The notes under the pieces were generated by a model. The model had not been told where the DNA came from. It was given only the letters and a program-made list of their open reading frames with translations, and ran no database searches. From Candidatus Jordarchaeia archaeon (GTDB taxonomy: Archaea > Asgardarchaeota > Jordiarchaeia > Jordiarchaeales > Jordiarchaeaceae), in the NCBI GenBank assembly GCA_029856435.1, contig JAHQXB010000117.1:1-39084 (forward strand): 39,084 nucleotides of DNA. The letters are read 5' to 3'. This document shows positions 1-39,084 of this stretch, piece by piece (the stretch's first letter is position 1; every line of letters begins with the position of its first letter). The position numbers and the translations under genes were made by a program.

Positions 1-403
1 GAGCTTTTAAGCCCCCGTCTGACCTCTAAGACCTGCTCTGTGTGCGGGTGGTTGAATAAAGACCTGAGGGGAGCGGTCTTCAAGTGTCGGCGGTGCGGCG
101 TTGTAATTGACCGTCAGCTCAACGCAGCCATAAACCTTCACCTAAGGATGGAGAGTCTTTCTCCCCACCCGACCACGTTCTTCCGCTCGATCGTGAGGCC
201 CCTCCTGCACTCCTCACGGCGTTGGCGGCAACACCCGCAGGAGAAGTGGTCAGTGAAGAGGCGGAGACGTGGATTCGTGGAGGTGGGGAGCGGGTTCACC
301 CTGAGCGGGGTGGAGTGGAAGGCGGCTGATGGACTCGCGAGGCCGCCGCATGATACTGTGAAGCCTCAACTCCTATGTAATTCTATGAATTTCTACATAG
401 AGT
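1..403 (+). mobile_element. Right part of an IS607-type (tnpA serine recombinase + tnpB) element
   Basis: Bases 148-403 align (about 80-85% by hand) with 19333-19081(-), and similarity stops after ...TAGAGT, defining the right end. The 19 kb copy joins this right end to an IS607-tnpA-type left end. Confidence 0.8.
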
Positions 404-405
404 AG
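1..405 (+). CDS. tnpB: TnpB (RNA-guided endonuclease) C-terminal part, truncated by the window start
   Basis: Frame 1 is open from base 1: ELLSPRLTSKTCSVCG...FKCRRCG.VIDRQLNAAINL, i.e. TSKTCxxCG zinc ribbon, second CxxC, and the RuvC-III DRxxNAAxN motif, followed by the low-complexity tail typical of TnpB; stop TAG at 403-405. Confidence 0.92.
   Translation, partial: ELLSPRLTSKTCSVCGWLNKDLRGAVFKCRRCGVVIDRQLNAAINLHLRMESLSPHPTTFFRSIVRPLLHSSRRWRQHPQEKWSVKRRRRGFVEVGSGFTLSGVEWKAADGLARPPHDTVKPQLLCNSMNFYIE
148..403 (+). ncRNA. Candidate TnpB omegaRNA (right-end RNA) scaffold overlapping the tnpB 3' end
   Basis: Position downstream of RuvC-III is where omegaRNAs lie (established). Stems seen: CTCCCCACC 161-169 / GGTGGGGAG 282-290, and GGCGGC...GCCGCC hairpin around 321-347. 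Both are retained in the second copy. Boundaries are approximate. Confidence 0.55.
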
Positions 406-674
406 AACACTTGATTCAAAGCTTTGGTGATAATGTTTCATATAGTTTTATTATTCTCCGTTGTGGGTTGCCTTGTTAATCTCTTCCAGAACTTTACTGC
501 TTAAATTATTTTTACCTCTTTTCTTCAACTTTCAGTTTTGGTCTTCAAAATTGTGAAGTTTGGTGTTTTTATGGTTCATCTTTTATTTTAAAACTTTCAG
601 GTAATCGCTATTTTTCTCTTTTTTGGGGGTTGGGTAATGCTTATTAGAGGTTTTTGTTGATAGCATGATTTGGG

Positions 675-1391
675 ATGAAGGCTATGGATTACCAGTTGTA
701 TGTGGGGACTAGTGGCTGGATGTATAGTTGGAATGAAGGGGGCACTTTTGACTGGTATCTGGCTAATTCGGGTCTGAACTGTGTGGAGCTTAACGCCAGC
801 TATTACCGTTTTCCCTTTCGGAACATGGTTGCAAGTTGGGTTCGCAAAACGCCTGTGGGCTTCAGGTGGGCGGTAAAGGTTAACCGGTACGTTACCCACG
901 TTTTTCGATTCGGCGAGAAAGCGGTGGGCACTTGGATTAAGTTTAGGGACTTGTTTCAACCATTAGACGGAAGTATAGATTTCTATCTTTTTCAGCTTCC
1001 TCCGTCTGCGGTTCCTAGGGAAAAAACATTGGAGAATATTGAGAGGTTCGTTGCCGAGGTGGATTTGGGGGAGAGGTTTGCTCTGGAGCCCAGAAACATT
1101 GAATGGTTTGATTCAAGATGGGTTTCTTGGGCTGAAAATCTGGGTGTGACTCTGGTTTCTGTTGACGCCCCAGAACTGCCCAGAACCATTTTCCACATAG
1201 GGGGAGTAATTTATTTGAGAATGCATGGTAGAACCGGCTGGTACTCACATAGATATACTGAGGAGGAGCTGGAGGAAGTAAAACAAAAAATTTTGGCAGT
1301 TAGTCCCAGACGCGTGTTTATATTTTTTAATAATGACCATGCAATGCTTGACAACGCCCAATCCATGTTTTATAAACTGGTGAAAAAATAA
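675..1391 (+). CDS. DUF72 family protein
   Basis: YVGTSGWMY, VELNASYYRFP, FLFQLPPS, ALEPRN, VSVDAP, YLRMHGR, FNND motifs are all DUF72 hallmarks. Confidence 0.93.
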   Translation: MKAMDYQLYVGTSGWMYSWNEGGTFDWYLANSGLNCVELNASYYRFPFRNMVASWVRKTPVGFRWAVKVNRYVTHVFRFGEKAVGTWIKFRDLFQPLDGSIDFYLFQLPPSAVPREKTLENIERFVAEVDLGERFALEPRNIEWFDSRWVSWAENLGVTLVSVDAPELPRTIFHIGGVIYLRMHGRTGWYSHRYTEEELEEVKQKILAVSPRRVFIFFNNDHAMLDNAQSMFYKLVKK

Positions 1392-1469
1392 TTAAACATC
1401 CGCGCAAAATGTTAGGTTTAATGCAACGTTTAGGTTCAGCTGGTTGGTTTAGATTGTGGGTGGGTTCCT

Positions 1470-2552
1470 ATGTATTATCACTTGTTGCTTACTAGGCGCT
1501 GCAATCTTAACTGTGTTTACTGTGGTGGCTCAGAGGAGTTCTTCAGCGATGCTGAGGTTCAGTACAGTTTGGAAGACCTCAAAAAATTTATTGAGAGGGA
1601 TCCAGAACCAGTAATTGCTTTTTATGGTGGGGAACCCCTACTTAGAATCCCCCTCATGGAAAAAATAATGGATACTATATCGGCGAAACATTACATTCTG
1701 CAAACCAATGGTTATTTCTTGGATAAAGTTGAGGAAGATTACTTGAGGAGGTTTCACTCCATACTGGTCTCCATAGATGGGAGGGAGGAAACCACAGATT
1801 ATTATAGGGGTAAAGGAACATACAAAAGAATCCTAGACAATGTGAGAATTGTGAGAGATAAAGGTTACCGTGGAGATATTATAGCTAGGATGACTATTTC
1901 TGAACACTCAGACGTTTATGAGGATGTAACCCACCTGTTAAAATTGGAAAATCCCGCTTTTGACCATGTGCACTGGCAGCTGGACGTGGTTTGGAGCAAG
2001 GAGGGTGAATGGCGCAACTTCGACGAATGGGTCAGAGACTCCTATAATCCGGGAATATCAAAACTGGTCAGAGACTGGTATCAAGAGATGGAGGCAAGGG
2101 GAAAAGTTTTGGGAATTGTTCCCTTTATCCCCCTGACGAAAACCCTACTAACAGGTGAAAAGAGTCTTCTCCGGTGCGGTTCGGGAATCGACTTCTTCGC
2201 CATAAATCCCTCGGGGAAAATCAGCGCCTGCCCAATATCCTCCGACCCAGAGTTTATAGTTGGAGACATTTGGAACTCCCACCCCACGGAACTTAGAAAC
2301 AAATTGATGGTGGGACCTCCATGCCCGGAGTGTGAGATGTACTGGATTTGTGGCGGACGCTGCCTATATGCCAACATTAAGAAACACTGGGGAGAAGAGG
2401 GATTCAGAAAAATCTGCAAAATAGTACAACACTTGATATGGGAACTCCAGCAAGTCAAACCAAAAATAAAAGAACTCCTAAAAAGAAATGTAGTATCTCT
2501 GGAAGAGTTCTACTATCCAGAAATCAATAATTGTTGTGAAATCATCCCGTAG
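1470..2552 (+). CDS. Radical SAM/SPASM protein, resembles TIGR04084 (AF0577-like) family
   Basis: CNLNCVYC (CxxxCxxC), FYGGEPLL, SIDG; C-terminal CGSG...ACP...CPECEMYWICGGRC (Cx2Cx5Cx3C); C-terminus NNCCEIIP. Confidence 0.88.
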   Translation: MYYHLLLTRRCNLNCVYCGGSEEFFSDAEVQYSLEDLKKFIERDPEPVIAFYGGEPLLRIPLMEKIMDTISAKHYILQTNGYFLDKVEEDYLRRFHSILVSIDGREETTDYYRGKGTYKRILDNVRIVRDKGYRGDIIARMTISEHSDVYEDVTHLLKLENPAFDHVHWQLDVVWSKEGEWRNFDEWVRDSYNPGISKLVRDWYQEMEARGKVLGIVPFIPLTKTLLTGEKSLLRCGSGIDFFAINPSGKISACPISSDPEFIVGDIWNSHPTELRNKLMVGPPCPECEMYWICGGRCLYANIKKHWGEEGFRKICKIVQHLIWELQQVKPKIKELLKRNVVSLEEFYYPEINNCCEIIP

Positions 2553-2627
2553 ACCTCTATTCACGCTTAAAAAAAATACAAAAGCCAGCAGAAGTTACTG
2601 TACGAGGAAGGAGTATGTATGATGGGT

Positions 2628-3182
2628 TTACGACTCATTTTTTGAGTTCTCTATTTCTAAGAGTTCCTGTAGTTTTAGGAGGAGTTCTAGTATTTTTTCA
2701 TCTAGTTTTTCTTTTAATTCTAATCGTTTAAGCATGGTTTCGTATAAGAGTTTAAGCACTGAACTTTGAAGCCATTCTGCTGTTAAGCGTAGGGATTCGA
2801 TTACTTCCATTACCCTTTTCGTCGCTGTTTTTGATAGGTCAAATTCTTTACGGGATAGTGCTGCAGCGAAAGCCAGATCTTTTAGCGGTATTTTTGGGAG
2901 TATAAGTTCGCTGACATCCACGACGTGATTTTCAGTTTGGAAAAACATTTGCATAATGTTAAACACTTTTTCAATCGCTATTTTTTCACTGCCCCAGAGT
3001 GCTTTCAAAATTACCATGAAACAGTTTATTGCGTGTTCATAGATTTTTTCTCTACACTTCAATATTATATTTATGTCCCTCTTTATTTGGGAGAACCTTT
3101 CAGCAGTTTGGTTTATTTCGTTAATAGTGTATTCAGCCAAATCCTTTGTAAAGAGGGGTGTATCCTTGAGTGCCTGCCACAC
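2628..3182 (-). CDS. Hypothetical alpha-helical protein (possibly C-terminal half of a split gene)
   Basis: 184-aa Leu/Glu/Lys-rich ORF with GTG start; same frame as 3216-3821 and separated from it only by one TAA. Confidence 0.55.
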   Translation of the reverse strand: MWQALKDTPLFTKDLAEYTINEINQTAERFSQIKRDINIILKCREKIYEHAINCFMVILKALWGSEKIAIEKVFNIMQMFFQTENHVVDVSELILPKIPLKDLAFAAALSRKEFDLSKTATKRVMEVIESLRLTAEWLQSSVLKLLYETMLKRLELKEKLDEKILELLLKLQELLEIENSKNES

Positions 3183-3215
3183 TGTGTAAGCAAAATCTAT
3201 AGCTTTTTGAAGGAT

Positions 3216-3821
3216 TTAAATGAGCAGGCTTACACACTTTGAGCGGTCCTCTTCCTTGAATATCTTCTCAGAGGTTGAGTACAACTCTTTCACAAGACTC
3301 GTTGCTTGAGTGTTTAAATTTTCACTTATGATTTTAAAATTTTGGACCACTTTGGACTGAATAACTTTTGCTGAATCAGAGAGATTCCCAGACGCACTAT
3401 ACAGGAGATTTGAGATTTCTAGCACTTTGGGTAGCGAAAATTCTAAAGCTGTTTTCAACTGGAATTTTAAAAGGCCAGTATCGATTTCTGAGGGATTAAC
3501 TATTGACCTTAAGTCAACTTTTCTTAGAATCACATCTTCAACGTTTTTCACTCCCACAATTTTAAACAACTCGCACAGGAAATCATAGGCAGCTATCATA
3601 CCATTAAGAAAATTCTCAAAGAAGGAAACAAAAGTGGATACAGATTGGTTTGTCATAGAAATAAGGGCTCTAAAATTATCAAAAGTATACCCCTCCAAAT
3701 CTTTAACAGCCCCTCCACCAAGATGATAATGAGCACTGCCTATATCCAAAGCAATCCTAAATAAAGCAGTCAGTAGAGACCGAACATCATCATAAAGCTG
3801 GGAAATATTCGCAACCCCCAT
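3216..3821 (-). CDS. Hypothetical alpha-helical protein (possibly N-terminal half of a split gene)
   Basis: 201-aa ORF with ATG start and normal composition; no recognised motif. Confidence 0.6.
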   Translation of the reverse strand: MGVANISQLYDDVRSLLTALFRIALDIGSAHYHLGGGAVKDLEGYTFDNFRALISMTNQSVSTFVSFFENFLNGMIAAYDFLCELFKIVGVKNVEDVILRKVDLRSIVNPSEIDTGLLKFQLKTALEFSLPKVLEISNLLYSASGNLSDSAKVIQSKVVQNFKIISENLNTQATSLVKELYSTSEKIFKEEDRSKCVSLLI

Positions 3822-4014
3822 ACTTCATAGTTGCCACTAATAAAAATTAATAAGAGTGCGGTATATTACTTTATTCATTCAAGATTAGCTCAGCAACTTT
3901 CAACAGAGAAACGGGTAGTGCATCGGCTACAGAGGTTAGTCCCACTTATCTCCCCCGTTTTTCAAGCGTCACAAACAAGTTTGGAACTCATTCAACAATT
4001 TTTGGAGGATGTGA

Positions 4015-5481
4015 ATGAAATTCTTGGGTATTGATGTAGGAAGCGCAAGAATAAAAGCAGCCACTATAACTGAAGAGGGGGAGGTCACAGATTTTGTTTC
4101 AAGCGAAATTTCCAATATGATGAGACAGCCCCAACCTCTACATAGTGAAAGAAACGTTCTGGAAGTATGGGAAAGCTTATGCTCCCTTCTCAGAAGGGTA
4201 AAAAGCATAAAAGAAGTCGGCGCGGTGTGTGTCGACGCTACAAGCTCCACCATAATCCCCATTAATAGGGATTTACAGCCACTTCACACTGCACTAATGT
4301 ACAACGACCAGAGAGCCCAAGAAGAGGTCAAAGAAATTCTCAGAAAAAGCCCTACCGCCCAAAATTTTCAAGAAATTTTACCCCTCGACGCCTCATTAGG
4401 CCTCCCCAAATGCCTCTGGCTACTGAAGAGAACCGAGACTGGGAAAAAAATTTTCAAATTCCTCCATGAGAACGACTTTTTCACTATGAAACTATGTGAC
4501 GCCGTAGTGACCAGCCCAAACATTGCCAGCAAAACCCACATAGACCCTGCTACAGGCGACTTCAACACTAAAATCTTTGAGGAAATCGGCCTCAACGCAG
4601 ACTACCTGCCAAAAGTGGCTCCCATAGGCGAAATAGTGGGCTACGTATCGCCTAAGGCCAGTAAAGAAACGGGAATACCAGAGGGCACACCCGTAGTTAA
4701 TGGAGTAACTGATTCCTCCGCAGGAGATATAGCCACGGGAACAGTGGAAGTGGGCGACGTTAACGTGAACATTGGAACTTCCTTGGTGGTTCACGGAGTT
4801 GTGGATAGGGTTGTCCCAGACAAGAAGGCTAGAATCTACTATAAACCCTATCTCCACAAAAACTTCCTAGTAGGCGGCGCGACAAATGCTGGAACACTGC
4901 CCCTAGACGCCCTCTGCAATCTGACAAACAAAAAAATCGAAGACTTAGAAGAGCAGGCAGAAAAGATCCCTACTGGTTGCGATGGACTAATAGCTCAATC
5001 CGAATGGTTGGGCACCAGAATTCCAGATCATAACCCAAACGTTAGAGGCTTCCTTCTGGGAATAACAAGGAAAAATTTTACTGCGGGCCACATTTTCCGC
5101 TCCTTCCTAGAAAGCAACGCCATCACACTAAACAGGCTCCTAGAAATAATTTCGGAATTAACAGACCAGAAAATAAGTGAGATAACCCTATGTGGAGGAG
5201 GAGCAAAAAGCAAACTACAGTGCCAAATTATAGCAGACGCCACAGGCAAAACTGTAAAAACAGTTGAAACAGGTGAACCCGCCATAGGCTCAGCAATCCT
5301 CGCCATGACCACCCAAAAAAAGGAGCACACCATAAAGGAATTGGTAAAACAAATAGTCAAAAAAGGAGAAGAATACCAGCCCAACAAGAAAAATTACACC
5401 ACACTACAGAATAAATCACGCCAACTCTACAAACTCACACAAGAAATCTACAAAAACTACACAGACCAACCACACCAATAA
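4015..5481 (+). CDS. FGGY-family carbohydrate kinase (xylulo/ribulokinase-like)
   Basis: LGIDVGSARIKA, VDATSST, YNDQRA, GVTDS, CGGGAKS..CQIIAD motifs; GGAGG upstream. Confidence 0.92.
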   Translation: MKFLGIDVGSARIKAATITEEGEVTDFVSSEISNMMRQPQPLHSERNVLEVWESLCSLLRRVKSIKEVGAVCVDATSSTIIPINRDLQPLHTALMYNDQRAQEEVKEILRKSPTAQNFQEILPLDASLGLPKCLWLLKRTETGKKIFKFLHENDFFTMKLCDAVVTSPNIASKTHIDPATGDFNTKIFEEIGLNADYLPKVAPIGEIVGYVSPKASKETGIPEGTPVVNGVTDSSAGDIATGTVEVGDVNVNIGTSLVVHGVVDRVVPDKKARIYYKPYLHKNFLVGGATNAGTLPLDALCNLTNKKIEDLEEQAEKIPTGCDGLIAQSEWLGTRIPDHNPNVRGFLLGITRKNFTAGHIFRSFLESNAITLNRLLEIISELTDQKISEITLCGGGAKSKLQCQIIADATGKTVKTVETGEPAIGSAILAMTTQKKEHTIKELVKQIVKKGEEYQPNKKNYTTLQNKSRQLYKLTQEIYKNYTDQPHQ

Positions 5482-5928
5482 CCACAACAATGAAGAAACA
5501 CAAATTCTAACTGAGACCCACCCTAATAGCTAAATTTACAAAAATTGGAGCCTAAAAAATGTTAATACATTTTGGGTTAGTGGCAATAACCAGACGAAAG
5601 CAAAGAACCCAAAAAAGGTGGAGACCCAAACGGGAGCCCTCATCGGACCCCCATCCTAGAAAAAGGGAAACAGGTGGAAGGACTGAAAAACCACACGAAG
5701 AAACCATATCAGAAAAATCCAAAGACGACATCCCCAAAAGCTTTACAGGAATCGTTAGCAACATGAACCCCCACTCCAAGTGGGAGTGTCAAACGAAAAA
5801 TTCTCGGAAAAAGATTACAAGAACCAAAAGCACATAGAAAAAAGGAGGATTTAGGTTGCACTTCTAAAGCAGAAGCTGTCTGCCTACATGAAACGAAGGA
5901 AGTACAGAACCACTTCTTTTTAGCCAAC

Positions 5929-6228
5929 TTAGAGAATTTCGATTATGATGTACCACGCCAAGTAGGTTTTAAGCCACCACTGGGAGTTAATGGCACCAAG
6001 CAAGGATGCCCCCCAACTCAGTGGAGCACCCAAAGAGGAACTAAAGAGCGTTGAAGCAATAAGATAGTTAAATATACCATCAGGTAAGTCTTCGTAAAAG
6101 AATATGCCAATCTGTGCGAAGCTTACTTGTATGGTTCCAGCCGCGACTATCAGCCCCGCGAATATGAGTAGTATAACGGTTATTATCAATGAAACGATTA
6201 CCAACAATCCAGTTGTCTTACTCGCCAT
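5929..6228 (-). CDS. Small hydrophobic membrane protein, paralog of 6257-6571
   Basis: 99 aa with N-terminal TM helix; shares P-LSWGASLLGAxNSxWWLKxYxxWYI with its neighbour; GGAGTGA upstream. Confidence 0.75.
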   Translation of the reverse strand: MASKTTGLLVIVSLIITVILLIFAGLIVAAGTIQVSFAQIGIFFYEDLPDGIFNYLIASTLFSSSLGAPLSWGASLLGAINSQWWLKTYLAWYIIIEIL

Positions 6229-6256
6229 ATAGCATCACTCCTACACAATTAGAAGT

Positions 6257-6571
6257 TCAAGGACCAACCATAATACCCAGCTTAAATGCTATGTACCATG
6301 ACATGTAGCTTTTAAGCCACCAGTCGGAATTTAAGGCACCGAGCAAGGACGCCCCCCAGCTCAAAGGAGGACCCAGAAGGGAACTAAAGACCACAGAAAG
6401 AATAAGGCTATTACGGATACCCCTAGCAACATCACCCATAAGAAGCGCAATCACCATGATATTGTTAAATAATGTTTGGAGACTGCCAGCGACGGCCAAT
6501 AGGGCTACGAATATTATTACTATAGCTGTTATTATAAGTGAAAGCACCACCAATATGTCCTGTTTATCCAA
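6257..6571 (-). CDS. Small hydrophobic membrane protein, paralog of 5929-6228
   Basis: 104 aa, TTG start; same conserved Trp-rich C-terminal motif as its neighbour. Confidence 0.75.
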   Translation of the reverse strand: MDKQDILVVLSLIITAIVIIFVALLAVAGSLQTLFNNIMVIALLMGDVARGIRNSLILSVVFSSLLGPPLSWGASLLGALNSDWWLKSYMSWYIAFKLGIMVGP

Positions 6572-7300
6572 CTTCTCTCACTCCTGCTCTCCATATTTTG
6601 ATTTTGATTTTTATTTAAATAAAATTTATTGTATATTTATACATAAGAACTTTGTGGTCGATGCACGTTGGTATGGTGGCTGTTCCACCCTTATTGATTT
6701 GGGGTAAGGCTGCTTTTGCTGTGAGTTTCCACGCGTCTACCGATTCCAAATCTGATTATCATAAGCTCTGCAAAGGTTGTAACCATTCATCCGCCAAGGT
6801 GACTACAAAAGTGTGCTGTGTAGTTATTGGGAATGTCCGAGTTTAAAGTGTACCATGGCATTTATGGAGCTTCAATTAAGTCTGCTTCAACTCTCGAAAA
6901 CTGTCCCTTGGGAGGGCAGAGCGGGTTTTGCTGTGTTTCCGTCACTGGCGGGTATAATTGTTTTGCGATTGTTTTGGGTGATTGCGAATTTCACATTTCT
7001 TTAGTGAAGTATTTGGTGTATTTTTTGTTTGTTTTTGCGATTTTCTCAAAATGATTAGAAAAGTTTAAATAGCCTAATTGGAGACTTCTAATGTGCTGAG
7101 CCAACACATGGTTAATTGTATCTTCCCCCTCCTCCCAAAAACGCCCTCCTCCCCCATGTGTATTATCCCCTCTCCCAGTACTTCTTTTGGTGTTGGCGAT
7201 GAAGCCTACTGGTTTTAAAGGTAATAAGTATGTTAACCAAAAAGAATATTAATTGGTTAAAAAAACATATTCTTAAGCAAGTTGAGGTGGAAAGTGAAAA

Positions 7301-7570
7301 ATGGCATCAGATTTAATCATCATACGCTTTAAGGAGTGCAAAGACACCGAAAGGTTTCTATCCTATTTGTCCCGCGATAACCCTAGACTTTTCAGCGACG
7401 ACACCGACGGCGACCTCATAGTTTGGAGCCATGAACCGATTCTGATTACTAAGACTGCATACCAGTTCAGCTTCGACGAGTATGATGACAGTGGCTGGAG
7501 CAGTTTTGAACCCGACATTGTGAAAGCCACCATGGTTAAGAGAGAGGAAGACGTTATTTGGGTACGCTGA
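7301..7570 (+). CDS. Hypothetical acidic protein
   Basis: 89-aa ORF with GAGGTGG upstream, TATA-like TTTTAAA/TATTAA upstream, and a T-run downstream. Confidence 0.6.
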   Translation: MASDLIIIRFKECKDTERFLSYLSRDNPRLFSDDTDGDLIVWSHEPILITKTAYQFSFDEYDDSGWSSFEPDIVKATMVKREEDVIWVR

Positions 7571-7932
7571 ACCCCAATTAAATCCGCGAACACTGGTAGT
7601 CGGGATCAAACATCGCTAGTCTGGACGACTGCCCAAGCACCCCCCTGCTCTCCCATAAGCGTTACATTTTTTTTCAGTTTTCAAGTCTTTTGTGAGTCTG
7701 GCCTTATGATGTTTTGAGAGGTTTTTGTGGATTTGAGGATTGGGTGATGTAGAATTGTTCGGTTTCGCCTCAAAAGGGGGGTGTTTATAGGGCTTCTTTC
7801 ACGATTTGGAGCCTTATTAGGGAGATGGAATCGAATAAATCTGCATCACCTTGAGGATTGGGAGGTTATCTTTAAATATTATATCTCTTTTTTATTTTAT
7901 GTATTCTTTTAATGGTTGGAGGAAATAAGAAG

Positions 7933-8388
7933 ATGGATTTGAATATGAAGGTTGCGAAATTTATGCAGAAGCCAGTTTTTGTAGAGTTGGGAACGGATAT
8001 GAAAAAAGTGGCCGAGTTAATGGCTAAGGAAGAAACTGATGTCTTAGTGGTGCGGGAGAAGGGCAATATTGAGGGCATAATTACCGAAATGGATCTTTTC
8101 TACATGTTGAAGAATTACGCCTTTCCAGAAATAGCGGGCCACCCTCAAGACCTTAAGGAAATTAAACTGGTAAAATCCATGATGAGTAAAAAGTCAAAGG
8201 ATTTCATGAGCGTATGCCAACTCTATGGACCCCACCCCTGTTTAATGGTGGGAGAAGAAGACACACTCGAAAACGCCATCCGAATAATGGTTGCCGGCGG
8301 AGAAATGCACCTCCTAGTGATAGGGCCAAATGGTGACGTGACCGGAACAATCTCTCCAAGGAACATAATAAAAGCATTCCTCAAGTAG
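7933..8388 (+). CDS. CBS-domain pair protein
   Basis: KVAKFMQKPVFV..MAKEETDVLVV...GIITEMDL and second repeat LENAIRIM...HLLVI...GTIS..NII. Start moved to ATG 7933, behind GGAGGA (the ORF track starts at 7912). Confidence 0.85.
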   Translation: MDLNMKVAKFMQKPVFVELGTDMKKVAELMAKEETDVLVVREKGNIEGIITEMDLFYMLKNYAFPEIAGHPQDLKEIKLVKSMMSKKSKDFMSVCQLYGPHPCLMVGEEDTLENAIRIMVAGGEMHLLVIGPNGDVTGTISPRNIIKAFLK

Positions 8389-8637
8389 ATCCAAAAAATC
8401 TCTCTAACCAAACAATCCCTTAATTTTCCGCCCCTATCCACAATTCCCCAATTTTTTATCTAAAAGAAGTTTTTTCATCCGCTATTATTGGTAAATGCCT
8501 GAAATGGAAAAAGGATCTGGTTTAGCATCGTCGAGACAGTTTATTTAAGTAATGTAAAGAAAAAAGGAGAGAAACAAAAAAGGAAGAAATGAAAAGTTTC
8601 CTTTCTTTACAACTATTGTAAATGGTGTATTTTTAGT

Positions 8638-9117
8638 TTAGTCGATGATTTCGAAGTGCTTGATGTCGTGGATGCTGCCTTTTCTATTTTCTTGCCAGAC
8701 TATTCTCACCCGTTTTCCGACTTTAATCTTGGTTTCGTCTGTCACGTTGAGGTAGTGCCAGATGGCAGTGTCCGCCCCATCTAGTCTGATGGAGGCGGTT
8801 GTGAAGGGGAGGGGCTGAATTATTTGGCCAGTGTTGGGATCAATGTATGGGAATTTTACCACGGTGAAGGATGTGATGGTGCCTTCATGTGGGAGCTCCA
8901 CCCAGTCCTCCATTTTGACGAAGCATCTTCCGCATACCTGTCTTGGTAGAGCGTACACTATTCCGCACTTGTGGCATTTTATTCCGTAGAATTTCTTTTC
9001 TTTTAGACCGTCGAGAAACTTGGTCCAGTATTCACCCACATGCCAATTGTAGGGTGCCCATGTCTTTCCAGAGGTTAAGGTTAGGTACTCTTTTTTCTCC
9101 TTCTTCTTTTCGCTCAT
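8638..9117 (-). CDS. Zn-ribbon/OB-fold (DUF35) protein
   Basis: CHKCGIVYALPRQVCGRC Zn ribbon followed by OB fold (GTITSFTVV, IRLDGAD, KVGKRV). Confidence 0.92.
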   Translation of the reverse strand: MSEKKKEKKEYLTLTSGKTWAPYNWHVGEYWTKFLDGLKEKKFYGIKCHKCGIVYALPRQVCGRCFVKMEDWVELPHEGTITSFTVVKFPYIDPNTGQIIQPLPFTTASIRLDGADTAIWHYLNVTDETKIKVGKRVRIVWQENRKGSIHDIKHFEIID

Positions 9118-9136
9118 CTTAAGATTCCTCCACTAT

Positions 9137-10300
9137 TTATGCCTCCAGAATCACAATGTCAGTCCAGCTGCATCCTCCGAACCCAGTGGACAGCGTTCTT
9201 CTAACTTCTCCGGGTGCTTGACGCTTGCCAGCTTTTTTCATTATTTGGAGTGCTGCCTCAGCGACTCTAATCATGGCGGTTGCACCTATGGGGTTGGTGC
9301 AGATTACTCCTCCTGAGAGATTTACGGGCAATTCTCCGTACTTTTCGTATATTCCCTCGCGGTTAAGCTTTATGTTCTCGCCCGGTCCGCATACCCCTAG
9401 GGATTCCATCCACATTAATCCCGAGAAAGAGGATGGAGTATATAACTCCATGAGATCGAAGTCTTTGAGGGGATTCTTTATCTTGCATATTTTGTATGCT
9501 TCTCTGGAAGCCGCCTCTAAGGTGGGCATAGCAATAACGTCCCGCGCTCCCAAAGTCAGGTCTCCAAAGTGGGTATAGTCATGCCGAGTTACGCAGCATT
9601 TAACCCATGCGGGGGTATCTGTTATTTGCCTAGCTTTCCTCTCTTCTGCATAGATTATTGCGCAGGCTCCGTCTGACCTTGGACACATGTCTAGAAGTTT
9701 TATGGGATAGGAGAGCATTGGTGACTTTAACACATCCTCAACAGTTATTTTTATCCGCACATGAGCATAGGGATTGTCAAGCGCGTTTGTGTGTTCTCTC
9801 ACAGACACTATCGCAGCATCCTCCTCGGTAGCTCCATAGCGCTCCATGTACCCTGTGGCGGCTGTGGCGAGGGGACCTATGGCTCCCGAGAAAAAGTCTC
9901 TTTCCATTATGGGGTTAGCGCAGGTGGCGATTGCGGCTGTAGTGTCTGACTCAGAATTTTTCTCCCACCCGATAGCCAGAACCACATCAAACATTCCAGA
10001 AGCCACATGATAGTATCCACCAATAGCAACTGTGGTTCCAGTTGTTCCACCGGTGGTCATCTTCATAATGGGCTTCATGAAGCCTCCGGAACCATCTACA
10101 CTCCAAGTGTCAACGTAGTTTATTCCTTCAAAGTGGTCCATATTTCCTATGACCACAGCGTCAATCTCCTCCAGAGTAAGCCCAGCGTCATCTAGAGCTC
10201 TCTGCACCGCCTCGTTTATCATTTCTTGTCCGGTTACGTCTGGTCTATGAGATCTGTGGTGAGTTTGACCTACTCCTACAATACCTACTCTTCTCATCAT
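9137..10300 (-). CDS. Thiolase-fold (SCP2/Ltp3-like) protein lacking the N-terminal catalytic Cys
   Basis: VGVGQT, GWEKNSES, NPYAH, CPRSDGA, PVNLSGG; the usual xxACASG site reads TTGGTTG. Confidence 0.88.
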   Translation of the reverse strand: MMRRVGIVGVGQTHHRSHRPDVTGQEMINEAVQRALDDAGLTLEEIDAVVIGNMDHFEGINYVDTWSVDGSGGFMKPIMKMTTGGTTGTTVAIGGYYHVASGMFDVVLAIGWEKNSESDTTAAIATCANPIMERDFFSGAIGPLATAATGYMERYGATEEDAAIVSVREHTNALDNPYAHVRIKITVEDVLKSPMLSYPIKLLDMCPRSDGACAIIYAEERKARQITDTPAWVKCCVTRHDYTHFGDLTLGARDVIAMPTLEAASREAYKICKIKNPLKDFDLMELYTPSSFSGLMWMESLGVCGPGENIKLNREGIYEKYGELPVNLSGGVICTNPIGATAMIRVAEAALQIMKKAGKRQAPGEVRRTLSTGFGGCSWTDIVILEA

Positions 10301-10308
10301 TATTCACC

Positions 10309-11442
10309 TCACTTTCCTAATATGATTACGCAATGGGACTGGCCGCAGGGGCCATTTATTCCGTGGGCTAGTGCAACTTCAGCGTCGGGTACTTGTCTTT
10401 TGTCTGCTTCTCCTCTAAGCTGTAATACGCACTCTATTATTCTGACCAGTCCTGCTACAAGTACTGGGTGTGCTGAGAGTACTCCTCCTGAGGGGTTCAC
10501 GGGTAGCTGGCCACTCATTTCGGTTATTCCTTCGTCTATTAGTTTTACGCCTTCTCCCTTTTTGCAGAAGCCTAGTCCTTCCATCCACATGGGTTCCATG
10601 TAGGAAAAGGCGTCGTAAACTTCGGCGACGTCAATCTCTTTTAGGGGGTTTTTTATTCCTGCCATTTTGTAGGCTCTCTCAGCGGCGTTTCTCAGTGCTG
10701 CGGTTTCTGCCAGATCTCTATCTCCGAGATGGTAGGCGTCGCAGCAGTATCCTATTCCATTTATCCAGATGGGGTTGTCGCATATTTGTTTGGCTTTTGA
10801 CTCCTTAGCAAGAATGATTGCCGCTGCGCCGTCGGTAACAGGTGAGCAATCAAGAACTTTTAAGGGGTCTGCTAGCATTCTTGATTTGAGCACATCGTCA
10901 ACGGTAATGTTTAACGGTAAATGTGCGTAGGGGTTGTTGAAGGCGTTTTTGTGGTTTTTTACTGAAACCTTTGCAAACTGTTCTTCGGTGGCTCCATATT
11001 TTACCATGTACCTTCTGGCCTGGAGGGCGGATGAGGATATGGCATCTAAACCCAGTATTCTTTCATAGATGGGGTCGAATGCACAGTTGAAGACTACTCT
11101 GGGGTTGCATTCAGAAATTTTGGCGTGGGCACACACCACGGTGGTTTCAAATTCTGCCAGTGTGCGCATAACGCCCATCACTGTTCCAAAGGTTCCATCT
11201 CCTTCAACGGTGGTTACGTCGCGCCCCACCGAACCAGAAGCGTCCATAACCGCCATGCTGGAAATGGTTCTTCCATCCCAGAAATCGCTGCTGACGGTCA
11301 CCACGTTTTCGATATCGTCTCGCACCAGTCCCGCATCGTCCAAAGCCTTTGTGACCACTTCAAATATCATGTCGGCGAAAAGCTGTTTAGGTTTCTTACC
11401 CTCATGTTTTGTTTGAGCTACTCCTACTATTCCAACCTTCAA
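10309..11442 (-). CDS. Thiolase-fold (Ltp4-like) protein lacking the N-terminal catalytic Cys
   Basis: VGVAQT, SSDFWDGRTIS, TVEGDG, CSPVTDGA, PVNPSGG; SSD..GR and VE.D match Ltp4-type subunits from memory. Confidence 0.88.
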   Translation of the reverse strand: MKVGIVGVAQTKHEGKKPKQLFADMIFEVVTKALDDAGLVRDDIENVVTVSSDFWDGRTISSMAVMDASGSVGRDVTTVEGDGTFGTVMGVMRTLAEFETTVVCAHAKISECNPRVVFNCAFDPIYERILGLDAISSSALQARRYMVKYGATEEQFAKVSVKNHKNAFNNPYAHLPLNITVDDVLKSRMLADPLKVLDCSPVTDGAAAIILAKESKAKQICDNPIWINGIGYCCDAYHLGDRDLAETAALRNAAERAYKMAGIKNPLKEIDVAEVYDAFSYMEPMWMEGLGFCKKGEGVKLIDEGITEMSGQLPVNPSGGVLSAHPVLVAGLVRIIECVLQLRGEADKRQVPDAEVALAHGINGPCGQSHCVIILGK

Positions 11443-11448
11443 TCTTTT

Positions 11449-11913
11449 TCACCCCACAGGCTTGAAGTATTTTATGTCTAGATAGTTGCCCTCGGGTTTT
11501 TCGTTGAACACTGCCTTAACTCTCATGCCGACCTTAATCTTATCAAAGTCTACTTCTCCCAGGAAGTGTACCATTCCAGTGTCGGCTCCGTCCAGTTTTA
11601 TTATGCCGTATGCGAAGGGTGGTTCCCTTGGCTGAATGAGTGGTTCACTGTACCTAACAATGGTGTAGGTGAGTAGGGTTCCGGTATCGTTTAGTTCTAC
11701 CCATTCACGGCACTGCTTAAAGCACTCTATGCAGGTCTTCTTAGGTGGTACGTAAACTTTGCCGCATTCTGGACACTTGGTTCCCCAAATCTTCTTTTCT
11801 CTCAGCTGTTTGTAGAAGTAGGTTGCATATTCTCCGGCGTGCCACTGGTAAGGAACTTTTATCCCACTTCGATGGACATATATTCCCTCATCTTTTTCCG
11901 GAAGATCACTCAT
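11449..11913 (-). CDS. Zn-ribbon/OB-fold (DUF35) protein
   Basis: CPECGKVYVPPKKTCIEC plus OB fold. Start taken at ATG 11913 behind GAGGT (the ORF track starts at 11931). Confidence 0.92.
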   Translation of the reverse strand: MSDLPEKDEGIYVHRSGIKVPYQWHAGEYATYFYKQLREKKIWGTKCPECGKVYVPPKKTCIECFKQCREWVELNDTGTLLTYTIVRYSEPLIQPREPPFAYGIIKLDGADTGMVHFLGEVDFDKIKVGMRVKAVFNEKPEGNYLDIKYFKPVG

Positions 11914-13004
11914 AACGGTAACCTCATTCATATTTGGATTAGACTCCCACTTCGCCCCCGACCATTAAAGCCCAATATTTTTAACGCCCAATTTACACTC
12001 TTGGATTTTTGTATGGTAATTGTAATGGTTAGAGGATGTGTGCTGCGCCCATTTTGGATTTTTCCAACCATCTATACCCTAGGACTACAACATACTTAGT
12101 TCTTTGCTTAACAGTGCTCTACTTCTCAGACTTTTTAAATGCTTATTGTGCTGGGATCCATTTTTCTATCCTAGGGGCGAAATGGAATTGTGTATTAACG
12201 CTCAATCCTTTAAATATTAAAATTTTTTCCCAAAATTTAGAGGGATCTTGTCGTAAGTATGTAGTTTGTTGACATGAATTGTGTGCAGGGTTAGCTGGTC
12301 TTACCCCCCTTTTTTGGGCTTATTTGGAAGGAAGCCCTGTTAAGCCTCCTTTTCTTGAGAGGAACAAACGATCATGCATAGAAGGGAAGTCACATACTTA
12401 AGACGAGAGCCCAAATTTGGAGACTAGAGGAAGCAGTCTTTTTGTTGTTTTTGTCCATACGATTTCTGCTCCACTTCCGCATATGTGTTTTGAATAAGAG
12501 GGGGTCTTAATTAGTCCCCTTAACAAAGTTCCTTAACAAAAACTTGGATCCCTGTTTATAAACGAAACTTTTTAGTTTACCAAATTTTGGGAGCGGCGTG
12601 AATTGGCTCAAATCAACCCTTACTTTAGGGTTCCAAGTTCGAAAATTCTTAATTAAGACTGTCCTCGGAGGTGATCGAGCGAAGCTTCACCATTTTTGGA
12701 GGTGGGGCTGATTAATTTTTTGAAGTGTTTTGGTTGGGTTAATCACTATTATTTGTTGTTGCAAATTTTCCAATGGCTTTTGGTTTAGTGTGCATCTTGT
12801 GATTGCTAATTTGATGGACAATTTAATATAGGATGGTGTATTGTATCGAGTATTAGACAAAAAAATTATAAATCATAAAGTGCCCGTAAACAAGGATTTG
12901 AAACAAATTGTAAAAGTGCAAAAACTCTTAAAATTATTAAATTAAAAATAAAATTAAATAGTTAAATATTAAACTTAATTTTATGGATTTGAGGATGTGG
13001 TGCT

Positions 13005-14681
13005 ATGTTCGATCCAGAGGCGATAAAAGAGATTGAGGAAAACCAGAAAAGTTGGGAAAAAAAGGTCGAAAAGTGTAAGGAACGCGACGTAGAGTTCACA
13101 ACCTACTCGGGCATACCAGTAAAGAGGCTCTATACACCGGCGGACATAAAAAATCATGATTATCTGAGAGACGTGGGCTTCCCGGGGCAGCCTCCATATA
13201 CAAGAGGCGTTTATTTAAACATGTACCGTGGCCGTATATGGACCATGAGACTTTTCTCGGGATACGGTACTCCCGAGGAGACAAATGAGAGATGGAAACT
13301 ACTTTATAGTGAGGGAGAAACAGGGTTCAGCGCCGCAGTAGATGCCTTAACCTTTAACGGACTTGATCCAGATGACCCCAGAGCAATGGCGGAAGTGGGA
13401 ACCTCAGGCGTGCCACTCTACTGTATAGACAGTATGTATGCCCTTACGGATGGACTTCCCATAGATAAAATCAGCGTGGCACTAGTTGTTGAACCCTTCA
13501 CCAGTGCCCCCGTATGCGCCATGTATTTCAATATGGCCAAGAGCAAAGGCATAGACCTCAAAAACCTCATGGGAACCTGCCAGAACGACATTTGCACCAT
13601 GAGTTTAGGCTTCGTACCTTTCGAAAACGTTGCGCCTCATCACCTGCTCAGACTAGCCTGCGACCTAATAGAATACACCGCAGCCCAAAAGAACGTTCCA
13701 AAATGGCACCCCATAAACTTCACCACCTACAATTACCGGGAAGGAGGCATTGACGCCATCCAGGAATTGGCAATAGGATTCGCCAATGCCATGGCACACA
13801 TTGATAATGTAATAGATAGGGGCTGGCACATTGATGATTTTGTGGGGCGCCTGGCATTCCACCTTTCAGCCCATAAAGACTTCTTCGAGGAAATCGCCAA
13901 GTTCCGCGCGGCCCGAAGAATATGGTACAAACTTATGAGAGACAAGTACGAGGCCAAAGACCGCCAATCATACCAGTTCAGGTTCCATATTCAGACCGCG
14001 GGAAGCTCCCTAACAGCGCAGCAGCCTACCGTAAACATAATTAGAACCACAATCCAGGCTCTGGAGGCTGTGCTGGGAGGTTGCCAGTCTATGCACACCA
14101 ACTCTTACGATGAGGCGATATGCCTCCCAAGCGAGGAAGCGGTGCTACTCGCCCTAAGAACCCAACAAGTAATTGCAGAAGAAACCAGAGTTACCAACAC
14201 CATTGACCCCTTGGCAGGCTCCTACTATGTGGAATGGCTTACCGACGAAATAGAGGACAGAGTTTGGAAATACATGGACAAAATAGAGGCTCATGGAGGT
14301 ATAGTAGGCGGGCTGGAAAGCGGATGGCTTTTCCAAGAAATGAGAAACGCCTTCCACAAGCGTCAAACAGCCATCGAGGAAGGAAGAGAGAAGGTAATAG
14401 GTGTTAACATATACACCCGGGACGAGGTCCCTTCCACTAAAGTATTTAGAACTAATCCTAGAGCTGCAGAAATAGAAATTGAGCGCATTAAGAGGCTGAA
14501 GGCAAGAAGAGATAATAGAAAAGTGCAGGAGCTCTTAGACAAGCTGCGAAGAGTTTGTGAAAGGGAAGAAAATGTGCTGCCCGCAGTTATGGAAGCCACA
14601 AAAGAGGGAGCAACTCTAGGAGAAATCTGCAACGTTTACCGTGAAATGTGGGGTATCTGGAATCCACCTATGATGACCTAG
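13005..14681 (+). CDS. B12-dependent acyl-CoA mutase large subunit (methylmalonyl-CoA mutase family), divergent active site
   Basis: [66 protein letters not shown]; no B12-binding domain. Confidence 0.93.
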   Translation: MFDPEAIKEIEENQKSWEKKVEKCKERDVEFTTYSGIPVKRLYTPADIKNHDYLRDVGFPGQPPYTRGVYLNMYRGRIWTMRLFSGYGTPEETNERWKLLYSEGETGFSAAVDALTFNGLDPDDPRAMAEVGTSGVPLYCIDSMYALTDGLPIDKISVALVVEPFTSAPVCAMYFNMAKSKGIDLKNLMGTCQNDICTMSLGFVPFENVAPHHLLRLACDLIEYTAAQKNVPKWHPINFTTYNYREGGIDAIQELAIGFANAMAHIDNVIDRGWHIDDFVGRLAFHLSAHKDFFEEIAKFRAARRIWYKLMRDKYEAKDRQSYQFRFHIQTAGSSLTAQQPTVNIIRTTIQALEAVLGGCQSMHTNSYDEAICLPSEEAVLLALRTQQVIAEETRVTNTIDPLAGSYYVEWLTDEIEDRVWKYMDKIEAHGGIVGGLESGWLFQEMRNAFHKRQTAIEEGREKVIGVNIYTRDEVPSTKVFRTNPRAAEIEIERIKRLKARRDNRKVQELLDKLRRVCEREENVLPAVMEATKEGATLGEICNVYREMWGIWNPPMMT

Positions 14682-14693
14682 AGGTGCCTCACT

Positions 14694-15092
14694 TTGCCCA
14701 AGAAAATAAAGTTCTTGATGTCTAAACCCGGCGTGGATGGACACTGGAGAGGCGCGGTAACCGTATCCATGGGGCTAAGAGACGCAGGAATGGAGGTAGT
14801 GTTTGGAGGTTTCCAAACCATAGATCAAATAGTTAAAACCGCCATAGAAGAAGACGTAGACATTATCGGAATGAGCATACACTCAGGGGCGCACATTGCA
14901 TACACTAAGAAACTTATGCAGTTACTGGAAGAGAAGGGACTGAAGGACAGGTTTATGGTTCTGGTAGGAGGAGCAATTCCCGAAGTAGACTTCGATGAGT
15001 TAAAGAAAATGGGAGTCGCAAACGTCTATGGTCCAGGCTCCCTAATCAAAGACATAGTGGCCTTCATTCACAACCACCTAAACCAAGAGTAA
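14694..15092 (+). CDS. Cobalamin-binding small subunit of acyl-CoA mutase
   Basis: KPGVDGHWRG (DxHxxG), GMSIHSG, VGGAIP, YGPG; TTG start behind GAGGTG. Confidence 0.93.
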   Translation: MPKKIKFLMSKPGVDGHWRGAVTVSMGLRDAGMEVVFGGFQTIDQIVKTAIEEDVDIIGMSIHSGAHIAYTKKLMQLLEEKGLKDRFMVLVGGAIPEVDFDELKKMGVANVYGPGSLIKDIVAFIHNHLNQE

Positions 15093-15237
15093 ACTCCAGT
15101 TAAAAAGCGCAACTAAATAAGTGGGCTGAGAACGGCTTGAACCTGCCACCTTCCTATATTAACCACCAAATCTTTTTTGGTTTCTTGGTTTTCCATTCCT
15201 TTTTCCTTGGAAGTGAACCGGCGGGGAAGATGAGGGG

Positions 15238-16107
15238 CTAGTATTCTCTTAAAATTGAGCACACCAAGCATGAGGGCCCTCCAGTTCTATTGAGACATAT
15301 CTCTTGGCCTTGGAACTCAATTACTTCAACGTCCTCCTTTTCCAGAGCTCTTCTCGTTTTGTGGTTTCCCTCCACCATTAAGCATTTTCTGGGTTTTAGA
15401 GTCAAAACGTTGCAACCTTGGGTATTAAACTCCCTTCCTGGAACCTCAATTATTTTTATGTTTCTAGCTTTTAGGCGCTCTAACAGGGAGATGGGCGCCA
15501 ATTCGGGATAAACCAGCGCCAAATCCTCATCTATTAAGCTAATTAGAGACAAAAGGTGGAGACACTCCCCTGGCCCACGCCAATGAGGCAAATCCACATG
15601 GCTTATGTTAGCCAAATCGTTTAAAATATTTTTTAGTTGCGTAATTCCTTCAGTATTGGAGCGGTAGGATCGGCCGACGATGATGGTTTTGGAATCCAGC
15701 CACAACACGTCTCCACCCTCGAGGGTTGCTTCTCCCTGAATTCTTCCAAGAATGGGAATTTCCAGTTTTGCAATGTTCTCACTCAGAGTTTCCTCCTCCC
15801 CCATCCTTAACGCTTTGCTCATTTTGAGTATCACTGCTCCTCTATCAGTTATGATTGCCGGGTCGCTGGTAAAAATGGCATCTAAGCGTTCCCTGTGAAC
15901 ATCATGGGCAAAGAACGTAATAACCCCTTCTGCCTTTATGGTTTCAACAAAGTTTGCGTGTTCCTCCCTAGCCAATCTTATATTCGGTTTTCTAGCGTAG
16001 CCCCATTTCTTCCAGTCTTTTATGTGGTTTTCTTCCTCAAGAGGACTCCGCACGAGGATTTTCTTGAGAGCACCCACCATAGATTGACTTCCGTAAGTAC
16101 GAACCAT
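15238..16107 (-). CDS. Amidinotransferase superfamily protein (arginine deiminase/dimethylargininase-like)
   Basis: DAIFTSDP, LEGGDV, GRSYRSN, HLLS, GGPSC with the catalytic C-terminal Cys. Confidence 0.88.
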   Translation of the reverse strand: MVRTYGSQSMVGALKKILVRSPLEEENHIKDWKKWGYARKPNIRLAREEHANFVETIKAEGVITFFAHDVHRERLDAIFTSDPAIITDRGAVILKMSKALRMGEEETLSENIAKLEIPILGRIQGEATLEGGDVLWLDSKTIIVGRSYRSNTEGITQLKNILNDLANISHVDLPHWRGPGECLHLLSLISLIDEDLALVYPELAPISLLERLKARNIKIIEVPGREFNTQGCNVLTLKPRKCLMVEGNHKTRRALEKEDVEVIEFQGQEICLNRTGGPSCLVCSILREY

Positions 16108-16553
16108 AATTTTCCCTTTTCCCTCAATAATTCTTTATCTCACTTAAACCTTTGTCTCCTCTTAAAGGAAAAATAGGCCCTCATAAAAATTCACGGTTAC
16201 TTAAATCAGTTTTAATTTATATGTGAGTATGATAACTTAGTCATCCTCGGCGGTATAACCCCCAAGACAAACACCCTGCAAAAAGTTAAGGAGGAGACGG
16301 TAACAACCTAAAAATAAGGGGAACTGAAGCCAGAGGAGAAACCGCACCCCAACCACCATCCCAGAAGTATGCCGGCTAACGGGAAGGGTAGGGGAATGCG
16401 GTGAAAACCCGGAAAGCGTGTTACATAACTTCAAATACTGTTCATGTATGGCTGGAGGAGCTCCCCCCTCCAAACATTTTGCAAAGACTTTTTATGCCCA
16501 AATTTTTAAACAAAAATACGTAAGTATCGCCCAAAATTTTGGAGTTTTTAGCC

Positions 16554-17356
16554 ATAGGAGGAAAATTGTCAGGTAAGGTTGCTCTGGTTACTGGAGCCGC
16601 ATCAGGTACTGGTCGGGGTATTGCCCATCGCTTCACCCTTGAAGGAGCCGGTCTTTCCCCAGTTGACCTTAACCTTGAGGGAGTCGAGAAAGTTGCCAAA
16701 GAATTAGAGAGCTAGGTGGCAAAGCCATAGCTATCAAGTATGATGTGGGTGACGAAGCTCAAGTGATTCGGGCAGTTGAGGAAACCGAGAAGAATCTGGG
16801 AAGAATAAATATTCTGGTGAACAATGCAGGCATAATAAATTTTAGTCTCCTCCAAGATACGACCACAGAACAGTTGGCACAACATGTTTAGAGTACACGC
16901 GCCACATCCTATTTTTCGCGGGCTGTCATCAAATCCATGCAGGAAGGCGACCGGATAATCAACATATCCTCAATAGCGGGAATAATGGGAGAAACCATCA
17001 GCGCCCACTATGCTGCCGAAGCGGCAATAATAGGCCTCACAAAAACACTGGCATTGGAGGTGGCCCACAGGGGAATAACAGTGAATGCCATAGCACCCGG
17101 AGTAATTAAAACAGGTATGATCAAAGATATGATGACAGCAACACCCGAATCCCACATGGAAACACCAGTACATAGATACGGTACACCAGAAGACATAGTT
17201 GAGACAGCAGCCTACCTAGCATCCCCAGGAGCAGGGTACATAACGGGTCAAGTAATTGTAGTAGACGGAGGACTCACACTTTACAACACCAGCCAACAAT
17301 TAATCCAGAATATTTGGATTATAAAGATAAAAAACTACACAAGCTGGCTCTTTTGA
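16554..17356 (+). pseudogene. SDR (FabG-like) oxidoreductase pseudogene
   Basis: GKVALVTGAASGTGRGIA from about 16566, then a frameshift (about 16710) to LGGKAIAIKYDV..LVNNAG, a second shift (about 16880), then IINISS, a damaged YxxxK (YAAEAA), VNAIAPG and VDGG. Apparent start codon is ATA. Confidence 0.85.
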
Positions 17357-17399
17357 TAAATTAAGAAAATGCTTTTCATAGTAGAAAAATACATTTTGA

Positions 17400-17690
17400 G
17401 CATTGATTCCAATAGTGCAGCGAAAGCCACAATGGGGGGATTCAAAGTCTTTGGCACCAGAGGTGGCGCATAAAGAAATTACTGTAAACGCTGTAGCCCC
17501 TAGATTGATATACAGGACAATTATATAAATGATAGATAAAGTAGTCCAGAACTCTACAAGGAAACACCCGCCAAGAGGCTGGATAAACCAGAAGACATGC
17601 GTTGGTTGCAGCATTCCTAGCTTCGCCAAGGGCAAGCTAAATAATGGGGCAGATAATCATCGTGGACGGAGGACTCAGCCTAACAAACGT
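17400..17690 (+). pseudogene. Second decayed SDR C-terminal fragment
   Basis: LAPEVAHKEITVNAVAP and AFLASPRAS*IMGQIIIVDGGLSL parallel the upstream copy; contains stops and frameshifts. Confidence 0.75.
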
Positions 17691-17805
17691 TGGGAGCATA
17701 CCAGTATACAAAATAGGAGAAATCTAAGATGCGAAGTCCTCAAATAAATAAGACTAAAGCTCATGAAAAATTTAAAGTTCCGAGTTGGAAAAGACAAATA
17801 GGGTA

Positions 17806-18726
17806 TTAGAATATTTTGTAGAGCGGATGATTCTTGGTCTGTATAGTTATTTGGCGCATTCTAGATTTCGTGTAGGCTATAGTGGAGTCTACCATTGCCA
17901 CCGCTGGGAAAACGATATCCGAATTATATATTGGTCCATATAGTACCCAGTTTGCTCCGGCATGTATCATGGCGGTTACTGCGGTTGCGGCGCACACTTT
18001 TTTGGCGTTTTCTCCCAGTTCTGTTACTCTCTTCCATTCGAGAACGGCGTTGAGTGGCCCCCCGCCGCAGGGTAGTCCGAACTCCTGCTTTACAAGTTTG
18101 ACAGCCTCCGCTGCCATGCCGATACTGGGAACATCGAGAACAGCCGTGTCAACCAGCATATTCTGAATACCAGCTTCCTCAGCGTATTGTATTAAGCCCT
18201 TTGTGTTCTGGTCGCCCTTTAAGACTTCAACTCTGCCTTGGGGTTTCACGTTCCGAGGATTGTAGCCCAGTAGAACTGCAGACTTTACACCAATGTTTTT
18301 AAGATCTCTTACCTCTTGCTCTGAAACATGGAACGTTATAGAGTTGTAGACTGTTCTATCCATTAATCCCGTCTCCGCAGAGTATTTTAGTCCCGCCATT
18401 TTTACATCGGTGGATGTGCTGTCAATGAAGAAGGGAGCGTTTGTGACTCCCGCAACGAATTCTACGTATTTTACGATGGCGGTTTCAGTGGAGCCTACAA
18501 TATCAACCATGTGAGGATTTCCAGTTTTATCAGACATTTCCTCCTGCCTCTTTATTAGCTCCTCTGCCCTTCCCTTATCGAAAACTCCCTTCGCCGGGTC
18601 ACTGACTATCTTATGCCTATCGTAAAATATTGAACCAACCAAAACAGTGGGCAACTCTCCGGGCTGACCACCAATCTTAACATTCCCTATTGTAAAAATC
18701 TTTTGTTCACGTCCAAAGGTAAACAA
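17806..18726 (-). CDS. mtrH: MtrH-family methyltransferase (methyl-H4MPT/H4F:corrinoid), stand-alone
   Basis: MFTFGREQKIFTIGNVKIGGQPGELPTVLVGSIFY, IDST, YNSI, LVDTAV, GPI motifs; no mtrA-G nearby. Confidence 0.92.
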   Translation of the reverse strand: MFTFGREQKIFTIGNVKIGGQPGELPTVLVGSIFYDRHKIVSDPAKGVFDKGRAEELIKRQEEMSDKTGNPHMVDIVGSTETAIVKYVEFVAGVTNAPFFIDSTSTDVKMAGLKYSAETGLMDRTVYNSITFHVSEQEVRDLKNIGVKSAVLLGYNPRNVKPQGRVEVLKGDQNTKGLIQYAEEAGIQNMLVDTAVLDVPSIGMAAEAVKLVKQEFGLPCGGGPLNAVLEWKRVTELGENAKKVCAATAVTAMIHAGANWVLYGPIYNSDIVFPAVAMVDSTIAYTKSRMRQITIQTKNHPLYKIF

Positions 18727-19080
18727 TCTACCACCACCTAAAACTCACGATAGACTGAGTAGTCTAACTAATTTAAGTTTTTGCGACAATCAGTCTCGAC
18801 AACAACGTGCCCTCGACACTTCTTACAGGAAATGCAACAAAAAATAAAGCCATTTCTCACTAAAAAGACACTCAACGGAAAAAGCACCAAAAAATGAAAA
18901 CTAATTTCTCCCTAAAACTCGACACTGCAAAAAGACAACAACCCTCCCAAACTTCGTTTTTGGAATTTAGGGTATATTCAGAGATTAGGTTCCCCCAAAA
19001 AAATGGTTAATCCCAATCCGAAAGAAGCCTAAGATCCATTTGGCAAAATGAGAAGTACAAGAAAAGATAAAAAGGATCCC

Positions 19081-19333
19081 ACTCTAAGTAAGCCATAAAA
19101 TTACATAGAGTTGGGGGTTTCACAGTACCACGCGGCGGCCTCACGTGTTCATAAGCCGCCTCCCATTCCGCCCCCTCAGGGTGAACCCACCCCCCCACCT
19201 CCACGAATTCACCTCCCTGCTTCTTCACAGACCAATTCCCCTGCGGGTGCTGTCGCCAACGCCGTGAGGAGCGCAGGAGACGTCTCACAATCAAGCGGAA
19301 GAATGCGGTCGGGTGGGGAGAAAGACCCTCCAT
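19081..19333 (-). ncRNA. Candidate orphan omegaRNA scaffold
   Basis: Homolog of 148-403 with the same predicted stems retained; no tnpB catalytic sequence in cis. Confidence 0.5.
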
Positions 19334-19523
19334 CGTACCCTATGTTCTCTGTCTGTTTGCGGGTGTGGGGAAGTTGCTTTATTTCACTTGGTGTCGGTTT
19401 TCGAATGCCGGCTGTTGTGAATGTTTGTAGCTTGTTCTGTTTGTTCTATTTATGGATGGTTTGTGTCGTGACGTCTGGTGGTTGTTTTGTCTCTTTTGGG
19501 TTGTGTAATTGCTCCATGGGCAT
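19334..19523 (-). pseudogene. tnpA: Decayed 5' fragment of IS607 tnpA (MerR-type HTH up to IGY)
   Basis: Reads MPMEQ...TTQTIHK*...PSEIKQL...NIGY and stops just before the catalytic ARVS motif of the serine recombinase. Confidence 0.7.
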
Positions 19524-19684
19524 CCGGCTGTAGTTCAGCGTAATTCTATTGAAACACCGCTATTTTAGGACTGTTAGCATAGGTGAATCCGAAGATGTTC
19601 TCCAACAACTTCACAAAAAAGTTAAACCCGAAGGGAATCAAAAAATGTGTTGTTTGTTATTCACGCTCAATTAAGCTTAGCGCA

Positions 19685-19708
19685 AAATTTAATAAATTAG
19701 TTAAATTT
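19685..19708. promoter_or_regulatory. Inverted repeat AAATTTAA-N8-TTAAATTT, candidate operator
   Basis: Perfect 8-bp arms about 70 bp upstream of the 19778 gene; AT-rich context lowers significance. Confidence 0.3.
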
Positions 19709-19777
19709 GTTAAAACAAAACTTCCAATAAGTGTTGGAATAACTTGCACCACACCAGAATTTTAAAAAGGTGTTAAT

Positions 19778-20857
19778 ATGATAAGGACAAAAATTTGTGA
19801 TATGCTAGAAATTGAGTATCCAATCATACAGGCCGCAATGGGACCCTTTGACACTAAGGAGCTTGCGGCGGCGGTGGCCTCGGCTGGAGGTTTCGGAATG
19901 GTGAGCCACCCTGCTCCCGCGCCAGAGTATGGTATTCTAGCGATAATAGCGGATGAGGAGACTAGAATTAAGGCCTTTAATGATGTTAAAAATAGAATGA
20001 TGGGCGCTGTGAGAGAAGTGGGTAGAAAGGCCAAAGGTAGCTTTGGGGTCAACTTCCGAGTGGCACCTGAACAACCCGATGTACCAATGTTGCTGGATGC
20101 TCTAATTGAGGAACGTGAAAAGGATCCCAACCTTCAGAAAAAGCTGAAAATGGTTTTGTGTTCTGCTGGGGATCCTATGCAACCGCACCTTAAAAAAATT
20201 CAGGAAGCGGGAATGCTCAGGTTCCAAACGGTACCTAGCGTATATCATGCTAAAAAGGCGGAAAAATCAGGGGTGGATGGGCTCATAGTGACTGGCTATG
20301 AGGCTGGGGGACATGTGGCCTATGAACCCGTTCACACATTTGTGGTGGTACCCGAAGTAGTACAACAGGTAAAGGTGCCAGTTGTGGGTGGGGGTGGAGT
20401 GTGCGATGGAAAAGGCCTTGTAGCCATGTTAGCATTCGGGGCTCAGGGAATCTATATGGGTACAAGATTTATTGTGACTAAGGAATGTGAGTTTAACGAT
20501 AAGGTCAAACAGGCCATAATAGATTCTTCAAACAAGTATCCCAAAGAGGCCACAACCATAGTTACACAAGGTGTTTACGGTCCACTGCGACACTTAAAGA
20601 ACAAATATTCTTTGAGGCTCTATGAACTGACTCAGATGTTGAAGAATGAGGAGATTACTATGCAGGATGTTTGGGCCTTTGAATCTGAAGGCACATATAG
20701 GGCTAAGGGTCCGGAGGGGAACATTGAGGATGGAGCCATATGGGCGGGTCAGGTCTCTCTCAGAATACATAAACTCATGACATGCAAAGAAGTCATTGAT
20801 AGCATAATGCAAGAAGCAGAAGCAATTTTGAAAGATCTGGCCAAGAAGTACACTTAG
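19778..20857 (+). CDS. Nitronate monooxygenase / FabK-like FMN oxidoreductase
   Basis: IEYPIIQAAMG, FGVN, GYEAGGH, VGGGGVCDG, MGTRF, WAGQ. Confidence 0.92.
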   Translation: MIRTKICDMLEIEYPIIQAAMGPFDTKELAAAVASAGGFGMVSHPAPAPEYGILAIIADEETRIKAFNDVKNRMMGAVREVGRKAKGSFGVNFRVAPEQPDVPMLLDALIEEREKDPNLQKKLKMVLCSAGDPMQPHLKKIQEAGMLRFQTVPSVYHAKKAEKSGVDGLIVTGYEAGGHVAYEPVHTFVVVPEVVQQVKVPVVGGGGVCDGKGLVAMLAFGAQGIYMGTRFIVTKECEFNDKVKQAIIDSSNKYPKEATTIVTQGVYGPLRHLKNKYSLRLYELTQMLKNEEITMQDVWAFESEGTYRAKGPEGNIEDGAIWAGQVSLRIHKLMTCKEVIDSIMQEAEAILKDLAKKYT

Positions 20858-21456
20858 AATTGCCCAATTTTTACTCTTTTTCTATTAGGTTCCTCTTTTT
20901 GTATGTATTCTAGGTGGGGTAATGCCTTTAGCCTTATGGGTTCCAAGTCTGGGATTCCATCGTAGCCAAAGGCTATTGTGAAGTTTTCTATTTTTGGAGG
21001 CTTCTTTTGAGAGTACGAGAAGCTCTGATGTTGACGACCTTCAAGTATGGTGTCCTCAGTGCATATTAGTAAGGCTACGGTTCCCAGTCCATTTGTACTG
21101 TTGCGGCTTTGCTGGTGCAGGAGCAGCCCGTTTCTAATATTGATAGTTGCTCGAACGTATCCTTCTTCTGGTGGGTAGTTCCAGATGACTGCCACCATTC
21201 TTCCTTCTGCAAAGTCTTCAGGATAGAGTAAAAATTTGTGATTGCCACAATTACATTTTATTCTGGCGGATTTTAGCCAAAAATCTATACCATCACTGAA
21301 GCTATAATAAAAATCATACTTTGAGTAGGGGGGACATAGGGGAATCTTTAAGGGAGGGACATACTTGTCACCGCCGAAGCTAACGTGTGGGCTGGGCTTC
21401 ATATGTGTCAGCCACCCATACTCTAACCGCTTTCCCAATAATTCGTACAATTCCAA
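20854..21456 (-). CDS. Hypothetical protein (weak GNAT-like motif)
   Basis: 200-aa ORF, TTG start, convergent 4-bp overlap with the upstream gene; NGLGTVALL loosely resembles GNAT motif A. Confidence 0.55.
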   Translation of the reverse strand: MELYELLGKRLEYGWLTHMKPSPHVSFGGDKYVPPLKIPLCPPYSKYDFYYSFSDGIDFWLKSARIKCNCGNHKFLLYPEDFAEGRMVAVIWNYPPEEGYVRATINIRNGLLLHQQSRNSTNGLGTVALLICTEDTILEGRQHQSFSYSQKKPPKIENFTIAFGYDGIPDLEPIRLKALPHLEYIQKEEPNRKRVKIGQF

Positions 21457-21524
21457 TTTGAACCATCCCTAATATTCCTACTATAAATCGATATCTGAAG
21501 GCTCACAAAGACTTAATGAAGCCC

Positions 21525-21541
21525 GGAATTTGCCAAATTCC
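21525..21541. promoter_or_regulatory. Perfect inverted repeat GGAATTTG-C-CAAATTCC, candidate operator
   Basis: 8-bp arms with a 1-nt spacer, about 70 bp upstream of the 20854-21456 ORF. Confidence 0.3.
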
Positions 21542-21990
21542 CGTTGTGGGGAAAACCTTTTTATTTGGAAGCTGTGAAACCACATCTGTTGCTGCATGTG
21601 ATAAACCAAGGGTATATTAGTAGTTTTAATCGCTAAACCTCACTTGGATAGATAATTAATATTTCTAGCTATTAAAGTTTTACTATAAATGCAAAATTTT
21701 TGGATTTATATTATAAATTTTGCAATAAAATTAGGGAATATATAAAGAAGTTTTATTGAATTTTGAAATCAAAAGATTCGGAAAACTTTTGCCATTAAGC
21801 ACGTCGAGTTTATAATATCTTAAATTTTTTGCATTTTTTTTCTGCTATCCCTTTCTTTCCTGAGTGAGAAGTGACTTTCTTTTATAATAATGACAGAATG
21901 AGAAATTAACCTAATTTGAAGTTGCTAAAAGGTTTTGAGACATAAATAAAGATTGACTGCGAAATTTCGTTTTCCTTATGGAATATTTTT

Positions 21991-22335
21991 TTACTTTTGT
22001 GCGCATAGTTTTTGAATTTTTTCTAAAAGTTTATTTCCCGTTTCTGTTAGGTGTTTGGGGTCTTCTAGGTCGATTTTTGGTTCTCCTTGGAGCTCTACTA
22101 CGACTCCCTTTTTTGAGTCTTTTAGTTTAACAATGTAGTCTGCTCCAAGGGATGTGATTGTTTTACCTGTGCTAAGATTGAAAACTGCAGAGTCCGGGCC
22201 TTTCTCTATATTTTTTATGTTTGCGTTGATTTCTTGGGCGGCTTTTTGTATTACTTTTCTCTCCAACATGTTTTTAGTGGTCCAGTTTGGTATCATTATT
22301 TTATCCAGAATTTCCATTTTGGCGTTCACCCGCAA
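21991..22335 (-). CDS. Hypothetical protein
   Basis: 114-aa ORF with plausible alpha/beta composition; start uncertain (ATG at 22317 is possible). Confidence 0.55.
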   Translation of the reverse strand: MRVNAKMEILDKIMIPNWTTKNMLERKVIQKAAQEINANIKNIEKGPDSAVFNLSTGKTITSLGADYIVKLKDSKKGVVVELQGEPKIDLEDPKHLTETGNKLLEKIQKLCAQK

Positions 22336-22445
22336 GATTGGGGTCGACTAAACTCATAAAGTATTGTATTATAGACATATATTGGGGATGTGGTACCCGG
22401 CCTGTTTTTGGGAATTTCTAGTTGTCTTAGAGGTAAGCTGATTTT

Positions 22446-22871
22446 TTATTTTCTGATTATGTTTAGCGGGATGCCTAATTCTTGGGCGAGGTTTTTCATT
22501 GCTTCAAGGTATTCAAAGCGTAGGTTCCATTTGTGTTTTTTTCCCTCATAGGTTTCAATTATCATGAGGTAGCCGTAAATGGTTATTCTGCGCCAGTAGG
22601 TGTTAATTGTTATTTCTTTAATCTCGTATAGTGGGATTTGATAGCTACCCTTAATGTTTTCGACCACTTTACTCACGTGTTTCCAGTCGATGTATCGGGA
22701 GTGGGGGTTGATTTCTGGTGGTGGATTTTTTAGTATTTCGAGCCCCCGGAATAATATTATTCTGTGGTTTGTGAACACAAAAAGGTAGTTTACCTGCGGA
22801 AATCTGGGCCTCCTCGGGACTGCAATAAATATTCCATAAATTTTTTCAGGATAAGTGAATAATTCATCCAA
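22446..22871 (-). CDS. Hypothetical protein, possible PH-like fold
   Basis: FVFTNHRIILF ... IPLYEIKEITI pattern is typical of bacterial/archaeal PH-like domains. Confidence 0.6.
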   Translation of the reverse strand: MDELFTYPEKIYGIFIAVPRRPRFPQVNYLFVFTNHRIILFRGLEILKNPPPEINPHSRYIDWKHVSKVVENIKGSYQIPLYEIKEITINTYWRRITIYGYLMIIETYEGKKHKWNLRFEYLEAMKNLAQELGIPLNIIRK

Positions 22872-23014
22872 TTAAATTCCCACAGTAAGAAGGAGGAAAC
22901 GAAAATTTATAAATCTAGAGGAGCCCAATAAGTTTACATCGTTTAAATCATTTTTGGCATACTAGAAAGGAGCGAAAATCTAAGAAAACCTGAGAACGCA
23001 CTGGGGAAGTATAG

Positions 23015-23290
23015 ATGATAAAAGTAAAATTTCTAACCATGCTCCGGGAAATAGTGGGCGAAGCGGTGATAGAAACAGAGAAGAAGGAGAACATTGCTTT
23101 GCTCACTCAGCATCTCTGCCAGAAGTATGGGAAAAAGTTCAGAGAAGCCGTTTTAGACGAGAAGGGAGAAATAAGAAATTATGTAAGGTTCTTAATAAAT
23201 GGAAAAGAAGCCCTTAGCCCAAAAACCAAAATAAACGATGGGGACACTATTGTAATGTTCCTCCCAGTAGCAGGAGGCAGCAATGGTTGA
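23015..23290 (+). CDS. MoaD/ThiS-family ubiquitin-like sulfur carrier (SAMP-like) with C-terminal extension
   Basis: MIKVKFLTMLRE, LINGK, DGDTIVMFLPVAGG followed by SNG before the stop. Confidence 0.9.
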   Translation: MIKVKFLTMLREIVGEAVIETEKKENIALLTQHLCQKYGKKFREAVLDEKGEIRNYVRFLINGKEALSPKTKINDGDTIVMFLPVAGGSNG

Positions 23291-24204
23291 GCGAGCTCAG
23301 AATAGGATACCTGCCAACATTGTACCACACCTCCTACATTCTAAAAAGTGGAAGATGGTTAGAGAAAAGTTCAGGGCTCAAGGTTAACTGGGAACTCTAC
23401 CCCACCGGACCCGCAATGACCAAAGCTTTCAGGGAGGAGAAAATAGACATAGGCTACATTGGTTTACCTCCAGCAATGATAGCTATGGATAAGGATACCC
23501 CCATTATATGTGTGGGGGGAGGACATGTTGAAGGCACTGTTATGTTAGCCCCTAAACACTACAAGTCCCTAGAAGAACTGGGGAATGTGAAAAAAGTTCT
23601 AAACCAGTTCTCTGGGAAGAAAATAGGAACACCCTCCCAAGGCTCAATACACGACGTAATCATCCGTAACCTGCTTGAGGAACAGGGAGTAGAAGGTGTA
23701 ACAGTGAAAAATTATGAGTGGGCAGAATTTCTTCCCGAAGCTCTGGAAAATGGGGAAATAGACGCTGCAGTTGGAACCCCCTCACTAATTATTGCTACCT
23801 CGCGGCAACTTGAAGTTCACTTAGTTCTACCTCCAAATAAGCTCTGGCCCCATAACCCCAGCTACGGCATAGTGATAAGAAAAGAGTTGGAGAAAAAAGC
23901 TCAAATAATTCTGGAATTTTTAAACATGCATAAGAAGGCGTGTACGCTCATAAGGGAAAATCCCAGCAAGGCAGCGAAACTGGTTTCCAAGGAAATAATA
24001 GGATTAAATCCTGAATTTGTAAAAGCCACCTACACCATTTCACCGAAGTACTGCGCCGCACTATCCCCCGAATATATTACATCGACTCTGGCCTTTGTAC
24101 CTATTCTCAAAAAGTTAGGTTACATAAAAAAGACATTAAGTGAAAAGGAGGTCTTTGAAACAAGTTACATACAAAAGGTTCACCCCGAGCCCCCACATTA
24201 TTAA
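23287..24204 (+). CDS. NMT1/THI5/SsuA-like substrate-binding-fold protein without signal peptide
   Basis: LRIGYLP, TGPAM..AF..EKIDIGYIGLPP, GKKIGTPSQGSIHD; no hydrophobic N-terminus; TTGA overlap with the upstream stop. Confidence 0.85.
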   Translation: MSELRIGYLPTLYHTSYILKSGRWLEKSSGLKVNWELYPTGPAMTKAFREEKIDIGYIGLPPAMIAMDKDTPIICVGGGHVEGTVMLAPKHYKSLEELGNVKKVLNQFSGKKIGTPSQGSIHDVIIRNLLEEQGVEGVTVKNYEWAEFLPEALENGEIDAAVGTPSLIIATSRQLEVHLVLPPNKLWPHNPSYGIVIRKELEKKAQIILEFLNMHKKACTLIRENPSKAAKLVSKEIIGLNPEFVKATYTISPKYCAALSPEYITSTLAFVPILKKLGYIKKTLSEKEVFETSYIQKVHPEPPHY

Positions 24205-24430
24205 CCACAAGAAAATGGATCATCTTTCAAAAATGGTTTAGGCCTGCTTTTTCACTGCTTTTCCCAAATCTTCTAGACCCTCAAGCCTTGAATCCCCTTG
24301 GCTTTCTTTTTCTTCGTTTCAATTTTAGAGTAGTAACCAATGTTTCTTCTTTAAATGGAAGTTTTTACCTTCAAACCACGGAAATTGAATGATTAAAATT
24401 TGTGGAAATAGGGGAAATATGGTTTGAGGT

Positions 24431-25987
24431 TTAGAATCTTTCTTCTTCCCTACTCCATGAAGGATACCAGCGGTAGAAATCTAGGGGTTTTGCCTTGTTA
24501 AGCCCCTCATAGGTGGCCTTCGCCAATCTGATGACACCGTGCCTATCCCGCCAAAGATCAACCAGCCCCTTCTCTTCCAAGGAGAGGAGAGTTTCGTCTA
24601 ACTGTTCCTCGCTCAAACCGGTATCGTCCATTAATTCTTCGCGTTTCATGTGAAGTCCAGGATTTACAAAGTAGTCTTCACCCAAAACCTCAAGAACCAA
24701 TTTCTCCATAGCTTCAGGAGTAGTGACTTGACTCTTAACTTTTCTATCGGGAGATTCGAAGTATGGAATAGGGATTCTCAGCTCTTTGTGAATACGTCTC
24801 CTAGGTTGTGGTATCTCGGCGGAGAATAGTCTCCGGTATATGTAGACTATGAGACGCCTCAGAACCTCGTTTGTGCCTCCTCCTACTTCGTTTATTTTGG
24901 TATCTCTCAAAAGTTGCTCCACTGTATAGTACTTGGTGAAGCTGTCTCCCCCACAAACCTGTAGGGCGTCTATGGCGCACTCTCTTGCCAGTTCTGTAGC
25001 CATAATTTTTGCTGCGTTCGCCTCTATTATGGGGTTGTTGCCCAAGTCCTCTTGGTATGCAGTATAATAGCAGAGTAGCCTTGTGGATTTGAGCCTTATA
25101 ATTATGTCTGCAATTTTGTACTGGTTACTCTCAAAGTCAATTGTTCTTTGACCAAACTGCACTCTTCTCTCAGTAAAGTACAAAGCGTTTCTAAGGGCTT
25201 CTCTCATTGCGGAAACCATGCACACTGCGATCATCAGCCTCTCAAAATTGAGACCAGAGGTCATAACGTTCCAACCGCCACCTACTCCTCCAACTATGTT
25301 TTCCTCTGGAACGCGCACGTTGTTAAAGTTAAGAGTACCGTTACGCACCGCGTCAAAAACCGCTAATTCATTTATTCTTTCCACGCTAAACCCCGGGGTT
25401 CCTCGTTCCACAACAAAAGCTGTTAAATGTCTTCTGCCCTGAATATCTTTTGGGTCGTTGCTGGTTTTTGCGTAAACAAAGTATAGGTTTGCAACTCCAG
25501 TATTTGTTATAAATCTCTTTTTGCCGTTAATCACCCATTCATCCCCATCCTTCACTGCGGCAGTTTTTATTCCTGCAGCGTCGCTTCCCACAAAGGGTTC
25601 TGTGAGGCCCAGTGCGCCTATTACTTCGCCTCGAGCTACCCTAGTTAGCCAGCGTTCCTTCTGCTCAGGTGTACCAAATGTTGATAGCTGTTTTACCCCT
25701 CCGAACTGAGTGGAGAAAAACAAGCCTCCCAGCATTCCCACGCTGGTTAGTCCCTCAGTTATGATCGCACTGGAAGTCACTCCACCGTTTTTTCCCATTC
25801 CTCCATACTCTTCGGGTACTAGTACCCCAAACCATCCCTTTTCTCCAACCATTTTAACCAGATCCGCGGGATGTTCTCTTTTCCAGACCGCCTCCAGAGC
25901 TCTGGGAGCAATCTGAAGGGCAAAAGCTTCAACCTCATCAGACAATTTTTTCTGATACTCAGTCCACCAAGGATACTTCTCCAACAA
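24431..25987 (-). CDS. Acyl-CoA dehydrogenase (IVD/LCAD-type catalytic Glu) with C-terminal winged-helix-like extension
   Basis: LTEPFVGSDA, INGKKRFITN, LNFERL, RVQFG, GGDSF, EVGGGTNEV. Start taken at TTG 25987 behind GGAGGTG (the ORF track starts at 25999). Confidence 0.92.
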   Translation of the reverse strand: MLEKYPWWTEYQKKLSDEVEAFALQIAPRALEAVWKREHPADLVKMVGEKGWFGVLVPEEYGGMGKNGGVTSSAIITEGLTSVGMLGGLFFSTQFGGVKQLSTFGTPEQKERWLTRVARGEVIGALGLTEPFVGSDAAGIKTAAVKDGDEWVINGKKRFITNTGVANLYFVYAKTSNDPKDIQGRRHLTAFVVERGTPGFSVERINELAVFDAVRNGTLNFNNVRVPEENIVGGVGGGWNVMTSGLNFERLMIAVCMVSAMREALRNALYFTERRVQFGQRTIDFESNQYKIADIIIRLKSTRLLCYYTAYQEDLGNNPIIEANAAKIMATELARECAIDALQVCGGDSFTKYYTVEQLLRDTKINEVGGGTNEVLRRLIVYIYRRLFSAEIPQPRRRIHKELRIPIPYFESPDRKVKSQVTTPEAMEKLVLEVLGEDYFVNPGLHMKREELMDDTGLSEEQLDETLLSLEEKGLVDLWRDRHGVIRLAKATYEGLNKAKPLDFYRWYPSWSREEERF

Positions 25988-26203
25988 ACACACCTCCAAA
26001 CAAATCCTTTTCCCATAGCACTTTTAAACCATCACATCGATTAAACAAGCCGCAAAAACCATACTCAAGGTAAAAAAAGGGTCTGCATCTCCAAACCATA
26101 ACATTACTTGGATTAATTTTTTGATGAGATATTCCCCAAATGTCAAAACTTATTGAATTGTTAAATGTAATTGGAAGCAATAAAAGTGGGGAGGTGTTAA
26201 TTT

Positions 26204-27637
26204 TTAATACCGTTTTACTAGCCTAGATGTCTTGTGTGGTGCTGTCAGGGCAGCCTTCATCTCTTCTTGACTCATAAATTCGATTTCCACGTCAAGCCCC
26301 AGTTTTTGTTTTATTTTCTTCTCAGCGCCTTCCTTCAACTTTTGGGGATCTTTTGTCTTATCTGGGAAATAGGTCACTCTTATAATCAACTTGTCCTGAG
26401 AGCCCTCAGCGGTCTTAACGAATTGCGAGGCGATGGCGTTAACTCCTATTTCTGGATACTCGAATAGCTCTGTTTCAACTTCGCTGGGAAACACCTTCCT
26501 ACCCCTAACATCTACAGCAAAAGCCTCCCTCCCATACCAGTGGAGACGGGTGTGGGTGCGACCACAGTCACACTCATCTTGAATCAGTGAAACGTAGTCT
26601 TCATTATTCCATCTCAGATGCGGCATAGCTTCCATAACCAGTGGAGTGATTACCAGTATACCCCGCTCGCCCGGTGCTACCTGCTCTCCGGTTTCAGGGT
26701 CCACAGCTTCCACGTAGTGGAAGTCATCACAGATGTGAGTGATGTTGGGAGGTTGCTTAGAACAGTTGCACCCAGTTATCCAAGTGTCAGCCATCTGAAA
26801 ACCGGAATGTACGCGCTCAAAACCCCAGTATTCCTTAACGAATTCTGCGGCTGCGGCTGTCAAAACGTCACCTGAGGTAGATAGTAGTTTTACATGCTTC
26901 ATGGCTTCTTTGGGATCCTTGTTTATTGATTGCAGCCAATCTCCAAAAATCCACAGAGTTACCAGTGGCCAATGGATACTTATGGGTTTCAGGAATTGAA
27001 GTGCCTGCAAACACCTTTCCAGTTCGAATCCCGGTCCCAAAGCCTCCATGGGCGCTACAATTAGACCCAACCTTGAGACTCCCATCTCAACCCCTGTGAT
27101 TCCTCCATGCCAGTGGAAACCGAAGTCTATGAAAACAGATCCGGGCGGCGCGTCTTGCATCTCCATGACTCCTAATCTGCAGATTTCTTCCAAGCACCAA
27201 TTTCTATCCCACTCTGTGTGGACGTTGAATGTTCTCAGTCCCGTGGTTCCCGTGGAGGAATACACGTTTAGTATCTTGGATGGTAGAAAGGGCACCGCTA
27301 AACATCCCCCGAAGGGGTCGCCGGTTTTCTTCATTTGCTCTCGAATATCATCCTTTAGCACAGGTGGAATTTTTTGGAAGTCTTTTAAGTTTTTAATGTC
27401 CTCTGGCTTAATCCCTACTTCTTTTAGTCTTTTGTGATAGAAGGGGGTGAGTTCGTAGGCTCTTTTTATTTGTAGTTTTAACAGTTTCCACTGCAGCTCC
27501 TCAATTTTGGCTCGAGGCATTCTCTCAACTGGTTCGTTATAATACTTGGCTCCACTCAAATGTGGGGAACCCTTAATGTGGCCCGTGACTAGGGCCTTAA
27601 TCTCTTCCATTAGTTCTGACAAAAAGTCTCCCTCCAA
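26204..27637 (-). CDS. Phenylacetate-CoA ligase (PaaK)-like acyl-CoA synthetase
   Basis: TPFYHKRL, SSTGTTG, GILVITPL..EAMPHLRWNNED, CDCGRTH, GR...VRGRKVFPSEVE. The true start may be a few codons downstream. Confidence 0.88.
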   Translation of the reverse strand: MEGDFLSELMEEIKALVTGHIKGSPHLSGAKYYNEPVERMPRAKIEELQWKLLKLQIKRAYELTPFYHKRLKEVGIKPEDIKNLKDFQKIPPVLKDDIREQMKKTGDPFGGCLAVPFLPSKILNVYSSTGTTGLRTFNVHTEWDRNWCLEEICRLGVMEMQDAPPGSVFIDFGFHWHGGITGVEMGVSRLGLIVAPMEALGPGFELERCLQALQFLKPISIHWPLVTLWIFGDWLQSINKDPKEAMKHVKLLSTSGDVLTAAAAEFVKEYWGFERVHSGFQMADTWITGCNCSKQPPNITHICDDFHYVEAVDPETGEQVAPGERGILVITPLVMEAMPHLRWNNEDYVSLIQDECDCGRTHTRLHWYGREAFAVDVRGRKVFPSEVETELFEYPEIGVNAIASQFVKTAEGSQDKLIIRVTYFPDKTKDPQKLKEGAEKKIKQKLGLDVEIEFMSQEEMKAALTAPHKTSRLVKRY

Positions 27638-28006
27638 AAATTATATTTTCACCAATATTCAAATTATCAATTTAAAATGTTCAATTAGGACTTATTAAGT
27701 GGAGAAACAACTTTTAATCTTTACTCTCATCTTCTGTGTTCTCTAGTTTGTTCCTTCTAGCTTTTCTAGTGGATTGAGAGAAATTAGGATTTCCCTCATT
27801 TTTTGGAACTTCCCCTAATATGACCAGTGGAAATATGTGGGAATTGGTAACGAAAAATAGGGAATGTTTGGAAGTTTCAAGGGGGGATAAAATCCTGCTT
27901 TTCTGAGATTTAGGTGTCGAAAGAAATAATAAGAGGCCCCCTCTCCCTAGTGTATCATTGTGTTCATAACTGTAAAACGAGGTTATAGAGAAGAGGTGGA
28001 GTAGAA

Positions 28007-29473
28007 TTGTATTTGAAGACTGGCGAAGAGTATATTCAGGACATGATTGACATGAATTTTGAATTGTACATTGATGGCGGCAAAATTTCGGGCAAATCCG
28101 TTGTTAACCATCCCAAAGTGAAACCCATGATTAAAGCTATTGCCACAACCTACGATATGCAGCATGAGGAAAAACTAAAAGACTTTCTTCTTACCAAGTC
28201 CCACTTCACAGGAGAAACCATTAGTCGGTGGACTCACGTCGCCCAAACCGTGGAGGACCTCATAAGAAAAGTGGACATCACAAGATACGCTAACCGCAGA
28301 ATAGGTATGTGTTCCTTCCGCTGCGTCCACAACGCTTTCCCTGCACTACTTGCAACAACCAAAAAGATTGACGAGGCCAAAGGCACACACTACTATAAAA
28401 ACGCAGTGGAATACATAAAATATTTCCAGAAAAAAGATTTAATCGGCTGCCCAGCAATGACTGATCCAAAGGGTGACCGCCTACTTAAAGCCCACGAACA
28501 AAGCGACCCCGACATGTACCTAAGAGTTGTGGAAAAGGATAGAGACGGCATAGTCCTAAGGGGGGCAAAGCTCTGCCAGACTGGATCCGTGTGTGCTCAT
28601 GAAAAGTTTGTAGCGCCCTCCACCACCCATTATCCTGGTTCGGAGGACTATGCTGTTTGCTGCGCTGTTCCGGGCAACGCAAAGGGAATAAAAAACATTT
28701 CTGCACGCTATTCTCAAGACGACCGCCGAAGGGAAGATTTAGAATGGGACATTGGCAATCCAAAGTATGGCTTCCACGAAACAGTAGTAATATTTGACGA
28801 CGTTTTCGTCCCTTGGGAGAGGGTGTTTATGTGTGGTGAGGTGGAATTTACGGGAATGCTTGTTAACCTTTTGGGCGCATGTCACAGGCCGACCACAGGC
28901 GGCTGCAAAACAGGCTGGTCAGATGTTCTCATAGGGGCGGTTCAAGCCTACGCAGAATTAAACGGCACAGCAAACGTTTCCCACGTTAGGGAGAAAATAA
29001 CCGACATGATAAGTTACAATGAAACCATGTATTCCTGCGGCATAGCAGCATGCGTTAAAGCCACATACTACGAGGGTGCGGGAATGATACCAGACATAAT
29101 ACTTGCAAATAACACAAAGTATGTAGCTTCAAAGGCAGTCTACGAACTTATAAGGCTTGCAGAAGACATCACTGGGGGAATCATTACAACCTTACCCAGC
29201 GAGAAAGAATTCAAGAATCCCGAAATAGCCCACTACCTCGCAAGGTTCTATGCAGGAGCAAACGAAACTCCTGCGGAACACAGAGCAAGAATCGTAAGGC
29301 TGATTGAGAATCTAACCTATGGTGCAGGAGCCCTCTGCCACTCAGCAGCCCATGGCGGAGGTTCCGGACAGGCCTGCAAGATAACTATGTACTACGCTTC
29401 CAAAGGAGAACCCTTACAATCAAGAGTACGCGACGCCAAAAGAATCTGTGGCATAGGAAAGGAAGAAGAGTAA
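28007..29473 (+). CDS. 4-hydroxybutyryl-CoA dehydratase / 4-HPA 3-hydroxylase family protein, atypical
   Basis: KTGEEYI, CSFRC, AMTDPKGDR, VLRGAKLCQTG, FDDVFVPWERVF, HRPTTGGCK, HGGGS. Confidence 0.9.
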   Translation: MYLKTGEEYIQDMIDMNFELYIDGGKISGKSVVNHPKVKPMIKAIATTYDMQHEEKLKDFLLTKSHFTGETISRWTHVAQTVEDLIRKVDITRYANRRIGMCSFRCVHNAFPALLATTKKIDEAKGTHYYKNAVEYIKYFQKKDLIGCPAMTDPKGDRLLKAHEQSDPDMYLRVVEKDRDGIVLRGAKLCQTGSVCAHEKFVAPSTTHYPGSEDYAVCCAVPGNAKGIKNISARYSQDDRRREDLEWDIGNPKYGFHETVVIFDDVFVPWERVFMCGEVEFTGMLVNLLGACHRPTTGGCKTGWSDVLIGAVQAYAELNGTANVSHVREKITDMISYNETMYSCGIAACVKATYYEGAGMIPDIILANNTKYVASKAVYELIRLAEDITGGIITTLPSEKEFKNPEIAHYLARFYAGANETPAEHRARIVRLIENLTYGAGALCHSAAHGGGSGQACKITMYYASKGEPLQSRVRDAKRICGIGKEEE

Positions 29474-29562
29474 CCTCCCAAAATCCAAAAGAGAAAATAT
29501 TGATGGAGTGACCGCCACTTTTCGGTTGTATCTCAAATTTCTCTTTCATTGTTTTTCAATGT

Positions 29563-31461
29563 TTATTTTAGGTAGTCCAGTTTCAGGGAAGTTAACTTTT
29601 CAGGAGTGGGGACTCCCTTCTCGATGTCCCAGCCTCTCTCGCGGTAGTACTCATCAAGTATTTGTTCCAGCATTTGCTTGTCTACATCCTTCTTGGCATA
29701 TAGGGTTTTTAGGGTTAATGTTCTTTCGGGTGTTTCTTTGGGTTCAAGCCAAACTCTGGGAAAGCAGTCATCGCTTCTGTTGAAGCCCTCCCGCACATTC
29801 AACATTTTGTAGAGGTTGAAACAGCGTTCGCCCTTCAATTTCAATTCTCCAGGCTCAACGTCTATTCCGGAGATGCAGCCATATATCTCTGCAAGTGTTT
29901 TGAGTATAGGGTAGCCAAACATTGATAGAGTATTAACAATCACGTAGCAGGCGCCTATAGAGTTTAGAACCATCATACAATCCTCTGACTGGGCAGTCAA
30001 TCTCCCCAGATTTTCCTTCTCGGGGGTATTGTATAATTCTGGGACGTCCTGTGTGGTTAGTCTACCGCCGAAGTTGCCCCAAGCCTGGAAGCCTCCCTTT
30101 GGATTCACCACTTGGGAAATCATGGAGGAATCCAGCCTATTGAATCGGGCGTCAAATATGCAGTCCGTTCCCTTAACAATTCCTCGACTATGTTTATAGT
30201 GGACAAGAGCATCGTACTCTAGGTGTTGGGATAGAGCAAACCAACCATCGGCGGCCACGGCTCCGATACCTTCCCTATTTTCTATTTTTTCCAAGAATTC
30301 CAAATAGCTATCCAAGTTTCTCTCCAGAGTGAAGCCCAAAAGGTCTTCCCTGGTTATTTTGCCCTCTCTGAGGAGCCGAGACAAGTAATCCGCCATTTCT
30401 GAAAAGGTGTACAAGCATACGCCTGCCCTGTTACAGGCGTCAACCAGCTTGAGGGCTTCGCGGTAATCCTCCAACTCTAGTTTTTGGCCCAGATTAGCAG
30501 TATTTATGAAGTGGGTGGTCTTCACTTCGGTACCAGTTAATGGGCCTTCAGTGACTCGGTGTTGAGTTTTGCAACCTATGGGACAGGATAAACAAGCCTC
30601 GGAAGCCAATCTGGATTGGGTGAATGGAACCATCCCGTAGAGCTCATTGAACTTATCCTTAGTCCAGATTCCAGAGGACATGTTCCTGAGGTAAATCATC
30701 TCCCAGAAAACGTGGGCTCCCATATCTTGAGCGGTTTTAAAAATGTCCTGGGATTTTATGAGGTTCACTATTTCCTTGGCCTTTTTGAATAGCTCCTTCT
30801 GACGGGCCACCCTTATTCCTCCGGTGCCCTGAGCGACAATTGCTTTAATGTTTTTGGAGCCCAGAACCGCCCCAAAGCCTCCCCGACCCAAGGTTCCCAA
30901 ACCATCAACTATGGTCAGTGATAGTCTAACCAGATTTATGCCTGCGGGGCCATTAGCAACTACGCCTGAGCCTGGGTGTAGGGAGAGGAGTTTTTCGGTG
31001 GTTTGATAAGTATCGCAGCCTTTAATGGGGGAGGCGTCCTTGACCTCTACTCCACCATCTTTAATATGGAGGTAAACTGGTTTTGGGGATTTACCTCTAA
31101 TGATGAGGTGGTCGAATCCCGCCCTCTTCATCATGAGTCCGAACCTTTTAAAGCCCCCAATAGCGGTGGTTACGTAGTGTTTCCCATCCTCAGAAGCAGG
31201 TATTGCAAATTTTGTCACTGCAAAAACCTTGGAACCCAAAGGTGCCCCGGTGCCCACTATTGGTCCCACACCAAGAACAATAACGTTATCCTCAGACAGG
31301 GGGTCGGCCTTGGGTTTGTGGTGGTGGCTGAAAAGCTTAAAGCTTAATCCTGCTCCTCCAATATAGTCATTAATCCAATCCTCCTCTAAGGGGATAACTT
31401 CCTTTGTTCCGGAGGTTAGGTCCAAATCTAGAACCGCACCCGCATAACCATAATAATCCAT
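29563..31461 (-). CDS. aor: Aldehyde:ferredoxin oxidoreductase family (tungsten-pterin)
   Basis: YGYAG..L.LDLT, YIGGAG, GRGGFGAVLGSKNIKAI, CLSCPIGC, GERCFNLYKMLNVREG, YY.ERGWD...GVPT. Substrate subfamily unknown. Confidence 0.92.
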   Translation of the reverse strand: MDYYGYAGAVLDLDLTSGTKEVIPLEEDWINDYIGGAGLSFKLFSHHHKPKADPLSEDNVIVLGVGPIVGTGAPLGSKVFAVTKFAIPASEDGKHYVTTAIGGFKRFGLMMKRAGFDHLIIRGKSPKPVYLHIKDGGVEVKDASPIKGCDTYQTTEKLLSLHPGSGVVANGPAGINLVRLSLTIVDGLGTLGRGGFGAVLGSKNIKAIVAQGTGGIRVARQKELFKKAKEIVNLIKSQDIFKTAQDMGAHVFWEMIYLRNMSSGIWTKDKFNELYGMVPFTQSRLASEACLSCPIGCKTQHRVTEGPLTGTEVKTTHFINTANLGQKLELEDYREALKLVDACNRAGVCLYTFSEMADYLSRLLREGKITREDLLGFTLERNLDSYLEFLEKIENREGIGAVAADGWFALSQHLEYDALVHYKHSRGIVKGTDCIFDARFNRLDSSMISQVVNPKGGFQAWGNFGGRLTTQDVPELYNTPEKENLGRLTAQSEDCMMVLNSIGACYVIVNTLSMFGYPILKTLAEIYGCISGIDVEPGELKLKGERCFNLYKMLNVREGFNRSDDCFPRVWLEPKETPERTLTLKTLYAKKDVDKQMLEQILDEYYRERGWDIEKGVPTPEKLTSLKLDYLK

Positions 31462-31484
31462 TATTATTCAGACTCCAAAAATTA

Positions 31485-31697
31485 TTACTTGGGTTTTAAT
31501 GCCTGGTAGGCACAGTAGTCAGCACAGAAACTACAGTTTTCCCTGCAGGTCTCAAGGAAAGTAATAGCGCCTTTCTCGATGGTTAGATTAGCCTTTGAGG
31601 GGTTCGCCTCTCCCTCGTGCAGGAGAGAGCAGAAAATCTGGCACTGCAGGCAAATTCGACATTTTGAAGGGTCAACTATTATATTCGCCTTTTTCAA
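31485..31697 (-). CDS. Small 4Fe-4S dicluster protein associated with AOR
   Basis: CRICLQCQIFC and CRENCSFCADYC; directly upstream of aor on the same strand. Confidence 0.88.
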   Translation of the reverse strand: MKKANIIVDPSKCRICLQCQIFCSLLHEGEANPSKANLTIEKGAITFLETCRENCSFCADYCAYQALKPK

Positions 31698-31927
31698 GCA
31701 CCCATCTCCATCAAAAGTATGTTAATCCGATAGGGACAAGAAATATTTTAATATTATGTCAAAAAGGATTCCCGCACCCAAAAAAGGGACTGATTTATAA
31801 ATTGCGTCTTCTCACTAATCCTCTGATATTGTCTGGATTAACTGGAAAGGTTTGGTGTCACCAATTAAAAGTTAATGAGACTATCCGGAATCAGGTAAAT
31901 CCATCCGACATTTTGGGAGGAATATTA

Positions 31928-33076
31928 TTGTCCAGTGAAGTAGGTAAACGTGTAGATTTCTTGGAAGGAAATGTGGCCTGCGCAGAGGGAGCGTTAGCTG
32001 CGGGCTGCAGGTTCTTTGCGTTTTATCCCATTACTCCCGCAAGAGAGATAGGTCAGGTTATGGCTTCAAAAATGCCCAAAGTGGGGGGAATCAGCATACA
32101 AATGGAAGACGAGATAGCATCAATATCATCAGTCATAGGAGCCTCTTGGGCGGGTCTAAAGTCTATGACGGCGACCAGCGGACCCGGCTTCAGCCTAATG
32201 CAGGAAGGAATAGGCTACGCGGTTCAGACCGAAACCCCCTGCGTAATAGTGGATGTTCAGCGGGGAGGACCGGGCGTTGGACAGGTGGGGGTGCCCCTAC
32301 AGGGGGATGTGATGCAATCCAGGCATGGTGCCCATGGAGAGTATCCCATACTGGTTCTTGCACCATCCTCACCCCAAGACATGTTTGATTTTACTGTGGA
32401 AGCGTTCAATTTGTCTGAGGCTCTGAGAACACCAGTAATCCTTCTGACTGATGCTTACGTTAGTTTCATGAGGGAAAGTGTTGTCATTCGGCCAAGTGGG
32501 GATATCCCAATAATAAATAGAAAGAAGCCCCATGCGGTGGGGGAAACCTCCTTTTTCCTAAGTGAGGATGTGGCTCCCATGCCTGCTTTTGGTTCCGGAT
32601 TCCGGGTTCACGTTACTGGTTCATGCCATGATGAGAGAGGATACCGTAAAGTCAGTGACCCAAAGGACTTGGATCATTTGATTAAGAGAATTTATAGAAA
32701 GTTTGAGAAGCACTGGAAAGAAATTGTAAGATTACAAATGCATCAAGTTGATGATGCCAGAATTGTCCTGCTGACATACGGCAGCCCCTTTAGATCCACG
32801 CTGTGGGCGTTGAAAAAAGCAAGAATGGAGGGGATAATGGTGGGGTGTGTTAGACTTGTTACCATTTGGCCTTTCGCCCGGCGGGAGATTGCAAGGATAG
32901 CGGAGCAAGTGGATAAAATCATAGTTTTGGAGAATAATATGGGGCAAATTCTTGATTATGTGAGGAGTGCGGCTTGCGGAATGGCGGAGGTTGGGTTTCT
33001 GCCTCCCCAGACTCTGGGAGCCATACATAACCCCAAATATGTTTTGGAAGCCATAAGAAGGGAGGCATCCTCATGA
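31928..33076 (+). CDS. 2-oxoacid:ferredoxin oxidoreductase alpha subunit
   Basis: GNVACAEGA, FYPITP, QMEDE, ATSGPGFSLMQE, VDVQRGGP. Real start TTG 31928 behind GGGAGG. Confidence 0.93.
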   Translation: MSSEVGKRVDFLEGNVACAEGALAAGCRFFAFYPITPAREIGQVMASKMPKVGGISIQMEDEIASISSVIGASWAGLKSMTATSGPGFSLMQEGIGYAVQTETPCVIVDVQRGGPGVGQVGVPLQGDVMQSRHGAHGEYPILVLAPSSPQDMFDFTVEAFNLSEALRTPVILLTDAYVSFMRESVVIRPSGDIPIINRKKPHAVGETSFFLSEDVAPMPAFGSGFRVHVTGSCHDERGYRKVSDPKDLDHLIKRIYRKFEKHWKEIVRLQMHQVDDARIVLLTYGSPFRSTLWALKKARMEGIMVGCVRLVTIWPFARREIARIAEQVDKIIVLENNMGQILDYVRSAACGMAEVGFLPPQTLGAIHNPKYVLEAIRREASS

Positions 33077-33906
33077 GTGGAAGATCTGTACATCCATTAA
33101 TGAAGTATATTAGGCCGGAAACATTGCCTCTCCCCCACTGTCCAGGCTGCGGTGACGGAGTCATTGCCCAATGTATTCTAAGAGCAGTTGACGAGTTGGG
33201 TCTCGACTTCACAAAACTGGCCTTCGTTTCGGGAATAGGCTGTGCGGGTTGGATACCCAGTCCCCTATTTTACACGGATGTGCTTCACACAACGCATGGC
33301 CGCCCCATTGCCTTTGCCACTGGTTTAAAACTGGCAAATCCCGAGCTGAACGTGGTGGTTATCTCGGGGGACGGAGACCTGTCAGCCATAGGGGGCAACC
33401 ACCTCATTCATGGAGCTAGGAGAAACATTGGACTCTCAGTCATCTGTGTTAACAACTTTATCTATGGAATGACAGGAGCACAGGTGGCTCCAACAACTCC
33501 CCATGGTCTGCAAACGGATACCACGCCTTATGGCAACCTTGAAAACCCCTTTGATTTGTGTAAACTCGTGGAGGCAGCCGGTGGAACCTATGTGGCACGA
33601 TGGTCAACGCTGCATGCAAGACAGCTCATCAGATCCATTAAAAAGTCCCTTCAGAGGAAGGGATTCTCATTCATTGAAGTGCTCTCACCGTGCCCCGTAC
33701 GCTACGGCCCCCTCATTAAAGTAAGGCACCCCGTTGACATGGTAAAATGGCTTCAAGGAATCATGGTGGGCAAAGAAGAGGCTAAAAAGCTCTCAGCAGA
33801 GGAGCTTAGCCAAAAAATAGTGGTGGGCGAATTCGTTGAGAAGACCGCTCCCGAATTATCGGAACAATACACTAAGATGAGGTGGACAGAAAATGGCGAG
33901 AACTGA
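33073..33906 (+). CDS. 2-oxoacid:ferredoxin oxidoreductase beta subunit (TPP-binding)
   Basis: HCPGCGDG, SGIGC, HGR, GDGD...IGGNH, NNFIYGMTG.Q, SPCP. Confidence 0.94.
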   Translation: MSGRSVHPLMKYIRPETLPLPHCPGCGDGVIAQCILRAVDELGLDFTKLAFVSGIGCAGWIPSPLFYTDVLHTTHGRPIAFATGLKLANPELNVVVISGDGDLSAIGGNHLIHGARRNIGLSVICVNNFIYGMTGAQVAPTTPHGLQTDTTPYGNLENPFDLCKLVEAAGGTYVARWSTLHARQLIRSIKKSLQRKGFSFIEVLSPCPVRYGPLIKVRHPVDMVKWLQGIMVGKEEAKKLSAEELSQKIVVGEFVEKTAPELSEQYTKMRWTENGEN

Positions 33907-34438
33907 AATTCGCATCGTGGGCTCCGGAGGGCAGGGAGTCATAACTATGGGGGAACTATTGGCTAGGACAGCCACCATATATGAGGGAAAAATTGCAACA
34001 CAAGTTACATCCTACGGGGCAAAGGTGAGGGGGGGAGACATTTGGACTGAAGTAGTAATATCTGATGAAGAAATTGATTATCCGGGGGCCATAGATGCCG
34101 ACATCTACGTTTTCACTTCCCAGGAAGCAGTAGACAAGCAGGGAGGCGCAATAAAGGGGGACAAAACAGTAATAGTAGATTCTACTCTGGTGAGGAGTTG
34201 TCCATTTGAAGGCGTGAAAATTTACCAGGTGCCAGCCTTAGAGCTCTCGGAAAAAGAGCTGGGAAGCAACCTCTACTCCAACATAATATTACTAGGCTTC
34301 TTGGTGGCAGTAACAGGAATAATCAAGAAAGAAACCATACTTAAAGCCGTGAGGGAAACAGTAAAACATCCAAATATAAACACTAGAGCCCTAGAAATGG
34401 GATTCGCCCTCGCTGATATGGAACAACACAAAGAATAG
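33893..34438 (+). CDS. 2-oxoacid:ferredoxin oxidoreductase gamma subunit
   Basis: EIRIVGSGGQGVI, SYGAKVRGG, NIILLG. Confidence 0.93.
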   Translation: MARTEIRIVGSGGQGVITMGELLARTATIYEGKIATQVTSYGAKVRGGDIWTEVVISDEEIDYPGAIDADIYVFTSQEAVDKQGGAIKGDKTVIVDSTLVRSCPFEGVKIYQVPALELSEKELGSNLYSNIILLGFLVAVTGIIKKETILKAVRETVKHPNINTRALEMGFALADMEQHKE

Positions 34439-34880
34439 AAGAGCAAAAGTAAACAGCAGAACAAAAATTAAGGAATGACATACTGTTTTGCATCACTCCA
34501 TTTCACTTATTTTTGTGTCTATGTGGGTGATGTAGATTAGTCCGATTCCACCCCTCATATCGAGGCTCTGAATCAGAAAAGAAGCTCTATGAACCATATG
34601 TTTAAACAACACTCCGGGGGGCTGAATTTTTGTGGTTTGACCTTGCCTTAGTCTGCCTCTGCATCCCTTCCTACCTCCATTTTTTTACACAAATGTGTTA
34701 AAAAGATGGGGAAATGGTTTCTCTCAAAACCAGCCACAAAAACAGATCCCTACAAACAGGAGTGCTGCCTAAACATATTATAGCTATGAAAGCTTCTTTC
34801 GGAGGCGGAATCGAACGAATCTACACCGCGTGTCTATGTGGAGGATAACATTTAAGACGGGGGAATATTTCAACTAGGTT

Positions 34881-35435
34881 ATGTTAACTCGGGATGAAGC
34901 CTTAAAAATGGTGAAGGAGCACCTTAAAGATGATAAATTGGTGAAACATGTTCTAGCTGTGGAGGCTATAATGCGGAACCTGGCCAAACACCTAGGAGAA
35001 GACGAAGAACTTTGGGGAATAGTGGGTTTAATACATGATCTAGATTATCAGGAAACTATGAATTCCCCAGAAGTACATGCCACTAAAACTGTGGAGTATC
35101 TTCAGGGTCTGGTGCCCCAAGAAGTTATTAATGCGGTGAAGGCTCACAACTATGAGTACACCCGTGTTCGACCTCAGACCAGGCTGGAGAAGGGGCTCAT
35201 TTGTTCGGACGCCGTCTCAGGTTTGGTTATAGCAGCCGCTCTCGTAATGCCCACCAAGAAGTTGGAACAGGTTAGAGTTGAAACACTCAAAAAGAAGTTT
35301 AAAGACAAAACATTTGCCTCAGCCACAGGCCGGGACAGGATTAGGGTTTGTGAAGAAATCGGAGTGCCAATTGCAGAATTCTTCAGGATAAGTCTGGAGG
35401 CCCTCCAGAAAATTTCCAGTAGTCTAGGTCTGTGA
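34881..35435 (+). CDS. HDIG-domain metal-dependent phosphohydrolase
   Basis: KHVLAVEAIM, GLIHDLDY, H, AHN, CSDAVSGL. The stop codon TGA is supplied by the inserted element end. Confidence 0.9.
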   Translation: MLTRDEALKMVKEHLKDDKLVKHVLAVEAIMRNLAKHLGEDEELWGIVGLIHDLDYQETMNSPEVHATKTVEYLQGLVPQEVINAVKAHNYEYTRVRPQTRLEKGLICSDAVSGLVIAAALVMPTKKLEQVRVETLKKKFKDKTFASATGRDRIRVCEEIGVPIAEFFRISLEALQKISSSLGL

Positions 35436-35690
35436 ACTACCACCCTTTGAGAAGGGTGGCTTCTGAGGCCGTGCCTTGAACAACACTACTAAGTTCGCTG
35501 GACGGCAATGCCTCAGTTATGGGCTGGTTCACGACAGCTCCTATGCCAGACATCGAGCCTGGCACTCGTCCGTTGCCGAACGTACCGAAGTCCTTTTGGG
35601 TATCCCAAGCTTCATGCTCACAGCGTGGCTTGGGTTTCTCCAGTTGTTCCTCTAAGGGGAACATTTCTATATTCTATTCACTTCGCCAGC
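35432..35690 (-). mobile_element. 259-bp non-autonomous IS200/IS605-type mini-element with omegaRNA-like body
   Basis: The minus strand ends GAAG-CCACCCTT-CTCA-AAGGGTGG-TAGTTCAC (canonical right-end hairpin + TCAC). It starts right after TTTAA, with a left hairpin at 35645-35663. Removing it regenerates CTT TAA at the end of the HD gene. Confidence 0.8.
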
Positions 35691-35811
35691 TTAAAAACTT
35701 CATCAATTCATCCAACGTTTAAAAACGGTGGTCTTCTTGAGGTGGTCTCTATAAAAAAAGGGAGGAAAGGATAAAACTTTTTCTGGTGGGGACCTGTTTT
35801 ACTTTTTGGGT

Positions 35812-37446
35812 TTAGAACCAGTCTTTGGGCTGATACTCGCCAAATACGCTGACGAGGGTTTCTCTTATTTCTCCCAGAGTGGCGTAGGCATGGGCACATT
35901 TTATGAGATAGGGCATTAGGTTGTTTTCGGTTCTGGCCTGTTTTTCAAGCTCCTTTAAGGCGTCTCTTACTTTGTCATTGTTTCTGGTTTCCCTAAGTTT
36001 TTTGAGCCTCTCACATTGTACTCGTTCAACCTCAGGGTCAACTACCAACACTGGAATGCACACCTCATCGTCCTGGTCTGTCCTGTAGCAGTTCACTCCC
36101 ACGATTTTTCTCTTGCCTTGTTCTACCTCCTTCTGGTATTTGTAGGAGGCTTTAGCTATTTCGTTCTGGAAGAACCCCTTCTTTATGCATTCTATTACTC
36201 CACCCTTCTTTTCAATTATATCAAAGTACTTGTAGGTTTCCTCTTCCATCTTGTTTGTCAACCACTCCACATAGTAGGAGCCTCCCAGGGGGTCTATGGA
36301 GTCTGTGACGCCGGTTTCGTAGGCTATTATCTGTTGGGTTCTCAAAGCCAACTTTACTGCCTCTTCTGTTGGAAGGGCATAAGCTTCATCGTAAGAGTTT
36401 GTGTGCAACGATTGTGTGCCTCCCAAAACAGCAGCGAGGGCCTGGATGGCTACTCTAACCACGTTGTTTAATGGTTGCTGGGCGGTTAGGGAAACACCCG
36501 CTGTTTGGGTGTGGAAGCGCAGCATCATGGAGCGGGGATTGGTTGCGCCCCTATTTTTCATTTCCTTGGCCCAAATTCTCCTTGCCGCCCGATACTTTGC
36601 GATTTCTTCAAAGAAGTAGTTGTGGGCATTAAAGAAGAAGGACAATCTGGGGGCGAAGGCATCTATATTCATCCCCCTCTCTAGGGCAGCATCCACATAG
36701 GTGAGACCATCCGCCAAGGTGAAGGCCAGTTCTTGGACTGCGGTGGCTCCCGCCTCCCTTATGTGGTAGCCGCTTATACTGATGGTGTTCCAGCGGGGCA
36801 ATTCCTCTGTTCCAAACTCAAAGGTGTCTAGAATCAGTCTCATTGAGGGTTCCGGCGGAAAGATGTATGAGTTCTGGGCAATGTATTCCTTCAGTATGTC
36901 GTTTTGAATGGTTCCGCCTAATTCTTTTCTTTGGGCACCCTGATTCTCAGCAGCCGCAATGTAGAAGGCCCAGATAATTGCTGCGGGACCATTTATAGTC
37001 ATTGAGGTGGTAACCTTGTTGAGCGGAATTCCGTCAAAAAGTACCTCCATATCCGCCAAGGAGGATATGGCAACTCCACACTTTCCAACCTCGCCGTGGG
37101 CAAGGGGATGATCAGAGTCGTAACCATAGAGGGTGGGAAAATCAAATGCCACGCTTAGACCTGTTTCCCCATGTTCTAGAAGGTATTTGAATCTTTTATT
37201 GGTGTCAAAGGCTGTGCCGTAGCCGGAGAACATTCGCATGGTCCAAAGGCGGCCTCTATACATTGTGTGATATACTCCACGTACAAAGGGAAACTCTCCG
37301 GGGAGCCCCAAATCCTTATGATAATTTATTTGAATATCGTCAGGTGTATAAAACGGTTTAACTTCAATATCGGATAGGGTGGTGAACTTTTCTGCTCTCT
37401 CCACGTACTCAGACTCTCCCTTTTTGAAGGTTTCAATCTTTGTCAT
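35812..37446 (-). CDS. B12-dependent acyl-CoA mutase large subunit, isobutyryl-CoA-mutase-like signature
   Basis: [59 protein letters not shown]. Start ATG 37446 behind GGGGTGA (the ORF track starts at 37548). Confidence 0.93.
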
Positions 37447-37585
37447 TTCTATCACCCCAAACTCGGCATAAAAGAGCCTAGTAAGGCTGCATGAAACTAA
37501 ACGCATATTTTTGATTGACAACCAAACTGAAGAATATTTCAAATACACTATAAATCTTGTGGTAACTTTTGGGCACTGCTAGCTG

Positions 37586-37750
37586 AGTGGCACCTATCAT
37601 GCGCTATACGTTTTTCGGCTCAAACACCCTTCATCTGGGCTTATTTGGGCGTTTTTCACCCTGGGAACAACTGCGAGCATGCCCCTATAGGGGTCTTAGG
37701 GCGCTCTCCGAACATGCACACGATAGGTAACGCCTAGTTAATTGTGCCAC
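37586..37750. other. Nested inverted-repeat element (candidate structured RNA or MITE)
   Basis: AGTGGCAC 37586-93 / GTGCCACT 37743-50; ACCTATC / GATAGGT; AAACACCC / GGGCGTTT; GCATG / CATGC; GCCCT / AGGGC. Confidence 0.35.
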
Positions 37751-38258
37751 TTTTGTAGAGTGCTTCTAACTTAGCGTCACCTTCTGTAAGCTTGCTCACA
37801 GTCATTTAAAAAATTCTTTTTTGGTCCAAAATTGGCTTTTAAAGCAAGGGAAAAATAGAGATTTAAGGCTTGAAAAGTTGCAAAACAGGACCCATAAGAT
37901 AGGAAACGTTGGAGGAAACAGTGCCATTTTGAAAACCGGACCGCCCAGCATAAACCATCAAAAATTGTTGAAAATCTTAACTGAAGTTTTTGGCTACCCC
38001 TAGAGGAACAAATTATTCCTTATAAAAGTAGACAGTGACCAGAATTTTTGGGAACATAAGGTTTGGTGGGCATTTTTGGAATTTTGTCGTTTGATTGGAG
38101 GAGGAAGTTCCCTTAAAAAGTGTTTGAAATTAAAGGAAAACATTGTGAGGACTACCTTTGGTAAAAGAGGGTATATTAAGGGAAGAGTGAAAAAATGATA
38201 CGGAAGCCCACAAGTCAATCATAGGGCATTCTCCAGTAGTTTGTACGGAGAAATTGTA

Positions 38259-38690
38259 CTACTTTTGTTCTTCTAAGAAAACCAAGTTCACTTTGAATGG
38301 GTTCTGCTTCATTTCTTCCTCTATTTCTTCTTTTCTGGCAAAGAGAGCTTGACAACCGTATTTCTTTGCTAGTGCTATACAGGTGCATGCGGCTAGTGAT
38401 ATTGCTCTTCTGCATTTTAGACTTCCTGCCTTTACAGCCAAATCCAAGGACAAATCTATGACCGGGTCTTTTATGACGGTTAGGATTTTCAAGCATTCTT
38501 GGGCAAGTTTCTCTCCACCAGCTCTGCATAAAACGTAGTAAATTTCGGAAAGTGTGAGAAGGGAGACGAAAACCTTTTTTGGTTGAGGAGAGTTAAGATA
38601 GCCGTCAAGCCTCTTTCCAAGTTCAGTTTCTAAGAAGTATTCTATCCAAGCACTTGTGTCAACTGCTAGATTACCTTGCAAACTTTTCAA
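38259..38690 (-). CDS. vapC: PIN-domain (VapC-like) toxin
   Basis: AVDTSAWIEY, SEIYY.LCR, ISLAACTCIALA; overlaps the upstream antitoxin gene. Confidence 0.88.
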   Translation of the reverse strand: MKSLQGNLAVDTSAWIEYFLETELGKRLDGYLNSPQPKKVFVSLLTLSEIYYVLCRAGGEKLAQECLKILTVIKDPVIDLSLDLAVKAGSLKCRRAISLAACTCIALAKKYGCQALFARKEEIEEEMKQNPFKVNLVFLEEQK

Positions 38691-38928
38691 GTCTCTTCTC
38701 CTCCTCGTCTCTGAGCTCAGCCAGAATTCTTCTCACCCCCTCAGGACTCTTTTTTAGAATTCCGAAAAAGGACCGCAGGACGTTAAAATCCTTTTTCCCC
38801 TCGTATTGATCGATGAGAAACCTTATTACATCGTTGAATGTCACATTTCTCTTAAGCTCAGCTTGGAGCCAACCAGCAATCTCCAAAAGCTTCCTCTTAG
38901 TCTCCTCATCGACTTGGACGGTAAACAT
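38671..38928 (-). CDS. vapB: VapB-like antitoxin
   Basis: 85 aa; N-terminal TVQVDEETKRKL..TFNDVIRFLI (RHH-like) and acidic C-terminus; immediately upstream of the PIN gene. Confidence 0.8.
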   Translation of the reverse strand: MFTVQVDEETKRKLLEIAGWLQAELKRNVTFNDVIRFLIDQYEGKKDFNVLRSFFGILKKSPEGVRRILAELRDEEEKRLEKFAR

Positions 38929-38940
38929 AGATAATCGCCC

Positions 38941-39084
38941 ATGCTAACAGTTCTAAAATAGCGGTTTAAATAGAATTATGCTGAACTACAGCAAGATGCC
39001 TATGGAGCGATTATACACCCTCAAAGAGGCAAAACAACCACTGGGCACCACGACGCAAACCATCCAGAAATGGGACAAGCAAAG
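38941..39084 (+). mobile_element. Left end of an IS607-type element, truncated by the window end
   Basis: ATGCTAACAG... aligns with 19580 downward(-); contains a TTTAAATA TATA-like box and the tnpA start. Confidence 0.85.
38996..39084 (+). CDS. tnpA: IS607 TnpA (MerR-HTH serine recombinase) N-terminus, partial
   Basis: MPMERLYTLKEAKQPLGTTTQTIQKWDKQ matches the IS607 transposase MerR-type HTH start (ATG at 38996 or 39002). Confidence 0.82.
   Translation, partial: MPMERLYTLKEAKQPLGTTTQTIQKWDKQ

What the first reader, a model, noticed from the sequence alone, without database searches (positions are those of the whole stretch)
35432..35690. 259-bp IS200/IS605-type RNA-cassette element inserted into a stop codon that rebuilds the host protein exactly
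Seen: on the minus strand the element starts right after TTTTTAA (35697-35691) and ends with hairpin CCACCCTT/AAGGGTGG + TAGTTCAC. Deleting 35432-35690 gives ...GGT CTT TAA; the occupied allele reads ...GGT CTG TGA, so both encode ...SSLGL*. The body is densely base-paired: TGTTCC/GGAACA, CCCAAGC/GCTTGGG, TGCCAG/CTGGCA, GTTCG-GCAA/TTGCC-CGAAC, CTGAGGC/GCCTCAG. Established: IS200/IS605 elements insert 3' of a short motif without duplication and end in TCAC/TCAA; TTTAA is a reported archaeal (Sulfolobus) TnpB TAM; the omegaRNA spans the right end and the flank becomes the guide. Inference: this is a protein-free omegaRNA cassette whose guide (AGACCTAGACTACTGG...) would direct a trans-acting TnpB to the empty allele and is antisense to the HD mRNA 3' end. 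The TTTTTAA target may double as its TATA box.
Basis: partly seen in the sequence, partly recalled or inferred. Interest (0 to 1): 0.8.

Follow-up and report, generated by a model that had tools for sequence, protein, structure and literature searches.

The report
Gene-less mini-transposon at a stop codon
A 319-base, gene-less offshoot of an IS200/IS605 transposon carries the folded scaffold of a TnpB guide RNA and sits in the stop codon of an HD-domain gene, where it supplies a new stop codon in the same place; it is a clear example of a known kind of element (a PATE), not a new system.

Summary
It runs 35750 to 35432 on the minus strand (319 nt, not 259). It was inserted 3' of TTTAT (35755-35751), not after TTTTTAA.

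- **Empty sites.** Two same-genus genomes read ...GGT CTA TAA at this spot. The occupied allele reads ...GGT CTG TGA.
- **Copies.** About 10 copies lie in this genome, in two body types (319 and about 425 nt), nearly all after TTTAT. None was found in 150 other genomes of the phylum.
- **Ends.** They follow the IS608 rules. One contig end carries the same left end beside a Y1 TnpA tail.
- **Guide-RNA scaffold.** The last 136 nt match a covariance model built only from the 3' ends of tnpB genes in other genomes (E 3e-6). They contain a covarying pseudoknot between the last six bases and a loop about 100 nt upstream, as in the ISDra2 omega RNA.
- **Nuclease.** No matching TnpB gene was found.
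- **The stop-codon swap.** It occurs at only one copy. It follows from the transposon end TCAC resembling the target TTAT.

This is a known kind of element (a PATE carrying an omega RNA). This scan had already noted other copies of the same family elsewhere in this genome.

The parts
35751..35755 (-). Target / transposon-adjacent motif TTTAT, 5' of the left end. Its complement ATAAA held the last base of codon CTA and the original TAA stop of the HD gene.
   Evidence: Empty sites in G004 (L058) and G001 (L064) read GGTCT|ATAAAAA. The flank is TTTAT or TTAT in 9 copies with a left end.
35432..35750 (-). The whole 319-nt gene-less IS200/IS605 derivative (PATE, 'type A').
   Evidence: Boundaries come from the empty sites and from where the copies stop aligning. 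There is no target duplication.
35700..35750 (-). Left end. It has 19 nt from the cleavage site to the hairpin foot, the guide tetranucleotide AAGA (35735-35732) and the imperfect hairpin CCACCG..CGTTGG (35731-35712). An outer stem CCTCAA/TTGATG (35742-35737 with 35706-35701) encloses the hairpin.
   Evidence: The same 47 nt precede a Y1 TnpA tail on contig C15. The outer stem covaries in other genomes: ACGCAA/TTGCGT, GGAGCAA/TTGCTCC. The 19-nt spacing matches IS608 (PMC3201880).
35691..35697 (-). Internal TATA-like box TTTTTAA (in the context GTTTTTAAGCTG), probably the old tnpB promoter.
   Evidence: The same GTTTTTAAGCTG box lies 35 nt upstream of the ATG of the intact TnpB on contig C43. 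It is present in 7 of 10 copies and deleted in C160, C68 and C83. Promoter activity is inferred, not tested.
35536..35693 (-). 158-nt 5' domain shared by both body types (91% column identity). It holds four local hairpins (35663-35645, 35634-35604, 35582-35567, 35565-35543).
   Evidence: Alignment A2. Covariance model R1 finds 10 copies in the own genome and none in 10 genomes of the order or 150 of the phylum. All pairs are kept, but few are compensatory.
35521..35540 (-). Pseudoknot hairpin GGAGCTG[TCGTGAAC]CAGCCC. The loop hexamer GTGAAC (35532-35527) pairs with the terminal GTTCAC (35437-35432).
   Evidence: Loop and terminus covary in 11 distinct combinations (64 of 66 positions paired; 0 of 20000 shuffles reach this). 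In tnpB-linked loci the pseudoknot is 100% paired, with 3 of 6 pairs compensatory.
35463..35516 (-). Stem-loop closed by CTGAGGC/GCCTCAG, between the pseudoknot hairpin and the right-end hairpin.
   Evidence: Copy C68 has the compensatory form CTGGGG/CCCCAG.
35432..35463 (-). Right end: guide tetranucleotide GAAG (35463-35460), hairpin CCACCC..GGGTGG (35459-35440) and tail TAGTTCAC ending in the cleavage motif TCAC (35435-35432).
   Evidence: The same GGAAGCCACCC-loop-GGGTGGTAGTTCAC end follows about 400-aa TnpB ORFs in G047 (6 copies), and also occurs in G038 and G009.
35432..35567 (-). Omega-RNA-type scaffold module.
   Evidence: End-to-end match (model positions 1-130) to model R2, which was built only from tnpB-linked 3' ends of 7 other genomes: 33.4 bits, E 2.9e-6 in 70 kb and 1.5e-4 across the genome.
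35416..35431 (-). Flank that would be the 16-nt guide (AGACCTAGACTACTGG) if the RNA reads through. It is antisense to the last codons of the HD gene.
   Evidence: Geometry only. Each copy has a different flank. No transcript data.
34881..35435 (+). HD-domain gene (184 aa). Its last base of codon CTG and its TGA stop (35432-35435) are supplied by the element.
   Evidence: PF01966, E 7.6e-9. ORF. Orthologues of 90-95% identity in four same-genus genomes lack the element.

Best explanation
This is a PATE, a protein-free derivative of an IS200/IS605 ('peel-and-paste') insertion sequence.

Shown: it has IS608-style ends and lies 3' of TTTAT with no duplication. It exists in about 10 copies of two body types. 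Its last 136 nt are homologous to the guide-RNA scaffold region that overlaps the 3' end of tnpB in related archaeal ISs, including the pseudoknot next to the guide. This copy landed on the minus strand in a TTTAT whose complement ATAAA carried the TAA stop of the convergent HD gene. The transposon end TCAC has the same pyrimidine/purine pattern as the target TTAT. Its complement GTGA therefore puts TGA where TAA was and G where A was in the wobble position (CTA to CTG), so the protein is unchanged.

Inferred: a Y1 TnpA made elsewhere moved it as single-stranded DNA. The candidate is the cut-off IS on contig C15, which has the same left end. The element is transcribed from the retained tnpB promoter box, from the TTTAT/A(A/G)AG junction, or from both. 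The transcript folds into an omega RNA whose 3' flank (AGACCTAGACTACTGG) would direct a TnpB to TTTAT plus that sequence, i.e. to the empty allele. Because no matching TnpB was found, the RNA is most likely an orphan at present.
For: - **Empty sites:** at this locus in G004 and G001, and at a second copy (C88) in G003, G001 and G004.
- **Copies and flanks:**
- **IS608 geometry:** 19 nt from the cleavage site to the left hairpin foot. The guide tetranucleotides AAGA and GAAG pair with TTAT and TCAC (rule taken from PMC3201880).
- **TnpA partner:** the same 47-nt left end is followed by a Y1 TnpA C-terminus (WSPGYYIGTAGHVSAETIRKHIEGN) on C15.
- **Right end:** shared with TnpB-carrying copies in G047, G038 and G009.
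- **Scaffold homology:** model R2, built from tnpB-linked modules only, matches the window copy end to end.
- **Pseudoknot:** covariation. Its position (-6..-1 paired with -101..-96) matches ISDra2 (-5..-3 paired with -103..-105; PMC10097598).
- **No conserved ORF:** the 75-aa ORF is frame-shifted in 8 of 10 copies and has no Pfam match.
- **Precedent:** PATEs that encode omega RNAs used in trans are described in PMC10055086.
Against: - No TnpB gene with this right end or scaffold is in the assembly. Of 18 scaffold-like modules, only one (C43, with different hairpins and the end GGCTGAC) follows an intact TnpB.
- The TnpA partner is only a 26-aa tail at a contig end.
- Three copies lack the internal TATA-like box.
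- There are no transcript data.
- The copies are 80-93% identical, so the internal stems of the 5' domain show little independent covariation.
- I read the pseudoknot hexamers off homologous loop positions by eye. Part of that count is therefore not blind, although the alignment-based count on tnpB-linked loci is.
Confidence: 0.85

Rival explanations
1. It is a dead relic. The element is a PATE by descent, but its RNA no longer does anything. The structure survives only because the copies are young and because TnpA needs the end hairpins.
For: No cognate TnpB was found. Three copies lost the TATA-like box. One copy lacks its left end (C48), one has TCAT instead of TCAC (C160), and two carry a nested MITE. 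The family is confined to one genome.
Against: Pseudoknot partners changed together at positions outside the TnpA cleavage tetranucleotide (GTTCAC/GTGAAC against GGTCAC/GTGACC), and also in single copy C113 (GGTTAC/GTAACC). This points to selection on the RNA fold rather than on TnpA recognition. Stem CTGAGG/CCTCAG is compensated in C68.
Confidence: 0.4
2. One reading: a 259-bp cassette (35432-35690) inserted after TTTTTAA, with a TTTAA TAM, whose removal gives CTT TAA.
For: The arithmetic works on the sequence.
Against: Nine copies continue to align for 60 nt beyond 35690. Real empty sites read CTA TAA, with the junction at 35750/35751. Three copies have no TTTTTAA at all.
Confidence: 0.02
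3. The 158-nt 5' domain is a separate functional RNA (cargo) carried by the mini-transposon, not part of the guide scaffold.
For: It is the best-conserved part (91% column identity) and is shared by two body types that differ downstream. It lies outside the roughly 116-nt core scaffold defined for ISDra2. It has no match in Rfam or in tnpB-linked loci (one search covers only the last 136 nt).
Against: It occupies the position of the decayed tnpB 3' coding region. A weak same-frame similarity to a TnpB tail exists (25% over 60 aa, E 0.08 in a tiny search space). Natural omega RNAs extend well upstream of the structurally ordered core. It was not found anywhere else.
Confidence: 0.1
4. It is an antisense or 3'-end regulator of the HD gene that was selected for at this site.
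For: The predicted read-through is antisense to the last HD codons, and the element now forms the HD 3' UTR.
Against: Only this one of the 12 copies and fragments checked abuts a gene end. Same-genus orthologues lack it. There is nothing locus-specific in its sequence.
Confidence: 0.03

Closest known systems
PATEs (palindrome-associated transposable elements), the gene-less IS200/IS605 derivatives, including those noted to encode omega RNAs in Geobacillus stearothermophilus (PMC10055086; term from the Haloquadratum work, PMC3119063)
   Same: No ORF. Both subterminal hairpins are kept. It is multi-copy, presumably mobilised in trans by TnpA, and keeps the guide-RNA region at the right end.
   Different: It is archaeal and larger than a bare pair of ends (319 and about 425 nt). 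It carries an extra 158-nt structured 5' domain seen only in this genome. No partner TnpB was identified.
ISDra2 TnpB omega RNA (cryo-EM structure, PMC10097598)
   Same: The scaffold ends exactly at the transposon right end, and the flank would be the guide. A pseudoknot joins the nucleotides just before the guide to a loop about 100 nt upstream.
   Different: There is no detectable sequence similarity. Here 6 Watson-Crick pairs are predicted against 3 plus 2 non-canonical pairs. The target motif is TTTAT rather than TTGAT. No protein sits beside it.
IS608 of Helicobacter pylori (TnpA mechanism; PMC3201880)
   Same: Insertion is 3' of a tetranucleotide without duplication. The left cleavage site lies 19 nt 5' of the hairpin foot. 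The 4-nt guides 5' of each hairpin pair with the cleavage sites.
   Different: The motifs are TTAT/TCAC rather than TTAC/TCAA. The right cleavage site lies 8 nt (type A) or 10 nt (type B) from the hairpin foot. An extra outer stem encloses the left hairpin.

Membership tests
IS200/IS605 non-autonomous element (PATE) | Subterminal imperfect hairpins at both ends on the same strand, with no terminal inverted repeats | tested here: met
   Left hairpin 35731-35712 and right hairpin 35459-35440, both on the minus strand.
IS200/IS605 non-autonomous element (PATE) | Insertion 3' of a short specific motif without target-site duplication | tested here: met
   The empty site GGTCT|ATAAA compared with the occupied allele, a second locus, and TTTAT/TTAT flanks in 9 copies.
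IS200/IS605 non-autonomous element (PATE) | Cleavage sites recognised by 4-nt guides 5' of the hairpins, with the left site 19 nt from the hairpin foot (IS608 rule) | tested here: met
   AAGA pairs with TTAT and GAAG with TCAC, and the spacing is 19 nt (rule from PMC3201880). This is sequence compatibility only; there was no biochemistry.
IS200/IS605 non-autonomous element (PATE) | No protein-coding gene | tested here: met
   The 75-aa ORF is broken in 8 of 10 copies and has no Pfam match.
IS200/IS605 non-autonomous element (PATE) | A Y1 TnpA-encoding partner with matching ends in the same genome | tested here: inconclusive
   C15:19903-20026 has the same 47-nt left end plus 26 aa of a TnpA tail, and then the contig ends. 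The two complete tnpA genes (C166, C58) are different.
TnpB omega RNA (reRNA) | Homology to the region overlapping the 3' end of tnpB and the right end in TnpB-carrying elements | tested here: met
   Model R2, built without any mini-element, matches 35432-35567 end to end (33.4 bits, E 2.9e-6). All five type-A copies match. Type B matches only at the right-end hairpin.
TnpB omega RNA (reRNA) | Pseudoknot between the nucleotides adjacent to the guide and an upstream loop | tested here: met
   Geometry as in ISDra2.
TnpB omega RNA (reRNA) | A cognate TnpB protein that uses it | tested here: not met
   No TnpB with this right end is in the assembly. Only C43 has an intact TnpB, and its ends differ. 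The assembly has 181 contigs, many of which break inside ISs, so absence is not proven.
TnpB omega RNA (reRNA) | Expressed RNA whose 3' end extends about 16-20 nt into the flank | not testable with these tools
   No transcript data were available.

The most novel reading that the evidence does not exclude
This genome holds at least 16 orphan guide-scaffold modules, each with its own flank-derived guide, but apparently only one intact TnpB. The mini-elements may form a dispersed, trans-acting guide set for a single nuclease. In that reading, the genome-specific 158-nt 5' domain would be an added RNA module (for stability, processing or nuclease choice) rather than decayed coding sequence.
Probability: 0.12. 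Interest if true: 0.55.

Novelty: new member of a known kind. Interest (0 to 1): 0.3.

Why it matters
This is a clean, fully bounded example of a guide-RNA-only mini-transposon in an archaeon. Both the occupied and the empty alleles are in hand, and the pseudoknot is supported by covariation. It could serve as a test case for whether TnpB nucleases use guide RNAs supplied in trans. It also shows how the resemblance between the target (TTAT) and the transposon end (TCAC) makes insertion into a TAA stop codon silent. That explains how such elements can sit at gene ends without cost. None of this is new in kind.

Tried and rejected
- **Rfam** (all 4227 families, E up to 10) over 35300-35850: only chance-level hits.
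- **Metagenome scan** with a 30-mer from the left end: no match.
- **Species-genome scan** with a 17-mer from the body: 116+ hits in unrelated bacteria, all chance. The pattern was too short and that scan was wasted.
- **Model R1** of the 158-nt 5' domain: nothing outside the own genome in 10 genomes of the order and 150 of the phylum.
- **tblastn of five TnpB proteins against the mini-elements:** only the hairpin-encoded KPPxSxGGS tail and sub-significant same-frame matches.
- **Pairing of AAGTGAATAG with the terminal TTCAC,** as in the MFE fold: rejected, because the type-B copies do not keep it.
- **A stop-codon-preserving 'strategy':** rejected as a general trait. Only 1 of the 12 copies and fragments checked sits at a gene end. 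Related elements with the ends TTGAC or CTGAC would not make a stop codon.
- **A hairpin-plus-pseudoknot scanning script** over the 16 TnpB hits in the own genome found nothing. Its 6-bp exact-stem threshold was too strict, since it also missed a case I had seen by eye.
I therefore could not look for empty or occupied alleles in other assemblies of the same population, nor confirm the organism's name.

Full report
**1. What is in the sequence.**

On the minus strand the window reads ...CCCTTTTTTTAT | AGAGACCACC ... GGGTGGTAGTTCAC | AGACCTAGACTACTGG.... The HD-domain gene (34881-35435, + strand; PF01966) ends ...GGT CTG TGA. The last G of CTG and the TGA lie inside the reverse complement of the terminal GTTCAC. 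The stretch folds far better than shuffled controls (z -5.1). Rfam has nothing for it.

**2. It is a repeat, and it is longer than reported.**

BLAST against the window's own 181-contig genome gives 12 matches:
- four full-length 'type A' copies (C79, C160, C48, C68);
- six 'type B' copies, which share the first ~210 nt of the element and the right-end hairpin but have a longer middle (about 415-425 nt; 532 nt in C168 with a nested insert);
- two fragments.

The consensus there is TTTAT | AAAGACCACCTCAAGAAGA-CCACCGTTTTCAAACAGTGG-ATGAATTGAGG.

**3. Empty sites.**

The HD orthologues of four same-genus genomes (90-95% identical proteins) lack the element. In G004 and G001 the gene ends ...TTA GGT CTA TAA AAA..., and the sequence then continues into what lies beyond 35750 in the window. 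With the right end fixed at TCAC, as in every copy, the element is 35750-35432 (319 nt). The target is TTTAT (35755-35751), and nothing is duplicated.

A second locus gives the same picture. At the type-B copy on C88, three congeners read TTTTAAT | TGGAAGAG where this genome reads TTTTAT | element | TGGTAGAG. Nine copies with a left end follow TTTAT or TTAT. The apparent exception, C68, is explained by an unrelated 106-nt MITE nested in its left end.

**4. The stop-codon swap.**

The empty allele reads CTA TAA and the occupied allele reads CTG TGA. Both encode ...SSLGL*.

The cause is simple. The target TTAT and the transposon end TCAC share the same pyrimidine/purine pattern. Their complements ATAA and GTGA therefore place TAA and TGA in the same register, with a synonymous A-to-G change in the preceding wobble position.

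Among the 12 copies and fragments checked, only this one abuts a gene end. Related elements ending in TTGAC or CTGAC would not create a stop codon. I read this as a fortunate consequence of target/end mimicry, not as a selected strategy.

**5. Family of the ends.**

- The left cleavage site lies 19 nt 5' of the hairpin foot, exactly as in IS608.
- The four bases 5' of each hairpin (AAGA on the left, GAAG on the right) can pair with TTAT and TCAC by the IS608 scheme (rule in PMC3201880).
- Contig C15 ends with the same 47-nt left end after TTTAT, followed on the other strand by the C-terminus of a Y1 transposase. This is the likely autonomous partner, cut off by the assembly.
- The same right end (GGAAGCCACCC-loop-GGGTGGTAGTTCAC) follows about 400-aa TnpB ORFs in six copies in G047, and also occurs in G038 and G009. 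Similar left ends with a covarying outer stem occur in G018, G031 and G041.

**6. Is the body a guide-RNA scaffold?**

I collected the last 130 nt of ten TnpB-carrying elements from seven other genomes of the phylum. In these:
- a hairpin within the last ~35 codons of tnpB is 94% paired, with compensatory changes at 4 of 5 pairs;
- the 3' six bases of its loop are 100% complementary to the last six bases of the element, with compensatory changes at 3 of 6 pairs.

The mini-elements add further covarying versions: GTGAAC/GTTCAC in type A, GTGACC/GGTCAC in type B, and GTAACC/GGTTAC in copy C113. Over 11 distinct combinations, 64 of 66 positions pair, and no shuffle out of 20000 reaches that.

The geometry (-6..-1 paired with about -101..-96) matches the pseudoknot of the ISDra2 omega RNA (-5..-3 paired with -103..-105; PMC10097598).

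A covariance model built only from the tnpB-linked sequences matches all five type-A copies end to end. The window copy (35432-35567) scores 33.4 bits, with E 2.9e-6 in the 70 kb searched and 1.5e-4 across the genome.

The 3' 136 nt are therefore a homologue of the TnpB guide scaffold. Type B matches that model only at the right-end hairpin. It keeps the pseudoknot, but an extra hairpin is inserted in the loop.

**7. The rest of the body.**

Positions 35693-35536 form a 158-nt domain shared by both types at 91% column identity. Its four hairpins are kept in every copy, but because the copies are close relatives there is little independent covariation. A model of this domain finds nothing outside this genome.

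The domain sits where the decayed 3' coding part of tnpB would be. The 75-aa ORF in the window copy is frame-shifted in 8 of 10 copies and has no Pfam match.

The box GTTTTTAAGCTG that precedes it is also found 35 nt upstream of the start codon of the intact TnpB on C43. It is probably the old tnpB promoter. Three copies have lost it.

**8. Partner nuclease.**

The genome has 17 hits to the TnpB TNB domain, most of them fragments or at contig ends. Of 18 scaffold-like modules, only C43 follows an intact TnpB (420-aa protein; 418 aa by the script), and C63 follows a decayed one. About ten modules belong to a third mini-element family. No TnpB has this element's right end. Whether the RNA is used today is therefore open.

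**9. Comparison with what is known, and verdict.**

Gene-less IS200/IS605 derivatives (PATEs) that keep an omega RNA and would depend on a TnpB supplied in trans are already described (PMC10055086). This is a well-bounded archaeal member of that kind.

Earlier notes of this scan had already flagged and followed up other copies of the same family on other pieces of this genome. One of them supplied the pseudoknot lead, which I then tested. Those notes call the organism an Asgard archaeon; I did not test that.

Interest is modest.

Noticed in passing
window 10-138 (+), and on to about 400: The window (contig C79) starts inside the C-terminal TNB domain of another TnpB gene that is cut by the contig edge. 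Its 3' region differs from the element studied here.
   Followed up: partly
own genome C15:19903-20026 (contig end): TTTAT is followed by the same 47-nt left end. On the opposite strand lie the last 26 aa of a Y1 TnpA (WSPGYYIGTAGHVSAETIRKHIEGN). This is probably the autonomous parent IS, broken by the assembly.
   Followed up: partly
own genome C68:~1014-1120 and C168:~2220-2330: A 106-nt MITE with terminal inverted repeats (GGTGATGCAGA...TCTACATCACC) is nested in the left end of the C68 copy, with a duplication of about 9 bp (AAGACCAC). It is also nested inside the C168 type-B copy. BLAST of the two flanks of the C68 copy, one of which holds this MITE, gives 165 hits in the genome.
   Followed up: partly
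own genome: C21:51593, C57:13828, C127:4840, C69:2, C36:17032, C140:6724, C78:247, C158:8779, C136:41, C101:9535: A third family of about ten guide-scaffold modules has the right end TGGAAGCCCCGTCCGTTAGGGCGGGGTAGTTCAC. None follows an ORF longer than 96 aa.
   Followed up: partly
own genome C23:~14070-12765 (-) and C141:11425-11546 (+): C23 holds a decayed TnpB IS of the same broad family (TTTAT target, right end ...GGGGAGGCTCAC, loop GTGAGC). C141 holds a mini-element with the same right end.
   Followed up: partly
own genome C43:36921-38183 (L015 646-1908): This is the only evidently intact TnpB (420 aa; PF07282, E 1.9e-16) with its own ends (right end AAGCCCACGGATTTATCCGTGGTGGCTGAC). It is 35% identical to the G031 TnpB, whose ends resemble those of the studied element.
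   Followed up: partly
window 35753-35812 (-): The methylmalonyl-CoA mutase gene (minus strand, ends at 35812) is followed by a run of seven T that ends in the TTTAT target. The element therefore sits right after a probable oligo-T terminator and could also be reached by read-through from that gene.
   Followed up: no
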